Source: a bacterium (GTDB lineage Bacteria; Acidobacteriota; Blastocatellia; HR10). Taken from it: a stretch of DNA of 64,000 nucleotides. Below are positions 1 to 64,000 of the stretch, piece by piece. The translations under genes and the position numbers were made by a program. The notes under the pieces are model-generated. The model was not told where the DNA came from. It was given only the letters and a program-made list of their open reading frames with translations, and did no database searches. Within the stretch, counting starts at the first letter, position 1. Each line of letters opens with the position of its first letter. Where the stretch lies: assembly GCA_041640655.1 (NCBI GenBank), contig JBEPZV010000004.1, positions 46,815 through 110,814 on the forward strand. Reading direction: 5' to 3'.

Positions 1-217
1 TGCCACAGTCTCCTCCAGTCGGGCCAATCGCTCCTCGGCCCGTCGTTGTGCCTCGGCCAGGGCCGCGACGATCTCCTCCAGTTGAGCCATGCGCTCCTCC
101 AGCCGGGTCACGCGCTCTTCCGTACGGTGTTGCGCTTCGGCCAGAGCTGCCACAGTCTCCTCCAGTCGGGCCAACCGCTCCTCGGCCCGTCGTTGTGCCT
201 CGGCCAGGGCCGCGACG
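1..217. repeat. Intragenic direct repeat: 70-nt copies at 1-70 and 148-217
   Basis: 69/70 identical; the offset of 147 nt equals 7 x 21 nt (seven heptads). Confidence 0.9.
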
Positions 218-420
218 GCTTCTTCCAGCCGGGTCATGCGCTCTTCCACCCGACCTTGCGCTCCGACCAGGGCCTCGATCACCTTGCTGAGGTCTCGAAC
301 GATTTGAGGCAAGGACAAAAGTTCCTCCGTCAGCAACACCCGCCGGAGCTCCTCACGCCACTCCGGATGTTGCTCCAGGAGTCGCAAGAGATCCTGAAAA
401 TCCGCGCTCGCGAAAGACAT
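1..420 (-). CDS. Heptad-repeat coiled-coil protein (DUF3782/PD-(D/E)XK-associated type), N-terminal part; runs off the window edge
   Basis: Not in the ORF track. Manual translation from ATG at 420: [41 protein letters not shown], followed by repeats of RLEE(T/A/I)[16 protein letters not shown]; no stop before position 1. Confidence 0.8.
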
Positions 421-491
421 ATTCGCTCCAATTATCCGAGCGCTCGGCGACTTCCGTCAAGGAAGGAGGGCTTCCTTCCCCGCAGAGGACC

Positions 492-1514
492 TCAGGGGAT
501 CACGGCGACTTTAATCGCCTCACCGGCGCGCAGGAGCCGGAATCCCTCTCCGATGGCCTCCAAATCCACGCGATGGGTCACCAGTTGTTCCAGTGGAGGG
601 AATCCCGCCTCCAGCATACGCACGACTTTGGGAAAAGCCGTGCGCTGGATGTACGACCCCAGGACGGAGATCTCGTGTCGGGTGATCCAGTATTGGTTCA
701 GCTCTCGCTCAGCACGCAGATCCATGCCGAAGAGGATCACGCGCCCGCCGCGTCGGACCAGTTGAAGGGCTTCCGGCAGGAGCGTCCCCACGGCGTCCAC
801 GACGATGTCGGCACCCAGGCGCGTGCGTGTCATGACCTCCCGTGCGATGTCGTGGACATCGGGGTTGAGGGCTGCGTCGGCTCCCAGGCGTTCGGCCATG
901 CGGCGCCGAAATTCAGCACGCTCGACCACGCAGACCGGATAAGCTCCAGCGGCTTTGTAAAGCATCAGAAACATGAGTCCGATTGGGCCCGCACCCAAGA
1001 TCGTGACGCTCTCGCCGGGGACGAAGGCCGATCTCTCGAAGGAATGAAGCACGCAGGAGAACGGCTCGGCGAGCATCGCTCGATCCGGGGGAACCTGCGG
1101 GCTGATCTTATGCACGGCCTTAGCCGGAGCGACGTTCCACTCGGCTAGCCCGCCGTGTCGAAAGATCCCCAGCGTCGTCATGTTCTCGCACATATTGGAG
1201 AACCCCAGCCGACAGTATTCGCAGAAACCACAAGTGACGTTGGGATCAATCACCACGCGGTCTCCCGGATGGAGGTGGCGCACGCTGGGACCGGTCGCGA
1301 CCACTGTGGCGACATATTCGTGGCCAAGGATCGTTCCCGGCGTGGCTGGATGTCCCGGGGGAACGGAGAGGATGTGCAGGTCCGTCCCGCAGATGCTCGC
1401 GCGTTCTACCTTTAAGAGCACATCGTCTTCGTTTCGGACCTCGGGGGAGGGGCGAGATTCTACCCCCCATTCCCCGTCACCGTGAAAGACGACAGCCCGC
1501 ATTGTTTCTCTCAT
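492..1514 (-). CDS. Zinc-dependent medium-chain alcohol/polyol dehydrogenase (sorbitol/threonine dehydrogenase-like)
   Basis: Motifs ICGTDLH, GHE, structural Zn CGFCEYCRLGFSNMC and Rossmann GAGPIG. ATG at 1514 overlaps the upstream stop (ATGA). Confidence 0.9.
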   Translation of the reverse strand: MRETMRAVVFHGDGEWGVESRPSPEVRNEDDVLLKVERASICGTDLHILSVPPGHPATPGTILGHEYVATVVATGPSVRHLHPGDRVVIDPNVTCGFCEYCRLGFSNMCENMTTLGIFRHGGLAEWNVAPAKAVHKISPQVPPDRAMLAEPFSCVLHSFERSAFVPGESVTILGAGPIGLMFLMLYKAAGAYPVCVVERAEFRRRMAERLGADAALNPDVHDIAREVMTRTRLGADIVVDAVGTLLPEALQLVRRGGRVILFGMDLRAERELNQYWITRHEISVLGSYIQRTAFPKVVRMLEAGFPPLEQLVTHRVDLEAIGEGFRLLRAGEAIKVAVIP

Positions 1515-2860
1515 GGCCAGATCTCCACCAGATCTCCGATCCGAAGACGAATGGGGTCTATTCGAATCGGGAGAGAAGGACCCGGGCGAAATTCCGAGTC
1601 TAGGAGAAAGACCTTGCGGATGCTTCGGACGAAGCACTCTGCTCGCATGAGGCGCTCCCCGTCGCGCGGCGGTCGGGAGGCCTCCAGGGCATCGCATCGA
1701 AGGAGCAGGCGCTCAATCCGCGATGCGGTCACGCCTTCCGGGAGGGGGATCGCCGTGCGCAGGAATCCGCTCCGCTCGAGCTTGAAGTAGGCGAGGCCGA
1801 GATCCGAGGTGTACCATGTCCGATCCCCAGCGAGCTTCACGGCCAGACTCAGGCCCGCGTCGCGCTGATCGGCCACGACCTCAATGTACACATACCGACG
1901 CGGATCGGGAATGTGCTCGCCAATACGCACGGTCGGCCCCAGTTTGCCCTCCCGCTTCAATTCTTCAGCCATGATGCGGTAGGTCCACGGATGCCGATCC
2001 ATCAGCTCCTCGCGCGCGACCGCGCTCGTATCGAAAGGAATCGGGCGCAGGGCGAAACGCATGGGCGAACGCCCGCGATCTGAGAAGTTGTTGTTGGTGG
2101 AGACTACGAGGAGGAGGGGGTGGTCCCCCTCTCGGCGTCCGCGAAAACGGCGCGGGCGATGGCGCGGGCCCTGGTATCGAGCATCCAGGACGCGCCCCGT
2201 CGGGGTCAACGTCACGGCGTATACCCACTCGATGTCGGTCGCGCGCCCCCACCGAGCCATGAGGGCGCTCGTCTCCGTCCCGCCATCCTCGTTGCTGAAG
2301 ACGACGCTGTAGCGGATGGTGAGCGTCTCAGGCGCGCGCGTCACCTCGTACCACATGAGGAGGGGGATGTCGCTGAATCGTCCGACGGTATTGGGGCGCG
2401 CATAAAGGATAGGCGAGTGGGCGAGCGGAAGGAATTCGGGATCGGCCCGGCTCACAGGATGAAGGGTGAAGTCCTCGATGACCGGCGCGGGAGCGTGCGG
2501 AGCAGATCGCGCACGATTCCATATCAGGCGGACCGTATGAACGCCCGGGCGCACCCTGCCCAGGTGGAGGGAATACCGAAAGGATTCCGCTCCGGCGAAG
2601 AGGACGACCTCTTGGTGATGGCGCTCGTTCAGGAGGACGGTGAGCACGGCGGCTTCGCGTCCTGCCTCTCCCCAATTCGCCTCGGGCGATCTCGCCTGCA
2701 GCTCGGCTACGACTTCCGCCTCCGCGTCTACGCGAAAGGTGCGCTCCAGGAGCATTTCCTCAGGAACGTCCCATGAAGAGGCGCGGACGTGGAACCCGAG
2801 AAGTCCTCCGACACTCATGACCCACGCGCAGGCCCATCGCATCCATCGCGTGCCGCTCAT
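1511..2860 (-). CDS. Secreted hypothetical protein
   Basis: Long ORF in operon context with an N-terminal signal-like segment ending VRA. Conserved-looking core YSVVFSNEDGGT...ARWGRATDIEWVY. Start moved to the ATG at 2860. Confidence 0.75.
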   Translation of the reverse strand: MSGTRWMRWACAWVMSVGGLLGFHVRASSWDVPEEMLLERTFRVDAEAEVVAELQARSPEANWGEAGREAAVLTVLLNERHHQEVVLFAGAESFRYSLHLGRVRPGVHTVRLIWNRARSAPHAPAPVIEDFTLHPVSRADPEFLPLAHSPILYARPNTVGRFSDIPLLMWYEVTRAPETLTIRYSVVFSNEDGGTETSALMARWGRATDIEWVYAVTLTPTGRVLDARYQGPRHRPRRFRGRREGDHPLLLVVSTNNNFSDRGRSPMRFALRPIPFDTSAVAREELMDRHPWTYRIMAEELKREGKLGPTVRIGEHIPDPRRYVYIEVVADQRDAGLSLAVKLAGDRTWYTSDLGLAYFKLERSGFLRTAIPLPEGVTASRIERLLLRCDALEASRPPRDGERLMRAECFVRSIRKVFLLDSEFRPGPSLPIRIDPIRLRIGDLVEIWP

Positions 2861-2880
2861 GTCCGAGCCACCTCTAGCCA

Positions 2881-5800
2881 TCAGAACTCGATCCTCACCG
2901 TCTTGATCTCATACGGCTTGGTCGAGATGACCACTTCCTGTCCGTTCACAACGACGGGGCCGATCTCCCGCTCGATGAGATTCACCTCCGCAGCAGCTCG
3001 CGGAGGTTTCGGGAGCCTGATCTTCACGTCCGTCGGTTTTCCAGCGAATTCGTAGAACCTGAGGATCCACGCGTCGGAATCCTCGGCCTTCTTCAAAGCC
3101 GTGAGGACCACCGTGTTCGGTTCCACGCGAAGGAAGGAGTGGGCCGGCGGGAGCGAGCCGCTGTGTCCGTTCGTGGGATAAGGGATGAGCGGGTAGTTCA
3201 ATTCGTATCCCCGCTGTACGGTTCCCGCTTGGACCCAATCGCCCGCATGGGGGTAGATCGCGTACGTGAAGCGATGCCGACCTTCATCGGCGTGCGGATC
3301 CGGATAGGCCGGTGAGCGCAGGAGCGTCAGGCGGAGGACATTGTCGCGCACATCGTATCCGTACTTGCTGTCGTTGAGGAGGCTGACGCCATATGTTCCG
3401 TCGGAGAGATCGGCCCAAAAGAGCGCGGGGACTTCAAACTTCGCTTGCTCTTCGGGCGTGCGGCGCGTCGTCGGACGCGGGATCGCGCCAAACGGGATCT
3501 CGAACGTCGCCTTCGGGCTTCGCACGGCGACGGGGAACGCGACCTTCAGCAGGATATGTTTCTCGCGCCAATCCACCTCCATGTGGCACTCGAGCCGCGG
3601 AATCTTCGGATAGAGAATGAGATCCTGGATGAACGTCGAGCGCTGAAACCGCTTCACCACGCGGATCACGGCGCGCGTGGGACCGGTCTCCAGCACCTTC
3701 ACCTCCTCAGCCTGACGCAGCTCCCACATCTTCTCCTCGAAGTTCGCATCAATATTCCACGCGTCATAGACGGAGGGCTTGTCGTAAAATGTTTGCAGGA
3801 GATTTCCGCAGCGGGATTCGTCGAGCACCTCTCGGCGCGCCATCTTATCGTAGAGGCTCGTGAGGCATCCCGATCGGGCATCCACCGTGACTCGCAGGAA
3901 TTCGTTCTCCATCGTCAAGCCGGTGACCGAGAGCGAGGAGGGCACCGGCGATCGCCGAGCGACGGGAACGACACGGAAGACCTTGTATCCCAGCGGGGGG
4001 ACGTCCTCAGCGATGAAGCGGACCGTCGCACGGTTCGTCTCCGAATCCCGCGCGATCACTTCGGCGATGAGGCGTCGGCCTTGAGGATCGCGAACCTCGA
4101 CGTCCGAGACGGGATCCGGAAATGTGAGGGTGGCTTCGACCACATCCGTGCGCGCCCAGGAGAGGGGGTTGAAGACGATGAGGGGAAGTCCGGGGCCTCT
4201 CGTATTGATGCGATCGGCCAATTCCTTCAAGGCCTCATCCATGACTTCGCGCCCGATGCGTCGGACGTCCGCGTAATCCCGATCCGCATCCCGATAGACG
4301 GCGGCGATGCTGCTCCCCGGCAGGATGTCGTGGAATTGGTTGAAGAGCACTTTCTTCCAGGCCGCATCGAGATCATGCTGCGGATAGGGGCGTCCGAAGA
4401 GCCGTGCGAGCGAGGCGAACTTCTCGGCGTTGAGGAGCAGGACCTCGCTTTGACGATTATTCCGTTTCGTCGCGGCCTGACTCGTGTACGTGCCGCGATG
4501 GGTCTCCAGATACAACTCATCGCGCCAGACCGGTGGATTCAGGCGCGAGATCTCCGCCATCACGCGCTCGAAGAACTCATGCACGGTGCCGAAGAAGAGT
4601 CGCGGATAGAGCGCGTCGGTGGAGCGCCATTGGGCGGCTGTCTCCAACATGCTGCGCGTTGGCCCCCCGCCGTGATCCCCCACGCCATAAAGATGCATGT
4701 ACTCGCGATGGCCCGTCGCCGCCGTGTACTGGGCCAGGTCCCTGGCCATGGACACCGGCTCGATGGGGTTCCCGTAGTGGTTGGGGAAGTAGGTGAGGAC
4801 GCGGCTGCCGTCGGGAGCTTCCCACCAGAAGAGCCGATAGGGGAAGCGCGTGACTTCGTTCCAGAAGAGCTTCTGCGTGACGAAGAAGTCCATCCCCGAC
4901 TTCTTCAAGATCTGCGGCAGCTGCCAGTTGTAGCCGAAGGCATCCGGATTCCATCCGACGCGAATGTCCACGCCGAATTTCTCCTTGAAATATCGCGTTC
5001 CATGCAGGAACTGTCGGACGAGCGATTCGCCATGCGGCAGGTTCATGTCCGATTCGACCCAGACGCCGCCGACCACCTCCCATCGCCCCTCGCGCACGCG
5101 CTGTCGGATCTGCTCGAAGAGCTTCGGATACTTCTCCTCCATCCACGCATAGGTCTGAGCGGCTCCGTGCGTGAAGGTGAAGTCCGGGAATTCGTGCATC
5201 AGCTGAAGGACGGTGGAGAACGTATCGCGCACGATCTGGACCGTCTCCGTCCACGGCCAGAGCCAGGCCAGGTCAATATGGGAGTTCCCGACGGCGCGGA
5301 TCGCGAACTCTCGGAGCAAGGGGGCAATGGGCGTCAGGGCCTCGCGGGCCTCACGCAGCGAGCGATCGAAGGCGAGCTGATCGCCTCGATCCAGAGCGGC
5401 GAGGTCGAGCTTTCGAAGCGCGGCGTCCAGATGCGACTCCCATCGAGAGCGATCGTCCCGACGCGCGCTCAGCAGCTGCTCGGCCACTTGGCATTCCTGC
5501 AGAAACGTTCGGGGATCGGGGCGCGAAGGGGGAGCTTCGACTTCCAGCTGTCCGGCGCGCATCCATGTCCGCCCGCCAGGCACATCCGCTTTCACCGCGA
5601 TCACAAACGTATCTCCTGGACGCGCGCTCTCGGTCAGGACGACGGGATCCAGATCGTGCCCCTCCGCACGCTTCTCCCCGTTGAAGAAGACTGTGAGGTG
5701 GACCGGGTTCTCCCCCACGATGCGAAGGCGCAGACGGAGCCGCGCGCCGCGAATGTCGTACCCCCCAATCGTCTGAGGCAACGTTATGCGGTAGCGAAAC

Positions 5801-6063
5801 CACGCCGGCCCTGTGCTCCACTCCTCTCCCACCGGGAAGAGCGTCCAGGTCGAATCGTCCAGATCCACGGCCTCGCCTCTGAGGACGTATCCCTCCTTGA
5901 AGCGCCAGGGCGAGAGGGGGAGGATCGTCGCCGCTTCGAGGCGTTTGAAGATCGCCTCTCGATCTATGGATTGAGCGAAGAGGGCGGGGGAGAACCTCAG
6001 TGCCGGAGATGCGAGGGTCGTGGACAGGACGAGCGTACATCCCCATCGCTTCCACATCGTCAT
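2881..6063 (-). CDS. GH38 alpha-mannosidase, secreted, with an N-terminal sugar-binding-like domain
   Basis: SHIDLAWLW Zn motif, WNPDAFG nucleophile region, GDHGGG, LYLETHRGTYTSQ, NQFHDILPGSSI. Signal peptide and AAGGAGG RBS. Confidence 0.93.
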   Translation of the reverse strand: MTMWKRWGCTLVLSTTLASPALRFSPALFAQSIDREAIFKRLEAATILPLSPWRFKEGYVLRGEAVDLDDSTWTLFPVGEEWSTGPAWFRYRITLPQTIGGYDIRGARLRLRLRIVGENPVHLTVFFNGEKRAEGHDLDPVVLTESARPGDTFVIAVKADVPGGRTWMRAGQLEVEAPPSRPDPRTFLQECQVAEQLLSARRDDRSRWESHLDAALRKLDLAALDRGDQLAFDRSLREAREALTPIAPLLREFAIRAVGNSHIDLAWLWPWTETVQIVRDTFSTVLQLMHEFPDFTFTHGAAQTYAWMEEKYPKLFEQIRQRVREGRWEVVGGVWVESDMNLPHGESLVRQFLHGTRYFKEKFGVDIRVGWNPDAFGYNWQLPQILKKSGMDFFVTQKLFWNEVTRFPYRLFWWEAPDGSRVLTYFPNHYGNPIEPVSMARDLAQYTAATGHREYMHLYGVGDHGGGPTRSMLETAAQWRSTDALYPRLFFGTVHEFFERVMAEISRLNPPVWRDELYLETHRGTYTSQAATKRNNRQSEVLLLNAEKFASLARLFGRPYPQHDLDAAWKKVLFNQFHDILPGSSIAAVYRDADRDYADVRRIGREVMDEALKELADRINTRGPGLPLIVFNPLSWARTDVVEATLTFPDPVSDVEVRDPQGRRLIAEVIARDSETNRATVRFIAEDVPPLGYKVFRVVPVARRSPVPSSLSVTGLTMENEFLRVTVDARSGCLTSLYDKMARREVLDESRCGNLLQTFYDKPSVYDAWNIDANFEEKMWELRQAEEVKVLETGPTRAVIRVVKRFQRSTFIQDLILYPKIPRLECHMEVDWREKHILLKVAFPVAVRSPKATFEIPFGAIPRPTTRRTPEEQAKFEVPALFWADLSDGTYGVSLLNDSKYGYDVRDNVLRLTLLRSPAYPDPHADEGRHRFTYAIYPHAGDWVQAGTVQRGYELNYPLIPYPTNGHSGSLPPAHSFLRVEPNTVVLTALKKAEDSDAWILRFYEFAGKPTDVKIRLPKPPRAAAEVNLIEREIGPVVVNGQEVVISTKPYEIKTVRIEF

Positions 6064-6114
6064 CCTCCTTGCGAAAGCAGTTCAAGGAGCGACGGAGACA
6101 CGTGCCGACTTCCG

Positions 6115-7656
6115 TCACTCCCGAAGGGCGAAGTAGATCGGATTGGTGAGCGCGGCGATTCCGCGCTCGTCCCGAAGATTCAGTCGCACCCATGTGCGGG
6201 GTTCGGCGCGCCACGAGAGCACGCGCACGAAATCGGGCGCGTCCACGCGGAGGCGAGTGACCTCCGGAGGGGCGGATCCATTGGTGATGATCTCGACGAT
6301 GTGCCCCGCGCCGCGCTTCACCTCGATTCGAAGGGTGACGGTCTCGCCCGCGCGAGCGATCGGGATTTCCGCTCCCATCATATAGCGGCGCCCGCGCGCG
6401 TCTTCGGCGAAGAGGAAGAGGTCCGGTCCATCGGGACCGCGTGTCTTGATGAAGACGTGTCCGGCTTTTAATCCCGCGAGGATCGCGGGTTCAGACAATT
6501 CCGTCGCATAGACGACGGTCGTCGGAATGCCCATGACGTGATCGGGATGCTCGCCGCTCCCCGCGCGATGATCGTCGCTGCCGCCGATGCCCGTGATGCG
6601 ATGCCCCTCGTTGAGGCGCGCCTCCCAGAAGGGAATGCCGCTCAACGGCCCCTCCACCCGATTGCCATTGATGACCTCGATCATGTCCACTTTGCGGAAG
6701 TCGGTGGCGTGGACGTCTTCCCAACCGCATCCCATACACTGTTCGCCCGTCGGATGCGTCGGGTGATTGATCGAGATCACGCCTCCGGCGCGACGCACAT
6801 CATCGAGGATGTCGGCGATGGTCCGCCCCTGCCATCCGAGGCGGAAGTCAATGAACGCGCTCGTGCCGTAGACGTTCGCGTGTCCCCGATAGGTCGTCAG
6901 CTCGCGCCCCGGAATCAGGAGAAGCGGAGCAAAATACGCTTGCAACCGCCGCATCTCCGGATGGTGGCTCGTCGTGTTGTGATCGGTGATGGCGAGGAAG
7001 TCGAGCCCTCGCGCGACGGCCGCTTGAGCGACGCGGAAGATGGGGCAGGGGATCAATTCCCCCAGACCGTTCCGACAGCGCCCATCGCTGTGCCCGCTGT
7101 GCGCGTGGAGGTCACCGCGATACCATCCCGGTTCTTTCTTCAGCACCCACGGAGTGGGGGGCTCAGGTGCCGGCATCGCGCGCGATCGAGCGGGGATCAG
7201 GCGGATCCGGATCACGTAGCGGGAGACCTGATCCGGGCGGATGTGCGGGACGCCGAGTACGATGCGCCAGGTCCCAGCCGGCAGGTCTCCCGGCAGATAC
7301 GACGGCGTCGCTTCATCGCGCGCGAGGAAGAAGTGCGTCTTATCGCTCCCGCTCCAGCCCCGAAACCGAACCGGATCGAAGAGCCCGATGTCCAGCGCCG
7401 TCCCCTCACCGCGATGGGTGTACGTGTATTCGACCTCGAGGCGCTCCAGTGGCTCGGGGACGATGAATTCCCGCACGATATACGTCCCGTGGTCGGCGCG
7501 CGTAATGGTCCCTTCGAGGACGATCTCGGAGGATTGAGGAGGGGGAACGACGAAGAGAAGGAGGAAGAGGCCGCTCCCCGTGGGAAGCCAGTTCGACGTC
7601 CAACGCATAATGGGAAGTCGAGGGCGCAGGGCGAGGGGGACTCGCCCTGCGCCCAC
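6115..7656 (-). CDS. PHP-domain (CehA/McbA-family) metallophosphoesterase, probably exported
   Basis: GDLHAHSGHSDG, AITDHN, GHAN, INHP and GGSDDH PHP motifs; hydrophobic N-terminal segment. Start may be the ATG at 7608. Confidence 0.85.
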   Translation of the reverse strand: MGAGRVPLALRPRLPIMRWTSNWLPTGSGLFLLLFVVPPPQSSEIVLEGTITRADHGTYIVREFIVPEPLERLEVEYTYTHRGEGTALDIGLFDPVRFRGWSGSDKTHFFLARDEATPSYLPGDLPAGTWRIVLGVPHIRPDQVSRYVIRIRLIPARSRAMPAPEPPTPWVLKKEPGWYRGDLHAHSGHSDGRCRNGLGELIPCPIFRVAQAAVARGLDFLAITDHNTTSHHPEMRRLQAYFAPLLLIPGRELTTYRGHANVYGTSAFIDFRLGWQGRTIADILDDVRRAGGVISINHPTHPTGEQCMGCGWEDVHATDFRKVDMIEVINGNRVEGPLSGIPFWEARLNEGHRITGIGGSDDHRAGSGEHPDHVMGIPTTVVYATELSEPAILAGLKAGHVFIKTRGPDGPDLFLFAEDARGRRYMMGAEIPIARAGETVTLRIEVKRGAGHIVEIITNGSAPPEVTRLRVDAPDFVRVLSWRAEPRTWVRLNLRDERGIAALTNPIYFALRE

Positions 7657-7661
7657 GGTCT

Positions 7662-10600
7662 TCAGAAGTAGAACTTCAGCGCGAACTGCATAACGCGCGG
7701 ATCACCGGCGAGGCTGCCGATCCGCCCGAAGGCGCCGCTGGACGCGTTCCGATCCGGCAGTCCGAACTGTGGCGTGTTGAACGCGTTGAACATCTCCCAG
7801 CGGAATTCGAGGCGGCGACCCTCGCCGAAGTACTCGAACGTGCGCGCCAGCGCGAAGTCGAAATTGACCAATCCTGGTCCGTAGACCGTATTCCGTCCGC
7901 ATGTCCCCAAGCGCGGGGGCGAGGGGACGCGGAAGGCCGTCGTATCGAACCAGCGGTCCACCGTGCGCTGGTCCTCGGGCAACGTGGGATCGCGCAAGCA
8001 ATCGGCCAGTGCCGTGACCATGCCGCCGCCACGCGGCCCCCCAATCGGAGTGTTGTTGGCCGTGGCGATGATGGTGAAGGGACGCCCCGTGCGCATCACA
8101 GTGATGCCGCTCACGCGCCATCCGCCCAGGATGTGCGAGAGCGCTCCCTCAGTCAGGTACGTGCGCCCGCGCCCGAACGGCAGCTCGTAGTTGTAGGCCA
8201 GCACGAAGCGATGCCGGTAGTCGAAATCGCTCGGCCCGCGCCGCTCGCGAATATTGTGCGCGTTCTGCAGGAAACTCCCCGAACCGCCCGTGAAGAGGTG
8301 CTCCATGGCGTAATCAATCGACTTCGACCACGTCCAGGCCCCGCGGAAGCTCAGTCCGTGGCTGAAGCGCTTCTCCACGGTCACCTCCATCCCGTGATAG
8401 CTCGAGTTCCCCATGTTATCCCGATACTCGATCGGCCCCAGATCGGGATAGGGCAGGATCCCCGTCGGCGTCCCGTCGGGATTGAAGCGCTGCTGGTTGA
8501 GATTGCGCAGGACCGAGAGATGCGTCCCCTTCGTTCCCACGTAATCAATCGTCGCGATGAGGTTGCCGGGGAGCAAGCGCTGGAAGCCGAAGTTCCACTG
8601 ATCCACCGTGGGGATCACCGCCTCGGGATTCACAGCCCGGAGTCGAACGTTCCTCGGGTCCACGGCGCTCGGATCGAGCGAGAGGTTGAAGCCCGTGCGC
8701 AGGCGCATGTTGTTGGCCGTCGTGTTGGGATTGGGGGCCGTCACCACGTTGTTGACGACCCATGGGAGATTGAGCCCGAGCTGATCCTCGCTCCCCGCGC
8801 GCTCGAAGAGCATGAAGAAGCGTCCATACCCGGTGCGGATGACGGTATTGGGCGTCAGCCGATAGGCCAGGCCGATGCGCGGGGCGACGTTGTTCTTGTC
8901 CGATCGCACGAGGCTCTTGCCCACGGTCGAGCGCTCGAATCCGGGGAAGGGCGCGGCCGTGAACCGTCGCCCCGTCTTCGGATCGAGGTTCGTCAGCCGG
9001 TCTCTCCCCTCGTAGGGCCAGGTCGCGAAGTCGTACCGGAATCCCAGGTTCATCGTGAGCTTCGGCGTGACCTTCCAATCATCCTGCCAGAAGAAGGAGG
9101 CCATCCAGATGCGCGCGTCCACCACGTGCGGATTCGTCAGCTGCGCCGCTGACGGATACCCGAGCAAGAAATCGGCCATGCCGATCCCTGTGCGATTTCC
9201 ATCGAACGTCCAATCCCCGCGCAGCGCCGGCAGGTCGAGGTAGATGTTGCGCATGGGCAGGCGCACGTCCACGCCGAATCGAAGCTGATGCGCTCCGGCC
9301 GTAATGCTCAGCATGTCCCACCACTGGAACTGGTTCGTGAATTGGAACTTGGGCAGGAAGACGGGCGAGCCCAGATGATCGAGTCCGCCGCCCTGACCGC
9401 CTGGAATCGTCTGCGTCCCCCCGCGCGCTTGAATGCGAATGGCCGGCAGTCCGCCGCTGTAGAGCGGATCGTCTCGAACGCCGAGGATGCCGAATTCCGC
9501 CAGCGTGTTCTTCCCGAAGGGATCCTGCACGCCGTTCGAAGCATTGCGCCCCCAGCCGAGCCGGAATTCGTTCAACACCCGCGGCCCCAATGTGCGATTC
9601 CATCCGATGGCCGCCGAATGCCCCTTCATGAAGAGCCGGCCGAAAGCCGATGTAGACGTGCCGTCAATGATCCCGCCGAACATCCCCGGGACATAGCGGA
9701 AGCGGTCCGAGAAGGTGTAGCGCACGAAGATATTGTTGTTCGCGTTGATCTGCCAATCGCCGCGCACGGTGAACTTGTCCGTGTCGTCAATGAGCGTCGG
9801 CGTGCGCAGGAAGTTGAAGACGTTGCCGAGCGGTCCCGAGCCCGGCAGATTCGGCAGCGGGACCAGATCGAGGATGCGCTTGGCCACCGGATCAATGCAC
9901 TCGGGCGGGATCCGGTTGTTCTTGAACGATCCGTCGGGATTGAAGGCATCGGGGACCTTCGCCCGGCAATCCCCCACACGATCGAAGATCTTCGCGTATC
10001 CAGGCGCGGAGAAATCCCCGATGCGCTCGTTGGGCGTCGGGACGTTCCCCAAGCGCGTCACCCCGCGACGAATGCGCGTGCCCTCGTAGTCGAAGAAGAA
10101 GAAGGCGTGGTTGCGAACGATGGGCCCTCCCACGTTGAAGCCGAATTGGTTCTGCCGGTTCTTCGCCTTCTTCGCTCCCGCGCGGTTCAGGAAGAAGCTC
10201 GTGGCGTCGAAGATGTCGTTGCGCCCGAACCAGTAAGCCGTCCCGTGAAACTCGTTCGTCCCGCTTTTGGTGGTGACGCTGATGGCCGCGCCGGGGCTGC
10301 GCCCGTATTCCGCCGAATAGGGATTCGTGATGATCTTGAACTCCTGGATGGAATCCACCGAGGGGCGCACGACTTGCGTCGTCAGCTCCTGCACGTTCGT
10401 GGAGATGGAGTTGTTGTCCACGCCGTCGAGGATGAAATTGTTCTGCAGCGAGCGCACGCCGTGGACGTTGACGCCCCCCGTTCGTCCAGCGGCCGTCGCG
10501 CCGCCCTCCTCCGTGTACCGATCGCCCTGCACGCCCGCGATCAAGCCCATCAGGTCATCCCAGTTGCGCATGCTGAGGGGCAGGTCAGTCACCAGGCGAT

Positions 10601-11021
10601 TCTGGACGACAGCGCCCGGGGAGGCCTCTTGAGTCGAGAGCAAAGGCACTTGCGCTTCCACCACGACCGTCTCCGCGATCTCCCCGACTTCGAGCGTGAA
10701 GTCCAAACGCGCGCGCTGCCCGACTTCGAGCACGATGTTCTCGCGCACGAACTTCTTGAAGCCTTGCGCCTCCGCCGTGACCGTGTAGGTCCCGATGGGC
10801 AGACTGGCGAACGTGTAATACCCCGATTGGTCGGTGGTCGTCGAATACTCCACGCCCGTCGCCTTGTTCTTGGCGACGACGGTCGCATTCGCGATCACCG
10901 CCCCGGTCGGATCGGTGACCAGCCCCGTGAGGCTGGCCGTGTGGATCTGCGCCGCTCCGCGCAGGATCACCCCCGCGCAGAGCATCCAGAGACACGCGAG
11001 GCATAGGTTCCGGCGTCGCAT
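7662..11021 (-). CDS. TonB-dependent receptor (Oar-like, carboxypeptidase-regulatory-like N domain) #1
   Basis: Signal peptide, GLVTDPTGAVI, NFILDGVDNN, YSAEYG, TKSGTNEFHG, APRIGLAY and C-terminal QFALKFYF. GGAGG RBS before ATG 11021. Confidence 0.92.
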   Translation of the reverse strand: MRRRNLCLACLWMLCAGVILRGAAQIHTASLTGLVTDPTGAVIANATVVAKNKATGVEYSTTTDQSGYYTFASLPIGTYTVTAEAQGFKKFVRENIVLEVGQRARLDFTLEVGEIAETVVVEAQVPLLSTQEASPGAVVQNRLVTDLPLSMRNWDDLMGLIAGVQGDRYTEEGGATAAGRTGGVNVHGVRSLQNNFILDGVDNNSISTNVQELTTQVVRPSVDSIQEFKIITNPYSAEYGRSPGAAISVTTKSGTNEFHGTAYWFGRNDIFDATSFFLNRAGAKKAKNRQNQFGFNVGGPIVRNHAFFFFDYEGTRIRRGVTRLGNVPTPNERIGDFSAPGYAKIFDRVGDCRAKVPDAFNPDGSFKNNRIPPECIDPVAKRILDLVPLPNLPGSGPLGNVFNFLRTPTLIDDTDKFTVRGDWQINANNNIFVRYTFSDRFRYVPGMFGGIIDGTSTSAFGRLFMKGHSAAIGWNRTLGPRVLNEFRLGWGRNASNGVQDPFGKNTLAEFGILGVRDDPLYSGGLPAIRIQARGGTQTIPGGQGGGLDHLGSPVFLPKFQFTNQFQWWDMLSITAGAHQLRFGVDVRLPMRNIYLDLPALRGDWTFDGNRTGIGMADFLLGYPSAAQLTNPHVVDARIWMASFFWQDDWKVTPKLTMNLGFRYDFATWPYEGRDRLTNLDPKTGRRFTAAPFPGFERSTVGKSLVRSDKNNVAPRIGLAYRLTPNTVIRTGYGRFFMLFERAGSEDQLGLNLPWVVNNVVTAPNPNTTANNMRLRTGFNLSLDPSAVDPRNVRLRAVNPEAVIPTVDQWNFGFQRLLPGNLIATIDYVGTKGTHLSVLRNLNQQRFNPDGTPTGILPYPDLGPIEYRDNMGNSSYHGMEVTVEKRFSHGLSFRGAWTWSKSIDYAMEHLFTGGSGSFLQNAHNIRERRGPSDFDYRHRFVLAYNYELPFGRGRTYLTEGALSHILGGWRVSGITVMRTGRPFTIIATANNTPIGGPRGGGMVTALADCLRDPTLPEDQRTVDRWFDTTAFRVPSPPRLGTCGRNTVYGPGLVNFDFALARTFEYFGEGRRLEFRWEMFNAFNTPQFGLPDRNASSGAFGRIGSLAGDPRVMQFALKFYF

Positions 11022-11063
11022 ATGCCCTCCTCCTGATGTTAGGGTTGACCGACTCAACACTTC

Positions 11064-11117
11064 AGTCTATCTCCCCGATGTTAACGCGGGGTAAAAATGC
11101 CATGAAATGTTCATGAA
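11064..11117 (-). promoter_or_regulatory. Putative Pho-box promoter for TonB receptor #1 unit
   Basis: Minus-strand hexamers TTCATG, TTCATG, TTTACC, TTAACA at an exact 11-bp period, then 9 bp, then -10 TAGACT. Same geometry as the pst operon promoter. Confidence 0.65.
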
Positions 11118-11129
11118 ATCGCGCGCTCT

Positions 11130-12593
11130 TCATACGGGCGACCACTCCTTCGGCCATCGTTCGACGATGACCTTCTTCTCCGTGTAGAACTCAATCGCAT
11201 CGCGGCCCTGACCGTGCACGACGCCGAAGAAGCTCTCCTTCCACCCGCTGAAGGGGAAGAACGCCATGGGCGCGGCCACGCCCACGTTGATGCCGATGTT
11301 ACCGGCCGGCACCTCGTATCGGAATTTCCGCGCCGCCGCGCCACTGCGGGTGAAGATCGAGGCCATGTTGCCGTAGGTGTGGCGGGAGAGGATCGCGATG
11401 GCGTCGTCCACCGTCTCGGCGCGGATGAGGCTCAGCACGGGGCCGAAGATCTCCGTCTGCCAGACCTCGCTGCCCGGGGAGACATTCTCCAGAAGCGTCG
11501 GCGCGATGAAATTCCCCTGCTCGTAGTTGGGGACCTTCACCCCGCGTCCGTCCAGCAGGAGGGTCGCGCCCTCGCTCACGCCCTTCGCGATCAGCGCCTC
11601 GATGCGCGCTTTGCTCTCGCGCGTGATGACCGGGCCCATCTGCACGCCTTCGTCCAGTCCATAGCCGACTCGAATCGAGCGCGCGGTCTCGACAATGGCT
11701 TCGCGAAACGTCCGATGCGCATCGCCGACGGTCACCGCCACCGAGACGGCCAGACACCGTTGTCCGGCGCATCCGAAGGCGCTCTCGCTGATGATCTGCG
11801 TCGCCGTCTCCAGGTCGGCATCGGGGAGGATGACGACGTGGTTCTTCGCTCCACCCTGGCACTGTACGCGCTTGCCATGAGCTGCCGCGCGAGCGTAAAT
11901 GTATTTGGCCACGGGAGTCGAGCCGACGAAGCTGATGGCGCGCACATCCGGATGCTCCAGGAGCGCATCTACGGCCGCTTTCGTCCCGTGCACGAGATTC
12001 ACCACGCCTGGGGGCAGCCCTGTCTGTTCGAGCAGCTCGAACGCGCGCGTGATCGAGAGGGGGACTTTCTCCGACGGCTTCAGGACGAACGTGTTCCCGC
12101 ACGCGATGGCATAGGGGAGGAACCAGAACGGCACCATGACCGGGAAGTTGAAGGGCGTGATGGCCGCGACCACGCCCAGGGGCTGACGGATCATGTGCTC
12201 ATCAATGCCGCGCGCGACATCCTCCAGATTGTATCCCTGCATGAGCGTGGGGATGCCGCAGGCGACTTCGATGTTCTCGATGGCGCGGCGCACTTCCCCT
12301 CGCGACTCGGCGAGCGTCTTCCCGTTCTCCATCGTGATCCAGCGCGCCAGCTCATCCAGATGCGTCTCGAAGAGCGTCTTCAGCTTGAAGAGATATTGGA
12401 CGCGCTCTTCGGCCGGCGTGCGCCGCCATTCGGGGAACGCCGCAGCAGCCGCTTCGACGGCTCGCGCGACATCGGCCTCCCCGGAGAGGGGGACTTCGGC
12501 GAGCACTTCCGCTGTCGCCGGATTAGTGACCGGCAGCGCCTCGCTCGCCATCGCAGGAACCCACTGTCCGTTGAGGTAGTTGGCGAGTCGCAT
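11130..12593 (-). CDS. iolA: CoA-acylating (methyl)malonate-semialdehyde dehydrogenase
   Basis: [30 protein letters not shown], catalytic [34 protein letters not shown]. Lies within an iol cluster. Confidence 0.92.
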
Positions 12594-12656
12594 GGCTTCT
12601 TCTCCTGACCTCTCATCTGCGCGCGATCTTCGCGTCGCGCGGAACGCGATCGTTGC

Positions 12657-14069
12657 TCAGGTCCGCCGCCTCCACGGCGAGAGATCGTCGTGCGCGAGTC
12701 CCCAGTGGTCGGGGTCCCGGTGGTGGAAGGCGGCGAAGATCCGCTGCGCCAGGTCCCATTCGCCGATCAGCGGGTGAACCAGAAGCGCCAGGTGCGCCCA
12801 TCGCGCCGAGCGCTCCACCGCCGCGCGGATGACCAATCGCTCGGAGGTCTTCACCGAGAGCACGAGGCCGCGCACGACGTCCGGCAGCCGTCCGACAGCC
12901 AACGGTCGCACATCCTGATGGGCGACCAGGCAGGGGACTTCGACCACATCGTCCGGCTCCAGATCAGCGAGAGCCCCCCGATTGAGCACGTTCAAGACGA
13001 GACGCTGCGGTTCTGTTCCCCAGAGGGCCATCAGGGTCTCCAAGGCGACGCGATGATACCCCGTCGTGGCCACGAAGGGATCTTCCACCTCGGGCATCTC
13101 CCCGCGCAGAGCGGATTCTGCCTTCCCCTCCAATCGCAGGTACGACGCCGAACGTCGGCGCAGATAGGCGCGATAGGTGGCCAGAGCTTCCCGCGGGCGA
13201 CCGGCGCCGATCTCTCGCGCGAGGTCTCGAAAGAGCTGCTCGTTCAAGCGCTCCAGCTCCTCCCCGCGGCTCGCCCCCACGCGCCTCTGGTTCTCAAGCG
13301 CGCGTGTGTGCGCGTAGTAGAAGAAGACGTACTCGGTCGGGATGAGTCCGAGCGCGCGAATGAGTCCGGGATCGAAGAGATCGGCCGGATACAAGTGCCT
13401 GAGCGCTTCTTCATCCTGGAGCAGCCGCGGCATCTCATCCCGACCGCGCACGAAGACGGCGCGCACCCATCCGAGGTGATTGAGCCCGAAGTAATCGCAG
13501 ACGACCTGCTCCGACGGCTCGCCGAGCGCGCGCGCGATGCGGTGGAAGAGTTCGCTCGGCGTATCGCAAATGCCCAGGACGCGGAGTCGCGTCTGCGCGG
13601 TGAGCGCTTGGGTGATCACGCCGGCCGGATTCGTGAACACCAGGACCCACGCCTCCGGATTCACCCGCTCGATCACACGCGCGTGTTCGAGGACGACGGG
13701 GATCGTGCGCAACGCCATGGCCCATCCCCCCACGCCCGTCGTCTCCTGTCCCACCACGCCGTGTTCGATGGCCAGGCGTTCATCGCGCGCGCGGGCGCGG
13801 AGGCCACCGACGCGAATGCTGGTGATGATCGCCGCGGCATCGGCCACCGCTGCTTCGAGGTCGGTCGTCACCGTCAGGGTGAACGCCCCTCCCATCTGTC
13901 GGATCAACTCTCGTCCGAGCACCGCCATCAGCTCGGCGCGCTCCTGCTCGATGTCGTAGAGGACTACTTCGCGCAGGTCGAGTGATGCCTCTCGTTCGAG
14001 AAGCCCATACAGCAGCAGCGGCGTGCGCACTCCTCCCCCACCGATGATCGTGAGCTTTCGACCCCTCAT
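12657..14069 (-). CDS. GH4 NAD+/Mn2+-dependent (phospho)glycosidase
   Basis: KLTIIGGGG, IRVGG, GQETTGVGG, FTNP, GICD and GLNH motifs. ATG 14069 overlaps the PfkB stop. Confidence 0.9.
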   Translation of the reverse strand: MRGRKLTIIGGGGVRTPLLLYGLLEREASLDLREVVLYDIEQERAELMAVLGRELIRQMGGAFTLTVTTDLEAAVADAAAIITSIRVGGLRARARDERLAIEHGVVGQETTGVGGWAMALRTIPVVLEHARVIERVNPEAWVLVFTNPAGVITQALTAQTRLRVLGICDTPSELFHRIARALGEPSEQVVCDYFGLNHLGWVRAVFVRGRDEMPRLLQDEEALRHLYPADLFDPGLIRALGLIPTEYVFFYYAHTRALENQRRVGASRGEELERLNEQLFRDLAREIGAGRPREALATYRAYLRRRSASYLRLEGKAESALRGEMPEVEDPFVATTGYHRVALETLMALWGTEPQRLVLNVLNRGALADLEPDDVVEVPCLVAHQDVRPLAVGRLPDVVRGLVLSVKTSERLVIRAAVERSARWAHLALLVHPLIGEWDLAQRIFAAFHHRDPDHWGLAHDDLSPWRRRT

Positions 14070-15019
14070 GGTCGCACGCTCTCTGCGGACATCGTCCGCA
14101 ATGTCTCTTCGATCTCTTCCCGTGTTGGGAAAGCTGCGATACCACCCAGGCCTCGCGTCGAGAGCGCCCCGCAGATCGTCGCGATCTTCAGGCACCGCTC
14201 CGGCGGCTCGCTCGACAGCCAGGCATAGAGGAAGCCGGCGTCGAAGCAATCGCCCGCGCCTGTCGTGTCCACCGCATGGATGCGAGGAGGGGCTTCGACG
14301 AACAGCTCACCGTTCCAGGACAGCATCGCTCCGACCGCCCCCCGCTTGAGCGCGATGATCGGGACGCCGGCATCAGCGAGCGCGCGAAGGGCGGCTTTCG
14401 GATCGCGCGCTCCCGTCATCTCGGCGGCCTCCCGTTCGTTCGGGAAGAAGAGATCGAGCGCGGCGAGCGCGCGGCGGCTCGCGGGATCACGTAGCCATTC
14501 TGGATGCCAGCCCACGTCCAGGGAGAGCCGCGTTCCGTGCTCGTGCAGGAAGCGACCGAGGGCCACCAACACGGCCGGATCCGGCGCGCACGCCAGGTGA
14601 ACATGTCGAGCGGCGGTCAGCGCCTTCCATCGCCGCTCGTGCGCGAGCACCGCCGGAAGCGCACGGTTCGCGCCCATATAGGTGAAGAAGGCTCGCTCAT
14701 TCTCGCGCGAGACGCTCACGGTCACTGCCGTCGGCTCCCCCTCGTGCCGGATGAGTCGGCGCGTATCCACCCCCTGAGTCTTCAGGCGCTTCTTCACCCA
14801 CGCCTCCTCCTCGCGCCCGATCGCCGCAAGCACGCTCACGCGCATCCCGAGTCGCGCCAGCCCGCATGCCGTGATGACCGCTCCGCCGCCCACGTCGCGC
14901 GCGAAGTGCGTGGCGAAGGCCTCTTCGCCCGGCTGCGGCCACGTCGAGAAACCGCTCAGGATCACGTCCACGAAGACATCGCCGACAGTGATGACGTCCC
15001 ACGCCTTGGCCTCATTCAT
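14066..15019 (-). CDS. PfkB-family carbohydrate kinase
   Basis: VGGGAVITACGLARLG, PNEREA and DTTGAGDCF signature. ATG 15019 overlaps the permease stop. Confidence 0.9.
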   Translation of the reverse strand: MNEAKAWDVITVGDVFVDVILSGFSTWPQPGEEAFATHFARDVGGGAVITACGLARLGMRVSVLAAIGREEEAWVKKRLKTQGVDTRRLIRHEGEPTAVTVSVSRENERAFFTYMGANRALPAVLAHERRWKALTAARHVHLACAPDPAVLVALGRFLHEHGTRLSLDVGWHPEWLRDPASRRALAALDLFFPNEREAAEMTGARDPKAALRALADAGVPIIALKRGAVGAMLSWNGELFVEAPPRIHAVDTTGAGDCFDAGFLYAWLSSEPPERCLKIATICGALSTRGLGGIAAFPTREEIEETLRTMSAESVRP

Positions 15020-16401
15020 GGATGTAGTGAGACCTCCTCGGCAGGCTTCGGCACGAACGGCCATTCCCGCTTTCGGTACGCGTGCCAGAGATACGCGCCC
15101 GTGCCCAGGACCAGCAGCCCCAACCCGGCGAGGATGAAGGGAAGACCGCTGGAGACGAGGATGTACATCCACCCGAGGAACGCAATGAGCACGGGCACAG
15201 GATACAGCCACATGCGAAAGGGACGAGCGATGTCCGGCCGAAAATGTCGGATCATCACGACGGCGGCGATCTGTGCGATGTACTGGATGACGATTTGAAT
15301 GACCAGCAGCGCTTTGATGATCGCGTCGAGCGTGAACCAGCAGGCCGCGGCCGAGAGGAGTCCGACCGTCACGAGCGAGAAGGCGGGGAAGCGCTTGGTC
15401 GGATGCAGTTGAGCGAAGGGCGCGAAGAATCGGCCCTCGACCGCCGCGGCATACGGGACCCGCGAGTATCCGAGAAGGATAGCGAAGATCGAGCCGAGCG
15501 ATGCCCAGAGGATCAATCCCGTGACGAGCGATCCGGCCCAGGGACCATAGAGGCGGGCGATGAAGTCAGAGACGATCGAGCTGCTCCGCATGGCTTCGCG
15601 CCAGGGGATGACGCCCAGGATCGTGACACTCATCGTGATGTAGAGCGCGGCGACGGCGAGGATCGCCAGGATGATCGAGCGCGGGATCGTCGAACCCGGA
15701 TTCTTCACCTCGCCTCCGAAGAGGCAGACGTTGAAGTAGCCCCCATAACTGTACATGGCGATGAGCGTGGCTCCTCCGAGGCCCATGAGGAATTCTCGAG
15801 AGAGGCGAAAGGCCTCGGGAGGGAGATCGAGGACGAGTCGCCACTCGAAATGCCGCAGCCCGGAGATCACGACCCACCCCACCGTCAGCATCACGACGAT
15901 CCAGAGCGCGACCGACACGCGTCCGACTGAGCGAATGTCTCGGTAGAGCAGCGCCGTGACGAAGAGGCAGAGGCCGGCGGCCAACAGCTTCGTCTCCCAG
16001 GCCGTCATCGTGGGCCAGAAATATCTCGTGTAGAGGGCGAAGCCGACAGCTCCGGAAGCGATCGAGAGCGGGGCGATGAAGATCGTCTGCCAGATGTAGA
16101 GGAAGCTCATCAACCGCCCCCACCGATTCGGGCCGTACGCCTGCTGCAGATAGAGATACGGACCTCCGGAGCCCGGCATCGCCGCTCCCAATTCCGCCCA
16201 CACAAGACCGTCACAGAGCGAGATGAGCGCTCCCACGATCCATCCGATCAGAGCATGCGGTCCCCCCATCGTCGCGATCATGATCGGGAGCGTGATGAAC
16301 GGCCCGATCCCGATCATATTCAGCATATTGGTCGAGGTCGCCTGCAACAGGCCGATCCCGCGAATGAGACCGGGGTGAGCGCTCGTCTCCGCTCGTGCCA
16401 T
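15016..16401 (-). CDS. APC-superfamily permease
   Basis: About 12 hydrophobic segments; MIGIGPF, AELGAAMPGSGGPYLYL and GGEVKNP motifs. Confidence 0.9.
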   Translation of the reverse strand: MARAETSAHPGLIRGIGLLQATSTNMLNMIGIGPFITLPIMIATMGGPHALIGWIVGALISLCDGLVWAELGAAMPGSGGPYLYLQQAYGPNRWGRLMSFLYIWQTIFIAPLSIASGAVGFALYTRYFWPTMTAWETKLLAAGLCLFVTALLYRDIRSVGRVSVALWIVVMLTVGWVVISGLRHFEWRLVLDLPPEAFRLSREFLMGLGGATLIAMYSYGGYFNVCLFGGEVKNPGSTIPRSIILAILAVAALYITMSVTILGVIPWREAMRSSSIVSDFIARLYGPWAGSLVTGLILWASLGSIFAILLGYSRVPYAAAVEGRFFAPFAQLHPTKRFPAFSLVTVGLLSAAACWFTLDAIIKALLVIQIVIQYIAQIAAVVMIRHFRPDIARPFRMWLYPVPVLIAFLGWMYILVSSGLPFILAGLGLLVLGTGAYLWHAYRKREWPFVPKPAEEVSLHP

Positions 16402-16417
16402 AAGTTGGCTCCTTCGC

Positions 16418-19111
16418 TCACCTCCTCGCGCGACGCAGGCTGATCATGTTCGCGAAGAGCCGATAGGCGCCAGCCACGCCGGCCGGGAGTTGGCGGTAGA
16501 AGGCGTATGCGGCGTAGATATAGGTCCCGCGCCCGTAGCGCGCGGCGAGCAATCCGCCGCGCTGTGGCTCTTGCCCGCGATCGTGCGACATGAGCAGCGG
16601 TTGGTATCGCGCGTCCCATTGGGTCATGAACTTTGAGCCGCGCTCCTCGACCCATCCCGCGAAGTCCGCCGCGGTGATCCGGTTTGGCCAGGTGAAGATC
16701 GGATGTGTGGGATCCAGGATCGTCACCGGCGCGTCCTCCTCGGAGACCTCCTCCGCGCGCGCGCCCAGCACGTACGGATAAGGGCCGAAGGGAGCCGCAT
16801 CGAATTCCTGCGTTTGGTATTGCACGATGAGAATCCCCCCGCGTTCGACATAATCGAGCAGGCGCCGATTATAGGCCTTCAGATCGTCTCTCACGGCGTA
16901 GGCGCGGATGCCGATCACGATGGCGTCGAAAGCATCCAGGTCAGCTGCGGCCAGATCCGCCGGACCGAGCCGCCGCACGGTGACGCCCAATTGTTCCAGC
17001 GCCTCCGGGACATGATCCCCGACGCCCATGATGTAGCCGACCGTCAATCCCGTCGCGACCTTCACATCTACCGTGCGCAGCTCGATCGCCGCCGGACGGT
17101 AGAGGTGGCGAGGTTCCAATTCCCGATAGGCGATCACATGATACCCCTCCGCGTATTCGCGACCATGATACTCAGCGACGGCCTGCACGCGATAGCTCTC
17201 GCCGGCCTTCAAGCGCGGCAGTGAGAGGTGGAACGCGAAGGTCTGGACTTCCCCCTCGTGTGTGAATCGAAAGCTCGCTTCTGACGGGGAGACCGTCCAC
17301 CCCGCGGGGACGCGCAAGCGAACTCTCCCCTGCGCGACGCCCTTGACATTGTTGCGCACCTCGACCCGCAGGGGGTACGGAAGCCGCGTCGCTCCCAACG
17401 GGATGATGCCGATGCGCGGGGAGACGGTCACGCTGAGCGGAGGCGCGACCATCAGGAGTCGACGCTGCTCGCCCCAGGGCCGATCCACGAAGACCGTCTG
17501 CGCCGGCTGCGTCAGCGTGAGCGTGAGGCCCTCCAGGCGATACGTGAAGACGCCCATCACCTCCGGCGGTGACCACGGCAGATTCACGAACTCAGGCCTC
17601 TCGATCGTGTAGACGGTGTCGTGATACTCCGAGGCGCGGGACCAATACGGGCGCGTGTATGCGGCATCCTCGGGAACGCGCACGTCGAATCGCGCGCGCG
17701 CGCGGTCGTTTCGCTCCAGCGCGCGTCCCTCCTGCTGCCGCGTGCGCACGCGCCATCCCGCGGGGACGCGCAAGGCGATCTCCACGGGCTCCACGCGGAT
17801 GGGACTCCGATTGGTGACCGTCGCCGTCACCGTGAACTGTTGCCCGGGAACGGCGACCGAGAACGTCTCTCGCAGCCGCGTGCGTTGGGAATCGCCGGGG
17901 AAGCCTTCGCCCTCTTCGCTCGGATCCACGAGGACGTCAAAGGCCAAGCCCAACGCCTTGTTCGTCGCGTCCACGAATTCCCTCTCCTTGTTGCGCAGGA
18001 GGAAGAGCAGATGGTCCTTCGCGGCCTCTTCCACGGGCGCGTGCTGCACGCGCTCGATCAGCGAGCGCGTCAGGCGAAGACCGGCGACAAGCTGGGGCAC
18101 AATGGTCCACGGGTGTCGGGCATCGAACGCCGTCAGCGCTTCATTCACGAGCGTCTGCACCTCGGTCAGCATGGGCCGGAGGTCGAGCGCAGGTCCGGCG
18201 AGCTGCGCCAGGCCGAGCCAGCTCGGATCCAGGCCGTCGAAGAGGCTCGTCTCCCGCTCGACCTGGGGCAGGACCGTTTCCACAAGCCACAGCGCGACGC
18301 GCGAGGACCCTCGGGGGGCTCGCGCCTGACCCGCCCCTTGCGAGCGGTGGCGACTCAGCCCTTCGCGGCCGAGTTCTCGATAGGAGCGGCCGAGCAGAGG
18401 ATCGTAGATCCCCGTCTCGATCTCCAGCGTCGGCGGCTCCGCATCCGAGCCGAATCGAAAGGGCGCGACATACAGCTTCTTCGCCTGCCAGGGGCGCAGC
18501 CCTTCGGCGAAATGCTCCGGGAAGCGACGGGGATCGGCGGCCGCGCGAAACGCCTCGCGCGTGATCACACCCGCCGCTTGATGGTTTCCATGCCCATCGG
18601 AGGGATCGCCACGAAATCGCGAGATGATGATGTCGGGCCGATACATCCGAATCACGCGCACGACGTCACGCAGCACGGTTTCGCGCCCCCACTTCTCCAA
18701 CGTCTCATCGAGCCGCTTCGAGAAGCCGAAATCCACGACGCGCGTGAAGAATTGATCCACGCCATAGTAGCGTCCGGCCGCCAGCAGCTCCTCCGTACGC
18801 AAGATGCCCAAGGCATCGAACAACTCGGGGCCGATCAGGTTCGCTCCCCCTTCTCCGCGGGTGAGCGTCAGCAGGCCGGTTCGGACCCCCTGTCCACGGC
18901 TGAGCCACGTGAGTAGGGCTTCGTTCTCATCATCCGGGTGCGCGGTCGTGTGCAAGACTGTGATCGTCGTGCGCAGTCGCAATAAGGCCTGCCACACGGC
19001 CGCCGCGTTCTGGTTCTCGACGATCTCTTGAACCTGTGCCGGAGCGCGAGGAGGTCGGCCGACGTGGCCGAGGCAGAGAGAGATGATAAGCGTCGCCGTC
19101 AATCCTCTCAT
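16418..19111 (-). CDS. Large secreted PIG-L/LmbE-family de-N-acetylase with NEW3/Ig-like and C-terminal GATase-like domains
   Basis: AHPDDE, TRGEGG, RTEEL, DFGFSK and HGNH motifs; signal peptide; C-terminal FYRQLPAGVAGAYRLFAN. Confidence 0.88.
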   Translation of the reverse strand: MRGLTATLIISLCLGHVGRPPRAPAQVQEIVENQNAAAVWQALLRLRTTITVLHTTAHPDDENEALLTWLSRGQGVRTGLLTLTRGEGGANLIGPELFDALGILRTEELLAAGRYYGVDQFFTRVVDFGFSKRLDETLEKWGRETVLRDVVRVIRMYRPDIIISRFRGDPSDGHGNHQAAGVITREAFRAAADPRRFPEHFAEGLRPWQAKKLYVAPFRFGSDAEPPTLEIETGIYDPLLGRSYRELGREGLSRHRSQGAGQARAPRGSSRVALWLVETVLPQVERETSLFDGLDPSWLGLAQLAGPALDLRPMLTEVQTLVNEALTAFDARHPWTIVPQLVAGLRLTRSLIERVQHAPVEEAAKDHLLFLLRNKEREFVDATNKALGLAFDVLVDPSEEGEGFPGDSQRTRLRETFSVAVPGQQFTVTATVTNRSPIRVEPVEIALRVPAGWRVRTRQQEGRALERNDRARARFDVRVPEDAAYTRPYWSRASEYHDTVYTIERPEFVNLPWSPPEVMGVFTYRLEGLTLTLTQPAQTVFVDRPWGEQRRLLMVAPPLSVTVSPRIGIIPLGATRLPYPLRVEVRNNVKGVAQGRVRLRVPAGWTVSPSEASFRFTHEGEVQTFAFHLSLPRLKAGESYRVQAVAEYHGREYAEGYHVIAYRELEPRHLYRPAAIELRTVDVKVATGLTVGYIMGVGDHVPEALEQLGVTVRRLGPADLAAADLDAFDAIVIGIRAYAVRDDLKAYNRRLLDYVERGGILIVQYQTQEFDAAPFGPYPYVLGARAEEVSEEDAPVTILDPTHPIFTWPNRITAADFAGWVEERGSKFMTQWDARYQPLLMSHDRGQEPQRGGLLAARYGRGTYIYAAYAFYRQLPAGVAGAYRLFANMISLRRARR

Positions 19112-19215
19112 GGTCCTTCGTCTCCTCTCCGCTCGCTCTCTCACAAGGGCAGGCTACCGCCGATCCCCCTCTCGGGGGCGGAAGGCACCCGATCGGCCCC
19201 TCTCGACAAGGCCGT

Positions 19216-22200
19216 TCAGAAGTACAACTTCAAGCCGAGTTGAATCTCGCGAGCCGGGCGTTCGGGATTGCGCAGGCTCGTCGTGCGCCCGAACGTGCCG
19301 CTCGCGACGTTCGAGTCCGGCGCGGCGAACTGCGGCGTATTCCACACGTTGAAGAACTCCACGCGAAGCTCCAGATACCGCTCCTCCGCGAGGCGGAATT
19401 TCTTGAACACGGACAGATCCCAGTTGTGGAACGCCCAGGAGCTGATCGTGTTCGGCCCGCAGTTGCCGAAGGTGAAGGGCGCCGGGATGCGGAACGCCGT
19501 CGTATCGAAATAGCGCGCCAGCGTCGGCGTGAAGCCCGAGGGGAAGGGGTTCCCCACACAATCGGCGCGCGAGGTGTGCCCCGGCCCCGTGTTGCTCCGA
19601 TCCGGCGCGTAGATGGTGATCGGAACGCCGCTGGTGGAGCTGACGATCCCATTCAATTGCCAATCGCCCAGCAGCTTCGCCAGCACGCCCTGGTTCAGAT
19701 ACGGCTGGCGCGGTCCGAAGGGCAGCTCCCACACCCAGTTCACCACAAGGCGATGACGCTGATCAAAAGGCAGGCGTCCGTAGTCGGCGCGCATGTCGTA
19801 GACGTTCTGCGGCAGATTTTGCGGATTCACGTTGCCGAAGGTCGGCGAGAGGTGTTCGCTCACCGTCCCGAGCGCCTTCCCCAGCGTGTACGCCACGTTG
19901 AACGCCAGACCATGCGAATAGCGCTTGTTCACCGTGATCTGCAGCGAGTTGTAATTGGCTGTCCCATCAGTGCCGAGCCATTGGATGTAGGCGCAAGAGC
20001 CCGGAGCGAGGCAGAAGTCGGGGAAGGGGAAGACGACCGGCCCCACGCCCGGCGTGACGATCCGTCCCTGATTCAGATTCCGCAGCTTTCGGATCTTGCG
20101 GTTGTAGTTGCCGACGAAGGAGATGTCCACGGAGAGATCATTCGTGAGGAGGAGCTGAGGGCCGAAGCTCACCTGCTGCGAGTAGGGAGATCGCTCGTGG
20201 AAACTGCGCGCGCGAATCTGGAGCCGTCGCACGTCCACCGTCGGCGGCGCGGGCAAAAAGCCATCGCGCAATAGCAGCAGCGGCGGCGCATTGCTCGGCA
20301 CGCTCAGGCTGGCATCAATGACCTGCGGCGGATTCAACTGCAGCATGCTCTCGCTGCCCATGCGATCCATCACTTGGTAGAAGATGCCGAATCCGCCGCG
20401 CCAGACCATGCGCCGATTCGGCGCGTATGCGAAGCCGAGTCGCGGCGCGAGATTGTTCCGATCCGGATGCACGAGCGTGCGCGAGAAGAGCCCTCGCCCC
20501 TTCGGCGCCGGCTGGATCGGCGGGAAAGGATTCGGCGCCGCCGTGATCAATCCCCCGCGCCCGCCATTGGCCGAGGGATCGAAGTTCGTCGTCAGGTCCT
20601 GCCGCTCGATGAATGGCGTGAAGTACTCATAGCGCACGCCGTAGGTGAGCGTGAGCTTCGGAGTCGCGCGCCAGCTGTCCTGGGCATACCACATGAACCC
20701 ATCAATGTAGTTGTGCACGACATGTGGGGTCGTCGTCTGCTGGAAGAACGCCTGTCCGAGCAAAAGGTTCGCGAAGCTGTCGCCGATCCAGAACGTGTTG
20801 AACGCCAGCTCGCCATGGGGCGCGCGCACGTCGAGGAAGTTGTTCACGAGCCGCTTGTACTCGACGCCGAATTTGTACGCGTGAGCCCCGCGGATGTAGG
20901 AGACGTTGTCGAGGAACTGATAGACCTGCGAGACCTGGAATTGCGGGCGCCAGCCGGAGGTCCCCAGGAAGCTGTAGCCCACGACGCGAATCCAGGGCAG
21001 TCCGTAGACGAACTCGTTATTGGGCGCGTTCTTGAGCCCGAACTCGGCCGCCGCACTCCCTTTCGGCGCGAGCGGTCGGGACCAGCTCTTGATCCGATTG
21101 AACCCGAAACGGAAGTCATTGAGCAGGTTCGGGGAGAACGTGTGATCCCACGTGACGGAGAGCACTTGACCGCGCACCTCGCTGTTGGCGCTGAACCCAC
21201 CCGTGGCCAGTGGGTTCGGGAACGGACCGCGCTCGATCATCGCGCGCTCGTCGAAGAAGTCGTAGACCCCGAAGATCAGGTCCTTCTCTCCGATCCGATG
21301 GTCGAGGCGCGCATCGAAGGAGTCGTTGTTCGTCGGGATATTGATCGACGAGACGAACGTGAACGGCGAGATGCCCGGCGCATTCGGCAGCGGGTAGAGC
21401 GCGGCGAGCTTCATCCCGACCGGGTCGGCGCAGGGACGGCCATCCGTGCGCATGGCATTCAGGTTGAGGCGATTGGGCGGTGAGACGCAGGGCGCGATGA
21501 CCGAGAGGAAATCCGGTGGGGCCGTCAGAACCGGGCGCTCGCTGAAATCCCCTTGACGCATCTTCGCCGTGGGCACCGTGCCCGTCAGCGTCGTCTCCCG
21601 TCGCGAGCGCAGGCCCTGGTAGTCGAAGAACCAGAAGGTGCGATCCCGACGGATCGGGCCGCCAATGGCGAACCCCGCTTGGTTGCGGAGGAATTCACCC
21701 TTCGGGATCACGCGCGAGCCATCGGGACGCCGTCCCGCTGCGTTGGAGAAGAAATCCGCCGCGTCCAGATCATCGTTGCGATGGAACCACCACGCCGTCC
21801 CATGCACGGTGTTGCTGCCGGAGCGAATCTCGGCGTTGATGACTGCCCCCTGGAACCAGCCGAATTCGGCATTGTAGGTGCGCGTCTGCACGCGAAATTC
21901 CCGAAGCGCGTCCGGAGGAGGCTGCACGACCTGCGGACTGCGCTCTTGTGCGTTGGTCGAGAACGAGTTGTTGTCCACGCCATTCAACGCGAAGTAATTT
22001 TGGAGCGAGAAGTTCCCGTTCACGTTGATCTTCGCCTCACGGGGATTGCCGCCGCTTGGCGTCGGCACGGCTCCCGGAGCGAGCAGGATCAAATCCGAGT
22101 ATCGCCGCCCATCGAGCGGCAGATCCACGATCCGTCGCTGCTCGACAACGGCCCCCACATCAGCGCTCTGCGTTTGCAGAATCGGGACCGTCTCGGTGAT

Positions 22201-22575
22201 GACCAGCTCCTCCGTGATCATCCCTGGCTGCAGCGTCACATCCACGCGCAAGCGCTCTTGAACATGGAGGATGATGTTGCTGCGAATGGCAGTTTGGAAT
22301 CCGGGAGCGGTGACCCGAAGCTCATATGGCCCCGGCTGAAGCGCCGGCGCGATGTAGGAGCCGGTCGCATCCGTCGTGACCTTCACGCTCGTCCGCAGCT
22401 CCTGATGCGTGATCGTCACCTCCGCGTTCGGGATCACGGCTCCGGTGGGATCCATGACCGTTCCGAGGATCGTCCCCGTGTTGATCTGAGCGCGCGCCCC
22501 GTGAGGGCAGTGCAGCAGCACCATCACGGTGAGCGCAAGGATCGCGCCGTATCTCATCCATGTGCTTCCTCTCAT
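19216..22575 (-). CDS. TonB-dependent receptor (Oar-like) #2
   Basis: Signal peptide ending ARA-Q, GTVMDPTGAVIP, LNGVDNN, YNAEFG, APRLGFAY and C-terminal QLGLKLYF. GGAGG RBS before ATG 22575. Confidence 0.92.
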   Translation of the reverse strand: MRGSTWMRYGAILALTVMVLLHCPHGARAQINTGTILGTVMDPTGAVIPNAEVTITHQELRTSVKVTTDATGSYIAPALQPGPYELRVTAPGFQTAIRSNIILHVQERLRVDVTLQPGMITEELVITETVPILQTQSADVGAVVEQRRIVDLPLDGRRYSDLILLAPGAVPTPSGGNPREAKINVNGNFSLQNYFALNGVDNNSFSTNAQERSPQVVQPPPDALREFRVQTRTYNAEFGWFQGAVINAEIRSGSNTVHGTAWWFHRNDDLDAADFFSNAAGRRPDGSRVIPKGEFLRNQAGFAIGGPIRRDRTFWFFDYQGLRSRRETTLTGTVPTAKMRQGDFSERPVLTAPPDFLSVIAPCVSPPNRLNLNAMRTDGRPCADPVGMKLAALYPLPNAPGISPFTFVSSINIPTNNDSFDARLDHRIGEKDLIFGVYDFFDERAMIERGPFPNPLATGGFSANSEVRGQVLSVTWDHTFSPNLLNDFRFGFNRIKSWSRPLAPKGSAAAEFGLKNAPNNEFVYGLPWIRVVGYSFLGTSGWRPQFQVSQVYQFLDNVSYIRGAHAYKFGVEYKRLVNNFLDVRAPHGELAFNTFWIGDSFANLLLGQAFFQQTTTPHVVHNYIDGFMWYAQDSWRATPKLTLTYGVRYEYFTPFIERQDLTTNFDPSANGGRGGLITAAPNPFPPIQPAPKGRGLFSRTLVHPDRNNLAPRLGFAYAPNRRMVWRGGFGIFYQVMDRMGSESMLQLNPPQVIDASLSVPSNAPPLLLLRDGFLPAPPTVDVRRLQIRARSFHERSPYSQQVSFGPQLLLTNDLSVDISFVGNYNRKIRKLRNLNQGRIVTPGVGPVVFPFPDFCLAPGSCAYIQWLGTDGTANYNSLQITVNKRYSHGLAFNVAYTLGKALGTVSEHLSPTFGNVNPQNLPQNVYDMRADYGRLPFDQRHRLVVNWVWELPFGPRQPYLNQGVLAKLLGDWQLNGIVSSTSGVPITIYAPDRSNTGPGHTSRADCVGNPFPSGFTPTLARYFDTTAFRIPAPFTFGNCGPNTISSWAFHNWDLSVFKKFRLAEERYLELRVEFFNVWNTPQFAAPDSNVASGTFGRTTSLRNPERPAREIQLGLKLYF

Positions 22576-22637
22576 GGCTCTCACCTCCACTGCTTCGTTC
22601 CTCCCGCCATGTCGTGCGGGGATCTCGGAACGCCCCC

Positions 22638-24530
22638 TCAGCGCCGGGCGTTCGGTGGGGGACAGGTCGCGAGGAAGAACCGTTCGCGCTTCCTCGCCTC
22701 CTCGTACTGCGCGCGCGCACGGCGCACCGCGTCCATCTCGGAGACCTCGGCCACGGGCACGTCCCACCACGATTCGTAGCCGGGGACGCGCACCTCTTTG
22801 TCCACCTCGACGACGATGACGGTCGTGCGCGCCTGCTGCCGGGCCTCCTCCAGGGCGCGCTCGAGATCGTCGCGCGTTCGGGCGCGAAGCGCGTGCGCGC
22901 CAAGGCTCGCGGCGTTCGCGGCGAAGTCCACTGGGATCCAGTCTCCATCCAGCTGTCCGGTCTGCGGATTGCGGAAGCGATAGTCCGTTCCGAACCCCCC
23001 TGAGCCGATGGACTGCGAGAGCCCGCCGATGCTGCTGAAGCCGTGATTGTCGAGCACGAGGATCACGAGCTTGTATCCCTCCTGCAGCGAGGTCACGATC
23101 TCCGAAGACATCATCAGGTACGAGCCGTCGCCCACCAGGACGTAGACCTCGCGCGAGGGGTCAGCCATCTTCACGCCCAGTCCACCGGCGATCTCGTAGC
23201 CCATACAGGAGTAGCCGTATTCGAGGTGATACCCCTTCGGATCGCGCGTGCGCCAGAGCTTATGCAGATCGCCCGGAAGGCTGCCAGCTGCGCAGACGAC
23301 GACATCGCGCGGACCGACGAAACGGTTGAGAATACCGATGACCTCGCTCTGCGCCATCGGCGGACCATGATGGAGATCGAAGAGGCGCTCGACTTCGGCC
23401 TCCCATTCCGCCTTCAGCCGCGCGATCTCCTCCGCATACTCCGCCGAGACGCGATGGCCCGCGAGCGCTTCCCGCAATTCCTCCAGCGTGAGGCGCGCAT
23501 CGGCCACCAGCGGCCACGCAGCCTGTTTGTACGCATCCATCTCGGCCACGTTGATCGTGATGAAGCGCACATCGGGATGTTGGAATGCCGTCTTTGAGGC
23601 CGTGGGGAAATCGCCCAGGCGCGTGCCGATGGCGATGATCAGGTCCGCCTCGCGGGCGATCACATTGGCCGCGCGCGTCCCCGTCACGCCGATGGCGCCG
23701 AGGTTCTGCGGATGGTCGAAGGGGAGCGAGCCCTTCCCCGCCTGGGTCTCGGCCACAGGAATCCCCGTTTGCTCGACGAAGCGCGCCAGCGCCTCGGTCG
23801 CTTCGCTGTAGATGACCCCGCCGCCGGCAATCACCAGCGGCCGTCGTGCTACGCGAATCCACGCGACGGCGCGGCGCAACCGTTCCCGATCGGCCGGAGG
23901 GCGGGGGATGTGCCAGACGCGCTTCTCGAACAACTCTTCCGGGTAGTCCCAAGCTTCCGTCTGTACATCCTGCGGGAGCGCGAGCGTCACCGCGCCCGTA
24001 TCGGCTGGCGAGGTCAAGACGCGCATCGCTTCCAACAGCGCGAAGGGGAGCTGATCCGGTCGGGTGAGGCGATCCCAGTAGCGGGAGACCGGTCGGAAGG
24101 CGTCGTTCACCGAGATGTCTTGCGTGTGCTCGGATTCCAGCTGCTGCAGCACGGGCGCGACGTTCCGGCGGGCGAAGATGTCCCCAGGCAGCAGCAACAC
24201 AGGCAATCGGTTGATCGTGGCCGTCGCCGCTCCCGTGACCATGTTCGTCGCTCCCGGACCGATCGAGGACGTGCAGGCGAAGGTCCGCAGCCGATTGTGC
24301 ATCTTGGCGAAGGCCACAGCGATGTGCACCATCGCTTGTTCGTTACGCGGCAGATAGTAGGGGAAGTCGGGGTTCTGCTGGAGCGCCTGGCCGATCCCCG
24401 CCACATTCCCGTGTCCGAAGATCCCCCACACCCCGGCGAAGAAGGGGATCTCACGCCCGTCGCGTTCCACATACTGGTTCTTCAAGAACGCAATAAGCGC
24501 TTGCGCCATCGTCAATCGCCGCCTTCTCAT
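22638..24530 (-). CDS. iolD: 3D-(3,5/4)-trihydroxycyclohexane-1,2-dione acylhydrolase (TPP-dependent)
   Basis: RLTMAQAL, GIFGHGNVAGIGQAL, SSIGPGATN, YHLEYGYSCMGYEIAGGLG, GDGSYLM and WWDVPVAEVS. Confidence 0.96.
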   Translation of the reverse strand: MRRRRLTMAQALIAFLKNQYVERDGREIPFFAGVWGIFGHGNVAGIGQALQQNPDFPYYLPRNEQAMVHIAVAFAKMHNRLRTFACTSSIGPGATNMVTGAATATINRLPVLLLPGDIFARRNVAPVLQQLESEHTQDISVNDAFRPVSRYWDRLTRPDQLPFALLEAMRVLTSPADTGAVTLALPQDVQTEAWDYPEELFEKRVWHIPRPPADRERLRRAVAWIRVARRPLVIAGGGVIYSEATEALARFVEQTGIPVAETQAGKGSLPFDHPQNLGAIGVTGTRAANVIAREADLIIAIGTRLGDFPTASKTAFQHPDVRFITINVAEMDAYKQAAWPLVADARLTLEELREALAGHRVSAEYAEEIARLKAEWEAEVERLFDLHHGPPMAQSEVIGILNRFVGPRDVVVCAAGSLPGDLHKLWRTRDPKGYHLEYGYSCMGYEIAGGLGVKMADPSREVYVLVGDGSYLMMSSEIVTSLQEGYKLVILVLDNHGFSSIGGLSQSIGSGGFGTDYRFRNPQTGQLDGDWIPVDFAANAASLGAHALRARTRDDLERALEEARQQARTTVIVVEVDKEVRVPGYESWWDVPVAEVSEMDAVRRARAQYEEARKRERFFLATCPPPNARR

Positions 24531-24583
24531 CGTCGGTGCCCTCCTTTCGCGCGATCGCCTCCGACGTCCGCGCCACGAGGCGC

Positions 24584-25597
24584 CTACAATCCCCCGCGCG
24601 CTTGGATGAATGAGAGGACTTCGGCTTCGTACGGCATGAAGTTCGCGCAGCCGTGGCGCGTGACGACGATCGCGCCGCAGGCATTACCCATGCGCGCCGC
24701 CCGATACCAGTCCCATCCCTTCAGATAGCCGTAGAGGAATCCGGCCGCGAAGGCATCGCCAGCCCCCAGGACATTGAGGACCTCGACGGGGAAGGCGGGC
24801 GCCGTGATCACTTCTCCGTGGGGCAGATGAACGGTCGCGCCCTCGGCCCCTCGTTTCACGACGAGCGCTCGCGGGCCGCGCTCCAGAAGCAGGCGAATGG
24901 CGTGGTCCAATTCGCCCGCGACGCGGGATTCGGAGACCTGCGCGTGCTCGATGTGGACCTCTCCGGCCTCCGCGAGAGCGGCCGCCTTCACCTCATCGGC
25001 CGTTCCGAGCACGACATCCACAAGCGGCAGCGCCAGGCGGATCGTCACCCCATAGGCCCGCACATCGTGCCAGAGCGGGGGGCGGAAATCCAGATCGAGA
25101 AAGACACGCACATCGTGGGCGCGCGCGCGCTCGGCGGCCAAGAGCGTCGCGCTGCGGCTCGGCTCTCGGCTGAGCCCCGTCCCGCTGATGAGCAAGACGC
25201 GACACTCGGGGATCGGCGCGGCGAGCACATCGTCAATGTCCAGTTCCATGTCGGCGCAGTTGTCGCGATAGTAGACCAGCGGGAAGCGATCCGGCGGCTC
25301 CACGCCGAGCAGGACAGCGCTCGTCCGACGCCCCGGCTTTCGCGGGATGAACCGCGTCTCCACACCCTCCCGTTCCAGGAACCGCAGGACGAAATCGCCC
25401 ACGAGATCGTCGCCGACGGCTGTGAGCAGCACCGCGCGCAAGCCCAATCGTCGCGCGCCCACACTGATGTTCGTCGGACACCCCCCCACATAGGCGGCGA
25501 AGCTGGTGATCTCCGGAAACGGCGCGCCGATGTCCGCCGCGTAGAGGTCAATCGAGCTGCGGCCCATGGCGAGGAGATCGTATTGCCGTTGGGGCAT
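24584..25597 (-). CDS. iolC: 5-dehydro-2-deoxygluconokinase
   Basis: MGRSSIDLY, YVGGCPTNI, YYRDNCAD, DLDFRP and VLNVLGAGDAF. Between iolB and iolD; start could also be 25627. Confidence 0.93.
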   Translation of the reverse strand: MPQRQYDLLAMGRSSIDLYAADIGAPFPEITSFAAYVGGCPTNISVGARRLGLRAVLLTAVGDDLVGDFVLRFLEREGVETRFIPRKPGRRTSAVLLGVEPPDRFPLVYYRDNCADMELDIDDVLAAPIPECRVLLISGTGLSREPSRSATLLAAERARAHDVRVFLDLDFRPPLWHDVRAYGVTIRLALPLVDVVLGTADEVKAAALAEAGEVHIEHAQVSESRVAGELDHAIRLLLERGPRALVVKRGAEGATVHLPHGEVITAPAFPVEVLNVLGAGDAFAAGFLYGYLKGWDWYRAARMGNACGAIVVTRHGCANFMPYEAEVLSFIQARGGL

Positions 25598-25623
25598 CCG
25601 CTCCTCCTCAATGTGCGCCCTGC

Positions 25624-26490
25624 TCATCGCACGAGCGGGACGCGCGGATCTTTCTCCGTCCATGTCGCGCGCACCCACGCGTGCGCCGGATCATCGGACG
25701 CCGCCATCGAGCGCGCGCTCCCGGCCAGAGCGTTCAAGTAGTACACGTTGTAGCCGTGCGCCGCGACGACCGGATGATACCCCTCCGGGATCAGCACCAG
25801 ATCCCCATCCTGAACGGTGAGAGTCACGTCCAACCGGCGATCCGGCGTGTAGATGCGTTGAATCGCGTACCCCTCCGGGCGATCCACCTTGTAATAGTAG
25901 ATCTCCTCCAGGTCCACTTCGTCCGGCGGATTGTGGACATCGTGCTTGTGCGGGGGATAGCTCGACCAGTTCCCGCTGGGCGTGTAGACCTCGACGAGCA
26001 TCAGGCGATCGGCGGGGAAATCCGGTGGGAGGATGTGATTGATCTGCCGCGTGGCATTCCCCCCGCCCCGAATCTCGATCGAGACGTCTTCTGGGCGGAT
26101 CAGCCGAGCGGGGAACATGCGCTCGGCGCGCGCTCGACAGAAGGCGAGTTCGCCCTCGGTCTCGGCCGTGATGGTGTAGGACGTGCCGATGGGGAGATAC
26201 AGAGCGGTCGGCAAGCCATCGAACACGTGTGCACGCGAGCCGATGTGAGACCACGAACCCGCCGAAGAGTGAATCGTGAAGCGCCCGCCCAAGAGCACAA
26301 TCCCCAGCTCGTCCCGCCCCGTCTCTCCCGAGACGGTCTCTCCAGCGGCCATGGCTCGAACGGCGAAGCCCAGATACTCGAAGCCCACGACCTCCGGCGT
26401 GATGGAGATGCGCTCGCCCGCCCCTCCATCGGAGGGGCGCGACCGGATCAGAAGCTCATGAGTACGCGACAGCATGCGAATTCTCCTCAT
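25624..26490 (-). CDS. iolB: 5-deoxy-glucuronate isomerase
   Basis: EVYTPSGNWSSYPPHKHD, LEEIYYY, GYHP and YYLNALAG. Confidence 0.95.
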   Translation of the reverse strand: MRRIRMLSRTHELLIRSRPSDGGAGERISITPEVVGFEYLGFAVRAMAAGETVSGETGRDELGIVLLGGRFTIHSSAGSWSHIGSRAHVFDGLPTALYLPIGTSYTITAETEGELAFCRARAERMFPARLIRPEDVSIEIRGGGNATRQINHILPPDFPADRLMLVEVYTPSGNWSSYPPHKHDVHNPPDEVDLEEIYYYKVDRPEGYAIQRIYTPDRRLDVTLTVQDGDLVLIPEGYHPVVAAHGYNVYYLNALAGSARSMAASDDPAHAWVRATWTEKDPRVPLVR

Positions 26491-27491
26491 CGAGGTGGGG
26501 CCGTCGAATGCCGAATGATCAGCTCGCCCTGCATCCAGATCGTCTGCTGCGAGTTCTCCCCTCTGAGGAGTTGCAGCAGTAGCTCCATCGCGCGCCGTCC
26601 CATCTGTCGCTTCGGCTGCCGGATCGTCGTCAGCGGAGGCTCCGTGTACGAGGCGATGAAGAGATCATCGAATCCCACGAGCGAGATGTCTTCCGGCACC
26701 CGAAGGCCTCTCATGCGGATCATGCGCAGCGCGCCGAGGGCCGTCATGTCGTTGTAACAGAAGACGGCCGTGGGAGGCGAAGTGAGCATCAGCAAGCGCT
26801 CCATCGCGCGCATTCCCTCCTCCGGCTTCCCATCGCCGTGGACGACCAGCTCCGGCTGAAACGTGAGCCCGGCGCGCTCGAGCGCCTGGCGGTATCCGGC
26901 GAAACGCTCAGTATCCGACTGATAGCCGAATTGATCGCCGATATACGCGATGCGCCGATGGCCGAGCTGAATCAGGTGATCGGTCGCGGCGCGGCTGGCC
27001 GTGACGTTATCAATCATGACCGAATGCACGAATTCCCCAGGATGCTGATTGTTGATGAGCACGATCGGGACCTTCATCTCGCTCAGGTGATCCATGTAGA
27101 GCGCACCGACGCGCGAGGCCGTCACCAAAATTCCATCCACGCGCCGCTCGTGGAAAGAGTGGACGACTTTGATCTCCCGATCCGGATCTGCATTGGAATT
27201 GGCCAGGAAGACCGAATAACCGTGATCGTTGGCCACCTCCTCGATTCCGCTGACCACCTCGGCGATAAACGGATCGGCGATCGTCGTGACGACGACGCCG
27301 ATGGTCTTCGTCTTGCGCGTGACTAAGCTACGGGCGACAGCGCTCGGCCGGTATCCCATCTCCTCAGCGATCCGGCGGATGCGCTCAGCCGTCTCACGGC
27401 GAACGAGGGGACTGTTGTGCAAGGCCCGTGAGACAGTCGAATGCGAGACCTTCGCCACGCGCGCGATGTCTTTGATCGAAACGGAGCTCAT
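26487..27491 (-). CDS. LacI-family transcriptional regulator
   Basis: SIKDIARVAKVSHSTVSRAL HTH, YRPSAVARSL hinge, VPEDISLVGFDD and PPLTTIRQP. Confidence 0.95.
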   Translation of the reverse strand: MSSVSIKDIARVAKVSHSTVSRALHNSPLVRRETAERIRRIAEEMGYRPSAVARSLVTRKTKTIGVVVTTIADPFIAEVVSGIEEVANDHGYSVFLANSNADPDREIKVVHSFHERRVDGILVTASRVGALYMDHLSEMKVPIVLINNQHPGEFVHSVMIDNVTASRAATDHLIQLGHRRIAYIGDQFGYQSDTERFAGYRQALERAGLTFQPELVVHGDGKPEEGMRAMERLLMLTSPPTAVFCYNDMTALGALRMIRMRGLRVPEDISLVGFDDLFIASYTEPPLTTIRQPKRQMGRRAMELLLQLLRGENSQQTIWMQGELIIRHSTAPPR

Positions 27492-27495
27492 AGGC

Positions 27496-27509
27496 TGCAC
27501 ACGTTTTCA
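27496..27509. promoter_or_regulatory. Putative LacI-type operator TGCACACGTTTTCA
   Basis: Imperfect palindrome TG-n4-CG-n4-CA with a central CG, typical of LacI-family sites, immediately upstream of the lacI start codon. Confidence 0.6.
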
Positions 27510-27592
27510 AAAGCTGGCCAAAGAGAAAATGGGCTCAACTCTCTGTTGAAGCTCATTGTCAACCCACGCCCTCCTCATCCTTGGAGCTTTTT

Positions 27593-27620
27593 ATCATATC
27601 GCGGATCTCCACCTTGTCAA
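27593..27620 (-). promoter_or_regulatory. Sigma70-type promoter for the lacI-iol operon
   Basis: TTGACA (27615-27620), 16 bp, TATGAT (27593-27598) on the minus strand. Confidence 0.7.
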
Positions 27621-27634
27621 GATGGAAAAAATCA

Positions 27635-27662
27635 TTGACATTGCGAGGAATTCGGCTATAAT
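27635..27662 (+). promoter_or_regulatory. Sigma70-type promoter for the TPR-HTH/peptide cassette
   Basis: Perfect consensus TTGACA-N16-TATAAT. Confidence 0.8.
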
Positions 27663-27709
27663 TTGCAGTGTCTTTGGTCAAAAATCGTGAACGATCGGTG
27701 AAGGAGGTT

Positions 27710-29134
27710 ATGAGGACGACGAAGGTTCGAGAGATCGCGCTTTTGGAGCACGCCGTCTTCTCCGGTCGGTTTCGAGAGGCCGAGCGGCTGGCCGAGGAGT
27801 TCTCGCCGACCGATTTGCGGTCGGCGGCCGCGAAGGCTCAGGTTTTGATCTACAAGGGGGAGTTGGAGGAGGCCGGAGCGCTTCTGGAGGCCTTCGAGAA
27901 ACGGCTCACCGAAGCGAACCTCAAGGAGGCGGCCGAGTTCGGTCTGGCGAAGGCCGAGTGGCATTATTGGCGGGGCGAGTATGAGGAGGCAGAGCGGCAG
28001 GCGCAGGTGGTTTTCGGGATTTACAGCCTGAATCGCGATCGCTTCGGGCTGGCGCGCGCGCTCTACGTGCTCGGGCGGGTGCATCGGCGTCAGGGGGATT
28101 ACGAGCGGGCGCGACAAGAGATGCTTCAGGCGCTTGAGGAAGCTGAAGCGGTCACCGATCGGCCGACGGGATTTCTGCTTGGGCTCATCATGTTCAATCT
28201 CGGCGTGATCCATTACTTCCTGGGGGATCTCGCGCGCGCGGAAGAGGAGTTGCTGGCGGCGATCCGGGCGCTGGAGGACGAGCGGGGGCGGTACTACGGC
28301 AATGCCCTGAACTTCTATGGGACGTTGCTCATCGGGAAGGGACTGTATGAGGAGGCAGCGCGGATCATCCAGTCGGCCTACGAGTGCTTGTCCGAGAGCG
28401 CCTTCTTCGACGATTTGGCCCATGCGACGAACAATCTGGCCTATGCCTGTCTGCGCATGGGGCAATTTGAGCGCGCGTCGCGACTGCTCCATGAGAGCTT
28501 GGAGTTGCGCCGTCGGTCGAAGGACATCGCCGGAGAGTCGGCGACGCTGGAGCTCTTCGGGCGGCTTCGTTATGAGCAGGGACAACTGGGGGAGGCCGAA
28601 CAGATCCTGCGGCAAGCGATCGAGCTGGCGGAATTGGGGAAGAACCCTCATGAGAAGGCGGTCGCCTTGATCACCTTGGGGCGCGTGCTCATGGCTCAGG
28701 GGCGTCTGGACGAAAGCCAGCGGGCGCTTGAGGAGGCTCTTGATCTGGCCGTGCAGTTGAAGAACAAGTCGCTGCAGGCGGAGGGTCACGCCTATTTGGC
28801 GGAGCTGTGGGTCTATCGAGGCAACGGGATGCAGGCGTTGGAACATCTCAGGCGGACGAAGGCGTTCATCAATGGGCATCGCGATGCATATCTGCTCGCG
28901 CAGATTGAGCGCATTGAGCACTTGGTCCAGCAGCACCGGATCAAGGCCGAAGAGGGGGTCTTTATGATCCGCGGCAGCTTCCTACCGACTTGGCGGGAGG
29001 CGCATGAGATGTTGGGGAGGTTCCTTCTGGCGGAGGCGCTGCGGCATGCCGGTGAGAATCAGACGAAAGCCGCTGAGCTGCTCGGCGTCACTAAAGCCTA
29101 TATCACCATGCTGCGGAAGAAGTACGGGATCTGA
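27710..29134 (+). CDS. TPR-repeat protein with C-terminal Fis-type HTH (putative peptide-sensing regulator)
   Basis: At least 7-8 TPR-like repeats of about 40 aa (e.g. ALYVLGRVHRRQGDYERA, ATNNLAYACLRMGQFERA). C-terminal ALRHAGENQTKAAELLGVTKAYITMLRKKYGI. AAGGAGG RBS before ATG 27710. Confidence 0.88.
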   Translation: MRTTKVREIALLEHAVFSGRFREAERLAEEFSPTDLRSAAAKAQVLIYKGELEEAGALLEAFEKRLTEANLKEAAEFGLAKAEWHYWRGEYEEAERQAQVVFGIYSLNRDRFGLARALYVLGRVHRRQGDYERARQEMLQALEEAEAVTDRPTGFLLGLIMFNLGVIHYFLGDLARAEEELLAAIRALEDERGRYYGNALNFYGTLLIGKGLYEEAARIIQSAYECLSESAFFDDLAHATNNLAYACLRMGQFERASRLLHESLELRRRSKDIAGESATLELFGRLRYEQGQLGEAEQILRQAIELAELGKNPHEKAVALITLGRVLMAQGRLDESQRALEEALDLAVQLKNKSLQAEGHAYLAELWVYRGNGMQALEHLRRTKAFINGHRDAYLLAQIERIEHLVQQHRIKAEEGVFMIRGSFLPTWREAHEMLGRFLLAEALRHAGENQTKAAELLGVTKAYITMLRKKYGI

Positions 29135-29153
29135 TGAAGAGGAGGTGCGATCT

Positions 29154-29522
29154 ATGAAGAGGGTACTCGCGGTCGCGTTCATCGTGTTCATGCTCGGGAG
29201 TTTCACCCTCCCGGTGCGGGCGGGGGTCACAGCGGGTGGAAAGCCCTATGTGCCGGGCGCTGATCTCCCACTTGGAGGCGTCACGGCCGGAGGCCGACCG
29301 TTCATTGGCGGTGGCGGGGTCTTCACACCGACAGGATTCGGCTTGGGTGCTCAGTTCTATGATGACGAGGGATGGGATGCCGCATCAGATCCCTACGGGG
29401 GCATCGGTGGAGGAGCAGATCTCGGATGGGCACCCTCGTGGTCTTGGTGGGGATGGGGAGCGTGGGGCGTTCTCGACATCCTTTTCGGCATCCCGATGGC
29501 GTTCCTCTTCGCTATGTGGTGA
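29154..29522 (+). CDS. Small secreted Gly-rich protein (122 aa), putative signalling propeptide
   Basis: GAGGAGGT RBS. Sec signal peptide MKRVLAVAFIVFMLGSFTLPVRA, repeated GVTAGG(K/R)P(Y/F), and a Trp-rich hydrophobic C-terminus. Confidence 0.8.
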   Translation: MKRVLAVAFIVFMLGSFTLPVRAGVTAGGKPYVPGADLPLGGVTAGGRPFIGGGGVFTPTGFGLGAQFYDDEGWDAASDPYGGIGGGADLGWAPSWSWWGWGAWGVLDILFGIPMAFLFAMW

Positions 29523-29529
29523 GCGCCGT

Positions 29530-29559
29530 AGGGGGAATTCGCGAGAGCGAATCCCCCCT
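29530..29559 (+). terminator. Stem-loop after the peptide gene (probable terminator, between convergent genes)
   Basis: AGGGGGAATTCGC-GAGA-GCGAATCCCCCCT with one mismatch; weak U-tract. Confidence 0.6.
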
Positions 29560-29621
29560 GGAGCTTCTGCAGGGAGCCGTGGGATCTTTCGAGCGTCCCG
29601 CCGTGGGCTTCTCCCTGCTGC

Positions 29622-30707
29622 TCAGCCGGCGGTCTTCAAGCTGAAGGTGAACTCCGAACCTCTTCCGGGGTCGCTTCTGACAGTGATCTCCCCTCCGTGC
29701 AATTGGACGAGATGTTTCACAATGGCTAGGCCGAGGCCGCTGCCTCCCGTTTCCCGAGATCGAGATTTCTCGCCCCGATAGAAGCGCTCAAAGATACGCG
29801 GTTGGTCAGCCGGAGGAATGCCGATCCCGGTATCCGTGACGGCGACGAGGACGCGTTCACCGGAGCGGCGCGCCGTGATCCCCACATATCCTCCGGGCCG
29901 ATTGAACTTGATGGCGTTATCCAGGAGATTTTGCAGAATCTGCGTCAAGCGGAAGGGGTCGGCTAAGACTTGTATGTCCTCGGGGACGTCGTTCGCGATC
30001 GAGATGCCGCGCTCTTGCGCCTGAGGCCGGATGAGAGCTAAGACGTCTTCGACGAGGGCGCGAAGCGGAAGGGCTTCGAGCGAGAGGGCGATGACGCCCG
30101 ATTCGATCTCCGCCAGGTCGGTGATGTCGCGCACCAGGGCATGGAGGCGTTGGGCCTGTCGAAAGAGGCCCTCCAGGCATCGGCGCGCGTGCTCGGGATC
30201 CTCCAGGCCCACCTCCTGCAGGGTTTCCACATAGGCCAGGATCGCCGCCAGTGGCGTACGCAGTTCGTGCGAGAGATTGGCGAAGAAATCGCGCCGCACG
30301 CGCTCCAGATGCTCCAGCGCGGTGATCTCCACGAAGACGCCCAGAGCCGCCTGCGGTGCTTCAGAGGCGAAGCGAAGAGGAGTGATGGTGACATGGAACA
30401 CGCGGGGCTCGCCGCGCTTCAGCTCAAAGCGCAGCTCACGGGATGTCCCCAGATCGAGTGCCTCACGGAATCCCTCGTGCAATGCGGGATCGCGGGTGAG
30501 GTCAATCAGTCGAAGAGGGCGGGAGGGGATCGGAGGCGGGGGGAAGATGGATTCGGCCGACGGATTTTGAACGAGGACGGTCGTCTCCCGATCCACGATG
30601 AGCAGACCTTCGCGCATAGCCGCGAGGACGGCCTGCCACACCGGATGGGGCGAGCGAACTAACTCCCGAAGGAGATCGCGATCGGCGCTCTCGGTGGCGG
30701 GTGTCAC
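29622..30707 (-). CDS. phoR: Phosphate regulon sensor histidine kinase (PAS-HisKA-HATPase), no transmembrane segment
   Basis: ANLSHELRTPL H-box, NLLDNAIKF, DTGIGI, IFERFYR and GGSGLGL. Last gene of the pst/phoU/phoB operon. Confidence 0.88.
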   Translation of the reverse strand: MTPATESADRDLLRELVRSPHPVWQAVLAAMREGLLIVDRETTVLVQNPSAESIFPPPPIPSRPLRLIDLTRDPALHEGFREALDLGTSRELRFELKRGEPRVFHVTITPLRFASEAPQAALGVFVEITALEHLERVRRDFFANLSHELRTPLAAILAYVETLQEVGLEDPEHARRCLEGLFRQAQRLHALVRDITDLAEIESGVIALSLEALPLRALVEDVLALIRPQAQERGISIANDVPEDIQVLADPFRLTQILQNLLDNAIKFNRPGGYVGITARRSGERVLVAVTDTGIGIPPADQPRIFERFYRGEKSRSRETGGSGLGLAIVKHLVQLHGGEITVRSDPGRGSEFTFSLKTAG

Positions 30708-31414
30708 GGCGCTGCGTCGGAGGGATCGTTCGATCGCGGGCGGAATCGGTATCCGATGCCGACGACCGTCTCAATGTACGCCTCGTGCCCGAGCTTCTTC
30801 CGAAGATTGTGCACGTGGACGTCAAGCGTGCGCGTGGCTCCGGAATAGGCCAGGCCCCAGATGCGGTCCAGCAGATACTCGCGCGTGAGCGTTCGACCCG
30901 CATTGCGCGCCAGCAGCACCAGCAGCGCGAATTCCTTGCGCGTCAGCTTGATCTCGCGCCCTTCGACCCTCGCGATGAAATGCGTCGGGTCCAGATAGAG
31001 CGTGCCATCGTCGTAGAGGAAATCGAGGGGGGCATCCTCCTGCGCCCGTCGCAGCAACGCGTGCAGGCGCGCCTCCAGCTCGCGCAGGCTGAAGGGCTTG
31101 GTCACGTAGTCATCCGCTCCGAGCGTCAGGCCGAGGACCTTGTCCGATTCGCTCGTTCGAGCCGTGAGCATGAGGATGGGCAGGCGGCGCGTCGCGCTCT
31201 CCTGACGAAGGCGGCGGCACAGCTCGAAGCCGTTCATCTCCGGCAAGTTCACGTCCAGGATGAGCGCGCTCGGATGGCGCTGCGAGAGCGCCCGGAGCCC
31301 TTCCTCACCCGTGCGCGCGATCTCCACCGCATATCGCCCCCCCCGCTCCAGATGGTGCTTGAGGAGGTGGGCGAGTTCGACATCGTCCTCGATGATCAAG
31401 ATCGTCGGCTTCAT
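30704..31414 (-). CDS. phoB: OmpR/PhoB-family response regulator
   Basis: ILIIEDD, ILDVNLP, GADDYVTKPF, RTLDVHVHNLRKKL and TVVGIGYRF; located in the pho operon. Confidence 0.88.
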   Translation of the reverse strand: MKPTILIIEDDVELAHLLKHHLERGGRYAVEIARTGEEGLRALSQRHPSALILDVNLPEMNGFELCRRLRQESATRRLPILMLTARTSESDKVLGLTLGADDYVTKPFSLRELEARLHALLRRAQEDAPLDFLYDDGTLYLDPTHFIARVEGREIKLTRKEFALLVLLARNAGRTLTREYLLDRIWGLAYSGATRTLDVHVHNLRKKLGHEAYIETVVGIGYRFRPRSNDPSDAAP

Positions 31415-32085
31415 AGCTCCGGCCACTCGCGATGTTTGATCACTTCGCCTCGGGCCATGTAGACGATCTGCTCGCAGATGTTCGTCACGTAATCGGCGAT
31501 GCGCTCCAGATGCTTGATGATGAAGAGCAACTCCGCTCCTCGTCGCACGGTCGAGGGATCGGTGGCCATGAGGTGGATCAGTTCGTCATAGATGCGCTTG
31601 TAGAGCGCGTCGGCCTGGTCGTCATGTCGGATCGTCTCCAGGGCCTTCTCCGCATCATGGCTGGTGAACGCATCCAAGCCATCGAGCAGCATTTGCTGAA
31701 CGATCCGGGCCATCTCGGGAATGTCGAAGTAGACCTTCAACTGGGGCTCCTGGTTCAACCGGAGGACATGCCGGGCGATGTTCACCGCGTGGTCGGCGAT
31801 CCGCTCGATCGCCGGCGCCGTCTTCACCGCGGCGATCACGAAGCGCAGATCGGAGGCCGTCGGTTGGCGAAGCACGAGGATGTCAATGCACAATTCGTCC
31901 ACCTCGTTCTCCAACTGGTCAATCTTATCGTCATCGCGGATGACCTGTTCGGCCAGCTCCGAATCGCGTTCGACCAGAGCGCGGATCGCTTGAGCGATGG
32001 CTGTCTCCGCCCGCCCCCCGAGCATCAGGAGCTTGTCGCGCAGCCGATTCAAATCGTGATCAATCGGCCTGAGGTGATCGGTCAT
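31411..32085 (-). CDS. phoU: Phosphate signalling complex protein PhoU
   Basis: QPTASDLR, ERIADHAVNI and LERIADYVTNICE. Confidence 0.95.
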   Translation of the reverse strand: MTDHLRPIDHDLNRLRDKLLMLGGRAETAIAQAIRALVERDSELAEQVIRDDDKIDQLENEVDELCIDILVLRQPTASDLRFVIAAVKTAPAIERIADHAVNIARHVLRLNQEPQLKVYFDIPEMARIVQQMLLDGLDAFTSHDAEKALETIRHDDQADALYKRIYDELIHLMATDPSTVRRGAELLFIIKHLERIADYVTNICEQIVYMARGEVIKHREWPEL

Positions 32086-32108
32086 GATGACCTCTCCTTC
32101 CCTCGCCC

Positions 32109-32939
32109 TCATCCGAAGCGCCCCGTGAGATAATCTTCCGTCAGCTTCTCACGCGGCACCGTGAACAGTTTCTCCGTCTGGTTGAATTCTACAAGACGGC
32201 CCATCCAGAGGAAAGCCGTATAGTCGGAGACGCGGGCGGCCTGCTGCATGTTATGCGTGACGATGATGATCGTGTAGTGGCGCTTCAGTTCCGCGATCAG
32301 CTCTTCGATCTTCTCCGTGGCGATCGGGTCCAACGCCGAGGCCGGTTCATCCAGCAGCAGGACCTCCGGTCGCACGGCCAGGGCGCGGGCGATGCAGAGC
32401 CGCTGCTGCTGTCCGCCGGAGAGCGTGAGCGCGGATTCGTGCAGCCGATCCTTCACCTCGTCCCAGAGGGCGGCCTGCCGCAGGCTCTCTTCGACGCGCT
32501 CCTGCAGCTCCCGGCGATTGCGGACGAGCCCGTTCACGCGCAGGCCATACGCGACGTTCTCGAAGATCGTCTTCGGGAAGGGATTCGAGCGTTGGAAGAC
32601 CATCCCCACGCGCCGCCGCAAGCGCACGACGTCCACCTGGGGATCGTAGATGTTCTCTCCATCCAGCAGGATGCGCCCCTCGGCACGCGTATCCGGGATG
32701 AGGTCATTCATGCGATTGATGGCGCGCAGGAGCGTCGTCTTGCCGCATCCCGACGGGCCAATCAGAGCCGTCACCTGATTTCGGGGGAAACCCAGGGTGA
32801 TCTCGTGCAAGACGCGCACATCGCCGTAGTAGAAGCTGAACCGTTCGACTTGGACCTTCACAGGGAGAGAAGTCGTCTGAAGATCGGGAGCGCGTGCCGG
32901 CTCCCTGGCGGTCTCTCGGATCGTGCCAAACTTCACCAC
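32109..32939 (-). CDS. pstB: Phosphate ABC transporter ATP-binding protein
   Basis: [40 protein letters not shown] and YLTGRFG. GTG start after AAGGAGG (alternative start 32987). Confidence 0.95.
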
Positions 32940-32983
32940 CGTTCTCCTCCTTGCCGATGAGATCGCATCGTCGCCGCTCCGGA

Positions 32984-34024
32984 TCACGCGCGGAGTCGTC
33001 GCCGAACGCGGGCGCGGATGAGGACGCCGACCGTGTTGAGCGCGAACGTGAGCGCGAGCAGGACCAGGACGGTCCCGTAGAGCAAGGGCTTGGTCTTCTC
33101 CACATCGGGAGACTGCGTCGAGAGGATGAAGACGTGATAGCCAAGTTCCATGAACTGGTCGTTCAAGCGGCTCGGCAGATAGGGGAGGAAGTACGCAGCG
33201 CCCGTGAAGAGGACCGGGGCGACTTCTCCCGCTCCTCGACTCACGGCGAGGATGGCCCCGGTGAGAATCCCGGGCAGCGCTTCCGGCAGGACGATGTGCC
33301 AGATCGTCTGCCAGCGCGTGGCGCCGAGCGCCAGACTCGCTTCACGCAGCTCGCGGGGCACGGCGCGCAATGCTTCATCGGTGGAGACGATCACCACCGG
33401 AAGCGTGAGCAGAGCGAGCGTCAGCGCCGCCCAGAGGATGGCCGGTTGTCCGTAGGTCAGCTCGCCGCCGTAGAAGAGCCGATCTATGCTTCCCCCGATG
33501 AACTGCACGAAGAATCCGAGTCCGAAGAGGCCGAAGACGATCGAGGGGACGCCCGCCAGGTTGTTGACGGCCGCGCGCGTCGCTCGAGCGAAGAGGATCT
33601 CCACGACGTGCCCAAACCCGATCAAGCGCTCTCGCCACCGGCGAGCCGCGCGCGCGCGCGCCCAGGCGTAGGCGAGGTTCGATCCCGGCACGAACTCGCG
33701 GAGATAGACCGCCGTGGCCACACCGATCGGGACGGCGGCGATGGTCATCAGGATGACGAGCGCGACGGTCCCGAAGATCGCCGGGAAGATCCCTCCCTCG
33801 GTCATGCCCGCGCGCGGCGCTGTGGTCAGGAACTCCCAACTGAGCTGTCCGATCCCATTCCACACAATGTTCCCGAGGATGATGCCGAGCATCGCGACAA
33901 TCAGCGAGCTGGCCAGTGCGAGCAAACCAATGGGGACCTGTTCGCGAAAGCGCTCCCAGAAGATCTCCCACCGCGAGGCGATGAGCGAGGCAGAGGGGCT
34001 TTCGACGCGCGGAGTGACGTTCAT
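32984..34024 (-). CDS. pstA: Phosphate ABC transporter permease PstA
   Basis: [33 protein letters not shown] and [11 protein letters not shown] overlaps the pstC stop. Confidence 0.93.
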
Positions 34025-34983
34025 ATCTCTCCTCGCAAGCGGCGTTGCACGCGATGGATGATGTACACGCCCGCGGAGTTCACCGCGAACGTGACGACGA
34101 ACAACAGCGCTCCGATGAAGAAGAGCACATGATAGTGCGGGCTGCCGAAGACGACCTCGCCTAATTCCGCCGCGATCGTCGCCGCCAGCGTGCGCACGGA
34201 ATCGGTGAAGCGCCAGGACGTGATCGCCGCGTTGCCCGATGCCATCAGCACGATCATCGTCTCCCCCACGGCACGGCCGAAGCCCAAGACGAGGCTGGCG
34301 AAGACGCCCGGCAAAGCGGCCGGGAGCACGACGCGCGTCGCCGTTTGCCAGCGCGTGGCGCCGAGCGCCAGACTCGCCTCCCGAAGACTCCGCGGGACGG
34401 CATTCAACGCATCTTCGCTCACGGTGTAGATGATCGGGATCAGTGCCAACGCCAGTGCCGTCCCCGCCGTGATCGCGTTCAAGCGCGTCTCGAATCCGAA
34501 GAGGCGGTGCATCCATGTCGCCAGGACGATCAACGCGAAGAATCCGAGAACCACCGAGGGGATGCCGGCCAGAAGCTCAATGGCCGGTTTGATCAGCTCC
34601 CGTATCCTCGATGGCGCGAATTCCGATGTGTAGAGCGCGGCGGCGATGGCCAAGGGCGCCGCGATCCCGAGCGCCACGAGCGTCGTCTTCAATGTCCCCA
34701 GGATGAGCGGAATGAGGCTGTATTTGGGCACGAGCGCCACGGGCTGCCACATGTATCGGCTCGCCAGATCGGGCCCCTCCATCGGATGGAAGAAATGGCG
34801 CAGGCTCGCTTCCCGCTGGATCTCGGGATCGGTCAGAATCGGCAGCGCTTCTCGAAAGATGAAGATGAAGATAAGGACGATCGTCACGATCGCCGTGAGC
34901 GAGAGCATGAAGATCACCCGGTGCGCCCATCGGTCGATCCAACGGCGCCAGCGTTCCTGCCGTGCGTCCCGACCCTCACGCAT
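34021..34983 (-). CDS. pstC: Phosphate ABC transporter permease PstC
   Basis: ELLAGIPSVVLG, SEDAL and GRAVGETMIVLMASGN. Confidence 0.93.
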   Translation of the reverse strand: MREGRDARQERWRRWIDRWAHRVIFMLSLTAIVTIVLIFIFIFREALPILTDPEIQREASLRHFFHPMEGPDLASRYMWQPVALVPKYSLIPLILGTLKTTLVALGIAAPLAIAAALYTSEFAPSRIRELIKPAIELLAGIPSVVLGFFALIVLATWMHRLFGFETRLNAITAGTALALALIPIIYTVSEDALNAVPRSLREASLALGATRWQTATRVVLPAALPGVFASLVLGFGRAVGETMIVLMASGNAAITSWRFTDSVRTLAATIAAELGEVVFGSPHYHVLFFIGALLFVVTFAVNSAGVYIIHRVQRRLRGEI

Positions 34984-35001
34984 CGCGCGTCTGGCGGGCG
35001 A

Positions 35002-35916
35002 TCACTCCTGCTGCTGCCAGTGGCGCGCCACCTCGCGGCGCTTCTCCTCCGGGAGGGGGTAATACCCCACTTCCTTGACGATAGCCTGTCCCTCGGGCGA
35101 GAGGATCCAGCGGATGAAATCGCGCGCCACCGGGTTGCTGGGTTTCCCCACCGTGTAGAAGTAGAGCTCTCGACTGATCGGATACCGACCCGTGGCGACG
35201 TTCTCCAGAGTCGGCGCGATCGCCGGAGAGGCATCGTCCTTCTTGATCTTGAGCGCCTTGATCCCCACGCCGTAGGCGATCCCCCCGTAGCCGATCGCCT
35301 TCGGATCTTTCGCCACGGCATTGATCACGGCGGCCGTGCCCGGAAGCGTTTGCGCCGCCGGCGCGAAATCGGCGTTCTCCAGCACGTGCTCTTTGAAGTA
35401 GACGTACGTGCCGGAGTTGTTCTCCCGGCTGTAGAGGACAATGGGGAGGTCTGCCCCCCCCACCTCCTTCCAATTCCTGAGACGTCCGGTGTAGATCGCC
35501 TTGAGTTGCGCGAGTGAAAGCTCGCTCACCGGGTTGGACTCGTGGACGTAGACGGCCAGACCGTCCAGGGCGACCGGCGTCTCGATCACGTCCACGCCGA
35601 ACTTCGCCTTCACCTGCTCGGCTTCAGACGGCTTGATCGGGCGGGAGCTTTGCGCGATGTCTGTCGTCCCGTTGATCAACGCCGCGATGCCAGTTCCCGA
35701 TCCGCCCCCCGTGACCTGAATCACCGCGCCCGGATGCTTCTGCATGTAGATCTCGGCCCAGCGCTGGCCGAGGATCACCATCGTGTCCGAGCCCTTGACG
35801 GTGACAGCGCGCGCCCGCTCTGAAGGCGCTCGCGAAGAACACGCGCTCATCACGACAATACTCGCAGCAGCGATCGTGCTCCTGGCGATCCGGGACCATC
35901 GAGACTCGGCGTTCAT
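35002..35916 (-). CDS. pstS: Phosphate ABC transporter substrate-binding lipoprotein
   Basis: Lipobox-like MSAC; KGSDT, GGGSGTG, SSRP, RENNSGT and YPISRELY. Confidence 0.93.
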   Translation of the reverse strand: MNAESRWSRIARSTIAAASIVVMSACSSRAPSERARAVTVKGSDTMVILGQRWAEIYMQKHPGAVIQVTGGGSGTGIAALINGTTDIAQSSRPIKPSEAEQVKAKFGVDVIETPVALDGLAVYVHESNPVSELSLAQLKAIYTGRLRNWKEVGGADLPIVLYSRENNSGTYVYFKEHVLENADFAPAAQTLPGTAAVINAVAKDPKAIGYGGIAYGVGIKALKIKKDDASPAIAPTLENVATGRYPISRELYFYTVGKPSNPVARDFIRWILSPEGQAIVKEVGYYPLPEEKRREVARHWQQQE

Positions 35917-35928
35917 AAGGCCTCCCCC

Positions 35929-37368
35929 TCAGAAAGCGAACTGCACGCGCGTGAGCAAGGCGAAGAAGCTCTCGGAGCGGCGCAAGGGCGACGTCGCGGG
36001 GAAGCGTTCCACAGCCAGATCGAGCATATACTTGACGAAGGGCGTCAGGTACCAATTCACCCCGCTGGTGATGGTCTCAGCGCGCTTGGTCTCCATGCCG
36101 TCCGAGAGTTGGAGCGTCGAGTACCGGATTTTCACCTCCCACGCTCCCCACCCACGATTCCCCGGTCCCGATGCCAGAAAGGGACGACCGGGGATGACCG
36201 GGCCATTCTCCGGCTTCCTCTCCCCGGTGAGGACATACGTGGCCTGCGCAGCGTATCCTTTCGCGACGACGGCCGGAAGGGTGGTCTGATTCGGCCCCAG
36301 CTGATACCGATCCTGGACCATTTGGTTGTATTCGGCTCGCAGGGCGAATGGTCCGATCAGGTAGGTCAATTCACCGTTGGCGCGGAGGACTTGCCCATTC
36401 ACCGGGCGCGCCGGAAAGAACGTCACGCTTTGACTCTCGGTTTGTCCGATCAAACTCATCCCCCCGCGCTGTCGGCCGAGCGCCAGAGCACCGCCAAAGC
36501 TCAAGCCCTCCCCCCATCGCACGCTCTCCCCGCGCCAGGGCGAGACGCGCACTCTCACCACGCCCTCAGGCGTGCGCGTCGTATTCGGCGCCAACGTGCC
36601 CTTCCCGTTGAAGGCCCCGAGCTGATATTCGATCTTCCCCCCGGCGACGTCCCCCGCCAATTGAATCCCCGGGCTCCGGCTCGGCGCGATGCGCGTCGCC
36701 ATCGCGCGCTCCACGAAATCTATGTGCATGGCGCTACGCAATTCCTCCTGCGAGAGTGGCTCCTTGAAATGCCCCACCTGCAGGCGCATTCCCGGGCGCA
36801 CCTGCAGGCGCAGCCAGCCATCTCGCAAGAGCCCGCTCCCGCGCTCGGCGAAATCCGCCTGAATCTTGTATTCGTAACGACTCAGGATCTTCCCGAGCAC
36901 CGCCAGGCGGAATCGGCGTATGAGGAAGGTGTTCGCCGGGGCGAACGGCTCCTGCCCGTAGGCGCGAAAGTCGAGCTGTCCTTCCCCGGAGAACGCGAGC
37001 TCAAAATCCCCGTCCGAACTCCGAAGCGTCGGGCGTCCGTTGGACAAGAAGAAGAGCGGAGAAGCTGTGCGCGCTCCCGAAGCCGCTGCCCGATTCGATC
37101 CTTCCGCTGGTTCGTGGGATCGCCGGACCATGGCCCGTACTTCTTCGCGCAGCGCTTCCAGCAGACGCCCCTGTGCGGCCAACTGCTCGCGCAACTGCTC
37201 GATCATTCGTTCCTGTTCCTGAACCCGTTTTCTCAAGTGCTCCAGCTCAGCCGAGGGATCTTGCTGTGGCGCAGGAGCGGCCGAGAGCGCTGTGGAGAGA
37301 AGCAGGAGAAGTCCCAACGTCCGGAGCATATCCCAGGCCAGCGCCCGTCGCCCCTTGTGGTCGTCCAT
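35929..37368 (-). CDS. Phosphate-selective porin O/P-family outer membrane protein
   Basis: Signal peptide, N-terminal coiled coil, IRRFRL, GHFKEPLSQEEL, FVER, GVNWY and terminal QFAF. First gene of the pst operon. Confidence 0.85.
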   Translation of the reverse strand: MDDHKGRRALAWDMLRTLGLLLLLSTALSAAPAPQQDPSAELEHLRKRVQEQERMIEQLREQLAAQGRLLEALREEVRAMVRRSHEPAEGSNRAAASGARTASPLFFLSNGRPTLRSSDGDFELAFSGEGQLDFRAYGQEPFAPANTFLIRRFRLAVLGKILSRYEYKIQADFAERGSGLLRDGWLRLQVRPGMRLQVGHFKEPLSQEELRSAMHIDFVERAMATRIAPSRSPGIQLAGDVAGGKIEYQLGAFNGKGTLAPNTTRTPEGVVRVRVSPWRGESVRWGEGLSFGGALALGRQRGGMSLIGQTESQSVTFFPARPVNGQVLRANGELTYLIGPFALRAEYNQMVQDRYQLGPNQTTLPAVVAKGYAAQATYVLTGERKPENGPVIPGRPFLASGPGNRGWGAWEVKIRYSTLQLSDGMETKRAETITSGVNWYLTPFVKYMLDLAVERFPATSPLRRSESFFALLTRVQFAF

Positions 37369-37469
37369 AGATCAGATCTCCCCATGTGGCACTTAGCTAT
37401 GGACTTTACTCGATGCCGGTATCGCTTGTCCATATCGGCTCCACGTTCAGAAGTCCGCAAGAGCCCCTC

Positions 37470-37523
37470 AGTTTACAGGAGCCTGGTGAAAAGCGCGTAA
37501 ATGGGAGGTTAAATCTGTGTAAA
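37470..37523 (-). promoter_or_regulatory. Pho box (4 direct repeats) plus -10 element of the porin-pst-pho operon
   Basis: Minus-strand TTTACA, TTAACC, TTTACG, TTCACC at an exact 11-bp period, then 9 bp, then TAAACT. Confidence 0.75.
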
Positions 37524-38570
37524 ATTCCGGCGGGCGCGCACCCGTTCGACCAAGCGCTCGAACGTCTCGACCGGAAGGGCGACCTCGGAGAAGATGCGGC
37601 GCAGATCACAGGCGGTGAGGCGCTCAAAATGCTCCCGGACGGGGACGACGACGATCCCGGCCAAATCGATGGCCGCCGGACTGATCAACAGGCGCTCTGG
37701 CTGATCGGCGAAGAAGCACGAGGGGCGATGTCGCGCGCGGGGGAAGAGAAGGACCGTCCACGCTCGGTGGCGGTCGCGCCCCTCTGGTGACGCGGTGTCC
37801 GCGAAGACGATGAGGTTGAGCATCGGTTCTTCGGTGGTGCCCGTCAGGTCCGCGAGGATCGAGAGCGTCTCAGAGATGCGGGCGCTCAGTCGCTCGCGAT
37901 CCGTGGCGCGATACAGGAGCGTTGGGATCGGATAGGAGACGGTTCGGGAGATGATGAGTCCGGGTTCGCTCACGACGAGCTGGCGGTCGGCGAAATTGCG
38001 CGCGATCGGCAGACGCGCGCGCCAGGCCGCCTGGAAATGAAGGTGATCTGGGGCTGAAGCGCCGCACCTCGGACCATTGTAGAGGAGGAAGAAGTCCGGG
38101 GACAGCTCCGCTGCCAGATCAAGCAGTACGTTGCAGCGCCCTTGCAGCGCCTGCGGGATATGCTCGCGGTGGACGATCGTCAGATGACGCTCGAGAATGG
38201 GAGAGGGGTTGCACAAGATGACATACTCGTGCGCATAGGCGAGTCCCCGTTCCTCCGCGGGGAGGTTCTCGGGGCAGAGGAAACACGGACGCCGCCGCAG
38301 CGCTTCTTCGTCTACGGCGGCGGTGGTGCTCGTCAGGCGGAGCGGATTGTACTGGAGGAGAAAGATGGCCGATCCGAGCGAGACTTCTCTAACGAGCACT
38401 TGGGAGAGGGCGTCCAGGCCATGAGCGAGGGCGGGCCAGTGCTTGCGCTGCTCGTGGAAGAGCGCCTCCACGCGGGCGCGCCAGGTGAGGCCCTCCTCAG
38501 AGGGTCTCACCTCCAGGTCCTCATCTCGGAGAAGCCGCCCTTCCCACGCTCCCGACATATCGGTTGACAT
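37509..38570 (-). CDS. DUF4922-like protein (HIT-type nucleotidyltransferase/phosphorylase fold)
   Basis: QYNPLR.TST, RPCFLC, LCNPSPI, HLTI, YNGPRCGASAPDHLHFQA and SPAAIDLAG. Confidence 0.8.
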   Translation of the reverse strand: MSTDMSGAWEGRLLRDEDLEVRPSEEGLTWRARVEALFHEQRKHWPALAHGLDALSQVLVREVSLGSAIFLLQYNPLRLTSTTAAVDEEALRRRPCFLCPENLPAEERGLAYAHEYVILCNPSPILERHLTIVHREHIPQALQGRCNVLLDLAAELSPDFFLLYNGPRCGASAPDHLHFQAAWRARLPIARNFADRQLVVSEPGLIISRTVSYPIPTLLYRATDRERLSARISETLSILADLTGTTEEPMLNLIVFADTASPEGRDRHRAWTVLLFPRARHRPSCFFADQPERLLISPAAIDLAGIVVVPVREHFERLTACDLRRIFSEVALPVETFERLVERVRARRNFTQI

Positions 38571-38601
38571 CGCCGGCGCCTCTCATTATACAACACGGCG
38601 T

Positions 38602-39579
38602 ATGCCCATCTTGAGCCTCGCCTCGATGGACGAGATTCGCGCCATTCTCGCGGAGACGCACGCTCTGTGGGGCGAGGGGATGGCGCTCGATGATTACAGG
38701 GCGTTCGTCTTCGCGCAGATGGAGAGCCCATGGGGGCGCGAGAATCTCCGGTATCTCGTGTGGAAGGAGGGGGAAGTCATTCTCAGTAGCCTGAAGCTCT
38801 ACCGCGTGCAGGTGCGATTCGGCGCTCGTCAGATGACGCTCGGCGGGATCGGCGCCGTGTATACTCCGTGTGCGCAGCGCGGGCGAGGGCATGCGCGCGC
38901 CATGCTCGCCGCTGTCCTGGATCACGTGCGCGCGGAGGGGGCCAGCGGCGCGCTCCTCTTCTCGGACATCGGGACGGCGTATTACCAAGCGCTCGGATTT
39001 CATCCGCTCCCTTCGCATGAGTTCTCCGTGCCGCTTCATGCGATCCCCATGGGCGAGCGCTCGCCTCTGGCGATCGAGCCGATTCGGGAGGCGGAGTGGT
39101 CAGAGATCGAACGCCTCTACGAACACGCGACAGCGTCGGACCCTTTCGCCCTGTCGCGGTCTTCGACCTATTGGGATCACCTGCGGCGGAAGGAGCGCGA
39201 GCGCGCGAGGCGCCAGCCCGCCGGTGGGAAGTTGCCCTGTCACCGAATCGCTCGACGCGCGGGGAGGGGTGTGGGATATGTGCTCGCTGTGTTCGATCCC
39301 CCTGCGCTCGTCCTCCAGGAGTTGATCGTCGCCGACGGACGTCCGGAGACCGCGCGGGCTCTCCTTGGGGCGATCCGGGAGGATGGAGAGGCCCTTGGCG
39401 GGACGCAGCTCAGCGGATGGTGGCCACCACAGGGATGGTCGCGATTTCTCCCGCGCGAGGTCTTCCACCCGCGTCCCCGAGACCGAGAGCTGACGATGAT
39501 CGCGTCATTTGACCCCGCCCTCGATGTGGGCGCGCTCGCCGCGTGTGGGGATCTTTTCTGGGCGACGGACCATTTTTGA
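38602..39579 (+). CDS. GNAT-family N-acetyltransferase (Eis-like)
   Basis: GIGAVYT..AQRGRGHA acetyl-CoA motif and LLFSDIGTAYYQALGF. Confidence 0.85.
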   Translation: MPILSLASMDEIRAILAETHALWGEGMALDDYRAFVFAQMESPWGRENLRYLVWKEGEVILSSLKLYRVQVRFGARQMTLGGIGAVYTPCAQRGRGHARAMLAAVLDHVRAEGASGALLFSDIGTAYYQALGFHPLPSHEFSVPLHAIPMGERSPLAIEPIREAEWSEIERLYEHATASDPFALSRSSTYWDHLRRKERERARRQPAGGKLPCHRIARRAGRGVGYVLAVFDPPALVLQELIVADGRPETARALLGAIREDGEALGGTQLSGWWPPQGWSRFLPREVFHPRPRDRELTMIASFDPALDVGALAACGDLFWATDHF

Positions 39580-39588
39580 GCCCGCCCG

Positions 39589-40353
39589 TCATCGCACCTT
39601 ATCGGGACTTGGCGGCTTCTCGAAGAGCCTCGGATCAATGGGGACGTTCACCTGCACCTCCTCGAAGCTCGCGCGCGAGACCTGCACATCGCCGCGGTAT
39701 CGGTCTATGCGCAGGGGGAGTTTGATCCCGTCGAAGTCCTGGTAGAGGTAGAACCGCTCTTCCTCCTCGCCGTAGGCGAGCTTCACGGGCAGATGGGTGT
39801 GCGGATCGAAGTAGATCTGGATGCGGTCCACCTCATCCCCGCCGAGCGGGACGACGACCTCCACGCCGACGCCGCGTTGTCGGAACCAGAGTTCGCGCTC
39901 GCCGAGGTAGCGCAAGCGTACATCGGATCGTCGCCAGAGGTCGCGCAGGACGGTCTCCAGACTGCGCCGCTGCGCCGTGAGGAAGCGGGCGATCTCCTCC
40001 TCCTTTTGATCGCGAAGGTTGCGGGAGGGACCGTCGTAGATCCAGCCGCGCGAGCCCACGTTGACTTGGATGAACCGATCCTTGCCGCGCCCGAATTCGA
40101 CGCGTTCGCGATCGGGGTAGACGATGTACAGGGTGAAGGGGAGGAGCGCCTGCAACTGCTCGCGCTCGTTGAATTGGGAGTAGAGCCCGCGCCCGGTGAG
40201 GGATTTGAGGGCGAGATACTTCTCACCGCCGAGCGCGCGGATCGCGGCCTCCATGAGGGCACGCGCGCGATCCTCTTGCGCGGGGGGGAGTGAGATGAGG
40301 ATCACCAGAGGAAGAGCCAGACGCGTCGCCACTTGAGAGCGCTCGCCGGACAT
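39589..40353 (-). CDS. Exported hypothetical protein, possibly LolA-like/lipoprotein-sorting fold
   Basis: Hydrophobic N-terminus, AAIRALGG, IYFDPHTHLP, YQDFDGIKLP and VNVPIDPRLFEKP. Fold assignment is inference. Confidence 0.65.
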   Translation of the reverse strand: MSGERSQVATRLALPLVILISLPPAQEDRARALMEAAIRALGGEKYLALKSLTGRGLYSQFNEREQLQALLPFTLYIVYPDRERVEFGRGKDRFIQVNVGSRGWIYDGPSRNLRDQKEEEIARFLTAQRRSLETVLRDLWRRSDVRLRYLGERELWFRQRGVGVEVVVPLGGDEVDRIQIYFDPHTHLPVKLAYGEEEERFYLYQDFDGIKLPLRIDRYRGDVQVSRASFEEVQVNVPIDPRLFEKPPSPDKVR

Positions 40354-40365
40354 GTCGTCGTTCGC

Positions 40366-42642
40366 TCACAGGACGGCCGCTTCCAGGGCGTGCACCTGAA
40401 TCTCGCCCTCTCTCACATCCACGAGGAAGTGATCGGCCTCCTTCCACATCTGCGTGATGGGGAGCTTGACGTGCTCATCAATGGTGCGCTTGAGGAAGCG
40501 AGCGCCGAATTGCAAGCTGTAGCCCAGCTCGACGAGCCGATCCACGGCGGCATCGGTCACCGTCAGGCTCTTGTTGTACCTGGCCATTTGCGCGCGCGTC
40601 TTCTCCAGATACATGCGGGCGATCTCGCGCACCTCCTCGCGCGTGAGGGGGGAGAAGACGATGATCTCATCAATGCGATTGCGGAACTCCGGCGAGAAAT
40701 GTTCCTCGGCCGCTCGGATGATCTCCCGCTTGATCTGTTCCAGCGTGTCCTGGTTCTGCGGGGCGAAACCGAGCGGATTCAGGTACTTCTTGTAGCGGTC
40801 GCTGCCCAAGTTTGAGGTCATGATGACGATGGCGTCCGAGAGATAGACCTTCTTCCCGCGCCCGTCGGTGATCCAGCCCTCGTCGAAGGCTTGCAGGAAG
40901 AGCTGCATGAGGTAGATGGACGCCTTCTCGACCTCGTCAATGAGCAAGACCGTGAAGGGGTTATCGCGCAGCGCTTCGGTGAGGATACCGCCGCGCTCGC
41001 TTCCGACGATGCCGCGCGGCATCCCGATGAGCTTCTCGATGCCGATAGTGCCGTCTTGGTATTCGGAGCAATCAATGCGGATCATTTTGTTCTCATCGCC
41101 GAACATGAATTCGGCGACGGCCTTGGCCAGCTCCGTCTTCCCGACGCCGGTCGGTCCGAGAAAGAGCAGAACGCCATCGGGACGATAGAAGTTCTCCTTG
41201 AGCGGCCCCTTATTCAATCGGAGACGGCGAGCGACCGCGCGAATGGCCTCCTTCTGCCCGACGACGCGGCGGCCGAGCGCCTCCTCCATCTCCTTGAAGC
41301 GCTCGGTCGTGTCGCGGAAGATCATGTCCTTGGGGATGCGCGAGTCCTGCGAGATGACCTCGATGACGTGTTCGGGCCGGACGATGCGCTCTTCCGGCTG
41401 TTCGATCTCGACCTTGACGGCCGCCGTATCGAGCCAGCCGATGACCTTGTCCGGCAGATGAAGGCCTCGGAGGTATCGCGGCGCCATCTCGAGCGCCGTC
41501 TCGATGGCCTCCTCGGAGATCGTCACCGAGTAGTTCCGCTCCAGACGCGGTTTGATCCCCTTCAGGATCTGGCGCGTCTCCTCGAGCGTCGGTTCTTCAA
41601 CCTTGACGACGCGGAAGCGACGGGCGAGGGCCTCATCCTCGGCGATGTACTCCTTGTACTCGGTCATGGTCGTCGCGCCGATGATGCGAATCTCGCCCCG
41701 GGCGAGCGCGCCCTTGAAGATGTTGGCCGCATCGTTGGAGACGCCCAGAGCCGCACCCGCGCCGATGATCGTGTGGGCCTCGTCGATGAAGAGGATGATG
41801 TTCTCGCGCTCCTTGACCTCGTTGATGATGCCGTGCAGGCGCTCCTCGAACATCCCGCGCAACATCGTCCCCGCGACCACGCCCGACATTTGCAATCCGA
41901 CGATGTGAGCGTTTCGCAAACGCGGGGGGACGCGCTCGGGATGAAATTCGATGAGCTGCGCAAGTCCTTCGACGATGGCCGTCTTCCCGACGCCCGGATC
42001 GCCGACGAGCATGACCGAGTTCGCGCGCTCGCGATGGCAGAGGATCTCCATCACTTGCCGCAGCTCTCGCTCGCGGCCGATGAGCGGCGGCAGCTTGTCC
42101 TCACGGGCGAGCTTGTTGAAGCTGACGCCGAAATGCTTCAGATAGGGGGGCAGCTCGTAGCGGCGGCGGAACCGTTCCTCGCGCTCCTCGCGCGAGCGCA
42201 CGCGCGTGATGATCTTCTGCAAGACGACATCCGGGTCCGCCCCCAATCGGCGCATTAACTCGACGGGCACGCCCTCCCGGTCCTGGAAGAGGGCGACGAA
42301 CAGGTCCGAGGAATCAATCTCATTGCGTCCCATCGAGCGCGCGCGATCCAACGCCAGCTTCAGGACCGTCCGGCACGAGGGATCCAGGCGCATGCCTCGC
42401 CCAGTGAACTGACGCGCCACCGAGAGCTGTTCGTTCAGGGCGCGGATGACGGCCTGGGGATCAATGTTGAGGCTTTGCATGACCTCGTTGAAGAGCGAGC
42501 GCTCGACCTCGATGAGGGCGGCCAGAATGTGCTCGGCCGCGATGATGTTGTGATCCCGGTGGCGAGACTCCTCAATGGCTCGCCCCATGACGCGGCGTCC
42601 GCTCTCGGAGAACTTGTCTTGGAATGGGCCCAAGTCAATCAT
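40366..42642 (-). CDS. ClpA/ClpC-family AAA+ ATPase (two NBDs, no M-domain, LGF ClpP-docking loop)
   Basis: Clp_N repeats, Walker A GDPGVGKT and GPTGVGKT, Walker B LFIDEAH and LLIDEVEKA, PEFRNRIDEII and GARFL. Confidence 0.92.
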   Translation of the reverse strand: MIDLGPFQDKFSESGRRVMGRAIEESRHRDHNIIAAEHILAALIEVERSLFNEVMQSLNIDPQAVIRALNEQLSVARQFTGRGMRLDPSCRTVLKLALDRARSMGRNEIDSSDLFVALFQDREGVPVELMRRLGADPDVVLQKIITRVRSREEREERFRRRYELPPYLKHFGVSFNKLAREDKLPPLIGRERELRQVMEILCHRERANSVMLVGDPGVGKTAIVEGLAQLIEFHPERVPPRLRNAHIVGLQMSGVVAGTMLRGMFEERLHGIINEVKERENIILFIDEAHTIIGAGAALGVSNDAANIFKGALARGEIRIIGATTMTEYKEYIAEDEALARRFRVVKVEEPTLEETRQILKGIKPRLERNYSVTISEEAIETALEMAPRYLRGLHLPDKVIGWLDTAAVKVEIEQPEERIVRPEHVIEVISQDSRIPKDMIFRDTTERFKEMEEALGRRVVGQKEAIRAVARRLRLNKGPLKENFYRPDGVLLFLGPTGVGKTELAKAVAEFMFGDENKMIRIDCSEYQDGTIGIEKLIGMPRGIVGSERGGILTEALRDNPFTVLLIDEVEKASIYLMQLFLQAFDEGWITDGRGKKVYLSDAIVIMTSNLGSDRYKKYLNPLGFAPQNQDTLEQIKREIIRAAEEHFSPEFRNRIDEIIVFSPLTREEVREIARMYLEKTRAQMARYNKSLTVTDAAVDRLVELGYSLQFGARFLKRTIDEHVKLPITQMWKEADHFLVDVREGEIQVHALEAAVL

Positions 42643-42659
42643 AGCCGTCGCAAGTCGGA

Positions 42660-42689
42660 ATTATACACAGCCGCTTCAACCCGACTCAA
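42660..42689 (-). promoter_or_regulatory. Possible internal promoter for the Clp ATPase
   Basis: TTGAGT-N18-TATAAT, ending 17 nt upstream of the ATG. Confidence 0.45.
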
Positions 42690-43401
42690 GGCGCGGCTCA
42701 TCAGCTTCGGCCGACGTCGCCGATTCGCGAGCGACCCGCTCGGCAGCGCGCCCGACACGCACGCGTGCCGGGCGGATCAGGGTCTTCTCCCCGAGGCGAT
42801 ACCCAGGCTCGACGACCTCCAGAATCATGCCGTCCTGCTCCGGCCCCACCTCGAGGACTTCGACGGCCTCATGCTGCGACGGGTCGAAGGGCTGATGAAG
42901 TGGAGCGATGAGAGTGATCCCGCACTGCTCCAGGCGACGTTCGAAGAGCGCGACGATGGCGCGCATGCCCTCCAAAAGGGCTTGGGCATTCTCGGTCTGC
43001 TCAGCAGCGCGCACGGCTCGCTTCAACTCGTCGAGCACATCGAGCACAGGACCGAGAATTTCCGCCAGGCGGCGCTCGACGCGCTCCTCCAGCATTCGGG
43101 TCTGCCGTTCGCGAAAGGCTTCGACCTCCGCCCGCATGCGCTCGCGCGCTTCTTGGAACGCGCGCTCGATGGCCTGTGCCCGCTCCTCGCTGATCCGGAG
43201 TCGCGTCTGCAGCTCCTCGACGTAGGTGGGATACCGGGGCGTCTCCTCCGCCGGCGCCTCAGCGGGGGCCGCTTCGTCCAACCAGCGCGCGAAGCGCCGC
43301 TTATCTACAACGCGAGGCTGAGAATCGTCCGATGCGAGCTCCTCGACCGTCGGTTCTGCGGAAGGCTCCTTTGGTTCTCTCACCTCGTCCGGTCGCATCA
43401 T
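42676..43401 (-). CDS. grpE: Nucleotide exchange factor GrpE-like protein
   Basis: Long N-terminal helix, PVLDVLDEL, FDPSQHEAV and GYRLGEKTLIRPARVRVG. Confidence 0.85.
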   Translation of the reverse strand: MMRPDEVREPKEPSAEPTVEELASDDSQPRVVDKRRFARWLDEAAPAEAPAEETPRYPTYVEELQTRLRISEERAQAIERAFQEARERMRAEVEAFRERQTRMLEERVERRLAEILGPVLDVLDELKRAVRAAEQTENAQALLEGMRAIVALFERRLEQCGITLIAPLHQPFDPSQHEAVEVLEVGPEQDGMILEVVEPGYRLGEKTLIRPARVRVGRAAERVARESATSAEADEPRLESG

Positions 43402-43445
43402 GATTCTTCCCCCCTCACGTCGTTTGAGCGCCGGCCGATCTCACC

Positions 43446-44297
43446 TCACGCGCGGGAAGCGTGCTCCAGCAGCCGCCGGATCCGCTCGCGAATGGGCGGA
43501 TGCGTGCTGAAGAGCGTCATGAAGGTCTCCCCGGCCAACGGATTGACGATCATCATATGCGCGGTGGCCGGATTAGCGTCGAGCATCGGAATGCGCGAGA
43601 CGCCGCGCTCCAGCTTCTCCAGGGCTCGCGCCAGCCCATAGGGATTGCCGGCGATCTCCGCGCCCGTGGCATCCGCCTGAAATTCCCGCGCGCGCGAGAT
43701 GGCCATCTGGATCAGAAGCGCCGCCAGCGGAGCGAGGATGAAGAAGAGCAAGCCGGCCACGCCCCGCAGCGGATTGTCGCGCTCATCGCGCCCCATGCCG
43801 CCGAAGAACAGCCCCACTCGCGCCAGCATCATGATCGCGCCCGCGATCGTCGCCGCCACCGACTGGATGAGGATATCGCGATTCTTGACGTGGGCCAGCT
43901 CATGCGCGAGGACGCCCTCCAGCTCTTCGCGATTCAGGAGCTGCAAGAGCCCTTCGGTGACGGCCACCGCGGCGTGCTCCGGATCGCGCCCCGTGGCGAA
44001 GGCATTGGGCGAGAGGCTGGGGATCAGATACAGCCGGGGCATGGGCAGCCCCGCCCGCGTCGAGAGCCGACGCACGATCTCGTACAACTCCGGCGCTTCC
44101 GCTTCGCTCACCGGGCGCGCGCCGTAGCTCGCGAGCGCGATCTTGTCCGAGAAGTAATAGGCGGCGAAGTTCAGCAGGGCGGCGAAGAAGAAGGCCGCGA
44201 TCAGCCCTTGCCGACCCCCGATCACCTCGCCGGCCAGCAGGAAGAACACTGTCAGCAGCGTCAGCAGCAGAACGGTTCGTACGGTATTGCTCGTCAT
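43446..44297 (-). CDS. htpX: Zinc metalloprotease HtpX
   Basis: [30 protein letters not shown] and LFSTHP. Confidence 0.95.
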
Positions 44298-44333
44298 CGC
44301 CTCACCTCCGCGTTCCACCGATGGTCCGTTAAT

Positions 44334-44400
44334 AGTATGGTCGCACCGGGGCGAAAATTCAACTCCCGCGCTTGACGAGAGCTGAGTGGCTCGTCACAAT
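44334..44400. promoter_or_regulatory. Divergent sigma70-like promoters (htpX leftward; hypothetical-AIRS-folP rightward)
   Basis: Minus strand TTGAAT-N17-CATACT (44334-44362); plus strand TTGACG-N17-CACAAT (44372-44400). Confidence 0.5.
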
Positions 44401-44439
44401 CAAGCGTGACTGACATAACGCCGACACCTGAGGCGCACG

Positions 44440-44778
44440 ATGATGAGGCGACAGAAAGCGCGAAAAAGGCCCATGCCGCTTGTTGAGGCGATCGTGGGAC
44501 TGCCGTTCTACACGCGGGAGGAGTTTCGAAAGCAGGTGCAATATGCGGAGGACAGTCTCGGCTGCGAGAGTTATGAGCAGTGGGTTCGCGCGCATCACGA
44601 GTTGAAGCGGAGGCTGGAGGCGCTGGGCGTCGTCGTGGTCGAGGTCCCGATCAACGTCGAGGAGATGCAGCAGTACTTCCTGCAGTACGGACTCCGAAAC
44701 GATGCGGCGAATCGCAGCCAGTATGTCGCCCGAAAGCTCTTCGAGCGACGCGATCTCGTGTCGCTCGTTCGTCGGTGA
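44440..44778 (+). CDS. Small hypothetical protein
   Basis: 112-aa ORF with protein-like composition and GC-rich codon usage, downstream of a promoter and upstream of the AIRS gene. Confidence 0.7.
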   Translation: MMRRQKARKRPMPLVEAIVGLPFYTREEFRKQVQYAEDSLGCESYEQWVRAHHELKRRLEALGVVVVEVPINVEEMQQYFLQYGLRNDAANRSQYVARKLFERRDLVSLVRR

Positions 44779-44788
44779 GCCCATCGCG

Positions 44789-45865
44789 ATGTGGAGAGAC
44801 GGCCCACGTGCGTTCGCCGTTGGGAAGCTCCCGCCGGACGTCCTTCAGCGCGCGCTCGCCACAATCCCCATTGAGGACAAACGGGTGAGAATCGGGCCAC
44901 GACTGGGTGAGGATGCGGCCGCGATCGCCTTCGACGACGTCTATCTCGTCGCGAAGACCGATCCGATCACGTTCGCCACCGAGCGCATTGGGTGGTACGC
45001 CGTGCACATCAATGCGAACGACGTGGCCGTCATGGGCGCGCGACCGCGGTGGTTCCTCGCCGCGCTGTTGCTGCCGGAAGGGAAGACGGACGCGGCGCTC
45101 GTGGACCACATCTTCCAGGACATCCTGAGCGCGTGCCGTGAGCTGGGGATCACGCTCTGCGGCGGGCATACGGAGATCACCTATGGGTTGGATCGCCCTG
45201 TGGTCGTCGGCCACATGCTCGGCGAAGTGCCTCGGGAAAAGCTCGTCGAGAAACGGATGGAGCCGGGGGATCGCATTCTGCTGACCAAGGGCATCGCTAT
45301 TGAGGGGACGGCGATTCTGGCGCGAGAGAGAGCGTCGGAGCTGGCCTCCGTGTGCGAGGCCGGGCTTCTGGAGCGCGCTCGGCGCTTGCTCTTTGATCCG
45401 GGCATCAGCGTGGTGCGCGAGGCGCTCCGAGCGGTCGAGGTCGCGCGCGTGCATGCCATGCATGATCCGACCGAAGGGGGACTAGTCGGCGGTCTCTGCG
45501 AGCTGGCGGCCGCCGGCGGGGTCGGCCTGCAGATCTGGCGGGATCGCATTCCTCTCCGGCCGGAGACCGATGTCCTCTGTCGCCACCTTGGGCTGGACCC
45601 GCTGCGGCTCATCGCCTCGGGGGCGCTCCTCATCGTCGCGCCGCCCGATCAGTGTGCGAGGATCGAAGACGCCTTGCGATCAGAAGGCATCGAGGTGGCC
45701 GAGATCGGGGAAGTGCGAGAGCGCGCGTATGGGCTTAAACTCGAGGTGGAAGGGGAGCCTGTCGAACTGACCTTCCCCGAACGCGATGAGATCGCGCGCG
45801 TTTTCGAAACCATCCCTTCCGAGCCCCACGGTGAGGAAGGGCATTCCTCCACGCATGAGCCATGA
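44789..45865 (+). CDS. AIR synthase-related (HypE/ThiL/PurM-fold) protein
   Basis: GKLP, GEDAA, TDPITF, NANDVA, GGHTE and AMHDPTEGG. Confidence 0.88.
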   Translation: MWRDGPRAFAVGKLPPDVLQRALATIPIEDKRVRIGPRLGEDAAAIAFDDVYLVAKTDPITFATERIGWYAVHINANDVAVMGARPRWFLAALLLPEGKTDAALVDHIFQDILSACRELGITLCGGHTEITYGLDRPVVVGHMLGEVPREKLVEKRMEPGDRILLTKGIAIEGTAILARERASELASVCEAGLLERARRLLFDPGISVVREALRAVEVARVHAMHDPTEGGLVGGLCELAAAGGVGLQIWRDRIPLRPETDVLCRHLGLDPLRLIASGALLIVAPPDQCARIEDALRSEGIEVAEIGEVRERAYGLKLEVEGEPVELTFPERDEIARVFETIPSEPHGEEGHSSTHEP

Positions 45866-46743
45866 ATCGCCGGGTGTATCCTCTTGTCCTGCGGGAGCGC
45901 GCACTGGAGCTTGGCGCGCGCACGTTGATCATGGGCATCCTCAATGTGACGCCCGATTCGTTCTCGGATGGAGGCGAATTCTTCTCAGTAGAGCGAGCAG
46001 TGGCTCGCGCTCTGGAGATCGAAGCTGAGGGAGCGGATCTGCTGGACATCGGCGGGGAATCCACGCGCCCCGGAGCGAAACCGGTTCCTCTTGAGGAAGA
46101 GCTGCGCCGCGTCCTTCCCGTCATCGAGCGCCTGCAGGGGCGCCTCCGCATCCCCATCTCCGTGGATACGACTAAGTATGAAGTCGCGCGCGCGGCTTTG
46201 GAAGCCGGAGTCGCGATGCTTAACGATGTGAGTGGGCTCCGGCGCGATGCACGGCTGGCCGATTTGGCAGCTGAATTCGGCGCCGCTCTCGTCCTCATGC
46301 ACTCGCGAGGGACGCCTGAGACGATGCAAGACCTGCCTCCGAGTCCGGATATCTTGGGGGAGATCGCCGAGCATTTCGCTTGGGCTCTGGCCCGCGCTCT
46401 CGCGCGCGGCGTGGCCCCGGAACAGATCGTGCTTGATCCCGGGCTCGGCTTCGGCAAGACCATCGAGGATAATCTGCTCATCCTGAATCGGCTCGACCGC
46501 TTCGCCGAATTCGGGCGTCCGTTGCTCGTCGGCCCTTCGCGCAAATCCTTCATCGGTCATATCACGGGGAGAGAACCTCGCGAACGCGTCTTCGGCACGG
46601 CAGCGGCCGTCGTCGCCGCCATCTTCAGAGGGGCGCACATCGTCCGTGTTCATGACGTGCGCCAGATGCGCGATGTCGTCCGCGTCGCCGATGCGATCCT
46701 TCGCGCCGGAGAAGCCGAAGCCTCGCGCCAGCCGATATTCTGA
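45862..46743 (+). CDS. folP: Dihydropteroate synthase
   Basis: MGILNVTPDSFSDGG, DIGGESTRPG, SVDT, DPGLGFGK, SRKSF and RVHDV. Confidence 0.97.
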   Translation: MNRRVYPLVLRERALELGARTLIMGILNVTPDSFSDGGEFFSVERAVARALEIEAEGADLLDIGGESTRPGAKPVPLEEELRRVLPVIERLQGRLRIPISVDTTKYEVARAALEAGVAMLNDVSGLRRDARLADLAAEFGAALVLMHSRGTPETMQDLPPSPDILGEIAEHFAWALARALARGVAPEQIVLDPGLGFGKTIEDNLLILNRLDRFAEFGRPLLVGPSRKSFIGHITGREPRERVFGTAAAVVAAIFRGAHIVRVHDVRQMRDVVRVADAILRAGEAEASRQPIF

Positions 46744-46760
46744 GGAGCCGTGGTCCTCAG
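46740..46760. terminator. Hairpin at the folP stop
   Basis: CTGAGGA-GCCGTGG-TCCTCAG inverted repeat; no U-tract. Confidence 0.35.
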
Positions 46761-46820
46761 TAGGCCGCCCGTCCTTGCGCCCGGGGAATACGCGGGGCCG
46801 TGTACGGGAACTCCCCACCG

Positions 46821-47744
46821 TCACGAAGGAGGAATGAGTACGGGCGGGTGCGTTTGGACGCCCGGTGGGTGGATTGGGAGGTAAAGGAGGATGGGGCATG
46901 TTAGGAGGTACCCGCCCGTACGATTCGCCGTCAGGGTGGAGCTTGGCCAAAAGGAATGGGAGGCCGGTTGCTGCTCGAAGGAGGAAGCTACTGTCGCCAC
47001 CTCAGCATGAGAGCTTCTCGCGAAACTGCAGCATTCACCGGCACTCCCTCCCTCCGCTCGGACCTCTTGCCTCAGGCCGTCCGAGTCGATCGGGAAAGGA
47101 AGGCTGAGAAGATGGCCCTGCCATCGGCCACCACATGAGCCCGCACATGGAGAATCAGTCACATCCGCCGCCGCTCGGAGAGGAGCACGTGATCGCAGCG
47201 CGCGCGCCCGCCCGTGCGTTCGGACTCGCTTCCGCAAATGTCGCTTCCTGAAAGCACCGCCGCCGGAGAGGGAAGCCAGCGCCTGATCTGCCGCTTGACC
47301 GAAGACGATGGCAGGGCCAATCCTGGTAAGGAGGGTGGAGCACGATTCGACGAGAATAGAAGAAACATGCCGCAGCTCGGCCCGCCTTCGGTCCGCTGGA
47401 GCCATCACCGCCGATGCTGCGAGCTTGACCTCCGCATCTGCGCCCACTCCGCTGCGAGCCATCACTCTCGCTTGAGCATCCGAAGGAACATCAGACACAT
47501 AGCGCCGGAACCCGAACTGCCACATCCGCTGCATCTGGCATCTGAGCTGAGCTCCCACCGCTGCCGGTACCCACTCTTGAACCTTCCGCTTCATCCGATC
47601 ACCCGAATCAGGCAAAGCTGCGGCAATTCCGTCAGGCCCATCCAAAGGCACTAGGTGCAAGACCTTGTGGACTTCGCGGACGCCATTCTGCAGCTCGCTC
47701 TCGAGCCCAATCGCCCATTTGCTCTTTCCGCTCAAGCCTTGCAT
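46821..47744 (-). CDS. Doubtful orphan ORF (~307 aa from ATG 47744)
   Basis: Open frame with GAGGTG just before the ATG and a strong promoter upstream. No recognisable motif, and the 3' half crosses repeats. Confidence 0.25.
   Translation of the reverse strand: MQGLSGKSKWAIGLESELQNGVREVHKVLHLVPLDGPDGIAAALPDSGDRMKRKVQEWVPAAVGAQLRCQMQRMWQFGFRRYVSDVPSDAQARVMARSGVGADAEVKLAASAVMAPADRRRAELRHVSSILVESCSTLLTRIGPAIVFGQAADQALASLSGGGAFRKRHLRKRVRTHGRARALRSRAPLRAAADVTDSPCAGSCGGRWQGHLLSLPFPIDSDGLRQEVRAEGGSAGECCSFARSSHAEVATVASSFEQQPASHSFWPSSTLTANRTGGYLLTCPILLYLPIHPPGVQTHPPVLIPPS
46838..46921. repeat. REP/REPIN-like inverted repeat GTACGGGCGGGT...ACCCGCCCGTAC
   Basis: Perfect 12-bp inverted repeat (46838-46849 / 46910-46921), extendable with wobble pairs; the enclosed loop carries three GGAGG motifs. 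Confidence 0.6.
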
Positions 47745-47836
47745 CACCTCTGCGCCTCCAGAGGGGCCACTCGATATTCCGTTGCGCCTCTCGCCCGCCC
47801 GCCGTCTCAAAGATCGCCTTGCCGACGGTCGCGCAT

Positions 47837-47865
47837 GTTATAGCACGAGTCCGGCAGAAAGTCAA
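47837..47865 (-). promoter_or_regulatory. Strong sigma70-type promoter firing leftwards into the orphan region
   Basis: TTGACT-N17-TATAAC with an extended -10 TG and an upstream A/T tract. Confidence 0.65.
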
Positions 47866-48155
47866 GAAAAAAGTTCAAGTAATTTCTCAACTCTGCCCGA
47901 CTAAGGCATGGCGAATTAAGGACTAATATCGAGGACGACCATAACCCTTTCCCCTGCTACGACTTAACGATGCTTGAAGCCTGTCTGAAACCTGCCGGCC
48001 CCACAGGGCAGGTTCATCCAGATGCAGATCTCAAGAAGTGGGACCCAGGCCGGAAGGGAGCGAGCTCGGGCCAGATGCTCAGCTTATCTTCGCTCAGATC
48101 AATAGCTTGCAGTAAGAGCGTCATGAGGACCCCTCGCTTGATCTCCTGCTGTTGC

Positions 48156-49517
48156 CTAGCGGCCAAGATAGAGAAAGACCTGACCGGCTCTTCGCGAAGC
48201 GCCCGGTGCTCCTACGGCCAGATCAGGTTTCCCGTCCCTATTGAGATCACCGATGGCCATAGCCGTGCCAAATTCTGCACCGGCCTCCGGGCTCGGCGGT
48301 TCAAGGATGAAGTTGGGGTTCGGACCGATGGCAGGTCCCCCGTAGAAGAGGTACACTCGTCCGGCCCTTTGGCGATTGCCGACTGTCGCTCCGATGGCGC
48401 TGACGGCGAGATCGGCCGTACCGTCACCGTTGAGGTCGCCGACAGCCAGTGCGTATCCGAATGCCGAAGTGGCTTGTGGATCAAGCTCTTGCAGGATGAG
48501 GTCGGGCGCGCTGTTTAGAGTGGGGCCGCCGAAGTAGATGTAGACTCGTCCCGGTCGGGATTCTGTGGGGTCACCTTCACTTGTATTCGGTGATCCCACG
48601 ATGGCGTCTGCGTACCCATCGCCGTTGATGTCGGCCACGGCGAGGGAGGAGGCGAATGTGGGATCGGCGACTTCCGGGTTTGCCGGAGGGTGAGGATTAG
48701 GCAGCATCACATTTGGCCGGCCGCTCAGAGACTTTCCACCGAGGAAGATGTATACGACTCCGGCTCCATTCGGTCCTCCGAATGGAGCGCCGATGAGAAT
48801 GTCGGCGAATCCATCTTTATTGATGTCTCCGGCGGCCACGGCGAAGCCGAATTGCTCTCCGACAATACCCCCCCGCAAGATGGTCCGTCGCGACCCGATC
48901 GTATTTCCTCCGTACAGAACGACGACGGTGTCCATGAGCCAAGCGCCGACGATCAAGTCGCTCGTCCCATCGCCGTCCACGTCACCGCTGGCCAGGGGCT
49001 CGCCGAAGCGGCCACCTATCAAGAAGTCAGGATCCGGCGGAAGCGGGCTCCGCACGGTCGTTGAGTTCGCTCCGAAGTTTGAGGCTCCACGATAGATGAT
49101 GACTCTCCCATCCAAGAGGGATTCTTCGCTATTGCTGGCCTCGGGGGCGCCGACGGCCAGATCAGTCCGGCCATCTCTGGTCCAATCGCTGGCGGCGAGT
49201 GCGAACCCGAAACCGATTCCCGCCTCGCGGGTGGACAACGTCACGTTGGGCGTCCGTTGAAGCGTCTGACGCCCGTAGAAGATGAAGACTCGTTCAGCGC
49301 GGTTTTCCAATGTGCAGGGAGCTGAGACCGCCAGGTCCGAGGTCTTATCGTTGTTGAAATCTCCGACGGCCAAGGCCCAACCGAAGCAAGCGTCGGCGAC
49401 AGGCCGTGACTCGGTCAGGACAAGGGGCTGTGGTTGAAAAGGGGAAGACTGCGCGAGCATCGTGCTGCTAATGAGCAATAGCCCAATCATGAACCGGCGG
49501 ACGATCTGTCCCTTCAT
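48156..49517 (-). CDS. Secreted FG-GAP (integrin-alpha beta-propeller) repeat protein
   Basis: Seven FG..LA.GD.N.DG..DL.VGAP repeats, a signal peptide and a GGAGG RBS. Confidence 0.9.
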   Translation of the reverse strand: MKGQIVRRFMIGLLLISSTMLAQSSPFQPQPLVLTESRPVADACFGWALAVGDFNNDKTSDLAVSAPCTLENRAERVFIFYGRQTLQRTPNVTLSTREAGIGFGFALAASDWTRDGRTDLAVGAPEASNSEESLLDGRVIIYRGASNFGANSTTVRSPLPPDPDFLIGGRFGEPLASGDVDGDGTSDLIVGAWLMDTVVVLYGGNTIGSRRTILRGGIVGEQFGFAVAAGDINKDGFADILIGAPFGGPNGAGVVYIFLGGKSLSGRPNVMLPNPHPPANPEVADPTFASSLAVADINGDGYADAIVGSPNTSEGDPTESRPGRVYIYFGGPTLNSAPDLILQELDPQATSAFGYALAVGDLNGDGTADLAVSAIGATVGNRQRAGRVYLFYGGPAIGPNPNFILEPPSPEAGAEFGTAMAIGDLNRDGKPDLAVGAPGASRRAGQVFLYLGR

Positions 49518-49791
49518 AAGACTCCACCTCCGTGTTGAAGGGGTTGGCGTCGTGGACGCGACGTGCTCGGATAAAGGATCGCTGAGTCTCTGGATGAGGC
49601 CGCGTGGTGCGTACCGTCCTGTGAGACCTTCGCCTTGAACGAGTGCAATCGAAGAACTTCATCGCTTCGCATGGCCTCTTTTTACCCCATCTTCCGAGCC
49701 CTGGCAAGGGGATTTCACAAGGGGTTCTTCGCAAGCCGACTGGCATTTTCCACGAGAATGTGGTGGACTAATGCTCGGGGAGGGGAGCACC

Positions 49792-51204
49792 ATGGAGAGG
49801 ATTGAGCGAGATAGCCTTGGGGAGAAGGCGGTCCCGGCCGAGGCGTATTACGGAATCCAGACGGTGCGCGCCGTGGAGAATTACCCCATCAGCGGATGGC
49901 GTCCGTTCCCGGAACTGATTCGGGCGGTCGTGCGGATCAAGAAGTGCGCAGCTCAGGTCAATGCCGAGCTGGGGCTTCTGGAGGAGTCGGTCGCGCGCGC
50001 GATCATGGTGGCGGCCGATGAGGCGCTGGCCGGGCGGTTCGACGATCACTTCGTCGTGGACGTCTTCAATTCCGGTGCCGGTGTCTCCTTTCACATGAAC
50101 GTGAACGAGGTATTGGCGAATCGCGCCAGTGAGATTCTGGGGGGACGTCGCGGCGAGTACGCGCGCGTGCATCCGCATGATCATGTGAACCGGGGACAGT
50201 CCACCAACGATGTCATGCCGACGGCGATGCGCCTGGCAGCACTGGAAGCTGCGCGTCCGTTGCTCGATGGTATAGAGGGATTGGCGCGGGCGTTTCGCGA
50301 GAAGGGGGAAGAATTTCGCGATGTCGTGAAAGCCGGGCGCACGCATCTTCAGGATGCCGTCCCGGTACGTCTCGGTCAGGAGTTCCACGCCTACGCGCAG
50401 ATTATCGAGGAGCACGGGCGACGCATACGGCGAGCCGTCGAAGAGCTGCGCGTTCTCGGCATCGGCGGCACGGCCGTGGGGACGGGATTGAACGCGCATC
50501 CCGAGTTTCGCTTCCGTCTCATTGAGGCGTTGAAGCGCGAGACAGGGGAGGCGTTGATCCCCGCCGAGGATCTCATGGCGGCGATGCAGAGCATGGCGCC
50601 GTTTGTCGCGTTCTCCGGAGCGATGAAGAATCTCGCGCTGGACCTGGTGAAGATCTGCGATGACGTGCGGTTGATGGCCTCGGGGCCGGTCGCGGGATTG
50701 GCTGAGATCGAGCTGCCGGCCCTCCAGCCGGGTTCTTCGATCATGCCGGGCAAGGTCAATCCCGTCATGCCGGAGGTGCTGACGATGGTCTGTTTTCAGG
50801 TCGTTGGCAACGACGCGACGATCACGTTGGCAGCCGCTCATGGGGAGTTCGAGCTGAACGTGATGATGCCCGTAATCGCCTTCGATCTGCTCTTCTCAGT
50901 GAGGATCCTGGCCAATGCCCTGCGCGTCTTCACCGAGAGAGCTGTCGTCGGGATCCGCGCCCATGTGGAGCGATGTCGGTATTATGCCGAGAGCAGTCCG
51001 GCTCTGGTGACGGCGCTTGTGCCGTATATCGGCTACGAGCGCGCCGCCGAGGTGGCGCGCGAGCTTCTGGCGACGCGGCGGACCATTCGGGAGATCGTTC
51101 GGGAGCGGGGCTGGATGAGCGCGGAGGACCTCGATCGCGCGCTCGACATCGAAGCGATGACGCGGGGGGGGCTTCTTGGTGGGGAAGCGGAACGATCGTC
51201 CTGA
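49792..51204 (+). CDS. aspA: Aspartate ammonia-lyase (fumarase/aspartase superfamily)
   Basis: YYGIQT.RA, GQSTND, GRTHLQDAVP and GSSIMPGKVNPVMPE. The KVNPV and DAVP variants favour AspA over FumC. Confidence 0.85.
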   Translation: MERIERDSLGEKAVPAEAYYGIQTVRAVENYPISGWRPFPELIRAVVRIKKCAAQVNAELGLLEESVARAIMVAADEALAGRFDDHFVVDVFNSGAGVSFHMNVNEVLANRASEILGGRRGEYARVHPHDHVNRGQSTNDVMPTAMRLAALEAARPLLDGIEGLARAFREKGEEFRDVVKAGRTHLQDAVPVRLGQEFHAYAQIIEEHGRRIRRAVEELRVLGIGGTAVGTGLNAHPEFRFRLIEALKRETGEALIPAEDLMAAMQSMAPFVAFSGAMKNLALDLVKICDDVRLMASGPVAGLAEIELPALQPGSSIMPGKVNPVMPEVLTMVCFQVVGNDATITLAAAHGEFELNVMMPVIAFDLLFSVRILANALRVFTERAVVGIRAHVERCRYYAESSPALVTALVPYIGYERAAEVARELLATRRTIREIVRERGWMSAEDLDRALDIEAMTRGGLLGGEAERSS

Positions 51205-51235
51205 TGGCCGCGCGCGGAGCGAGCCCGTCCGCCGC

Positions 51236-52774
51236 CTATCGTTCCGGTCGCATGTGGGGGAAGAGGATGACGTCGCGGATCGAGCGCTGATTCGTCAGCA
51301 GCATCACGAGCCGATCAATGCCGATCCCTTCGCCAGCCGTCGGCGGCATCCCGTAGCCGAGCGCGCGAATGAAATCTTCGTCCATGACCATGGCCTCTTC
51401 ATCGCCGCGCTCGCGCAAGCGCATCTGCTGTTCGAATCGGCGATACTGTTCGACCGGATCGTTCAACTCGCAGAACGCATTGGCGATCTCCAGCCCGCCA
51501 ATGTAGAGCTCGAACCGGTGCACGATGTTCGGGTCTTCTTCGCTCTGCTTGGCCAGCGGGCTCAGCTCCGTCGGATAGCCGAGGATGAATGTCGGCTGGA
51601 TGAGCCTCTCCTCGGCGACGTACTCGAAGAGTTTGCCGAGCATCTGCCCAGGACTCCAGCGGGGATCATAGCGCCCGCCCACGGCCTGGAGCAGTTCGGG
51701 CAATCGCTCCGCGGCCTCCAGGTCTTCCGGCGCGGGTGCCGGCGTCGTGTCGGGCCAATACTGAAGGATCGCCTCTTTCACGGTGAGGCGGCGCCACGGA
51801 CGCGTGAAATCAATTCGGTGGTCTCCGTACTCGATGACGAGCGAGCCGCGCACGGTGCGCACCACATGGGTGATCAGCTCCTCGGTCAGCTCCATGAGGT
51901 CGTGATAGTCGCTGTAGGCCTCGTAGAACTCGAGCATCGTGAATTCGGGATTGTGCTTTGTGGAGAGCCCTTCATTGCGGAAATTCCGATTCAGCTCGTA
52001 GACCTTCTCGAAGCCGCCGACGATCAACCGCTTCAGGTACAGCTCCGGGGCGATGCGCGCGTAGAGGTCCATGTCGAGGGCGTTATGGTGCGTGATGAAG
52101 GGACGGGCGGCGGCTCCCGTCGCCAGCGGGGTGAGCATCGGCGTCTCCACCTCGATGTATCCGCGTTCGTCGAAGAAGCGCCGAATCTCCCGGATGATCT
52201 GCGCGCGCCGCACGAAGACCTCGCGCGAGGCGCGATTCGCGATCAGGTCGAGATAACGCTGCCGGTAGCGCGTCTCGATGTCCTGCAGACCGTGCCATTT
52301 CTCCGGCAGAGGGAGGAAGGCTTTCGCCAGGAAGTGGAGCCGCTCGACGTGCACGGTCAGCTCCCCGGTGCGCGTCACGAACAGATACCCCTCGACGCCA
52401 ATGAAATCGCCGAGGTCCAGGTGGTTGTACAACTGCCACTCCCGCTCGCTCACCTCGTTGCTTCGGATATAGATTTGAAGTCGCTCCTCGCCGTCCGAGA
52501 GATGGGCGAAGGCCGCGCGTCCCATCAGGCGCGTCGTCATCATCCGACCGGCGATGCGCACGGTGATCGGCCGCAACGCGGCGTTGACGCGGTCCAGCTC
52601 CTCGGGCGGTTTCGCTCCCGCGTAGTGGCCGTAAGTCCGAACGATCTCGGTGATCGTATGCGTGCGCGCGAACTTATGCGGATAGGGATCGAAGCCAAGG
52701 GCGCAGATCGCCTCGAAGTTCTTCCGCCGTTGGCGGATCAAGTCGTTCTCCTCGCCGAAGATGCTCCTGCTCAT
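51236..52774 (-). CDS. lysS: Lysine--tRNA ligase (class II)
   Basis: [46 protein letters not shown] and GIGIDRL. Confidence 0.98.
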
Positions 52775-52850
52775 GCCGCCTGCGCCTCCTCTGCCGTGAT
52801 TCGTGACGTGATGATGCTAGTGGGGGAACGGGGGGGCGGTCAAGAACGCC

Positions 52851-53099
52851 TCACTCCCGCTCGATCCAGGTCCAGAGCGGACGCGACAGCAGCCAATATT
52901 TCTCGCGCAACCGTCGCACGCGGTCCGCGTACTCGTGCTTCGGGAATTCTCCGGCCCGCCGCCGATCGCGCAACCGGCGCAGCTCGTAGCAATAGAGGTC
53001 ATTGAGCTGCTCGCGCACCAGCTCCGGCGGCGTCTCCGGCGTCGGGAGCAAGCCAAAGTGCTTCAGTTCGTCCAAGACGTCGGCCCGATAGCGCGCCAT
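52851..53099 (-). CDS. Small hypothetical protein (82 aa)
   Basis: MARYRADVLDELKHFGLLP...LNDLYCYELRRLR; GAGG RBS; helical, protein-like sequence. Confidence 0.65.
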   Translation of the reverse strand: MARYRADVLDELKHFGLLPTPETPPELVREQLNDLYCYELRRLRDRRRAGEFPKHEYADRVRRLREKYWLLSRPLWTWIERE

Positions 53100-53247
53100 C
53101 GCCTCGAAAATATAGCATGAGATCGTCGGCCGCGCGGTCCCGGCGCGCGGGATCGGACTGCGGCTGCGTCTCGCGAGAGCGATGTTGACCCACGTCGGCA
53201 GCGATGGTATTTTTGCCCCTTTGGGAAGCGAGGAGGAGCGATGCGCT

Positions 53248-54285
<1,038 letters not shown>

Positions 54286-54328
54286 GTCCGATAGTGCGTC
54301 CCCAAGAAGAGCACTCGCGCTTCCCCTC

Positions 54329-55036
54329 TCAGAAGAGTCGCCCCGTCATAGGTCCCGGGCTCTCACCACGGCGGAGCCGATTCACGAGCAGGTGCGCTTG
54401 GCGCGTCGGCTCCGGTTGGCGATGTCCGGCCACACAGCGCATGACCAGAGCGATCGCGCTCTCAAGATCAATCTTGTGGCCCGGCGAGACGAAGATCGGG
54501 CTTGTGCGATCTTTCGTCCGCAGGGCGGCGCCGACGATCTCGCCGCGATCCAGCAGAGGGGAGAAGCTGCCAGCTTCCGGAGCGGGCTCCTCATAGGTGC
54601 CGACGAGCACGCTCTTGGCGCAGCCAACGGTGGGCAGATCCAGGAGGAGCCCCACGTGACAGGCCAAGCCCATGCGTCGCGGATGCGCCAGCCCCTGGCC
54701 ATCCAGGAGGACGGCATCGGGCCAGTGCGTGACTTTCTCAAACGCTTGGAGTACAGCCGGCACTTCCCGAAACGAGAGCAGGCCCGGGATGTAGGGGAAG
54801 CGCGTCACCGTCGTCACCGCAGCTTCTTCGACGGGCGCCAGGTGGGGTAACTCCAGCACCACGACGGCGGCGAAGACCGTATCCGATCCCTTGTCGAAGG
54901 AGACGTCCGCGCCCGCGACCCATCGCACGCGATCCGCCGCCAGCGGCGTGAACTGCAGGTGCGCGCGCAGCCGATTTTGAATCCGCATGGCGTCCTGCGG
55001 CGAGACGTCCCAGGGATGCAGGTTCTTGATCTTCAT
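54329..55036 (-). CDS. nfi: Endonuclease V
   Basis: VAGADVSF, FPYIPGLLSFRE, DGQGLAHPRRMGLA, GCAKS, VSPGH and PEPTRQAH. Confidence 0.96.
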   Translation of the reverse strand: MKIKNLHPWDVSPQDAMRIQNRLRAHLQFTPLAADRVRWVAGADVSFDKGSDTVFAAVVVLELPHLAPVEEAAVTTVTRFPYIPGLLSFREVPAVLQAFEKVTHWPDAVLLDGQGLAHPRRMGLACHVGLLLDLPTVGCAKSVLVGTYEEPAPEAGSFSPLLDRGEIVGAALRTKDRTSPIFVSPGHKIDLESAIALVMRCVAGHRQPEPTRQAHLLVNRLRRGESPGPMTGRLF

Positions 55037-56046
55037 CGTTCCGATCTCTCGCGTGATGACGCTTCGCCCTCCACCACCTCACTCGGGGTCGCCTCCACAG
55101 CGGGGGGATCGGCCGCTGGCGCGGCGGCGATCTTCGCCGGCCGCAGGATCGAGAGGAGGACGGAGGCGGCCAGGATGCCCGCGACGACGCCGAGGGCGAT
55201 CCCAATAGGGATCTTGTAGAGGTCCGAGATGAGCATCTTCACCCCGACGAAGACGAGGATGGCCGAGAGGCCGTAGTGCAGGTAGTGGAAGATGCGCATG
55301 AGACCGGCCAGGGCGAAGTAGAGCGCGCGCAGGCCCAGGATGGCGAAGACATTGGACGTGTAGACGATGAACGGATCGTGCGTGATGGCCAGGATGGCGG
55401 GAATCGAGTCCACGGCGAAGACGAGATCGGTCGTCTCCACGACGAGCACGACGATGAAGAGCGGGGTCGCGAGCGTCCGCCCCATCTTTCGGATGAAGAA
55501 GCGCCCGTCCACGTAATCGCGCGTGATCGGAATGAGGCGACGGGCGAGGCGGATCACGGGATTGCGCTCCGGATGGATCTCCTTCTCCTTCTCGCGCGCC
55601 ATGCGCGCCCCGGTCACGATCAGCAGGGCGCCGAAGACGTAGATCATCCAGTGGAACTTCTGAATGAGGGTGACGCCGGCCAGGACGAAGATGAAGCGCA
55701 TGATCAGGGCGCCGAGGATGCCCCAGAAGAGGACCTTATGCTGATAGAGCGGAGGGACGCGGAAGTAGGTGAAGATGAGCACGAAGACGAAGATATTGTC
55801 CATGCTGAGCGATTTCTCGATGAGGTACCCGGTGAGGAACTCCAAGGCGGCGGTCGTGCCGAACCAGAAGTAGACGCCGACGTTGAAGAGCGCGGCCAGG
55901 ACGATCCAGAAGGCGCTCCAGCCGAGCGCCTCCCTGAGCTCGATGACGTGCGCGCGGCGGTGAAAGACGCCGAGGTCCAAGGCGAGCATGGCGAGGACAA
56001 AGAGCGCGAAAGCGATCCAGAGCCAGAGCGTGTGTCCCATCATCAT
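55033..56046 (-). CDS. TerC/Alx-family membrane protein
   Basis: LALDLG, GYLIEKSLSMDNIFVF, QHKVLFWGILGA, DLVFAVDSIPA and SNVFAILGLRALYF. Confidence 0.93.
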   Translation of the reverse strand: MMMGHTLWLWIAFALFVLAMLALDLGVFHRRAHVIELREALGWSAFWIVLAALFNVGVYFWFGTTAALEFLTGYLIEKSLSMDNIFVFVLIFTYFRVPPLYQHKVLFWGILGALIMRFIFVLAGVTLIQKFHWMIYVFGALLIVTGARMAREKEKEIHPERNPVIRLARRLIPITRDYVDGRFFIRKMGRTLATPLFIVVLVVETTDLVFAVDSIPAILAITHDPFIVYTSNVFAILGLRALYFALAGLMRIFHYLHYGLSAILVFVGVKMLISDLYKIPIGIALGVVAGILAASVLLSILRPAKIAAAPAADPPAVEATPSEVVEGEASSRERSER

Positions 56047-57602
56047 GCGAAGACCTCCGTCCCGATGGGGTGTGTGAAGATCCCGCGTTCGCGATGCTGA
56101 ATCGAGTGGCAGCGCCACTGCGCATCATTCGGGGCGGGGAAATCGGTGCGGAAGTGGGCGCCGCGGCTCTCCTCGCGAAAGAGGGCGGCGCGCGCGACGA
56201 GCCACGCGACCGTCGCGAGGTGGCGTGTGGCCAATGTCGGGGCTGCCCTCCGCAACGCCTCCAGGTCGTCGAGGGCCGAGCGCAACCGCTCCCCGTGGCG
56301 AATGAGCCCCACGGCCTCCCACATGATCGTCCGCAGGCGCCGGGCGATCGCGCCATCCAACGTCGCTTCCTCGGGACTGAGGTTCGATTCCCGAAGCGCT
56401 GGCGGTGTGGGAGCCGAGGAGGCGAACGCCAGAGCGCGCCGCGCCGCCCGCGCGCCGAAGACCAGGCCTTCGAGCAGCGAGTTGCTGGCCAGGCGATTGG
56501 CGCCATGCACGCCCGTACAGCTCACTTCGCCTGCAGCGAATAATCCCGCGATCCCCGTCCACCCATCGAGATCCGTGCGCACACCGCCCATGAAGTAGTG
56601 CGCGGCCGGACTGACGGGGATCCAGTCGCGCGTCAGGTCCAGCCCATAGTGCCGGCACGTCTCGTAGATGCGCGGGAAGCGCTCCCGGACAAAATGCGCC
56701 GGCAGGTGCGTGAGATCGAGGTACACGCAGTCGGCATCCGTGCGCTGCAGTTCGGTCACGATGGCGCGCGCGACGACATCGCGGGGAGCCAGTTCGGCCG
56801 CGTCGTGGTATCGCGGCATGAACCGTTCGCCAAACCGATTGCGCAAAACGCCGCCCTCCCCCCGCAAGGCCTCGCTCAGCAGAAAGCGCGGGGCGCCCGC
56901 TCGATGCAGGGCTGTCGGATGGAACTGCACGAACTCCATATCGGCCAGGAGCGCTCCCGCCTCATACGCCATCGCCATCCCCTCGCCGGTGACGACGTCG
57001 GGATTCGTCGTGTGGAGGTAAATATGCCCGGCCCCACCCGTCGCCAGAATGACCGCGTGTGCCCGCACCGTGTGTGACGTGCGCGCCCGTGTCTCCACAT
57101 ATTGGACGCCGAGACAGCGACCGTCGTGGATGAGCAAGCGCAGGGCGAAGGCGTGCGGGAGAATCTCGACACGAGGGAGCTCGCGCACGCGTTCGAGCAC
57201 CGTGCGCACGATCTCACGGCCGGTCGCATCGCCCCGAGCGTGGACGATGCGGCGCCGCGAGTGCGCCGCCTCCTGTCCGAACGCCAGCTGGTCCCCCGCG
57301 CGATCGAAGCGGCAGCCCCAGGCGATCAGCTCCTGCACGTACTGCGGTCCTTCCTCAACGAGCACGCGAACGGCTTCGGGATCACACAACCCGGCCCCGG
57401 CGCGCACCGTGTCTTCGAAATGCAAGGCGATCTCATCATCATCGCTCAAGGCGACGGCGACTCCCCCTTGGGCATATCGCGTGCTCGACTCGGTGAGTTC
57501 GTCTTTGGTCAGGATGAGGACCGATCCCGCTCGCCCCAACTCCACCGCCGCGCGCAGGCCGGCGATCCCGCTGCCGATGACGATGAAATCCACCTCGCGC
57601 AT
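56043..57602 (-). CDS. nadB: L-aspartate oxidase
   Basis: IGSGIAGL, YAQGGVA, AHSRRRI, QFHPT, SEALRGEG, ELAPRDVV, HYFMGG, GVHGANRLASNSLLE and ESRGAH. Confidence 0.93.
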   Translation of the reverse strand: MREVDFIVIGSGIAGLRAAVELGRAGSVLILTKDELTESSTRYAQGGVAVALSDDDEIALHFEDTVRAGAGLCDPEAVRVLVEEGPQYVQELIAWGCRFDRAGDQLAFGQEAAHSRRRIVHARGDATGREIVRTVLERVRELPRVEILPHAFALRLLIHDGRCLGVQYVETRARTSHTVRAHAVILATGGAGHIYLHTTNPDVVTGEGMAMAYEAGALLADMEFVQFHPTALHRAGAPRFLLSEALRGEGGVLRNRFGERFMPRYHDAAELAPRDVVARAIVTELQRTDADCVYLDLTHLPAHFVRERFPRIYETCRHYGLDLTRDWIPVSPAAHYFMGGVRTDLDGWTGIAGLFAAGEVSCTGVHGANRLASNSLLEGLVFGARAARRALAFASSAPTPPALRESNLSPEEATLDGAIARRLRTIMWEAVGLIRHGERLRSALDDLEALRRAAPTLATRHLATVAWLVARAALFREESRGAHFRTDFPAPNDAQWRCHSIQHRERGIFTHPIGTEVFA

Positions 57603-57614
57603 GATCGCGGGGCG

Positions 57615-58676
57615 TCACTCCGCCTTCTTCGCTTTCGCCTGCGGCGAAGGTTCCGGCTCCAGCGCTCGCGCGGCCTCGCGCCGCGGCAGGCCAAGCACCT
57701 GTCGGATCTCATTCTCGATGGTGAGCGCCAGATCGGGATTCGATTTCAGGAAGAGGCGGGCGTTCTCGCGCCCTTGACCGAGCCGCTCGCCTTTGTAGGA
57801 ATACCACGCGCCACTCTTCTCGATGATGCGGTGTTCGACGCCCAAGTCCAGGATCTCCCCCTCGCGCGAGATGCCTTCGCTGTAGAGCATATCGAATTCG
57901 GCCTCTTTGAAGGGCGGCGCGACCTTATTCTTCACCACGCGGACCTTCACGCGGTTGCCGATGATCGTCTCGCCGTCTTTGATGGCATTCGTTCGCCGCA
58001 TGTCCAGGCGCACACTCGCGTAGAATTTGAGCGCCTGCCCCCCGGTGGTCGTCTCCGGCGAGCCGAACATGACGCCGATCTTCTGTCGCATCTGGTTGAT
58101 GAAGATGAGCGCCGTGTTGGAGCGGTAGACGGCTCCGGCCAGCTTCCGAAGGGCTTGCGACATCAGGCGCGCCTGCAAGCCGGGCAAGGCATCGCCCATC
58201 TCCCCCTCCAACTCCGCGCGCGGCACCAGCGCCGCGACCGAATCAATGACGAGCACGTCCACGCCCCCGGAGCGGACCAGCGCTTCGGCGATCTCCAGTG
58301 CTTGCTCGCCGCTGTCGGGCTGGGAGACGAGCAGATCGTCAATGCGCACGCCGATCTTCTCGGCATATGCGGCATCCAGGGCGTGTTCGGCGTCAATGTA
58401 CGCAGCCACGCCGCCGAGCCGTTGCGCCTCAGCCGCCACATGCAGAGCAAGCGTCGTCTTCCCGCTGGCCTCCTGGCCGAAGATCTCCGTGATGCGCCCG
58501 CGCGGGATGCCGCCGACGCCCAACGCGGCATCCAGACTGAGGCTGGTCGTCGAGATGACCGGGATCTCCTCGACCTTCCGATCCCCGAGCCGCATGATCG
58601 CCCCCTTGCCGAATTGCTTCTCGATCTGGGCGAGGGCGATCTCGATGGCCTTGGCTTTCTTCTCCAGTTCGCTCAT
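57615..58676 (-). CDS. recA: Recombinase RecA
   Basis: [51 protein letters not shown] and VKNKVAPPF. Confidence 0.98.
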
Positions 58677-58711
58677 ACCCATCTCTCCCAGAGGGGCTTC
58701 ACCCTCGCGCA

Positions 58712-58741
58712 AGTTTACTTCGAGATGGACGCGCGCGTCCA
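58712..58741 (-). promoter_or_regulatory. Putative recA promoter overlapped by the perfect palindrome TGGACGCGCGCGTCCA
   Basis: -10 TAAACT at 58712-58717; the 16-bp palindrome at 58726-58741 covers the -35 region. Confidence 0.5.
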
Positions 58742-58752
58742 GCAGGCGCTCG

Positions 58753-59610
58753 TCATGCTCCGGGCGCCAGATCGAGGCGCTCGGCCCCCGCGTAGACGTT
58801 GAAGCGTCCATCCCGGAGGAAGCCGATCAGCGTGAGCCCGAAATCGCGCGCCACGGTGACGGCCAAACTGCTCGGCGCGCCAATGGCCGCGACCACGGGG
58901 ATTCCGGCGACCAGCGCCTTCTGCACCAATTCGAAACTGGCCCGTCCGCTGAGCAGCGCGATCGTGCCGGAGGCCGGAACGCTTTCGGTGAGCACCAGGT
59001 GTCCGACCACCTTGTCCATCGCGTTGTGGCGGCCGACATCCTCGCGCACAAGGAGCAAGCGCCCGTGTCCGTCAAAGAGCGCCGCGGCGTGAACGCCACC
59101 GGTGCGCGCAAACAGCGATTGCGCGTCTCGCGCGCTCTCCGAGAGCGCGAAGAGCACATCGCGCGCGATGCGGGCCGCATCCGCGAGCGGTCGCCGAATG
59201 AGCGCGCGCACCAGCTCGAGCGAGGCCTTTCCGCAGATGCCGCAACTGGAGCTCGTGTAGAAGTTCCGGCTCAGCCGTGCCGGATCCACCTGCACACCTT
59301 CGGCCAGCACGACGTTGACGATATTTCGAGGCGCTTCCCCCTCGTGCTCGGCGCAGTAGTGAATGTCGAGGATATCTCGGCGGCTCGCGATCACCCCCTC
59401 GGTGAAGAGAAAGCCCACGGCCAGCTCGAAATCGTGGCCCGGCGTGCGCATGGTCACGGCCAGGCTGTGGGCGACCCACTCCTTCCCCTCGCGTCGGAGT
59501 ACCCGCACCTCCATCGGCTCTTCAACGGCCAGCTCATCTTCGCGCGCCTCGATACCCCCTGGATGGATCGAGAGCACGGAGGCGCAGCGGATCGCGTCCG
59601 GAGTCTCCAT
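58753..59610 (-). CDS. fdhD: Formate dehydrogenase accessory sulfurtransferase
   Basis: [54 protein letters not shown] and APSSLA. Confidence 0.95.
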
Positions 59611-59642
59611 CGCCCTCACCTCGGTGCGCACCGGGAGCGCCT

Positions 59643-61835
59643 TCACGTCGTCCGAGTGGCATCCGGGAGGACCTCGACGATCTCGCTGCGGAACGCGGGC
59701 ATGCCGCATTCGGGATCGCGCGCCTCACGCCGGATGAGCACGTTGGCTTCGGGCCAGTAGAGCATCACCACGCCGGGGCGGACCGCTCCCGAGCGCGCGC
59801 GTCCGCGAAATTCTCCAATTGCCGATCGCACGCGGACAGGATCACCCTCGCGGAGGCCGAGACGCTCCAGGTCCTCCGGAGCTAGGATCACATCATCGCG
59901 CCGCGCATCGGCCAGCACGTCGTGATCGCCGAAGCGCATGCTGTTGAACTGCTTGCCGCGCCGCGTCGTCAGTTGGAACCGGCCCTCGGGGATTTCGCGC
60001 TCCTGAGGGACAAGCGGTGTGAAGCGCGCCCGCCCCGTCGGTGTGGGGAATCGCCCATCTTCCCCCAAGCGCGGGCCGCCCCACTGCAGCTGATCTCCCG
60101 GGCGTCGCAATCGCTGGATGCCGTCGTAGAAGGGCACGATCCGGGCGATCTCCTCCCGAATCTCCGCCGTTGAGGCGAAGGCGATCTTCGCCGCCAGATC
60201 GGGGCGCACGCGCTGAGCCAGCTCCACGAGCACGCGCCATTCATCGCGCGCTTGCTCCAGGCGCGGGCCCGGGATCTCCGGATTGAAGATGATGCGGCGC
60301 TCGGTCGTCGTCTCCGTATTCCCTCCGGCCATCTCGTAGCGCGTGGTCGCGGGCAGGATCAGGACCACATCGGCCGGTTCCACGAGCATCTGCGGATTGA
60401 GGACGATGTCGTGATGCACGCGCAGCGGGATGCGCGCCAGGGCCTCGCGCACGAATCGGCTATCGGGCAATACGCCGATGAGGTTGCTGCCGATCAGGTA
60501 GAACACATCCAGCGCTCCCCGATGCGCCGCTTCGATCATCTCCGCGACGACGTATCCGCGCCAGGCGGGAACGGGAAATCCCCACTGCCGCGCCAGCTCC
60601 TCCGCGCTCTGCTCCGTGATCGGAACGCCGCCGGGGAAGTGATGGGGGACGGCGCCCATCTCCGCTCCCCCTTGAACGCCCGAGTGGCCGCGAATGGCGA
60701 CGAGCCCACAGTGGGGGCGTCCGATCATGCCGCGCGCCAGCGCCACGTTGACGATGGCTTTGACGTTGGCCACGCCGTGCTCGTGCATGGTCACTCCCAT
60801 GGACCAGATGAAGACGGCCGTGCGGGCGCGCGCATACAAGCGCGCGAAATCGAGCATCCGCTCGCGCGTCGTGCCCGAGAGGCGTTCCAACTGCTCGAAG
60901 CTCTGCCGCTCCAGCTCGCGCACCAGATCCTCCCACCCGTCCGTGTGCCGTGCGATGAAGGCGTGATCCACCCAGTCATGAGCGATGAGGTGCTTCAGGA
61001 CGCCGTTCAAGAACGCGATGTCACCGCCCACGCGAATCTGGAAGAACTCGTCGGCGACGCGCGTTCCAAAGAGCGCCGAGTCCAGCGCGGAGGGGACCCA
61101 ATAGCGCTCCAGTCCCGGCTCGCGATACGGATTGATGACGACGACGCGCGTGCCCTGCTTCTTCGCCAGGTGGATGTACTTCATCGCCACCGGCTGATTG
61201 TTGGCGAGGTTGCTGCCGATGAGCACGAGCAGGTCCGTCCCGATCCAATCCCGATAGCTGCACGTGGAGGCCGCGTAGCCGATCGTCTGCTTGAGCGCCG
61301 TCGTGCTCGGCGCGTGGCAGATGCGCGCCGAATTGTCGATATGGTTGGTGCCGAGCGCGCGGGCGACCTTCTGCGCCACGTAGTAGGTCTCGTTCACCGT
61401 CCCGCGCGAGACCAGGTAGAAGGCGATTCGTTCGGGCACCGTCGCGCGCATCCGTTCGGCGATGAGATCGAGCGCGTCATCCCAGGAGATCGGTCGGAAG
61501 CCGCCCTCGCCCCGACGGCGCCACAGCGGCACGGGCACACGTCCGAGCCGACGCAATTGGGGCTCACTCATCTGCTCCAGCTGCGTCGCGTCGCGCAGCA
61601 GCTCCGGGTCCAACGGCCCCATCGTGTTCACGCGGAGCAGATTGAGCCGAATCCAGCAGAGGTGAATCCCCGGGATCGTCCAATCGCGCAATCCGCTTGT
61701 GCCGAGCGCGCATCCGTCGCACACGCCGCGCGTCAGGATCCGCCAGGCGTAGCCGAGGCGGTCGCGATTCTCCCAGATGGCGCGAAAGACTTCCAGATAG
61801 GAGTTGATCCGTCGCCTGTGCTCGCCTCTCATCAT
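59643..61835 (-). CDS. FdhF/YdeP-family molybdopterin oxidoreductase
   Basis: CDGCALG, ISWDDAL, DNSARICHAPS, RGHSGVQG, TTTERRI and TRRGKQFNS; adjacent to fdhD. Confidence 0.88.
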   Translation of the reverse strand: MMRGEHRRRINSYLEVFRAIWENRDRLGYAWRILTRGVCDGCALGTSGLRDWTIPGIHLCWIRLNLLRVNTMGPLDPELLRDATQLEQMSEPQLRRLGRVPVPLWRRRGEGGFRPISWDDALDLIAERMRATVPERIAFYLVSRGTVNETYYVAQKVARALGTNHIDNSARICHAPSTTALKQTIGYAASTCSYRDWIGTDLLVLIGSNLANNQPVAMKYIHLAKKQGTRVVVINPYREPGLERYWVPSALDSALFGTRVADEFFQIRVGGDIAFLNGVLKHLIAHDWVDHAFIARHTDGWEDLVRELERQSFEQLERLSGTTRERMLDFARLYARARTAVFIWSMGVTMHEHGVANVKAIVNVALARGMIGRPHCGLVAIRGHSGVQGGAEMGAVPHHFPGGVPITEQSAEELARQWGFPVPAWRGYVVAEMIEAAHRGALDVFYLIGSNLIGVLPDSRFVREALARIPLRVHHDIVLNPQMLVEPADVVLILPATTRYEMAGGNTETTTERRIIFNPEIPGPRLEQARDEWRVLVELAQRVRPDLAAKIAFASTAEIREEIARIVPFYDGIQRLRRPGDQLQWGGPRLGEDGRFPTPTGRARFTPLVPQEREIPEGRFQLTTRRGKQFNSMRFGDHDVLADARRDDVILAPEDLERLGLREGDPVRVRSAIGEFRGRARSGAVRPGVVMLYWPEANVLIRREARDPECGMPAFRSEIVEVLPDATRTT

Positions 61836-61943
61836 GCCCTCCCGGTGAACAGAGAGAGTGTACAGAGGCCTCCGCTTCGGGTCAACGAGGGGGAGACCGC
61901 CGCGCCGACCGGCGATCTTCAATCCGGCGCGCGCCGCCTCCGT

Positions 61944-62645
61944 TCACAGTTCGCCGTGGGCGGCGAAGCTCCAGTAGCGATTGTGTCCGATGATGAGATG
62001 ATCGAGCAGCGCGATCTCCATCAGGCGGCAGGCCTCTTTCAACTCGCGCGTGAGCATTCGGTCTTGGGGACTCGGTTCCGGATTCCCCGAGGGATGGTTG
62101 TGCGCGCAGATGAGCGCCGCCGCGCCGTGATGTAAGGCCCGCTTGATGACTTCGCGCGGGTGGACGGCGCTGACATTGATCGTGCCGCGGAACAGCTCCT
62201 CGATGGCCAGGATCTCGTTCTTGCTGTTCAGGAAGAGGACGGTGAAGACTTCGCGATCCAGATCGCGCATGGAGTGGGCCAGGAGCTGATAGACATCGTC
62301 GGGATTTCGAATCGCGCGACGCTGTTCGAGTTGCTCGCGCAGGTATCGCTTGCTCAACTCGATCGTAGCCAGCAGCGTCGCGATCTTCGCATCGCCGAGC
62401 CCCTTGACGGCGCGCAGCTCGCGATAGTCGGCGGCGAAGAGCCCGCGCAATCCCTGGAATCGCTGCAAGAGCGCGCGCGCCAGGTCCACGGCGCTGCGAC
62501 CGCTGACGCCCGTGCGCAGGAAGATGGCCAGCAGCTCTGCATCCGAGAGCGATTCGGGGCCGTGCTTGAGCAAGCGTTCGCGGGGCCGCTCATGGCGGGG
62601 CCAATACTTGATGGCATCCTCGCGCAGCGGTTCTCTCCTCGTCAT
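61944..62645 (-). CDS. radC: RadC/UPF0758 JAB-domain protein
   Basis: RPRERLL, LSDAELLA, GLGDAK, HPREV, HNHPSG.PEPS..D and LLDHLII. Confidence 0.95.
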   Translation of the reverse strand: MTRREPLREDAIKYWPRHERPRERLLKHGPESLSDAELLAIFLRTGVSGRSAVDLARALLQRFQGLRGLFAADYRELRAVKGLGDAKIATLLATIELSKRYLREQLEQRRAIRNPDDVYQLLAHSMRDLDREVFTVLFLNSKNEILAIEELFRGTINVSAVHPREVIKRALHHGAAALICAHNHPSGNPEPSPQDRMLTRELKEACRLMEIALLDHLIIGHNRYWSFAAHGEL

Positions 62646-62693
62646 GGGCGGTCATCGGAGGGGATCGGTGCCGATCCCCTCCGGAAGCGAGTC

Positions 62694-63776
62694 TCAGGCG
62701 CGGACGCCCGCTTGATACCGCCGATACCACTCTTCCCCTTGATGCTGAAGGCGAATGTTGAAGCGGCCACCGAAGCGGCGATGCTCGAACCAGGGCGTCG
62801 CGCGCTCGGCGATCTCATTGAGGCGGCGGAAATTCTCCCGGGCCTGCGTCTCCAGCGCCCGCACCAACTTCGCCTCATCCGGGTAGAGGGCGACAGCATC
62901 CTTCCAGATCGCGCGCCCGCAGAGGAAGCCGTTGGCGCCAGCCTCAACGGCCAGGCGCGTGTTCTCGATGAACTCCTCAATGTCCACGCCCGCGCTCAAG
63001 ATGACCCACGGCACGCCCGCCGCTTCGTTCAGCTCCCGACAGTAGGCCCTCACCTCCTCGAGCGTGTACACGGGCTCGACGTCCTTCTTCCCGAAGGGCG
63101 CCGATTGGAACTCCCGGCAGTATTTCAGATTCGCCGGGAATTCGAGCTTGAGCACATCCACCTGGTATTCGGGCTTGGAGAATTCGCGCGCGCTTCGGAT
63201 GACGATCTGCGGCTTCTGCCGCGCGTACTCCGGTGTGTTCGTGCCGCCACCGTCGAGCGCATATCCGACCGTCTCCAGCAGGAATGGGATATCCAATTCC
63301 GCGCACTCCTGGCCCACGCGTCGCACGAGGTCCTGTTGATGCTGCCGCGCCCGCTCATCCGCATCCGGGTGGTAGTAGAGCAACAGCTTCACGGCGTCCG
63401 CCCCCGCCGCGCGCGCCTTCCACGCGCTCCATCCCTCGATGAGTTTGCTGTACCGGCTCTTGCCCACAGCTTCGTATCCGGTCTCCTCATACGCCAGCAG
63501 CAGCCCCACGTGTCCGGGGATATAGGCGATCGAGTACGGGTATCCGTAGACCGGATCGGTGAGCACGGCCGTCGCCATGGGCGCGAGGGTCTTCGTCACC
63601 AGTTGCTTCACGCGCGCGATCTCCTCAAACGTCACCTGCTCTCTGGGCTTACCCGAGGAGCGCGCGAGCGACTCAATGAGCGATCCGCGCTGATCAATGG
63701 CCATCATCTTGAATCGGCCCGCCGCATCGGCCAGCCGCATGAGCCCGCGAAACTTCCCCGCGGAGATCTCCGTCAT
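62694..63776 (-). CDS. LacD-family class I aldolase (tagatose-1,6-bisphosphate/sulfofructosephosphate aldolase-like)
   Basis: AIDQRGSL, VLTDPVYG, AVKLLLYY, DVLKLEFP, PWVILSAGV and GFLCGRAIW. GGAGG RBS before ATG 63776. Confidence 0.88.
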   Translation of the reverse strand: MTEISAGKFRGLMRLADAAGRFKMMAIDQRGSLIESLARSSGKPREQVTFEEIARVKQLVTKTLAPMATAVLTDPVYGYPYSIAYIPGHVGLLLAYEETGYEAVGKSRYSKLIEGWSAWKARAAGADAVKLLLYYHPDADERARQHQQDLVRRVGQECAELDIPFLLETVGYALDGGGTNTPEYARQKPQIVIRSAREFSKPEYQVDVLKLEFPANLKYCREFQSAPFGKKDVEPVYTLEEVRAYCRELNEAAGVPWVILSAGVDIEEFIENTRLAVEAGANGFLCGRAIWKDAVALYPDEAKLVRALETQARENFRRLNEIAERATPWFEHRRFGGRFNIRLQHQGEEWYRRYQAGVRA

Positions 63777-64000
63777 GGTCCCCTCCATGCTCGGTTGATA
63801 ACACGGACAAGGATAGCGAAATCCCCTCGCCTCGTTCAAGGAACCGACGATGTCGCCGGCGTCACGGCCCGCGCAACTTGCCACCTCCAGATGTCCCCGA
63901 GGTGGACGGAGGTCCTTATCGGTCCGAAGACCCCTCAGAGCGTCGCACGCCACAACTCCAGGAGCGCGCGAAAATCCTCCGGTGGAGGAGAGTGAAAGCA

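Follow-up and report, generated by a model that had tools for sequence, protein, structure and literature searches.

A candidate peptide–receptor cassette pairing a TPR–HTH regulator with a small, putatively exported protein in a hot-spring acidobacterium

The cassette described here lies within a 64,000-nt stretch of DNA (the window) from a hot-spring acidobacterium, and comprises a TPR-HTH regulator gene (P0001) and, after a spacer of 19 nt, a small gene (P0002) that shares its consensus promoter (Table 1). The genes on both flanks are encoded on the minus strand, opposite in orientation to the cassette, with LacI-type, IolB, and PfkB genes on one side and genes for a PhoR-like kinase, a response regulator, PhoU, and an ABC ATPase on the other. 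An earlier reading made from the sequence alone (hereafter the sequence-only reading) had described this arrangement of promoter, TPR protein, spacer, small ORF, hairpin, and oppositely oriented flanks, and all of these elements were found where it had placed them.

Table 1. Features of the cassette, with positions in the window.
Feature	Position	Strand	Basis or remark
Sigma-70-type promoter TTGACA-N16-TATAAT	27635..27662	+	12/12 consensus matches
Ribosome-binding site GAAGGAGG of the regulator gene	27700..27707	+	Read from sequence; ends 2 nt before ATG 27710
TPR-HTH regulator gene P0001, 474 aa, clade A of a small Blastocatellia family	27710..29134	+	Translation
TPR superhelix, residues 1-410, ~10 helix pairs	27710..28939	+	Groove-type asparagines N163, N201, N241, N242
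C-terminal three-helix Fis/NtrC-type HTH, residues 428-472	28991..29125	+	AF2 model; preceded by beta hairpin 411-420
Ribosome-binding site AGGAGG of the small gene	29140..29145	+	Read from sequence; within the 19-nt spacer
Small exported protein gene P0002, 122 aa	29154..29522	+	Translation; predicted export
Signal peptide, residues 1-23, ending VRA before G24	29154..29222	+	Sequence features; predicted
Motif copy 1, GVTAGGKPY, residues 24-32, first residues of the predicted mature protein	29223..29249	+	
Motif copy 2, GVTAGGRPF, residues 42-50	29277..29303	+	
C-terminal hydrophobic aromatic helix, residues 103-122, ending W	29460..29519	+	AF2 model, low confidence
GC-rich hairpin separating the small gene from the convergent kinase gene	29530..29559	.	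Fold computation

The promoter region contains two promoter-like sites, compared to a mean of 0.3 over 50 shuffles, and the promoter site is retained in 7/7 loci of the genus. Similar sites occur in three of the five more distant loci scanned, with a near-consensus site noted by eye in a fourth. The stretch holding the hairpin noted in the sequence-only reading (29515-29580) folds at −32.3 kcal/mol (z −2.74). It lacks a T-run, and a terminator scan of the cassette region returned 0 sites, the hairpin not being called. An operator search for inverted repeats in 27540-27720 found 6-nt ones only, and a near-palindrome in the leader (ATCGTGAACGAT) has three genomic occurrences and is not conserved beyond the genus; we claim no operator. 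In one metatranscriptome run, we noted contigs 95–99% alike to parts of both cassette genes, including a 1079-nt contig that covers 29044-29800 and runs into the convergent kinase gene. As these contigs are assembled, with DNA carry-over possible, they establish neither a cassette transcript nor transcript ends; likewise, the absence of RNA-contig cover over 27578-27705 carries no evidential weight.

In the regulator, a cytoplasmic TPR superhelix is followed by an HTH of the Fis type at the C-terminus (AF2 model, pLDDT 91.6). P0001 matches the Pfam models TPR_12 (9e-28, 96.7 bits; cut-off 30.1) and TPR_MalT (1e-20, 74.6 bits; cut-off 45), and TPR models match 40/40 aligned family members. The match of P0001 to HTH_8 (PF02954; E 0.011, 15.8 bits) falls under the 22-bit cut-off, with HTH_8 matching at E <= 0.01 in 34 of the 40 aligned family members (best 7.9e-7). 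No HTH_3 or XRE match was found in P0001 using Pfam, and the C-terminal Fis-type HTH (residues 428-472) is its sole predicted DNA-binding element. The receptor family is small, forming ~18 full-length clusters at 50% identity among the best 150 matches from 1.84 billion representatives, and is without any name in Pfam or NCBIfam. Relatives are titled as Blastocatellia or Acidobacteriota MAGs and as 'Bacterium HR08/HR10', not as Bacillota.

By structure comparison, the best matches of the TPR model are peptide-bound Rap receptors, with NprR also among the best; the margin of Rap over LGN, MalT, and APC subunits is only ~3 Z units, and all TPR solenoids resemble each other. By sequence, the repeats of P0001 are of the KLC/LGN/TPR_12 type. 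The Asn-bearing TPR helices to which the sequence-only reading had drawn attention are present (N163, N198, N201, N241, and N242), but their Asn motifs are those of the general TPR_12-type consensus, which already includes Asn. The best 60 of 141 PDB sequence-profile matches to P0001 comprise CTPR, KLC, LGN, OGT, AfsR, and MalT, with no RRNPP protein among them.

The N-terminus of P0002, judged from sequence features, consists of an MKR n-region, a hydrophobic core, and a VRA-G junction, in which A23 is invariant across 17 sequences. The mature protein is Gly- and Trp-rich with a disordered, Gly-rich middle, its Trp-rich segment not being conserved outside the genus. The AF2 model (pLDDT 51.6 overall) places helices at residues 2-16 and 103-121, and the C-terminal helix is a possible membrane anchor on this model; all signal-peptide partner proteins share a hydrophobic tail that ends in aromatic or aliphatic residues. 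When the whole genome was translated in six frames, the motif appeared nowhere but in its two copies in the partner ORF. We identified eight homologues of P0002 (67–97% identity); of the 301 genomes of the class, only those of family f1 carry the small protein. No match for P0002 was found in Pfam or NCBIfam, and a search of the ESM Atlas gave no usable match; by these searches, the small ORF falls outside known families and folds. Several readings of the small protein were rejected, namely a lipoprotein (no Cys after the signal peptide, by eye), a PEP-CTERM or other sorting tail (basic C-terminal cluster absent, by eye), an outer-membrane beta-signal (aromatic spacing of i, i+3 rather than alternating, by eye), and a RiPP precursor (no maturase in the flanks).

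Summed over 15 pairs of genus members, codon differences in the motif region are 177 synonymous vs. 79 non-synonymous, compared to 64 vs. 143 in the signal peptide and 76 vs. 146 in the tail of the same pairs. On these counts, constraint on the small protein is strongest in the motif region, which is also the only part that can be aligned across genera.

The pairing of the two genes is conserved. A P0001 orthologue occurs in 12/12 genomes of the order (48–100% identity), and in all 12, a small ORF of 105–126 aa with the same architecture (signal peptide, AxA site, 1–2 motif copies, disordered middle, and hydrophobic tail) lies ~20–135 nt 3′ of the regulator. A small downstream ORF is similarly present in 12/12 A-type metagenome loci, two of which are cut by contig ends, and all clade A receptors (16/16) in a tree of 51 receptors have a partner. 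The sequence-only reading had asked whether homologues of the TPR-HTH protein consistently adjoin short signal-peptide ORFs, and whether the repeated motif in these ORFs varies with the receptor lineage; both are borne out. The motif shared by A-type partners is x-x-[T/S/G]-[H/A/M]-[G/T/A]-G-[K/R/G]-P.

A paralogous receptor clade has its own partner, which is either a 30-aa ORF (MELW...LDxGV[S/G]xGG) or a signal-peptide protein with 1–3 copies of NDSHGG, GDGHTG, or NESHSA, the motif lying at the same N-terminal distance (residues 24-27) as that of clade A. The 30-aa ORF has a strong RBS, shows more synonymous than non-synonymous codon changes in most of 15 genome pairs, and encodes a hydrophobic segment plus a hexapeptide and nothing else, its polar part being only the C-terminal D-x-G-V-[S/G]-x-G-G. 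In the source genome, the paralog is located on contig C40 and is partnered by such a 30-aa hydrophobic peptide. Of the 20 rows in the B area, four lack a recognisable partner ORF, and no motif-bearing small ORF was found within 1.5 kb of the clade C receptors. The groove asparagines follow the presence of a partner, with N163 retained in 30/30, N201 in 28/30, N241 in 29/31, and N242 in 30/31 receptors that have one; all four are absent from the five partner-less clade C receptors.

Co-variation between receptor and motif is clearest in the paralog clade rather than in the cassette of the window. Across the 11–12 receptors of the 30-aa-peptide clade, S or G at peptide residue 27 matches H or Y in the receptor perfectly, the receptor column being that of H238 in P0001, which precedes N241 and N242 by one helical turn. 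Each trait requires five changes on the tree, and among 120 two-state columns, no other than the H/Y column, which was chosen from 254 variable columns, requires this number. The direction is identical in 4/4 independent pairs, for which a sign test gives p = 0.125, as four pairs cannot reach 0.05. Exceptions to the rule across the family are L024, which combines G with H, and L084, which combines S with A. In clade A, a change of A to M in the peptide arose twice, each time with a V166 to G change in the receptor, one turn after N163. Judging by helix periodicity, residues 166 and 238 would both point into the groove.

Between the sister receptors L075 and L080, all differences fall in residues 131-280 apart from those at 8 other codons, and their downstream DNA is otherwise near-identical, with differences mainly in the last seven codons of the peptide gene. 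Residues 131-280 carry 23 synonymous and 29 non-synonymous differences; given that many are synonymous, a recombined block would fit this pattern as well as selection.

We consider the chances about even that the cassette is a convergent, RRNPP-like two-gene module of peptide and receptor, built independently. The sequence-only reading had proposed RRNPP-like peptide signalling, and the conserved linkage, the motif co-variation, and the Rap-like TPR fold argue for it, whereas the length and tail of the partner are atypical. Since A-type partners are long (105–126 aa) and keep a C-terminal hydrophobic helix, these two traits suggest a membrane-anchored protein and not a freely released propeptide. 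In the proposed mechanism, P0002 would be exported and cut by signal peptidase I, and further processing of its motif-bearing N-terminal part would yield short peptides of about GVTAGG[K/R]P[Y/F]. These may return to the cytoplasm, perhaps via one of three Opp/Dpp-type binding-protein systems (the genome has three SBP_bac_5 genes of the OppA/DppA type, none linked to the cassette), and would there bind the asparagine-lined concave TPR groove. The bound peptide would alter the action of the HTH at its DNA targets, one of which is probably the promoter of the cassette itself, and the role could be either cell-density sensing or private feedback on export or envelope state. The diderm envelope attributed to the host is supported by three Omp85-family genes in the genome and, as a counterpoint to peptide signalling, a released peptide would need to cross or bypass the outer membrane. 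A broader proposal, which we hold with more doubt, is that hot-spring Blastocatellia possess peptide-pheromone receptors independent of RRNPP, with separate paralog channels and matched groove and peptide changes as in pherotypes; the TPR-HTH_8 regulators would then read short peptides cut from adjacent exported precursors, which would amount to genuine peptide cell-to-cell signalling through a cytoplasmic receptor in an outer-membrane bacterium.

The pair might instead be a regulator and a co-expressed envelope protein, which we think rather unlikely; the TPR-HTH protein would then sense another cytoplasmic ligand or partner, with P0002 as its co-transcribed target, a tail-anchored, disordered, periplasmic protein. 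This would suit the C-terminal hydrophobic helix kept in all signal-peptide partners, the conservation of the entire 122-aa protein in the genus (67–97%), and the general frequency of regulator-target operon linkage, but it leaves unexplained why, in two paralog clades, partners that otherwise differ each retain a related motif in the same place, why S/G and H/Y switch together, and why the Asn ladder is lost exactly in the partner-less clade. The 30-aa partner, being only a hydrophobic segment and a hexapeptide, also speaks against it. The receptor-motif evidence would fit equally well with a tether or export sensor acting in cis, where the TPR binds the partner motif on the cytoplasmic side and the regulator is held or released by export or membrane state. 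The motif would be bound on the unexported precursor, or on a cytoplasm-facing tail of the 30-aa form, with no extracellular signalling, resembling type III secretion TPR chaperone/co-activator pairs or membrane-sequestered regulators. Such a tether would require neither passage of the outer membrane nor re-import, and the motif directly follows the export segment in every partner form. In addition, the 30-aa partner has no positive n-region and carries K, L, or N at −1, making signal peptidase I cleavage unlikely. We nonetheless judge the tether slightly less probable still, as the signal peptide of A-type partners is of textbook n-h-c form and always has Ala at −1, such that the motif should stay only briefly in the cytoplasm, the motif duplication is better explained by the dosage of a released product, and no TPR-HTH protein is known to act in this way.

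It appears improbable that the small proteins are secreted effectors under a dedicated TPR-HTH regulator, whether bacteriocin-like and Gly/Trp-rich or periplasmic and metal-binding through His-Gly. The Gly- and Trp-rich mature part of P0002 with its hydrophobic tail is in keeping with this, as is the His followed by Gly in most motif variants (THGG, SHGG, GHTG), which recalls Cu-binding HGG units. However, all 11 listed clade-A partners of the genus have Ala or Met instead of this His, and 8 of 11 peptides of the 30-aa form have Gln or Asn; furthermore, the Trp-rich segment is not retained outside the genus, the flanks are without immunity, ABC-exporter, maturase, or metal-homeostasis genes, and the receptor-motif co-variation would go unexplained.

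If the cassette is a convergent peptide and receptor module, the design of a receptor with an adjacent propeptide would have evolved more than once, and the question would arise of how a peptide signal exits and re-enters an outer-membrane cell. Acidobacteriota are an abundant, poorly understood, and mostly uncultured phylum, for which the cassette would provide a tractable, sequence-defined ligand-receptor pair. The co-varying pair of peptide S/G and receptor H/Y offers a precise and cheap specificity-swap experiment.

Among known TPR proteins, the Asn-bearing helix-A consensus of the cassette receptor is like that of the TPR domains of LGN/Pins, kinesin light chain (KLC), MalT, and AfsR. In LGN and KLC, this consensus lines the concave groove that holds extended peptides. 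Unlike the cassette, none of these proteins has an HTH_8 fusion or a small exported partner gene, and MalT and AfsR carry ATPase modules, which P0001 lacks by Pfam. The partner of the paralog on contig C40, a short hydrophobic peptide with a polar C-terminal end, is like those of Rgg-SHP and PrgX-PrgQ. In these systems, the pheromone consists of the C-terminal residues of a short, leaderless, hydrophobic peptide, and in the SHP layout, the hydrophobic peptide closes with an octapeptide that starts with Asp and ends in GG; the paralog receptor, however, is unrelated to theirs in domain order. A literature search for a system of TPR, HTH_8, and small ORF in Acidobacteria found no relevant description.

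As in the RRNPP(A) systems (Rap-Phr, NprR-NprX, PlcR-PapR, and AimR-AimP), a TPR superhelix receptor stands beside a co-oriented gene for a predicted Sec-exported precursor, and the peptide variants of the cassette track the receptor variants by lineage. The domain order is reversed, as the sequence-only reading had noted, the HTH of the cassette being C-terminal and of the Fis/NtrC type (HTH_8), unlike the N-terminal XRE-type HTH of PlcR, NprR, PrgX, Rgg, and AimR or the three-helix bundle of Rap. Known Sec-type RRNPP pheromones occupy the C-terminal end of the propeptide or a site close to it, whereas the cassette motif is N-terminal in the mature protein, and A-type partners, at 105–126 aa with a conserved C-terminal hydrophobic helix, are unlike typical RRNPP propeptides. 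A further likeness is the duplication of the candidate peptides in the precursor, as in Rap-Phr of phages phi3T and phi105 (PMC11343458); tandemly duplicated pheromones in propeptides are known for RRNPPA systems (PMC11343458; PMC9765709). The literature consulted treats RRNPP(A) as a Bacillota family, whereas the host of the cassette is a diderm acidobacterium. The cassette is like RRNPP in layout but is probably not a member of the RRNPP family, and its description as independently built fits, because the HTH is C-terminal and of the Fis type and the best 60 of 141 PDB profile matches are all proteins from outside RRNPP.

The cassette (27635–29559 of the window, plus strand) proved to be laid out as the sequence-only reading had described it in every detail, with a promoter, a 474-aa ORF, a 122-aa ORF following after a 19-nt spacer, and a closing hairpin, flanked on both sides by genes on the opposite strand. 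Two promoter-like sites were found in the cassette region, compared with a mean of 0.3 in shuffles; the second (TTGACA-N16-TATGAT, 11/12, 27593–27620 of the window, minus strand) is directed at the LacI-type gene. The −35 boxes of the two sites lie back to back (TGTCAA-N14-TTGACA), an arrangement kept in 7/7 loci of the genus. The GC-rich hairpin closing the unit folds at −32.3 kcal/mol (z −2.74), lacks a T-run, and was not called by the terminator scan. A sediment metatranscriptome contig, 95–99% alike, covers 29044–29800 of the window, running from the end of the regulator gene through the complete small gene and the hairpin into the 3′ end of the convergent kinase gene; being an assembled contig, it is no proof of a transcript.

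Features of the cassette, its paralogous loci, and the motif variants of clade A (window coordinates unless a locus is named; L009 is a locus of the window's own genome, the other L numbers are loci of relatives)
Feature	Position	Strand	Basis or remark
Promoter TTGACA-N16-TATAAT	27635–27662	+	perfect consensus
Ribosome-binding site GAAGGAGG	5′ of 474-aa ORF	+	sequence
Regulator ORF, 474 aa	27710–29134	+	translation
Spacer with AGGAGG, 19 nt	between both ORFs	+	sequence
Small-protein ORF, 122 aa	29154–29522	+	translation
LacI-type regulator, IolB, PfkB kinase	flank, one side	opposite	
PAS histidine kinase, OmpR-type response regulator, PhoU, ABC ATPase	flank, other side	opposite	
ECF-type-sigma-like ORF, divergent, upstream of A-type cassette	L023 183–743; L025, L026 about 400–1020	−	by reading; candidate
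47-aa hydrophobic ORF between sigma-like ORF and cassette	L023 1161–1304	−	sequence
Clade-B TPR-HTH paralogue	L009 (contig C40) 7563–9026	−	
30-codon gene (MELW...LDAGVSHGG)	L009 7277–7366	−	about 200 nt downstream of clade-B paralogue
Clade-C paralogue	L009 13024–14451	−	between M28 peptidase with PDZ domain and short-chain dehydrogenase
Motif GVT[A/M]GG[K/R]P[Y/F]			window's genus
Motif GQTHGGRPF			sister genus
Motifs REGHTGRPG, RESHAG[R/K]P			second family
Motif GDTHGGGP			third family

The regulator (P0001) matched only TPR models above threshold in Pfam (TPR_12, 9e-28; TPR_MalT, 1e-20), with a sub-threshold HTH_8 match at residues 439–461 (E 0.011). Since HTH_8 is found at E ≤ 0.01 in 34/40 aligned relatives, the assignment of a Fis-type HTH by profile matching is solid at the family level. 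The AF2 model, built on a 40-sequence alignment, was confident (pLDDT 91.6, pTM 0.84) and comprises about ten helix pairs (residues 1–410), a beta hairpin (411–420), and a three-helix bundle (428–472). Its top Foldseek matches were generic TPR solenoids (LGN, designed CTPR, and OGT), and profile comparison likewise places the repeat sequences in the KLC/LGN/CTPR type. Among RRNPP receptors (cytoplasmic peptide receptors of Bacillota with adjacent propeptide genes), Rap came ahead of unrelated TPR proteins by only about 3 Z in comparison with the model, a resemblance and no proof of kinship, and no RRNPP chain was present among the best 60 of 141 PDB profile matches.

The small protein (P0002) had no match in Pfam, NCBIfam, or Atlas. 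It starts with MKR, a hydrophobic core, and VRA-G, followed in order by GVTAGGKPY, the linker VPGADLPLG, GVTAGGRPF, a Gly/Trp-rich stretch, and a C-terminal hydrophobic helix whose last residue is W; AF2 predicted the two terminal helices only, with nothing folded between them (pLDDT 51.6). In a six-frame translation of the window's own genome (6.25 million residues), the motif occurs in only two places, both within this protein.

Database relatives of the small protein number eight (67–97% identity), and a survey of 301 genomes of the class located it only in the window's own family (7/7 other genomes, 0/293 elsewhere). The regulator occurs in 12/12 genomes of the order, mostly as three paralogues, and in a 401-genome sample of the phylum, scored at four candidates per genome, matches at E ≤ 1e-25 were confined to this order and one other family of the class. 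When 1.84 billion representatives were searched with a profile, the best 150 matches included about 18 full-length members and 5 fragments, with giant TPR proteins dominating below them. The relatives' records are Blastocatellia or Acidobacteriota MAGs or 'Bacterium HR08/HR10'. One 551-kb contig titled 'uncultured Clostridia bacterium' (L051) carries a receptor 81% identical to that of the window; the records of all other relatives bear Blastocatellia or Acidobacteriota titles, and this one is probably a mislabelled bin.

The paralogous receptors fall into clades A, B, and C. In a quick maximum-likelihood tree of 51 receptors, which excludes near-duplicate metagenome loci and L095 (a locus with stop codons), clade A, containing the window's regulator, forms one branch (support 100) with a downstream partner ORF in 16/16. 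The proposed check of whether a small exported ORF consistently follows TPR-HTH homologues came out positive for 12/12 order orthologues (48–100% identity, three families). These partners, 105–126 aa long and starting about 20–135 nt past the receptor, each have a signal peptide with Ala at −1. The motif stands once or twice at the N-terminus of the predicted mature protein, and beyond it come a middle of low complexity and a hydrophobic tail with an aromatic last residue. The motif also changes with the receptor lineage, the second point of that check, with distinct variants per genus and family across the order; 12/12 further A-type metagenome loci carry a partner ORF (two truncated by contig ends), adding the variant RETHTGKP. 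Only A23, G29, and P31 are invariant order-wide. Codon differences within the genus show constraint on the partner to be strongest in the motif region, with 177 synonymous vs 79 non-synonymous, compared with 64/143 in the signal peptide, 215/153 in the middle, and 76/146 in the tail (totals for 15 pairs drawn from 6 genomes; the pairs are not independent). The A-type cassettes of the sister genus and second family lack neighbouring iol or pho genes; as the flanks differ there, synteny is limited to the two-gene pair itself.

The clade-B paralogue of the same genome is 35–40% identical to the window's regulator. Its partner, a 30-codon ORF (consensus MELWLLILFAFYRFFxQFVNxLDxGV[S/G][H/Q/N]GG) preceded by a strong AAAGGAGGA site, was found in 6 genomes as well as 6 metagenome loci. 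Synonymous differences exceed non-synonymous ones in 11 of the 15 pairings of these six genomes (1 tied, 3 reversed), conservation ends at the stop codon, and the same six-frame scan has GV[S/G/T]xGG directly before a stop in one place, this ORF. The receptors of this 30-aa-peptide clade form one branch (support 100; 11/11 with a partner). Past the L009 30-codon gene, the same strand carries a hemerythrin-domain gene and a TonB-dependent-receptor-like gene. In L075 and L080, two loci of this clade, a promoter-like TTGCCT-N17-TATAAT lies about 60–130 nt past the receptor stop and before the 30-aa gene, followed by a stem-loop GAAAACCCG...CGGGTTTTC (read from the alignment), so the 30-aa gene may have its own promoter and leader hairpin. 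Other clade-B partners are signal-peptide proteins with GDGHTGHR, NDSHGG (two or three copies), or NESHSAR, and in every partner form the motif starts at precursor residue 24–27. Four B-area rows, one having just 409 nt of flank, showed no recognisable partner. Clade C has no motif-bearing small ORF within 1.5 kb; a short-chain dehydrogenase or an unrelated ORF reading like RNase HII (putative) lies downstream. Near the L009 clade-C paralogue lie a FecR-domain protein and a ThyX-like ORF.

Across the 254 variable columns of the 11 receptors in the 30-aa-peptide clade, one clean two-state column (H or Y) splits exactly as peptide residue 27 (S or G) does; the sole other disjoint column is hypervariable, and a twelfth row, L078, also obeys the split. 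This column corresponds to H238 of P0001, in helix A (233–249), one turn before N241 and N242. The residue-27 and H/Y traits each require five changes on the receptor tree, a number reached by the H/Y column only of 120 two-state columns (two need four), and receptor and peptide shift the same way in 4/4 phylogenetically independent pairs (sign test p = 0.125; with four pairs, 0.05 is out of reach). Of the receptors with T at motif position 3, 12/12 have H at residue 238, as do 10/11 of those with S; among those with G, five have Y, two have N, and one has H. L075 and L080 are sister receptors whose peptides are GVSHGG and GVGQGG. They differ at 52 codons in residues 131–280 (29 non-synonymous and 23 synonymous) and at 8 in 281–474, with no difference in 1–130, and their downstream 420 nt are near-identical, with about 6/10 substitutions in the peptide gene's last seven codons. 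This looks like specificity-module exchange or rapid turnover, recombination and selection being inseparable here because of the many synonymous changes. In clade A, a peptide Ala to Met change (GVTAGG to GVTMGG) arose twice, each time with V166 to G in the receptor, one turn after N163; residues 287, 383, and 407 changed too in both, and with only two events the co-change is weak. Family-wide, partnered receptors keep N163 (30/30), N201 (28/30), N241 (29/31), and N242 (30/31), and the five partner-less clade-C receptors have none of the four. Judging from helix periodicity and the known grooves of TPR_12-type and RRNPP proteins, the co-varying residues and asparagines would face the groove.

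These patterns provide suggestive, not conclusive, computational support for receptor-motif recognition. In the best-supported account, the TPR groove would recognise the motif peptide from the adjoining gene in RRNPP fashion, and this recognition would control the C-terminal HTH. The precursor would be exported and cleaved by signal peptidase, its product trimmed to short peptides, and these would return to the cytoplasm (the genome has three OppA-type binding proteins); the cassette may also be autoregulated. The main rivals are a plain operon of a regulator and its target, and a cis-acting tether or export sensor, with the encounter of motif and regulator taking place on the cytoplasmic side. 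Both are kept in play by the C-terminal hydrophobic helix of A-type partners, the N-terminal motif position, and the outer membrane of the host (a diderm, as its genome has three Omp85-family genes), all unlike the RRNPP pattern. Groove recognition of the adjoining gene's peptide is nonetheless the reading we favour.

PMC10075063, PMC9765709, and PMC12700828 describe RRNPP(A) as a family of Bacillota and their mobile elements, and a large screen reported among them covered Firmicutes and viruses only; tandem pheromone duplication in RRNPP(A) is documented in PMC11343458. Our literature searches found no description of an acidobacterial TPR-HTH and small-ORF pair. The cassette is a real, conserved, unnamed two-gene module. 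It should not be filed under RRNPP: it departs from that family in domain order and taxon, and no sequence kinship was seen among the best 60 PDB profile matches. On the points open to testing, the cassette does behave like the RRNPP-like system originally proposed, with a TPR receptor next to an exported precursor, candidate peptides in duplicate, and diversification that is matched between the two. It is a candidate for a convergent peptide receptor-ligand system in a diderm phylum.

Follow-up and report, generated by a model that had tools for sequence, protein, structure and literature searches.

A TPR regulator with a Rap-shaped sensor and an exported twin-motif small protein: a candidate propeptide-receptor cassette in Blastocatellia

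Introduction

The closest described relatives in organization of the locus reported here are the RRNPPA systems. As set out in one account, their propeptides are 50-120 aa long, exported by Sec, encoded beside the receptor and sometimes contain 1-4 copies of the pheromone (PMC11343458). The same account gives their course as trimming by signal peptidase and other proteases, re-import through Opp and binding by the TPR domain of the receptor (PMC11343458). Peptide signalling through TPR receptors is reported from Firmicutes and their mobile elements, of which two further sources treat it as a hallmark (PMC9765709, PMC10075063).

A literature search found no RRNPP system in Acidobacteria and no cytoplasmic peptide receptor with an exported ligand in outer-membrane bacteria, the papers listed by broader searches being work on Firmicutes. 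In the known systems, the pheromone usually lies at the C-terminus of the propeptide, and the propeptides have no membrane helix. The active peptides of NprX and PapR are derived from the C-terminal end of a propeptide of 40-50 aa.

The locus described here lies in a 64,000-nt stretch of DNA (the window; GenBank assembly GCA_041640655.1, contig JBEPZV010000004.1, positions 46,815 to 110,814 of the forward strand) from a Blastocatellia-type Acidobacteriota genome of 3.13 Mb (128 contigs, 89.8% complete). A first-pass annotation, made from the letters alone, had singled out a small ORF in the window as a possible membrane-tethered peptide precursor with a duplicated nine-residue motif. The small ORF follows a regulator gene, and the pair shares with RRNPP systems a TPR-type sensor that is predicted to be cytoplasmic and an adjacent small gene with a Sec signal. 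A further feature of those systems, an N-terminal XRE-type HTH (or, in Rap, a derived three-helix bundle), was not found; the HTH of this regulator is C-terminal.

Results

Layout of the locus

The small ORF (122 aa; 29154..29522, forward strand) begins 19 nt after the stop codon of the regulator gene on the same strand (27710..29134, forward strand), which encodes a protein of 474 aa comprised of a TPR superhelix and a C-terminal HTH. The ORF called mechanically for the regulator starts at GTG 27668, only 6 nt past a -10 box, and this is unlikely to be the start used. ATG 27710 is most likely the true start, as it has GGAGG 3 nt upstream and regulator orthologues begin at the corresponding Met. 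The -10 box belongs to a promoter-like site upstream of the regulator gene (TTGACA-16 nt-TATAAT; 27635..27662, forward strand) that matches the consensus at 12/12 positions. Two promoter-like sites were found in the region against 0.4 expected from shuffles, and a scan of the gap between the regulator and the small ORF found none there. A Shine-Dalgarno sequence, AGGAGG (29140..29145, forward strand), lies 8 nt upstream of the start codon of the small ORF, and sites of the GGAGG type precede most of its orthologues and relatives.

Between the small ORF and a convergent gene for a Pho-type histidine kinase there is a G+C-rich hairpin (29530..29559) that is not followed by a T-run. The segment 29515-29585 folds at -32.3 kcal/mol (z -2.44), and 4 of 200 shuffles folded equally well; a scan of the region for intrinsic terminators found none. 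Contigs of the metatranscriptome X20 cover the whole stretch, and one of 1079 nt spans 29044-29700 with 22 differences. As the RNA library may contain DNA and its contigs show neither strand nor ends, this is a weak hint that the small ORF is transcribed.

The neighbours of the two genes are a LacI-type regulator gene, inositol catabolism genes and Pho/Pst genes. The genes farther downstream of the regulator and the small ORF vary from lineage to lineage, so that the two genes stand out as a conserved unit. Their pairing was invariable wherever the downstream sequence could be read: a regulator match at E up to 1e-60 was found in all 12 genomes of the order, followed in all 12 by a member of the small-ORF family on the same strand, and the small ORF followed the regulator at 10 of 12 metagenome loci of group 1 (regulator identity of at least 45%), the contigs of the other two stopping less than 210 nt past the regulator.

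Architecture of the small protein

The small protein begins with a Sec-type signal peptide (residues 1-23; 29154..29222, forward strand), in which a basic n-region starting M-K-R is followed by a hydrophobic core (Kyte-Doolittle means over 19 residues of up to 2.03; AlphaFold2 helix at residues 2-16) and by V-R-A at positions -3 to -1. By rule, the segment has the features of a signal peptidase I substrate, namely a basic start ahead of a hydrophobic core and small residues at both -3 and -1, with no lipobox Cys. Cleavage after V-R-A, as proposed in the first-pass annotation, obeys the small-x-Ala rule, and the site is conserved in relatives, with Ala at -1 in 17/17 aligned family members; the predicted cut is thus upheld on rule-based grounds.

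The predicted mature N-terminus is the first motif copy, GVTAGGKPY (residues 24-32; 29223..29249, forward strand). The second, GVTAGGRPF (residues 42-50; 29277..29303, forward strand), lies 18 residues past the first and is preceded by Gly. The duplication was as first described, with seven of nine residues identical and the changes confined to K/R and Y/F. So was the codon usage: six of the seven identical residues are encoded differently, Val alone retaining GTC in both copies, and over 12 aligned codons the copies have 18 of 36 bases in common. When the mature sequence was shuffled 2000 times, self-matches of a 9-mer with at least seven identities arose in 20 cases, and so the repeat in this protein taken alone is suggestive: modest, not compelling. 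What makes it solid is that relatives whose motif sequence is different have it as well. A further repeat that had been pointed out, GADL, does occur twice (residues 35-38 and 87-90), but orthologue alignments do not retain both occurrences; the pair was rejected as a second repeat and is attributed to chance.

Of 23 distinct N-terminal regions, 22 have G, S or A immediately before copy 2. Together with the Ala at -1, this places a small residue ahead of each copy, as a protease site might require.

The copies are followed by a Gly-rich, acidic middle part (residues 51-101; 29304..29456, forward strand) that is predicted to be disordered. AlphaFold2 pLDDT was 42-55 in the middle part of the protein, and 42-47 per ten-residue block within residues 51-101. 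The protein closes with a Trp/Phe-rich hydrophobic helix (residues 102-122; 29457..29519, forward strand) that has an embedded L-D, ends in Trp and lacks a basic tail. Its Kyte-Doolittle means over 19 residues were 1.72-1.86 (windows from residues 102-104), and AlphaFold2 placed a helix at residues 103-121 with block pLDDT of 71-80. The model of the whole protein had a pLDDT of 58 and was confident only in the two terminal helices. The tail had been described as a membrane anchor. A hydrophobic C-terminal helix is borne out by both hydropathy and the model, but a membrane span in all members is not, as the maximum 15-residue hydropathy of the tails ranged from 0.78 to 2.20 across 41 family proteins.

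Pfam and NCBIfam scans assigned the small protein to no family (NCBIfam at E up to 1), and the Protein Atlas gave no usable match.

Selective constraint on the small gene

Selection was estimated from 12 of 14 orthologues from the genus, the near-duplicates L092 and L095 being excluded. The overall dN/dS was 0.175 at a dS of about 1; the small ORF is a real, constrained gene. The ratio was 0.39 in the signal peptide, 0.074 in copy 1 (residues 24-33), 0.042 in the spacer between the copies, 0.092 in copy 2 (residues 42-51), 0.087 in residues 52-72, 0.23 in the acidic linker (residues 73-91) and 0.20 in the C-terminal tail. Constraint is strongest over the first 50 mature residues, where the 9-mers are no more constrained than the stretches between and directly after them. 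As the spacer and the 21 residues that follow copy 2 are equally constrained, the unit conserved within the genus is one of about 50 residues and not two isolated 9-mers. With dN/dS of 0.07-0.09 in the copies and differing synonymous sites, the earlier proposal of selection on the peptide sequence, as opposed to recent slippage, gains support.

A small family with a shared build

A word-indexed protein search with the small protein found eight clusters at 67-97% identity, and a 17-member profile found 12 clusters in the same database. Run against 1.84 billion entries, the profile found 20 representatives, of which P0022 is a fragment and P0029 was judged to be a false match. The family is therefore tiny, with about 19 true representatives among the 1.84 billion, and it is unnamed in databases. 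As sole query, the small protein found matches in 8 of 41 genomes, a count that misses the divergent cassettes of sister families, which were recovered via synteny.

The members share a build. A signal peptide ending in small-x-Ala is followed by the motif at the predicted new N-terminus, by a Gly/Ser-rich stretch and by a hydrophobic, aromatic segment that closes the protein. Of 41 family proteins, 33 end in an aromatic residue, 30 have an acidic residue within the final 20, and only four have K or R within the final five. A known C-terminal sorting signal (PEP-CTERM, GlyGly-CTERM or LPXTG) was considered for the tail and rejected on account of this rarity of basic ends and the lack of an NCBIfam family.

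When P0029 and P0022 were dropped, 40 distinct proteins remained. Thirty of these have a second copy that is identical at six or more of eight positions and lies 17-20 residues downstream (30 in one protein). The first copy is degenerate in two (P0014 and P0027), three have a single copy, and five are short one-copy forms of 55-69 aa. Among the 30 twin-copy proteins, 12 variant classes can be told apart under the pattern [G/R/N]-x-[T/S/G]-x-[G/A/T]-G-[K/R]-P, in which position 2 is Val, Gln, Glu or Asp and position 4 is Ala, Met, His or Asn. Most lineages have Asp or Glu in the motif, with His two positions later. The G-H-T core of one sister lineage's motif is also found in a phage Rap pheromone, as given in a PDB title, and this was taken to be a coincidence.

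The two copies change together

Between the two copies of a protein, positions 1-6 were identical in 71 of 72 class-level comparisons, and cross-class pairs agreed at 2.71 of 6; this own-pair agreement is partly circular, since twins were selected by similarity, but the existence of 12 matched pairs is not. Across 29 proteins, positions 1-6 and 8 agree between the copies in 28-29. At position 7, a K/R site, only 13 proteins agree, and the other 16 pair a K with an R. Most synonymous sites differ between the copies, both in the window's protein and in distant relatives, with 16-17 of 30 bases in common in L052 and L053; in L008 the count was 21 of 30.

At position 4, Ala has been replaced by Met in both copies in two non-sister lineages. 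One of these, L094, groups with the Ala lineage L093 as its sister (support 100/99) in the regulator tree (15 rows, from which the G003 locus L049 is absent), and the codons on either side of Met in L094 are not the same in its two copies. The occurrence of Met in both copies of two non-sister lineages disfavours gene conversion. Since positions 1-6 agree, position 7 does not and the flanking codons differ, it is selection, not gene conversion, that is taken to keep the copies matched. A short conversion may have happened in L007, where a 14-base stretch is identical in both copies. The two Met lineages have three regulator columns in common (positions 180, 397 and 421), as against 0-3 in other non-sister pairs.

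As read from these sequences, the two copies are held alike by selection while the pair drifts between lineages. The idea of pherotypes, raised in the first-pass annotation, gains weight accordingly as a reading of the 12 motif variants of the relatives, each matched in both copies.

The upstream regulator

Databases name the regulator as 'hypothetical' or as a 'tetratricopeptide repeat protein'. It contains about 10 TPR pairs (Pfam TPR_12 at 1.1e-27 and TPR_MalT at 1.5e-20) and a C-terminal three-helix HTH for which the Fis-type family HTH_8 scored 15.8 bits, below the cut-off of 22. It has no signal peptide or N-terminal hydrophobic segment and is read as cytoplasmic. The AlphaFold2 model (pLDDT 89.9, pTM 0.81) is all-helical over residues 35-424, with the HTH helices at residues 442-486.

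The leading Foldseek matches to this model were LGN/Pins, a consensus TPR, OGT, APPBP2, Rap and NprR, all peptide-binding TPR proteins. In a Z-scored structural alignment, the top seven chains were all Rap receptors with bound Phr peptides. The best, 4gyo_B, gave a Z of 31.8 (rmsd 3.8, 346 aligned residues), and other Rap chains included 8rsv_B (31.6), 4i9c_A (31.6) and 8rte_A (30.0). Outside Rap, Z was 29.4 for APPBP2, 29.3 for NprR, 28.8 for domain III of MalT, about 27 for APC and LGN, and about 23.5 for AimR. The lead of Rap amounts to a few Z units and is small; all long TPR superhelices look alike.

At the level of sequence, the regulator resembled generic TPR proteins only. A PDB profile search found AfsR and MalT at about 1e-9, and RRNPP chains were absent from the best 60 of its 141 matches; a Pfam scan at E up to 0.1 gave no family specific to RRNPP. 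The model points to a Rap-shaped sensor, not to a Rap homologue. On account of its reversed domain order and its Fis-type HTH, the regulator is not regarded as a member of the RRNPP family.

Paralogous regulators and their small genes

Two paralogous regulators, with 36% and 31% identity, are encoded on another contig of the genome. The first-pass annotation had proposed a search of the genome for paralogous cassettes with different repeat sequences. With the small protein as query, none was found; what the search for paralogues did yield is a paralogous regulator with a different small ORF, of 30 codons. It lies 185-390 nt downstream of the 36% paralogue in 14/14 loci, with a strong AAAGGAGG site, and its variable columns number 12, 5 and 20 at codon positions 1, 2 and 3. 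Its product is a hydrophobic helix followed by a variable last 9-mer, L-D-x-G-V-x-x-G-G, and has no N-terminal motif. In size and layout it appears to resemble the short hydrophobic propeptides of Rgg-SHP systems, from which this family differs in the architecture of the regulator.

In other lineages, the genes that come after regulators of the 36% group encode proteins of 55-93 aa, each with a signal peptide, a motif and a hydrophobic tail; in one of them the motif occurs twice, at a distance of 30 residues. In one such lineage, the small gene comes with a promoter-like -10 box of its own and with a 7-4-7 palindrome. For regulators of about 30% identity (the 31% group; L017, L018 and L117-L124 of group 3), the signal-peptide heuristic found no small ORF. 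The regulator family pairs with small peptide genes more generally than in the window's cassette.

Discussion

Comparison with known systems

Among described systems, Rap-Phr of Bacillus and phages is similar in that a TPR receptor is encoded next to a Sec-exported propeptide, in that a propeptide may contain several copies of a short motif (tandemly duplicated Phr; PMC11343458) that diversifies between lineages, and in that no fold matches the regulator model better than that of Rap (Z 31.4-31.8). It differs in that Rap, which acts on proteins, lacks a DNA-binding domain, whereas the regulator has an HTH, and in that Phr propeptides lack a membrane helix, whereas the small protein ends in a hydrophobic one. 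Rap-Phr is confined to Firmicutes (PMC9765709), and has no detectable sequence relationship to the regulator. NprR-NprX and PlcR-PapR offer a cytoplasmic factor with both HTH and TPR domains and a propeptide gene that comes next on the same strand, and NprR aligned with the model at Z 29.3. In these factors, however, the HTH is N-terminal and of XRE type, as opposed to C-terminal and weakly Fis-type, and the motif in the window's protein is at the mature N-terminus of a 122-aa protein, unlike the active peptides of NprX and PapR. MalT and AfsR are likewise DNA-binding proteins with a superhelical TPR sensor (Z 28.8 for domain III of MalT), but they carry an ATPase module, bind small molecules or are phosphorylated, and have no partner peptide gene.

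A putative propeptide-receptor cassette

The layout fits the description of RRNPPA systems, and the small protein is therefore taken to be the precursor of the regulator's cognate exported ligand. We give about even credence to the 122-aa protein and the regulator being an RRNPP-like propeptide-receptor cassette in a diderm phylum. In such a cassette, both genes would be transcribed from the one strong promoter. Sec would export the small protein, the cut after V-R-A would expose copy 1 as the new N-terminus, and the C-terminal helix would hold the protein at the inner membrane until periplasmic proteolysis freed one or two motif-bearing peptides. The freed peptides would be re-imported, possibly by means of the Opp-type binding proteins that the genome encodes, and would enter the groove of the regulator's TPR superhelix, where binding would alter the action of the C-terminal HTH on DNA. 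Three Opp/Dpp-type SBP_bac_5 proteins scored above cut-off in the genome; such proteins also occur in 11 of 14 control genomes. The proposal would also account for the matched change of the copies: they would stay alike while the motif drifts into pherotype-like variants because both must fit one receptor pocket. Against it count the outer membrane of the host, the small lead of Rap over unrelated TPR proteins, the lack of RRNPP chains among the best 60 sequence matches, the constraint on some 50 mature residues and not on the 9-mers alone, the position of the motif and the membrane helix, both at odds with known propeptides, and the Asp/Glu and His of most lineages, which would suit a metal or partner site as well.

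An envelope function for the small protein is an unlikely but serious alternative. The protein would act in the periplasm as a disordered tether anchored through its C-terminal helix, its twin motif binding a periplasmic partner of two-fold symmetry or a metal ion, and the regulator would merely control its expression or be co-transcribed with it. The conservation within the genus of the whole N-terminal 50 residues would suit such a role, as would the retention of the C-terminal helix in all members. In most lineages, moreover, the acidic residue and the His two positions later would make four ligands from two copies. Yet in the window's genus and several others, the acidic residue has been replaced by Val or Gln and the His by Ala, Met or Asn, in both copies. 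The loss of both residues from a motif that still has a dN/dS of 0.07-0.09 disfavours a fixed metal site. The envelope function is also weakened by the observation that the Rap-like regulator is the only constant partner of the small protein, as no other neighbouring gene is common to the lineages. It is less probable again that the signal is the hydrophobic C-terminal helix, freed by intramembrane proteolysis in the manner of the short hydrophobic peptides that Rgg or PrgX-type receptors sense, with the twin motif governing processing or stability. A hydrophobic helix with an acidic residue, often as L-D, is the only element common to all of the regulator-linked small ORFs, and the 30-codon ORF, which has no N-terminal motif, varies in its last nine positions. 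In the 122-aa family, though, the tail is under weaker constraint than the motif (dN/dS of 0.20 against 0.07-0.09), and a mere processing handle would leave the matched change of the two copies unexplained.

Two further explanations are given little credence. That the small protein is the precursor of a RiPP or bacteriocin with two core copies is very improbable. It is small, secreted and Gly-rich, and has repeated cores, and the regulator matches the NCBIfam family for a TPR protein of a cyclophane RiPP pathway. This match reached 81 bits against a cut-off of 1125, however, and reflects generic TPR similarity; no modifying enzyme, dedicated transporter or immunity gene lies nearby, and the neighbours are not conserved between lineages. 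It is scarcely credible that the repeat has no role of its own and is a neutral remnant, whether of an ancient duplication or of recurrent gene conversion. The 14 identical bases in L007 could be a short conversion tract, but elsewhere synonymous sites between the copies are near saturation while residues 1-6 are identical, position 7 has not been homogenized (13 of 29), and the copies have a dN/dS of 0.07-0.09.

Implications

To return to the propeptide-receptor cassette, it is possible, though we hold this with rather less than even confidence, that Blastocatellia of hot springs and groundwater evolved, independently of Firmicutes, a pheromone system in which Rap-shaped regulators with a C-terminal HTH are each associated with an exported peptide gene. 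In that system, the ligand of the window's regulator would be a membrane-tethered propeptide with two receptor-matched copies, which selection for matched change would have diversified into at least 12 pherotype-like variants. Were the cassette to function in this way, peptide communication would have evolved convergently in a diderm phylum, on a reversed domain order; alternatively, it may mean self-sensing of the periplasm. In either case, one would have to ask by what route a peptide gets across or around the outer membrane. The matched copies, with Ala, Met, His or Asn at one position, would provide a natural specificity series.

Genomic context and promoter-like sites of the regulator

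The gene content flanking the TPR-HTH regulator (27710-29134, plus strand) and its exported twin-motif small ORF (29154-29522, plus strand) is ordinary. One side (22638-27500) holds genes resembling those of inositol catabolism, together with a LacI-type regulator. The other side (29622-34983) encodes a kinase and a response regulator of the Pho type, PhoU and the Pst transporter, with every one of these genes on the minus strand. Two divergent, back-to-back promoter-like sites of near-consensus sequence occupy 27593-27662; the site directed towards the TPR-HTH regulator matches the consensus at 12 of 12 positions, and that directed towards the divergent LacI-type gene (26487-27500) at 11 of 12. 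Mechanical assignment places the regulator's start at a GTG (27668), inside the stretch expected to form the transcript's 5' end.

Small ORFs and non-coding elements beside related regulators

The loci of the regulator's relatives were also examined. At one of these (L016, genome G008, 3215-3583), two tandem small ORFs, listed as 74 and 46 aa, are found on the plus strand, opposite to the regulator. The C-terminal ~35 residues of their products are nearly identical and include a hydrophobic stretch with a Cys-containing tail at its end. At three divergent loci (L052, L053 and L101), the 80-100 nt of intergenic DNA that separate the regulator gene from the small ORF contain a shared, conserved non-coding block, which may serve as a promoter, an operator or an RNA element. 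In two paralogue cassettes, a 7-4-7 palindrome (exact in L107, near-exact in L055) is located ~108 nt 5' of the small ORF, here a 55-aa gene, and immediately 5' of an extended -10-like box. This palindrome is a candidate operator for the neighboring regulator.

A paralogous regulator is encoded on another contig of the genome that contains the window (L010, G000:C40:6066-10448), and is followed after ~196 nt by a 30-codon ORF on the minus strand, preceded by a strong Shine-Dalgarno site. The 30-codon ORF is conserved at all 14 of the 14 loci examined from its paralogue group, and its variable columns are distributed 12, 5 and 20 over codon positions 1, 2 and 3, respectively, the third positions being the most variable. 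Its product comprises a hydrophobic helix and then a variable final 9-mer, L-D-x-G-V-x-x-G-G, and looks like a short hydrophobic propeptide.
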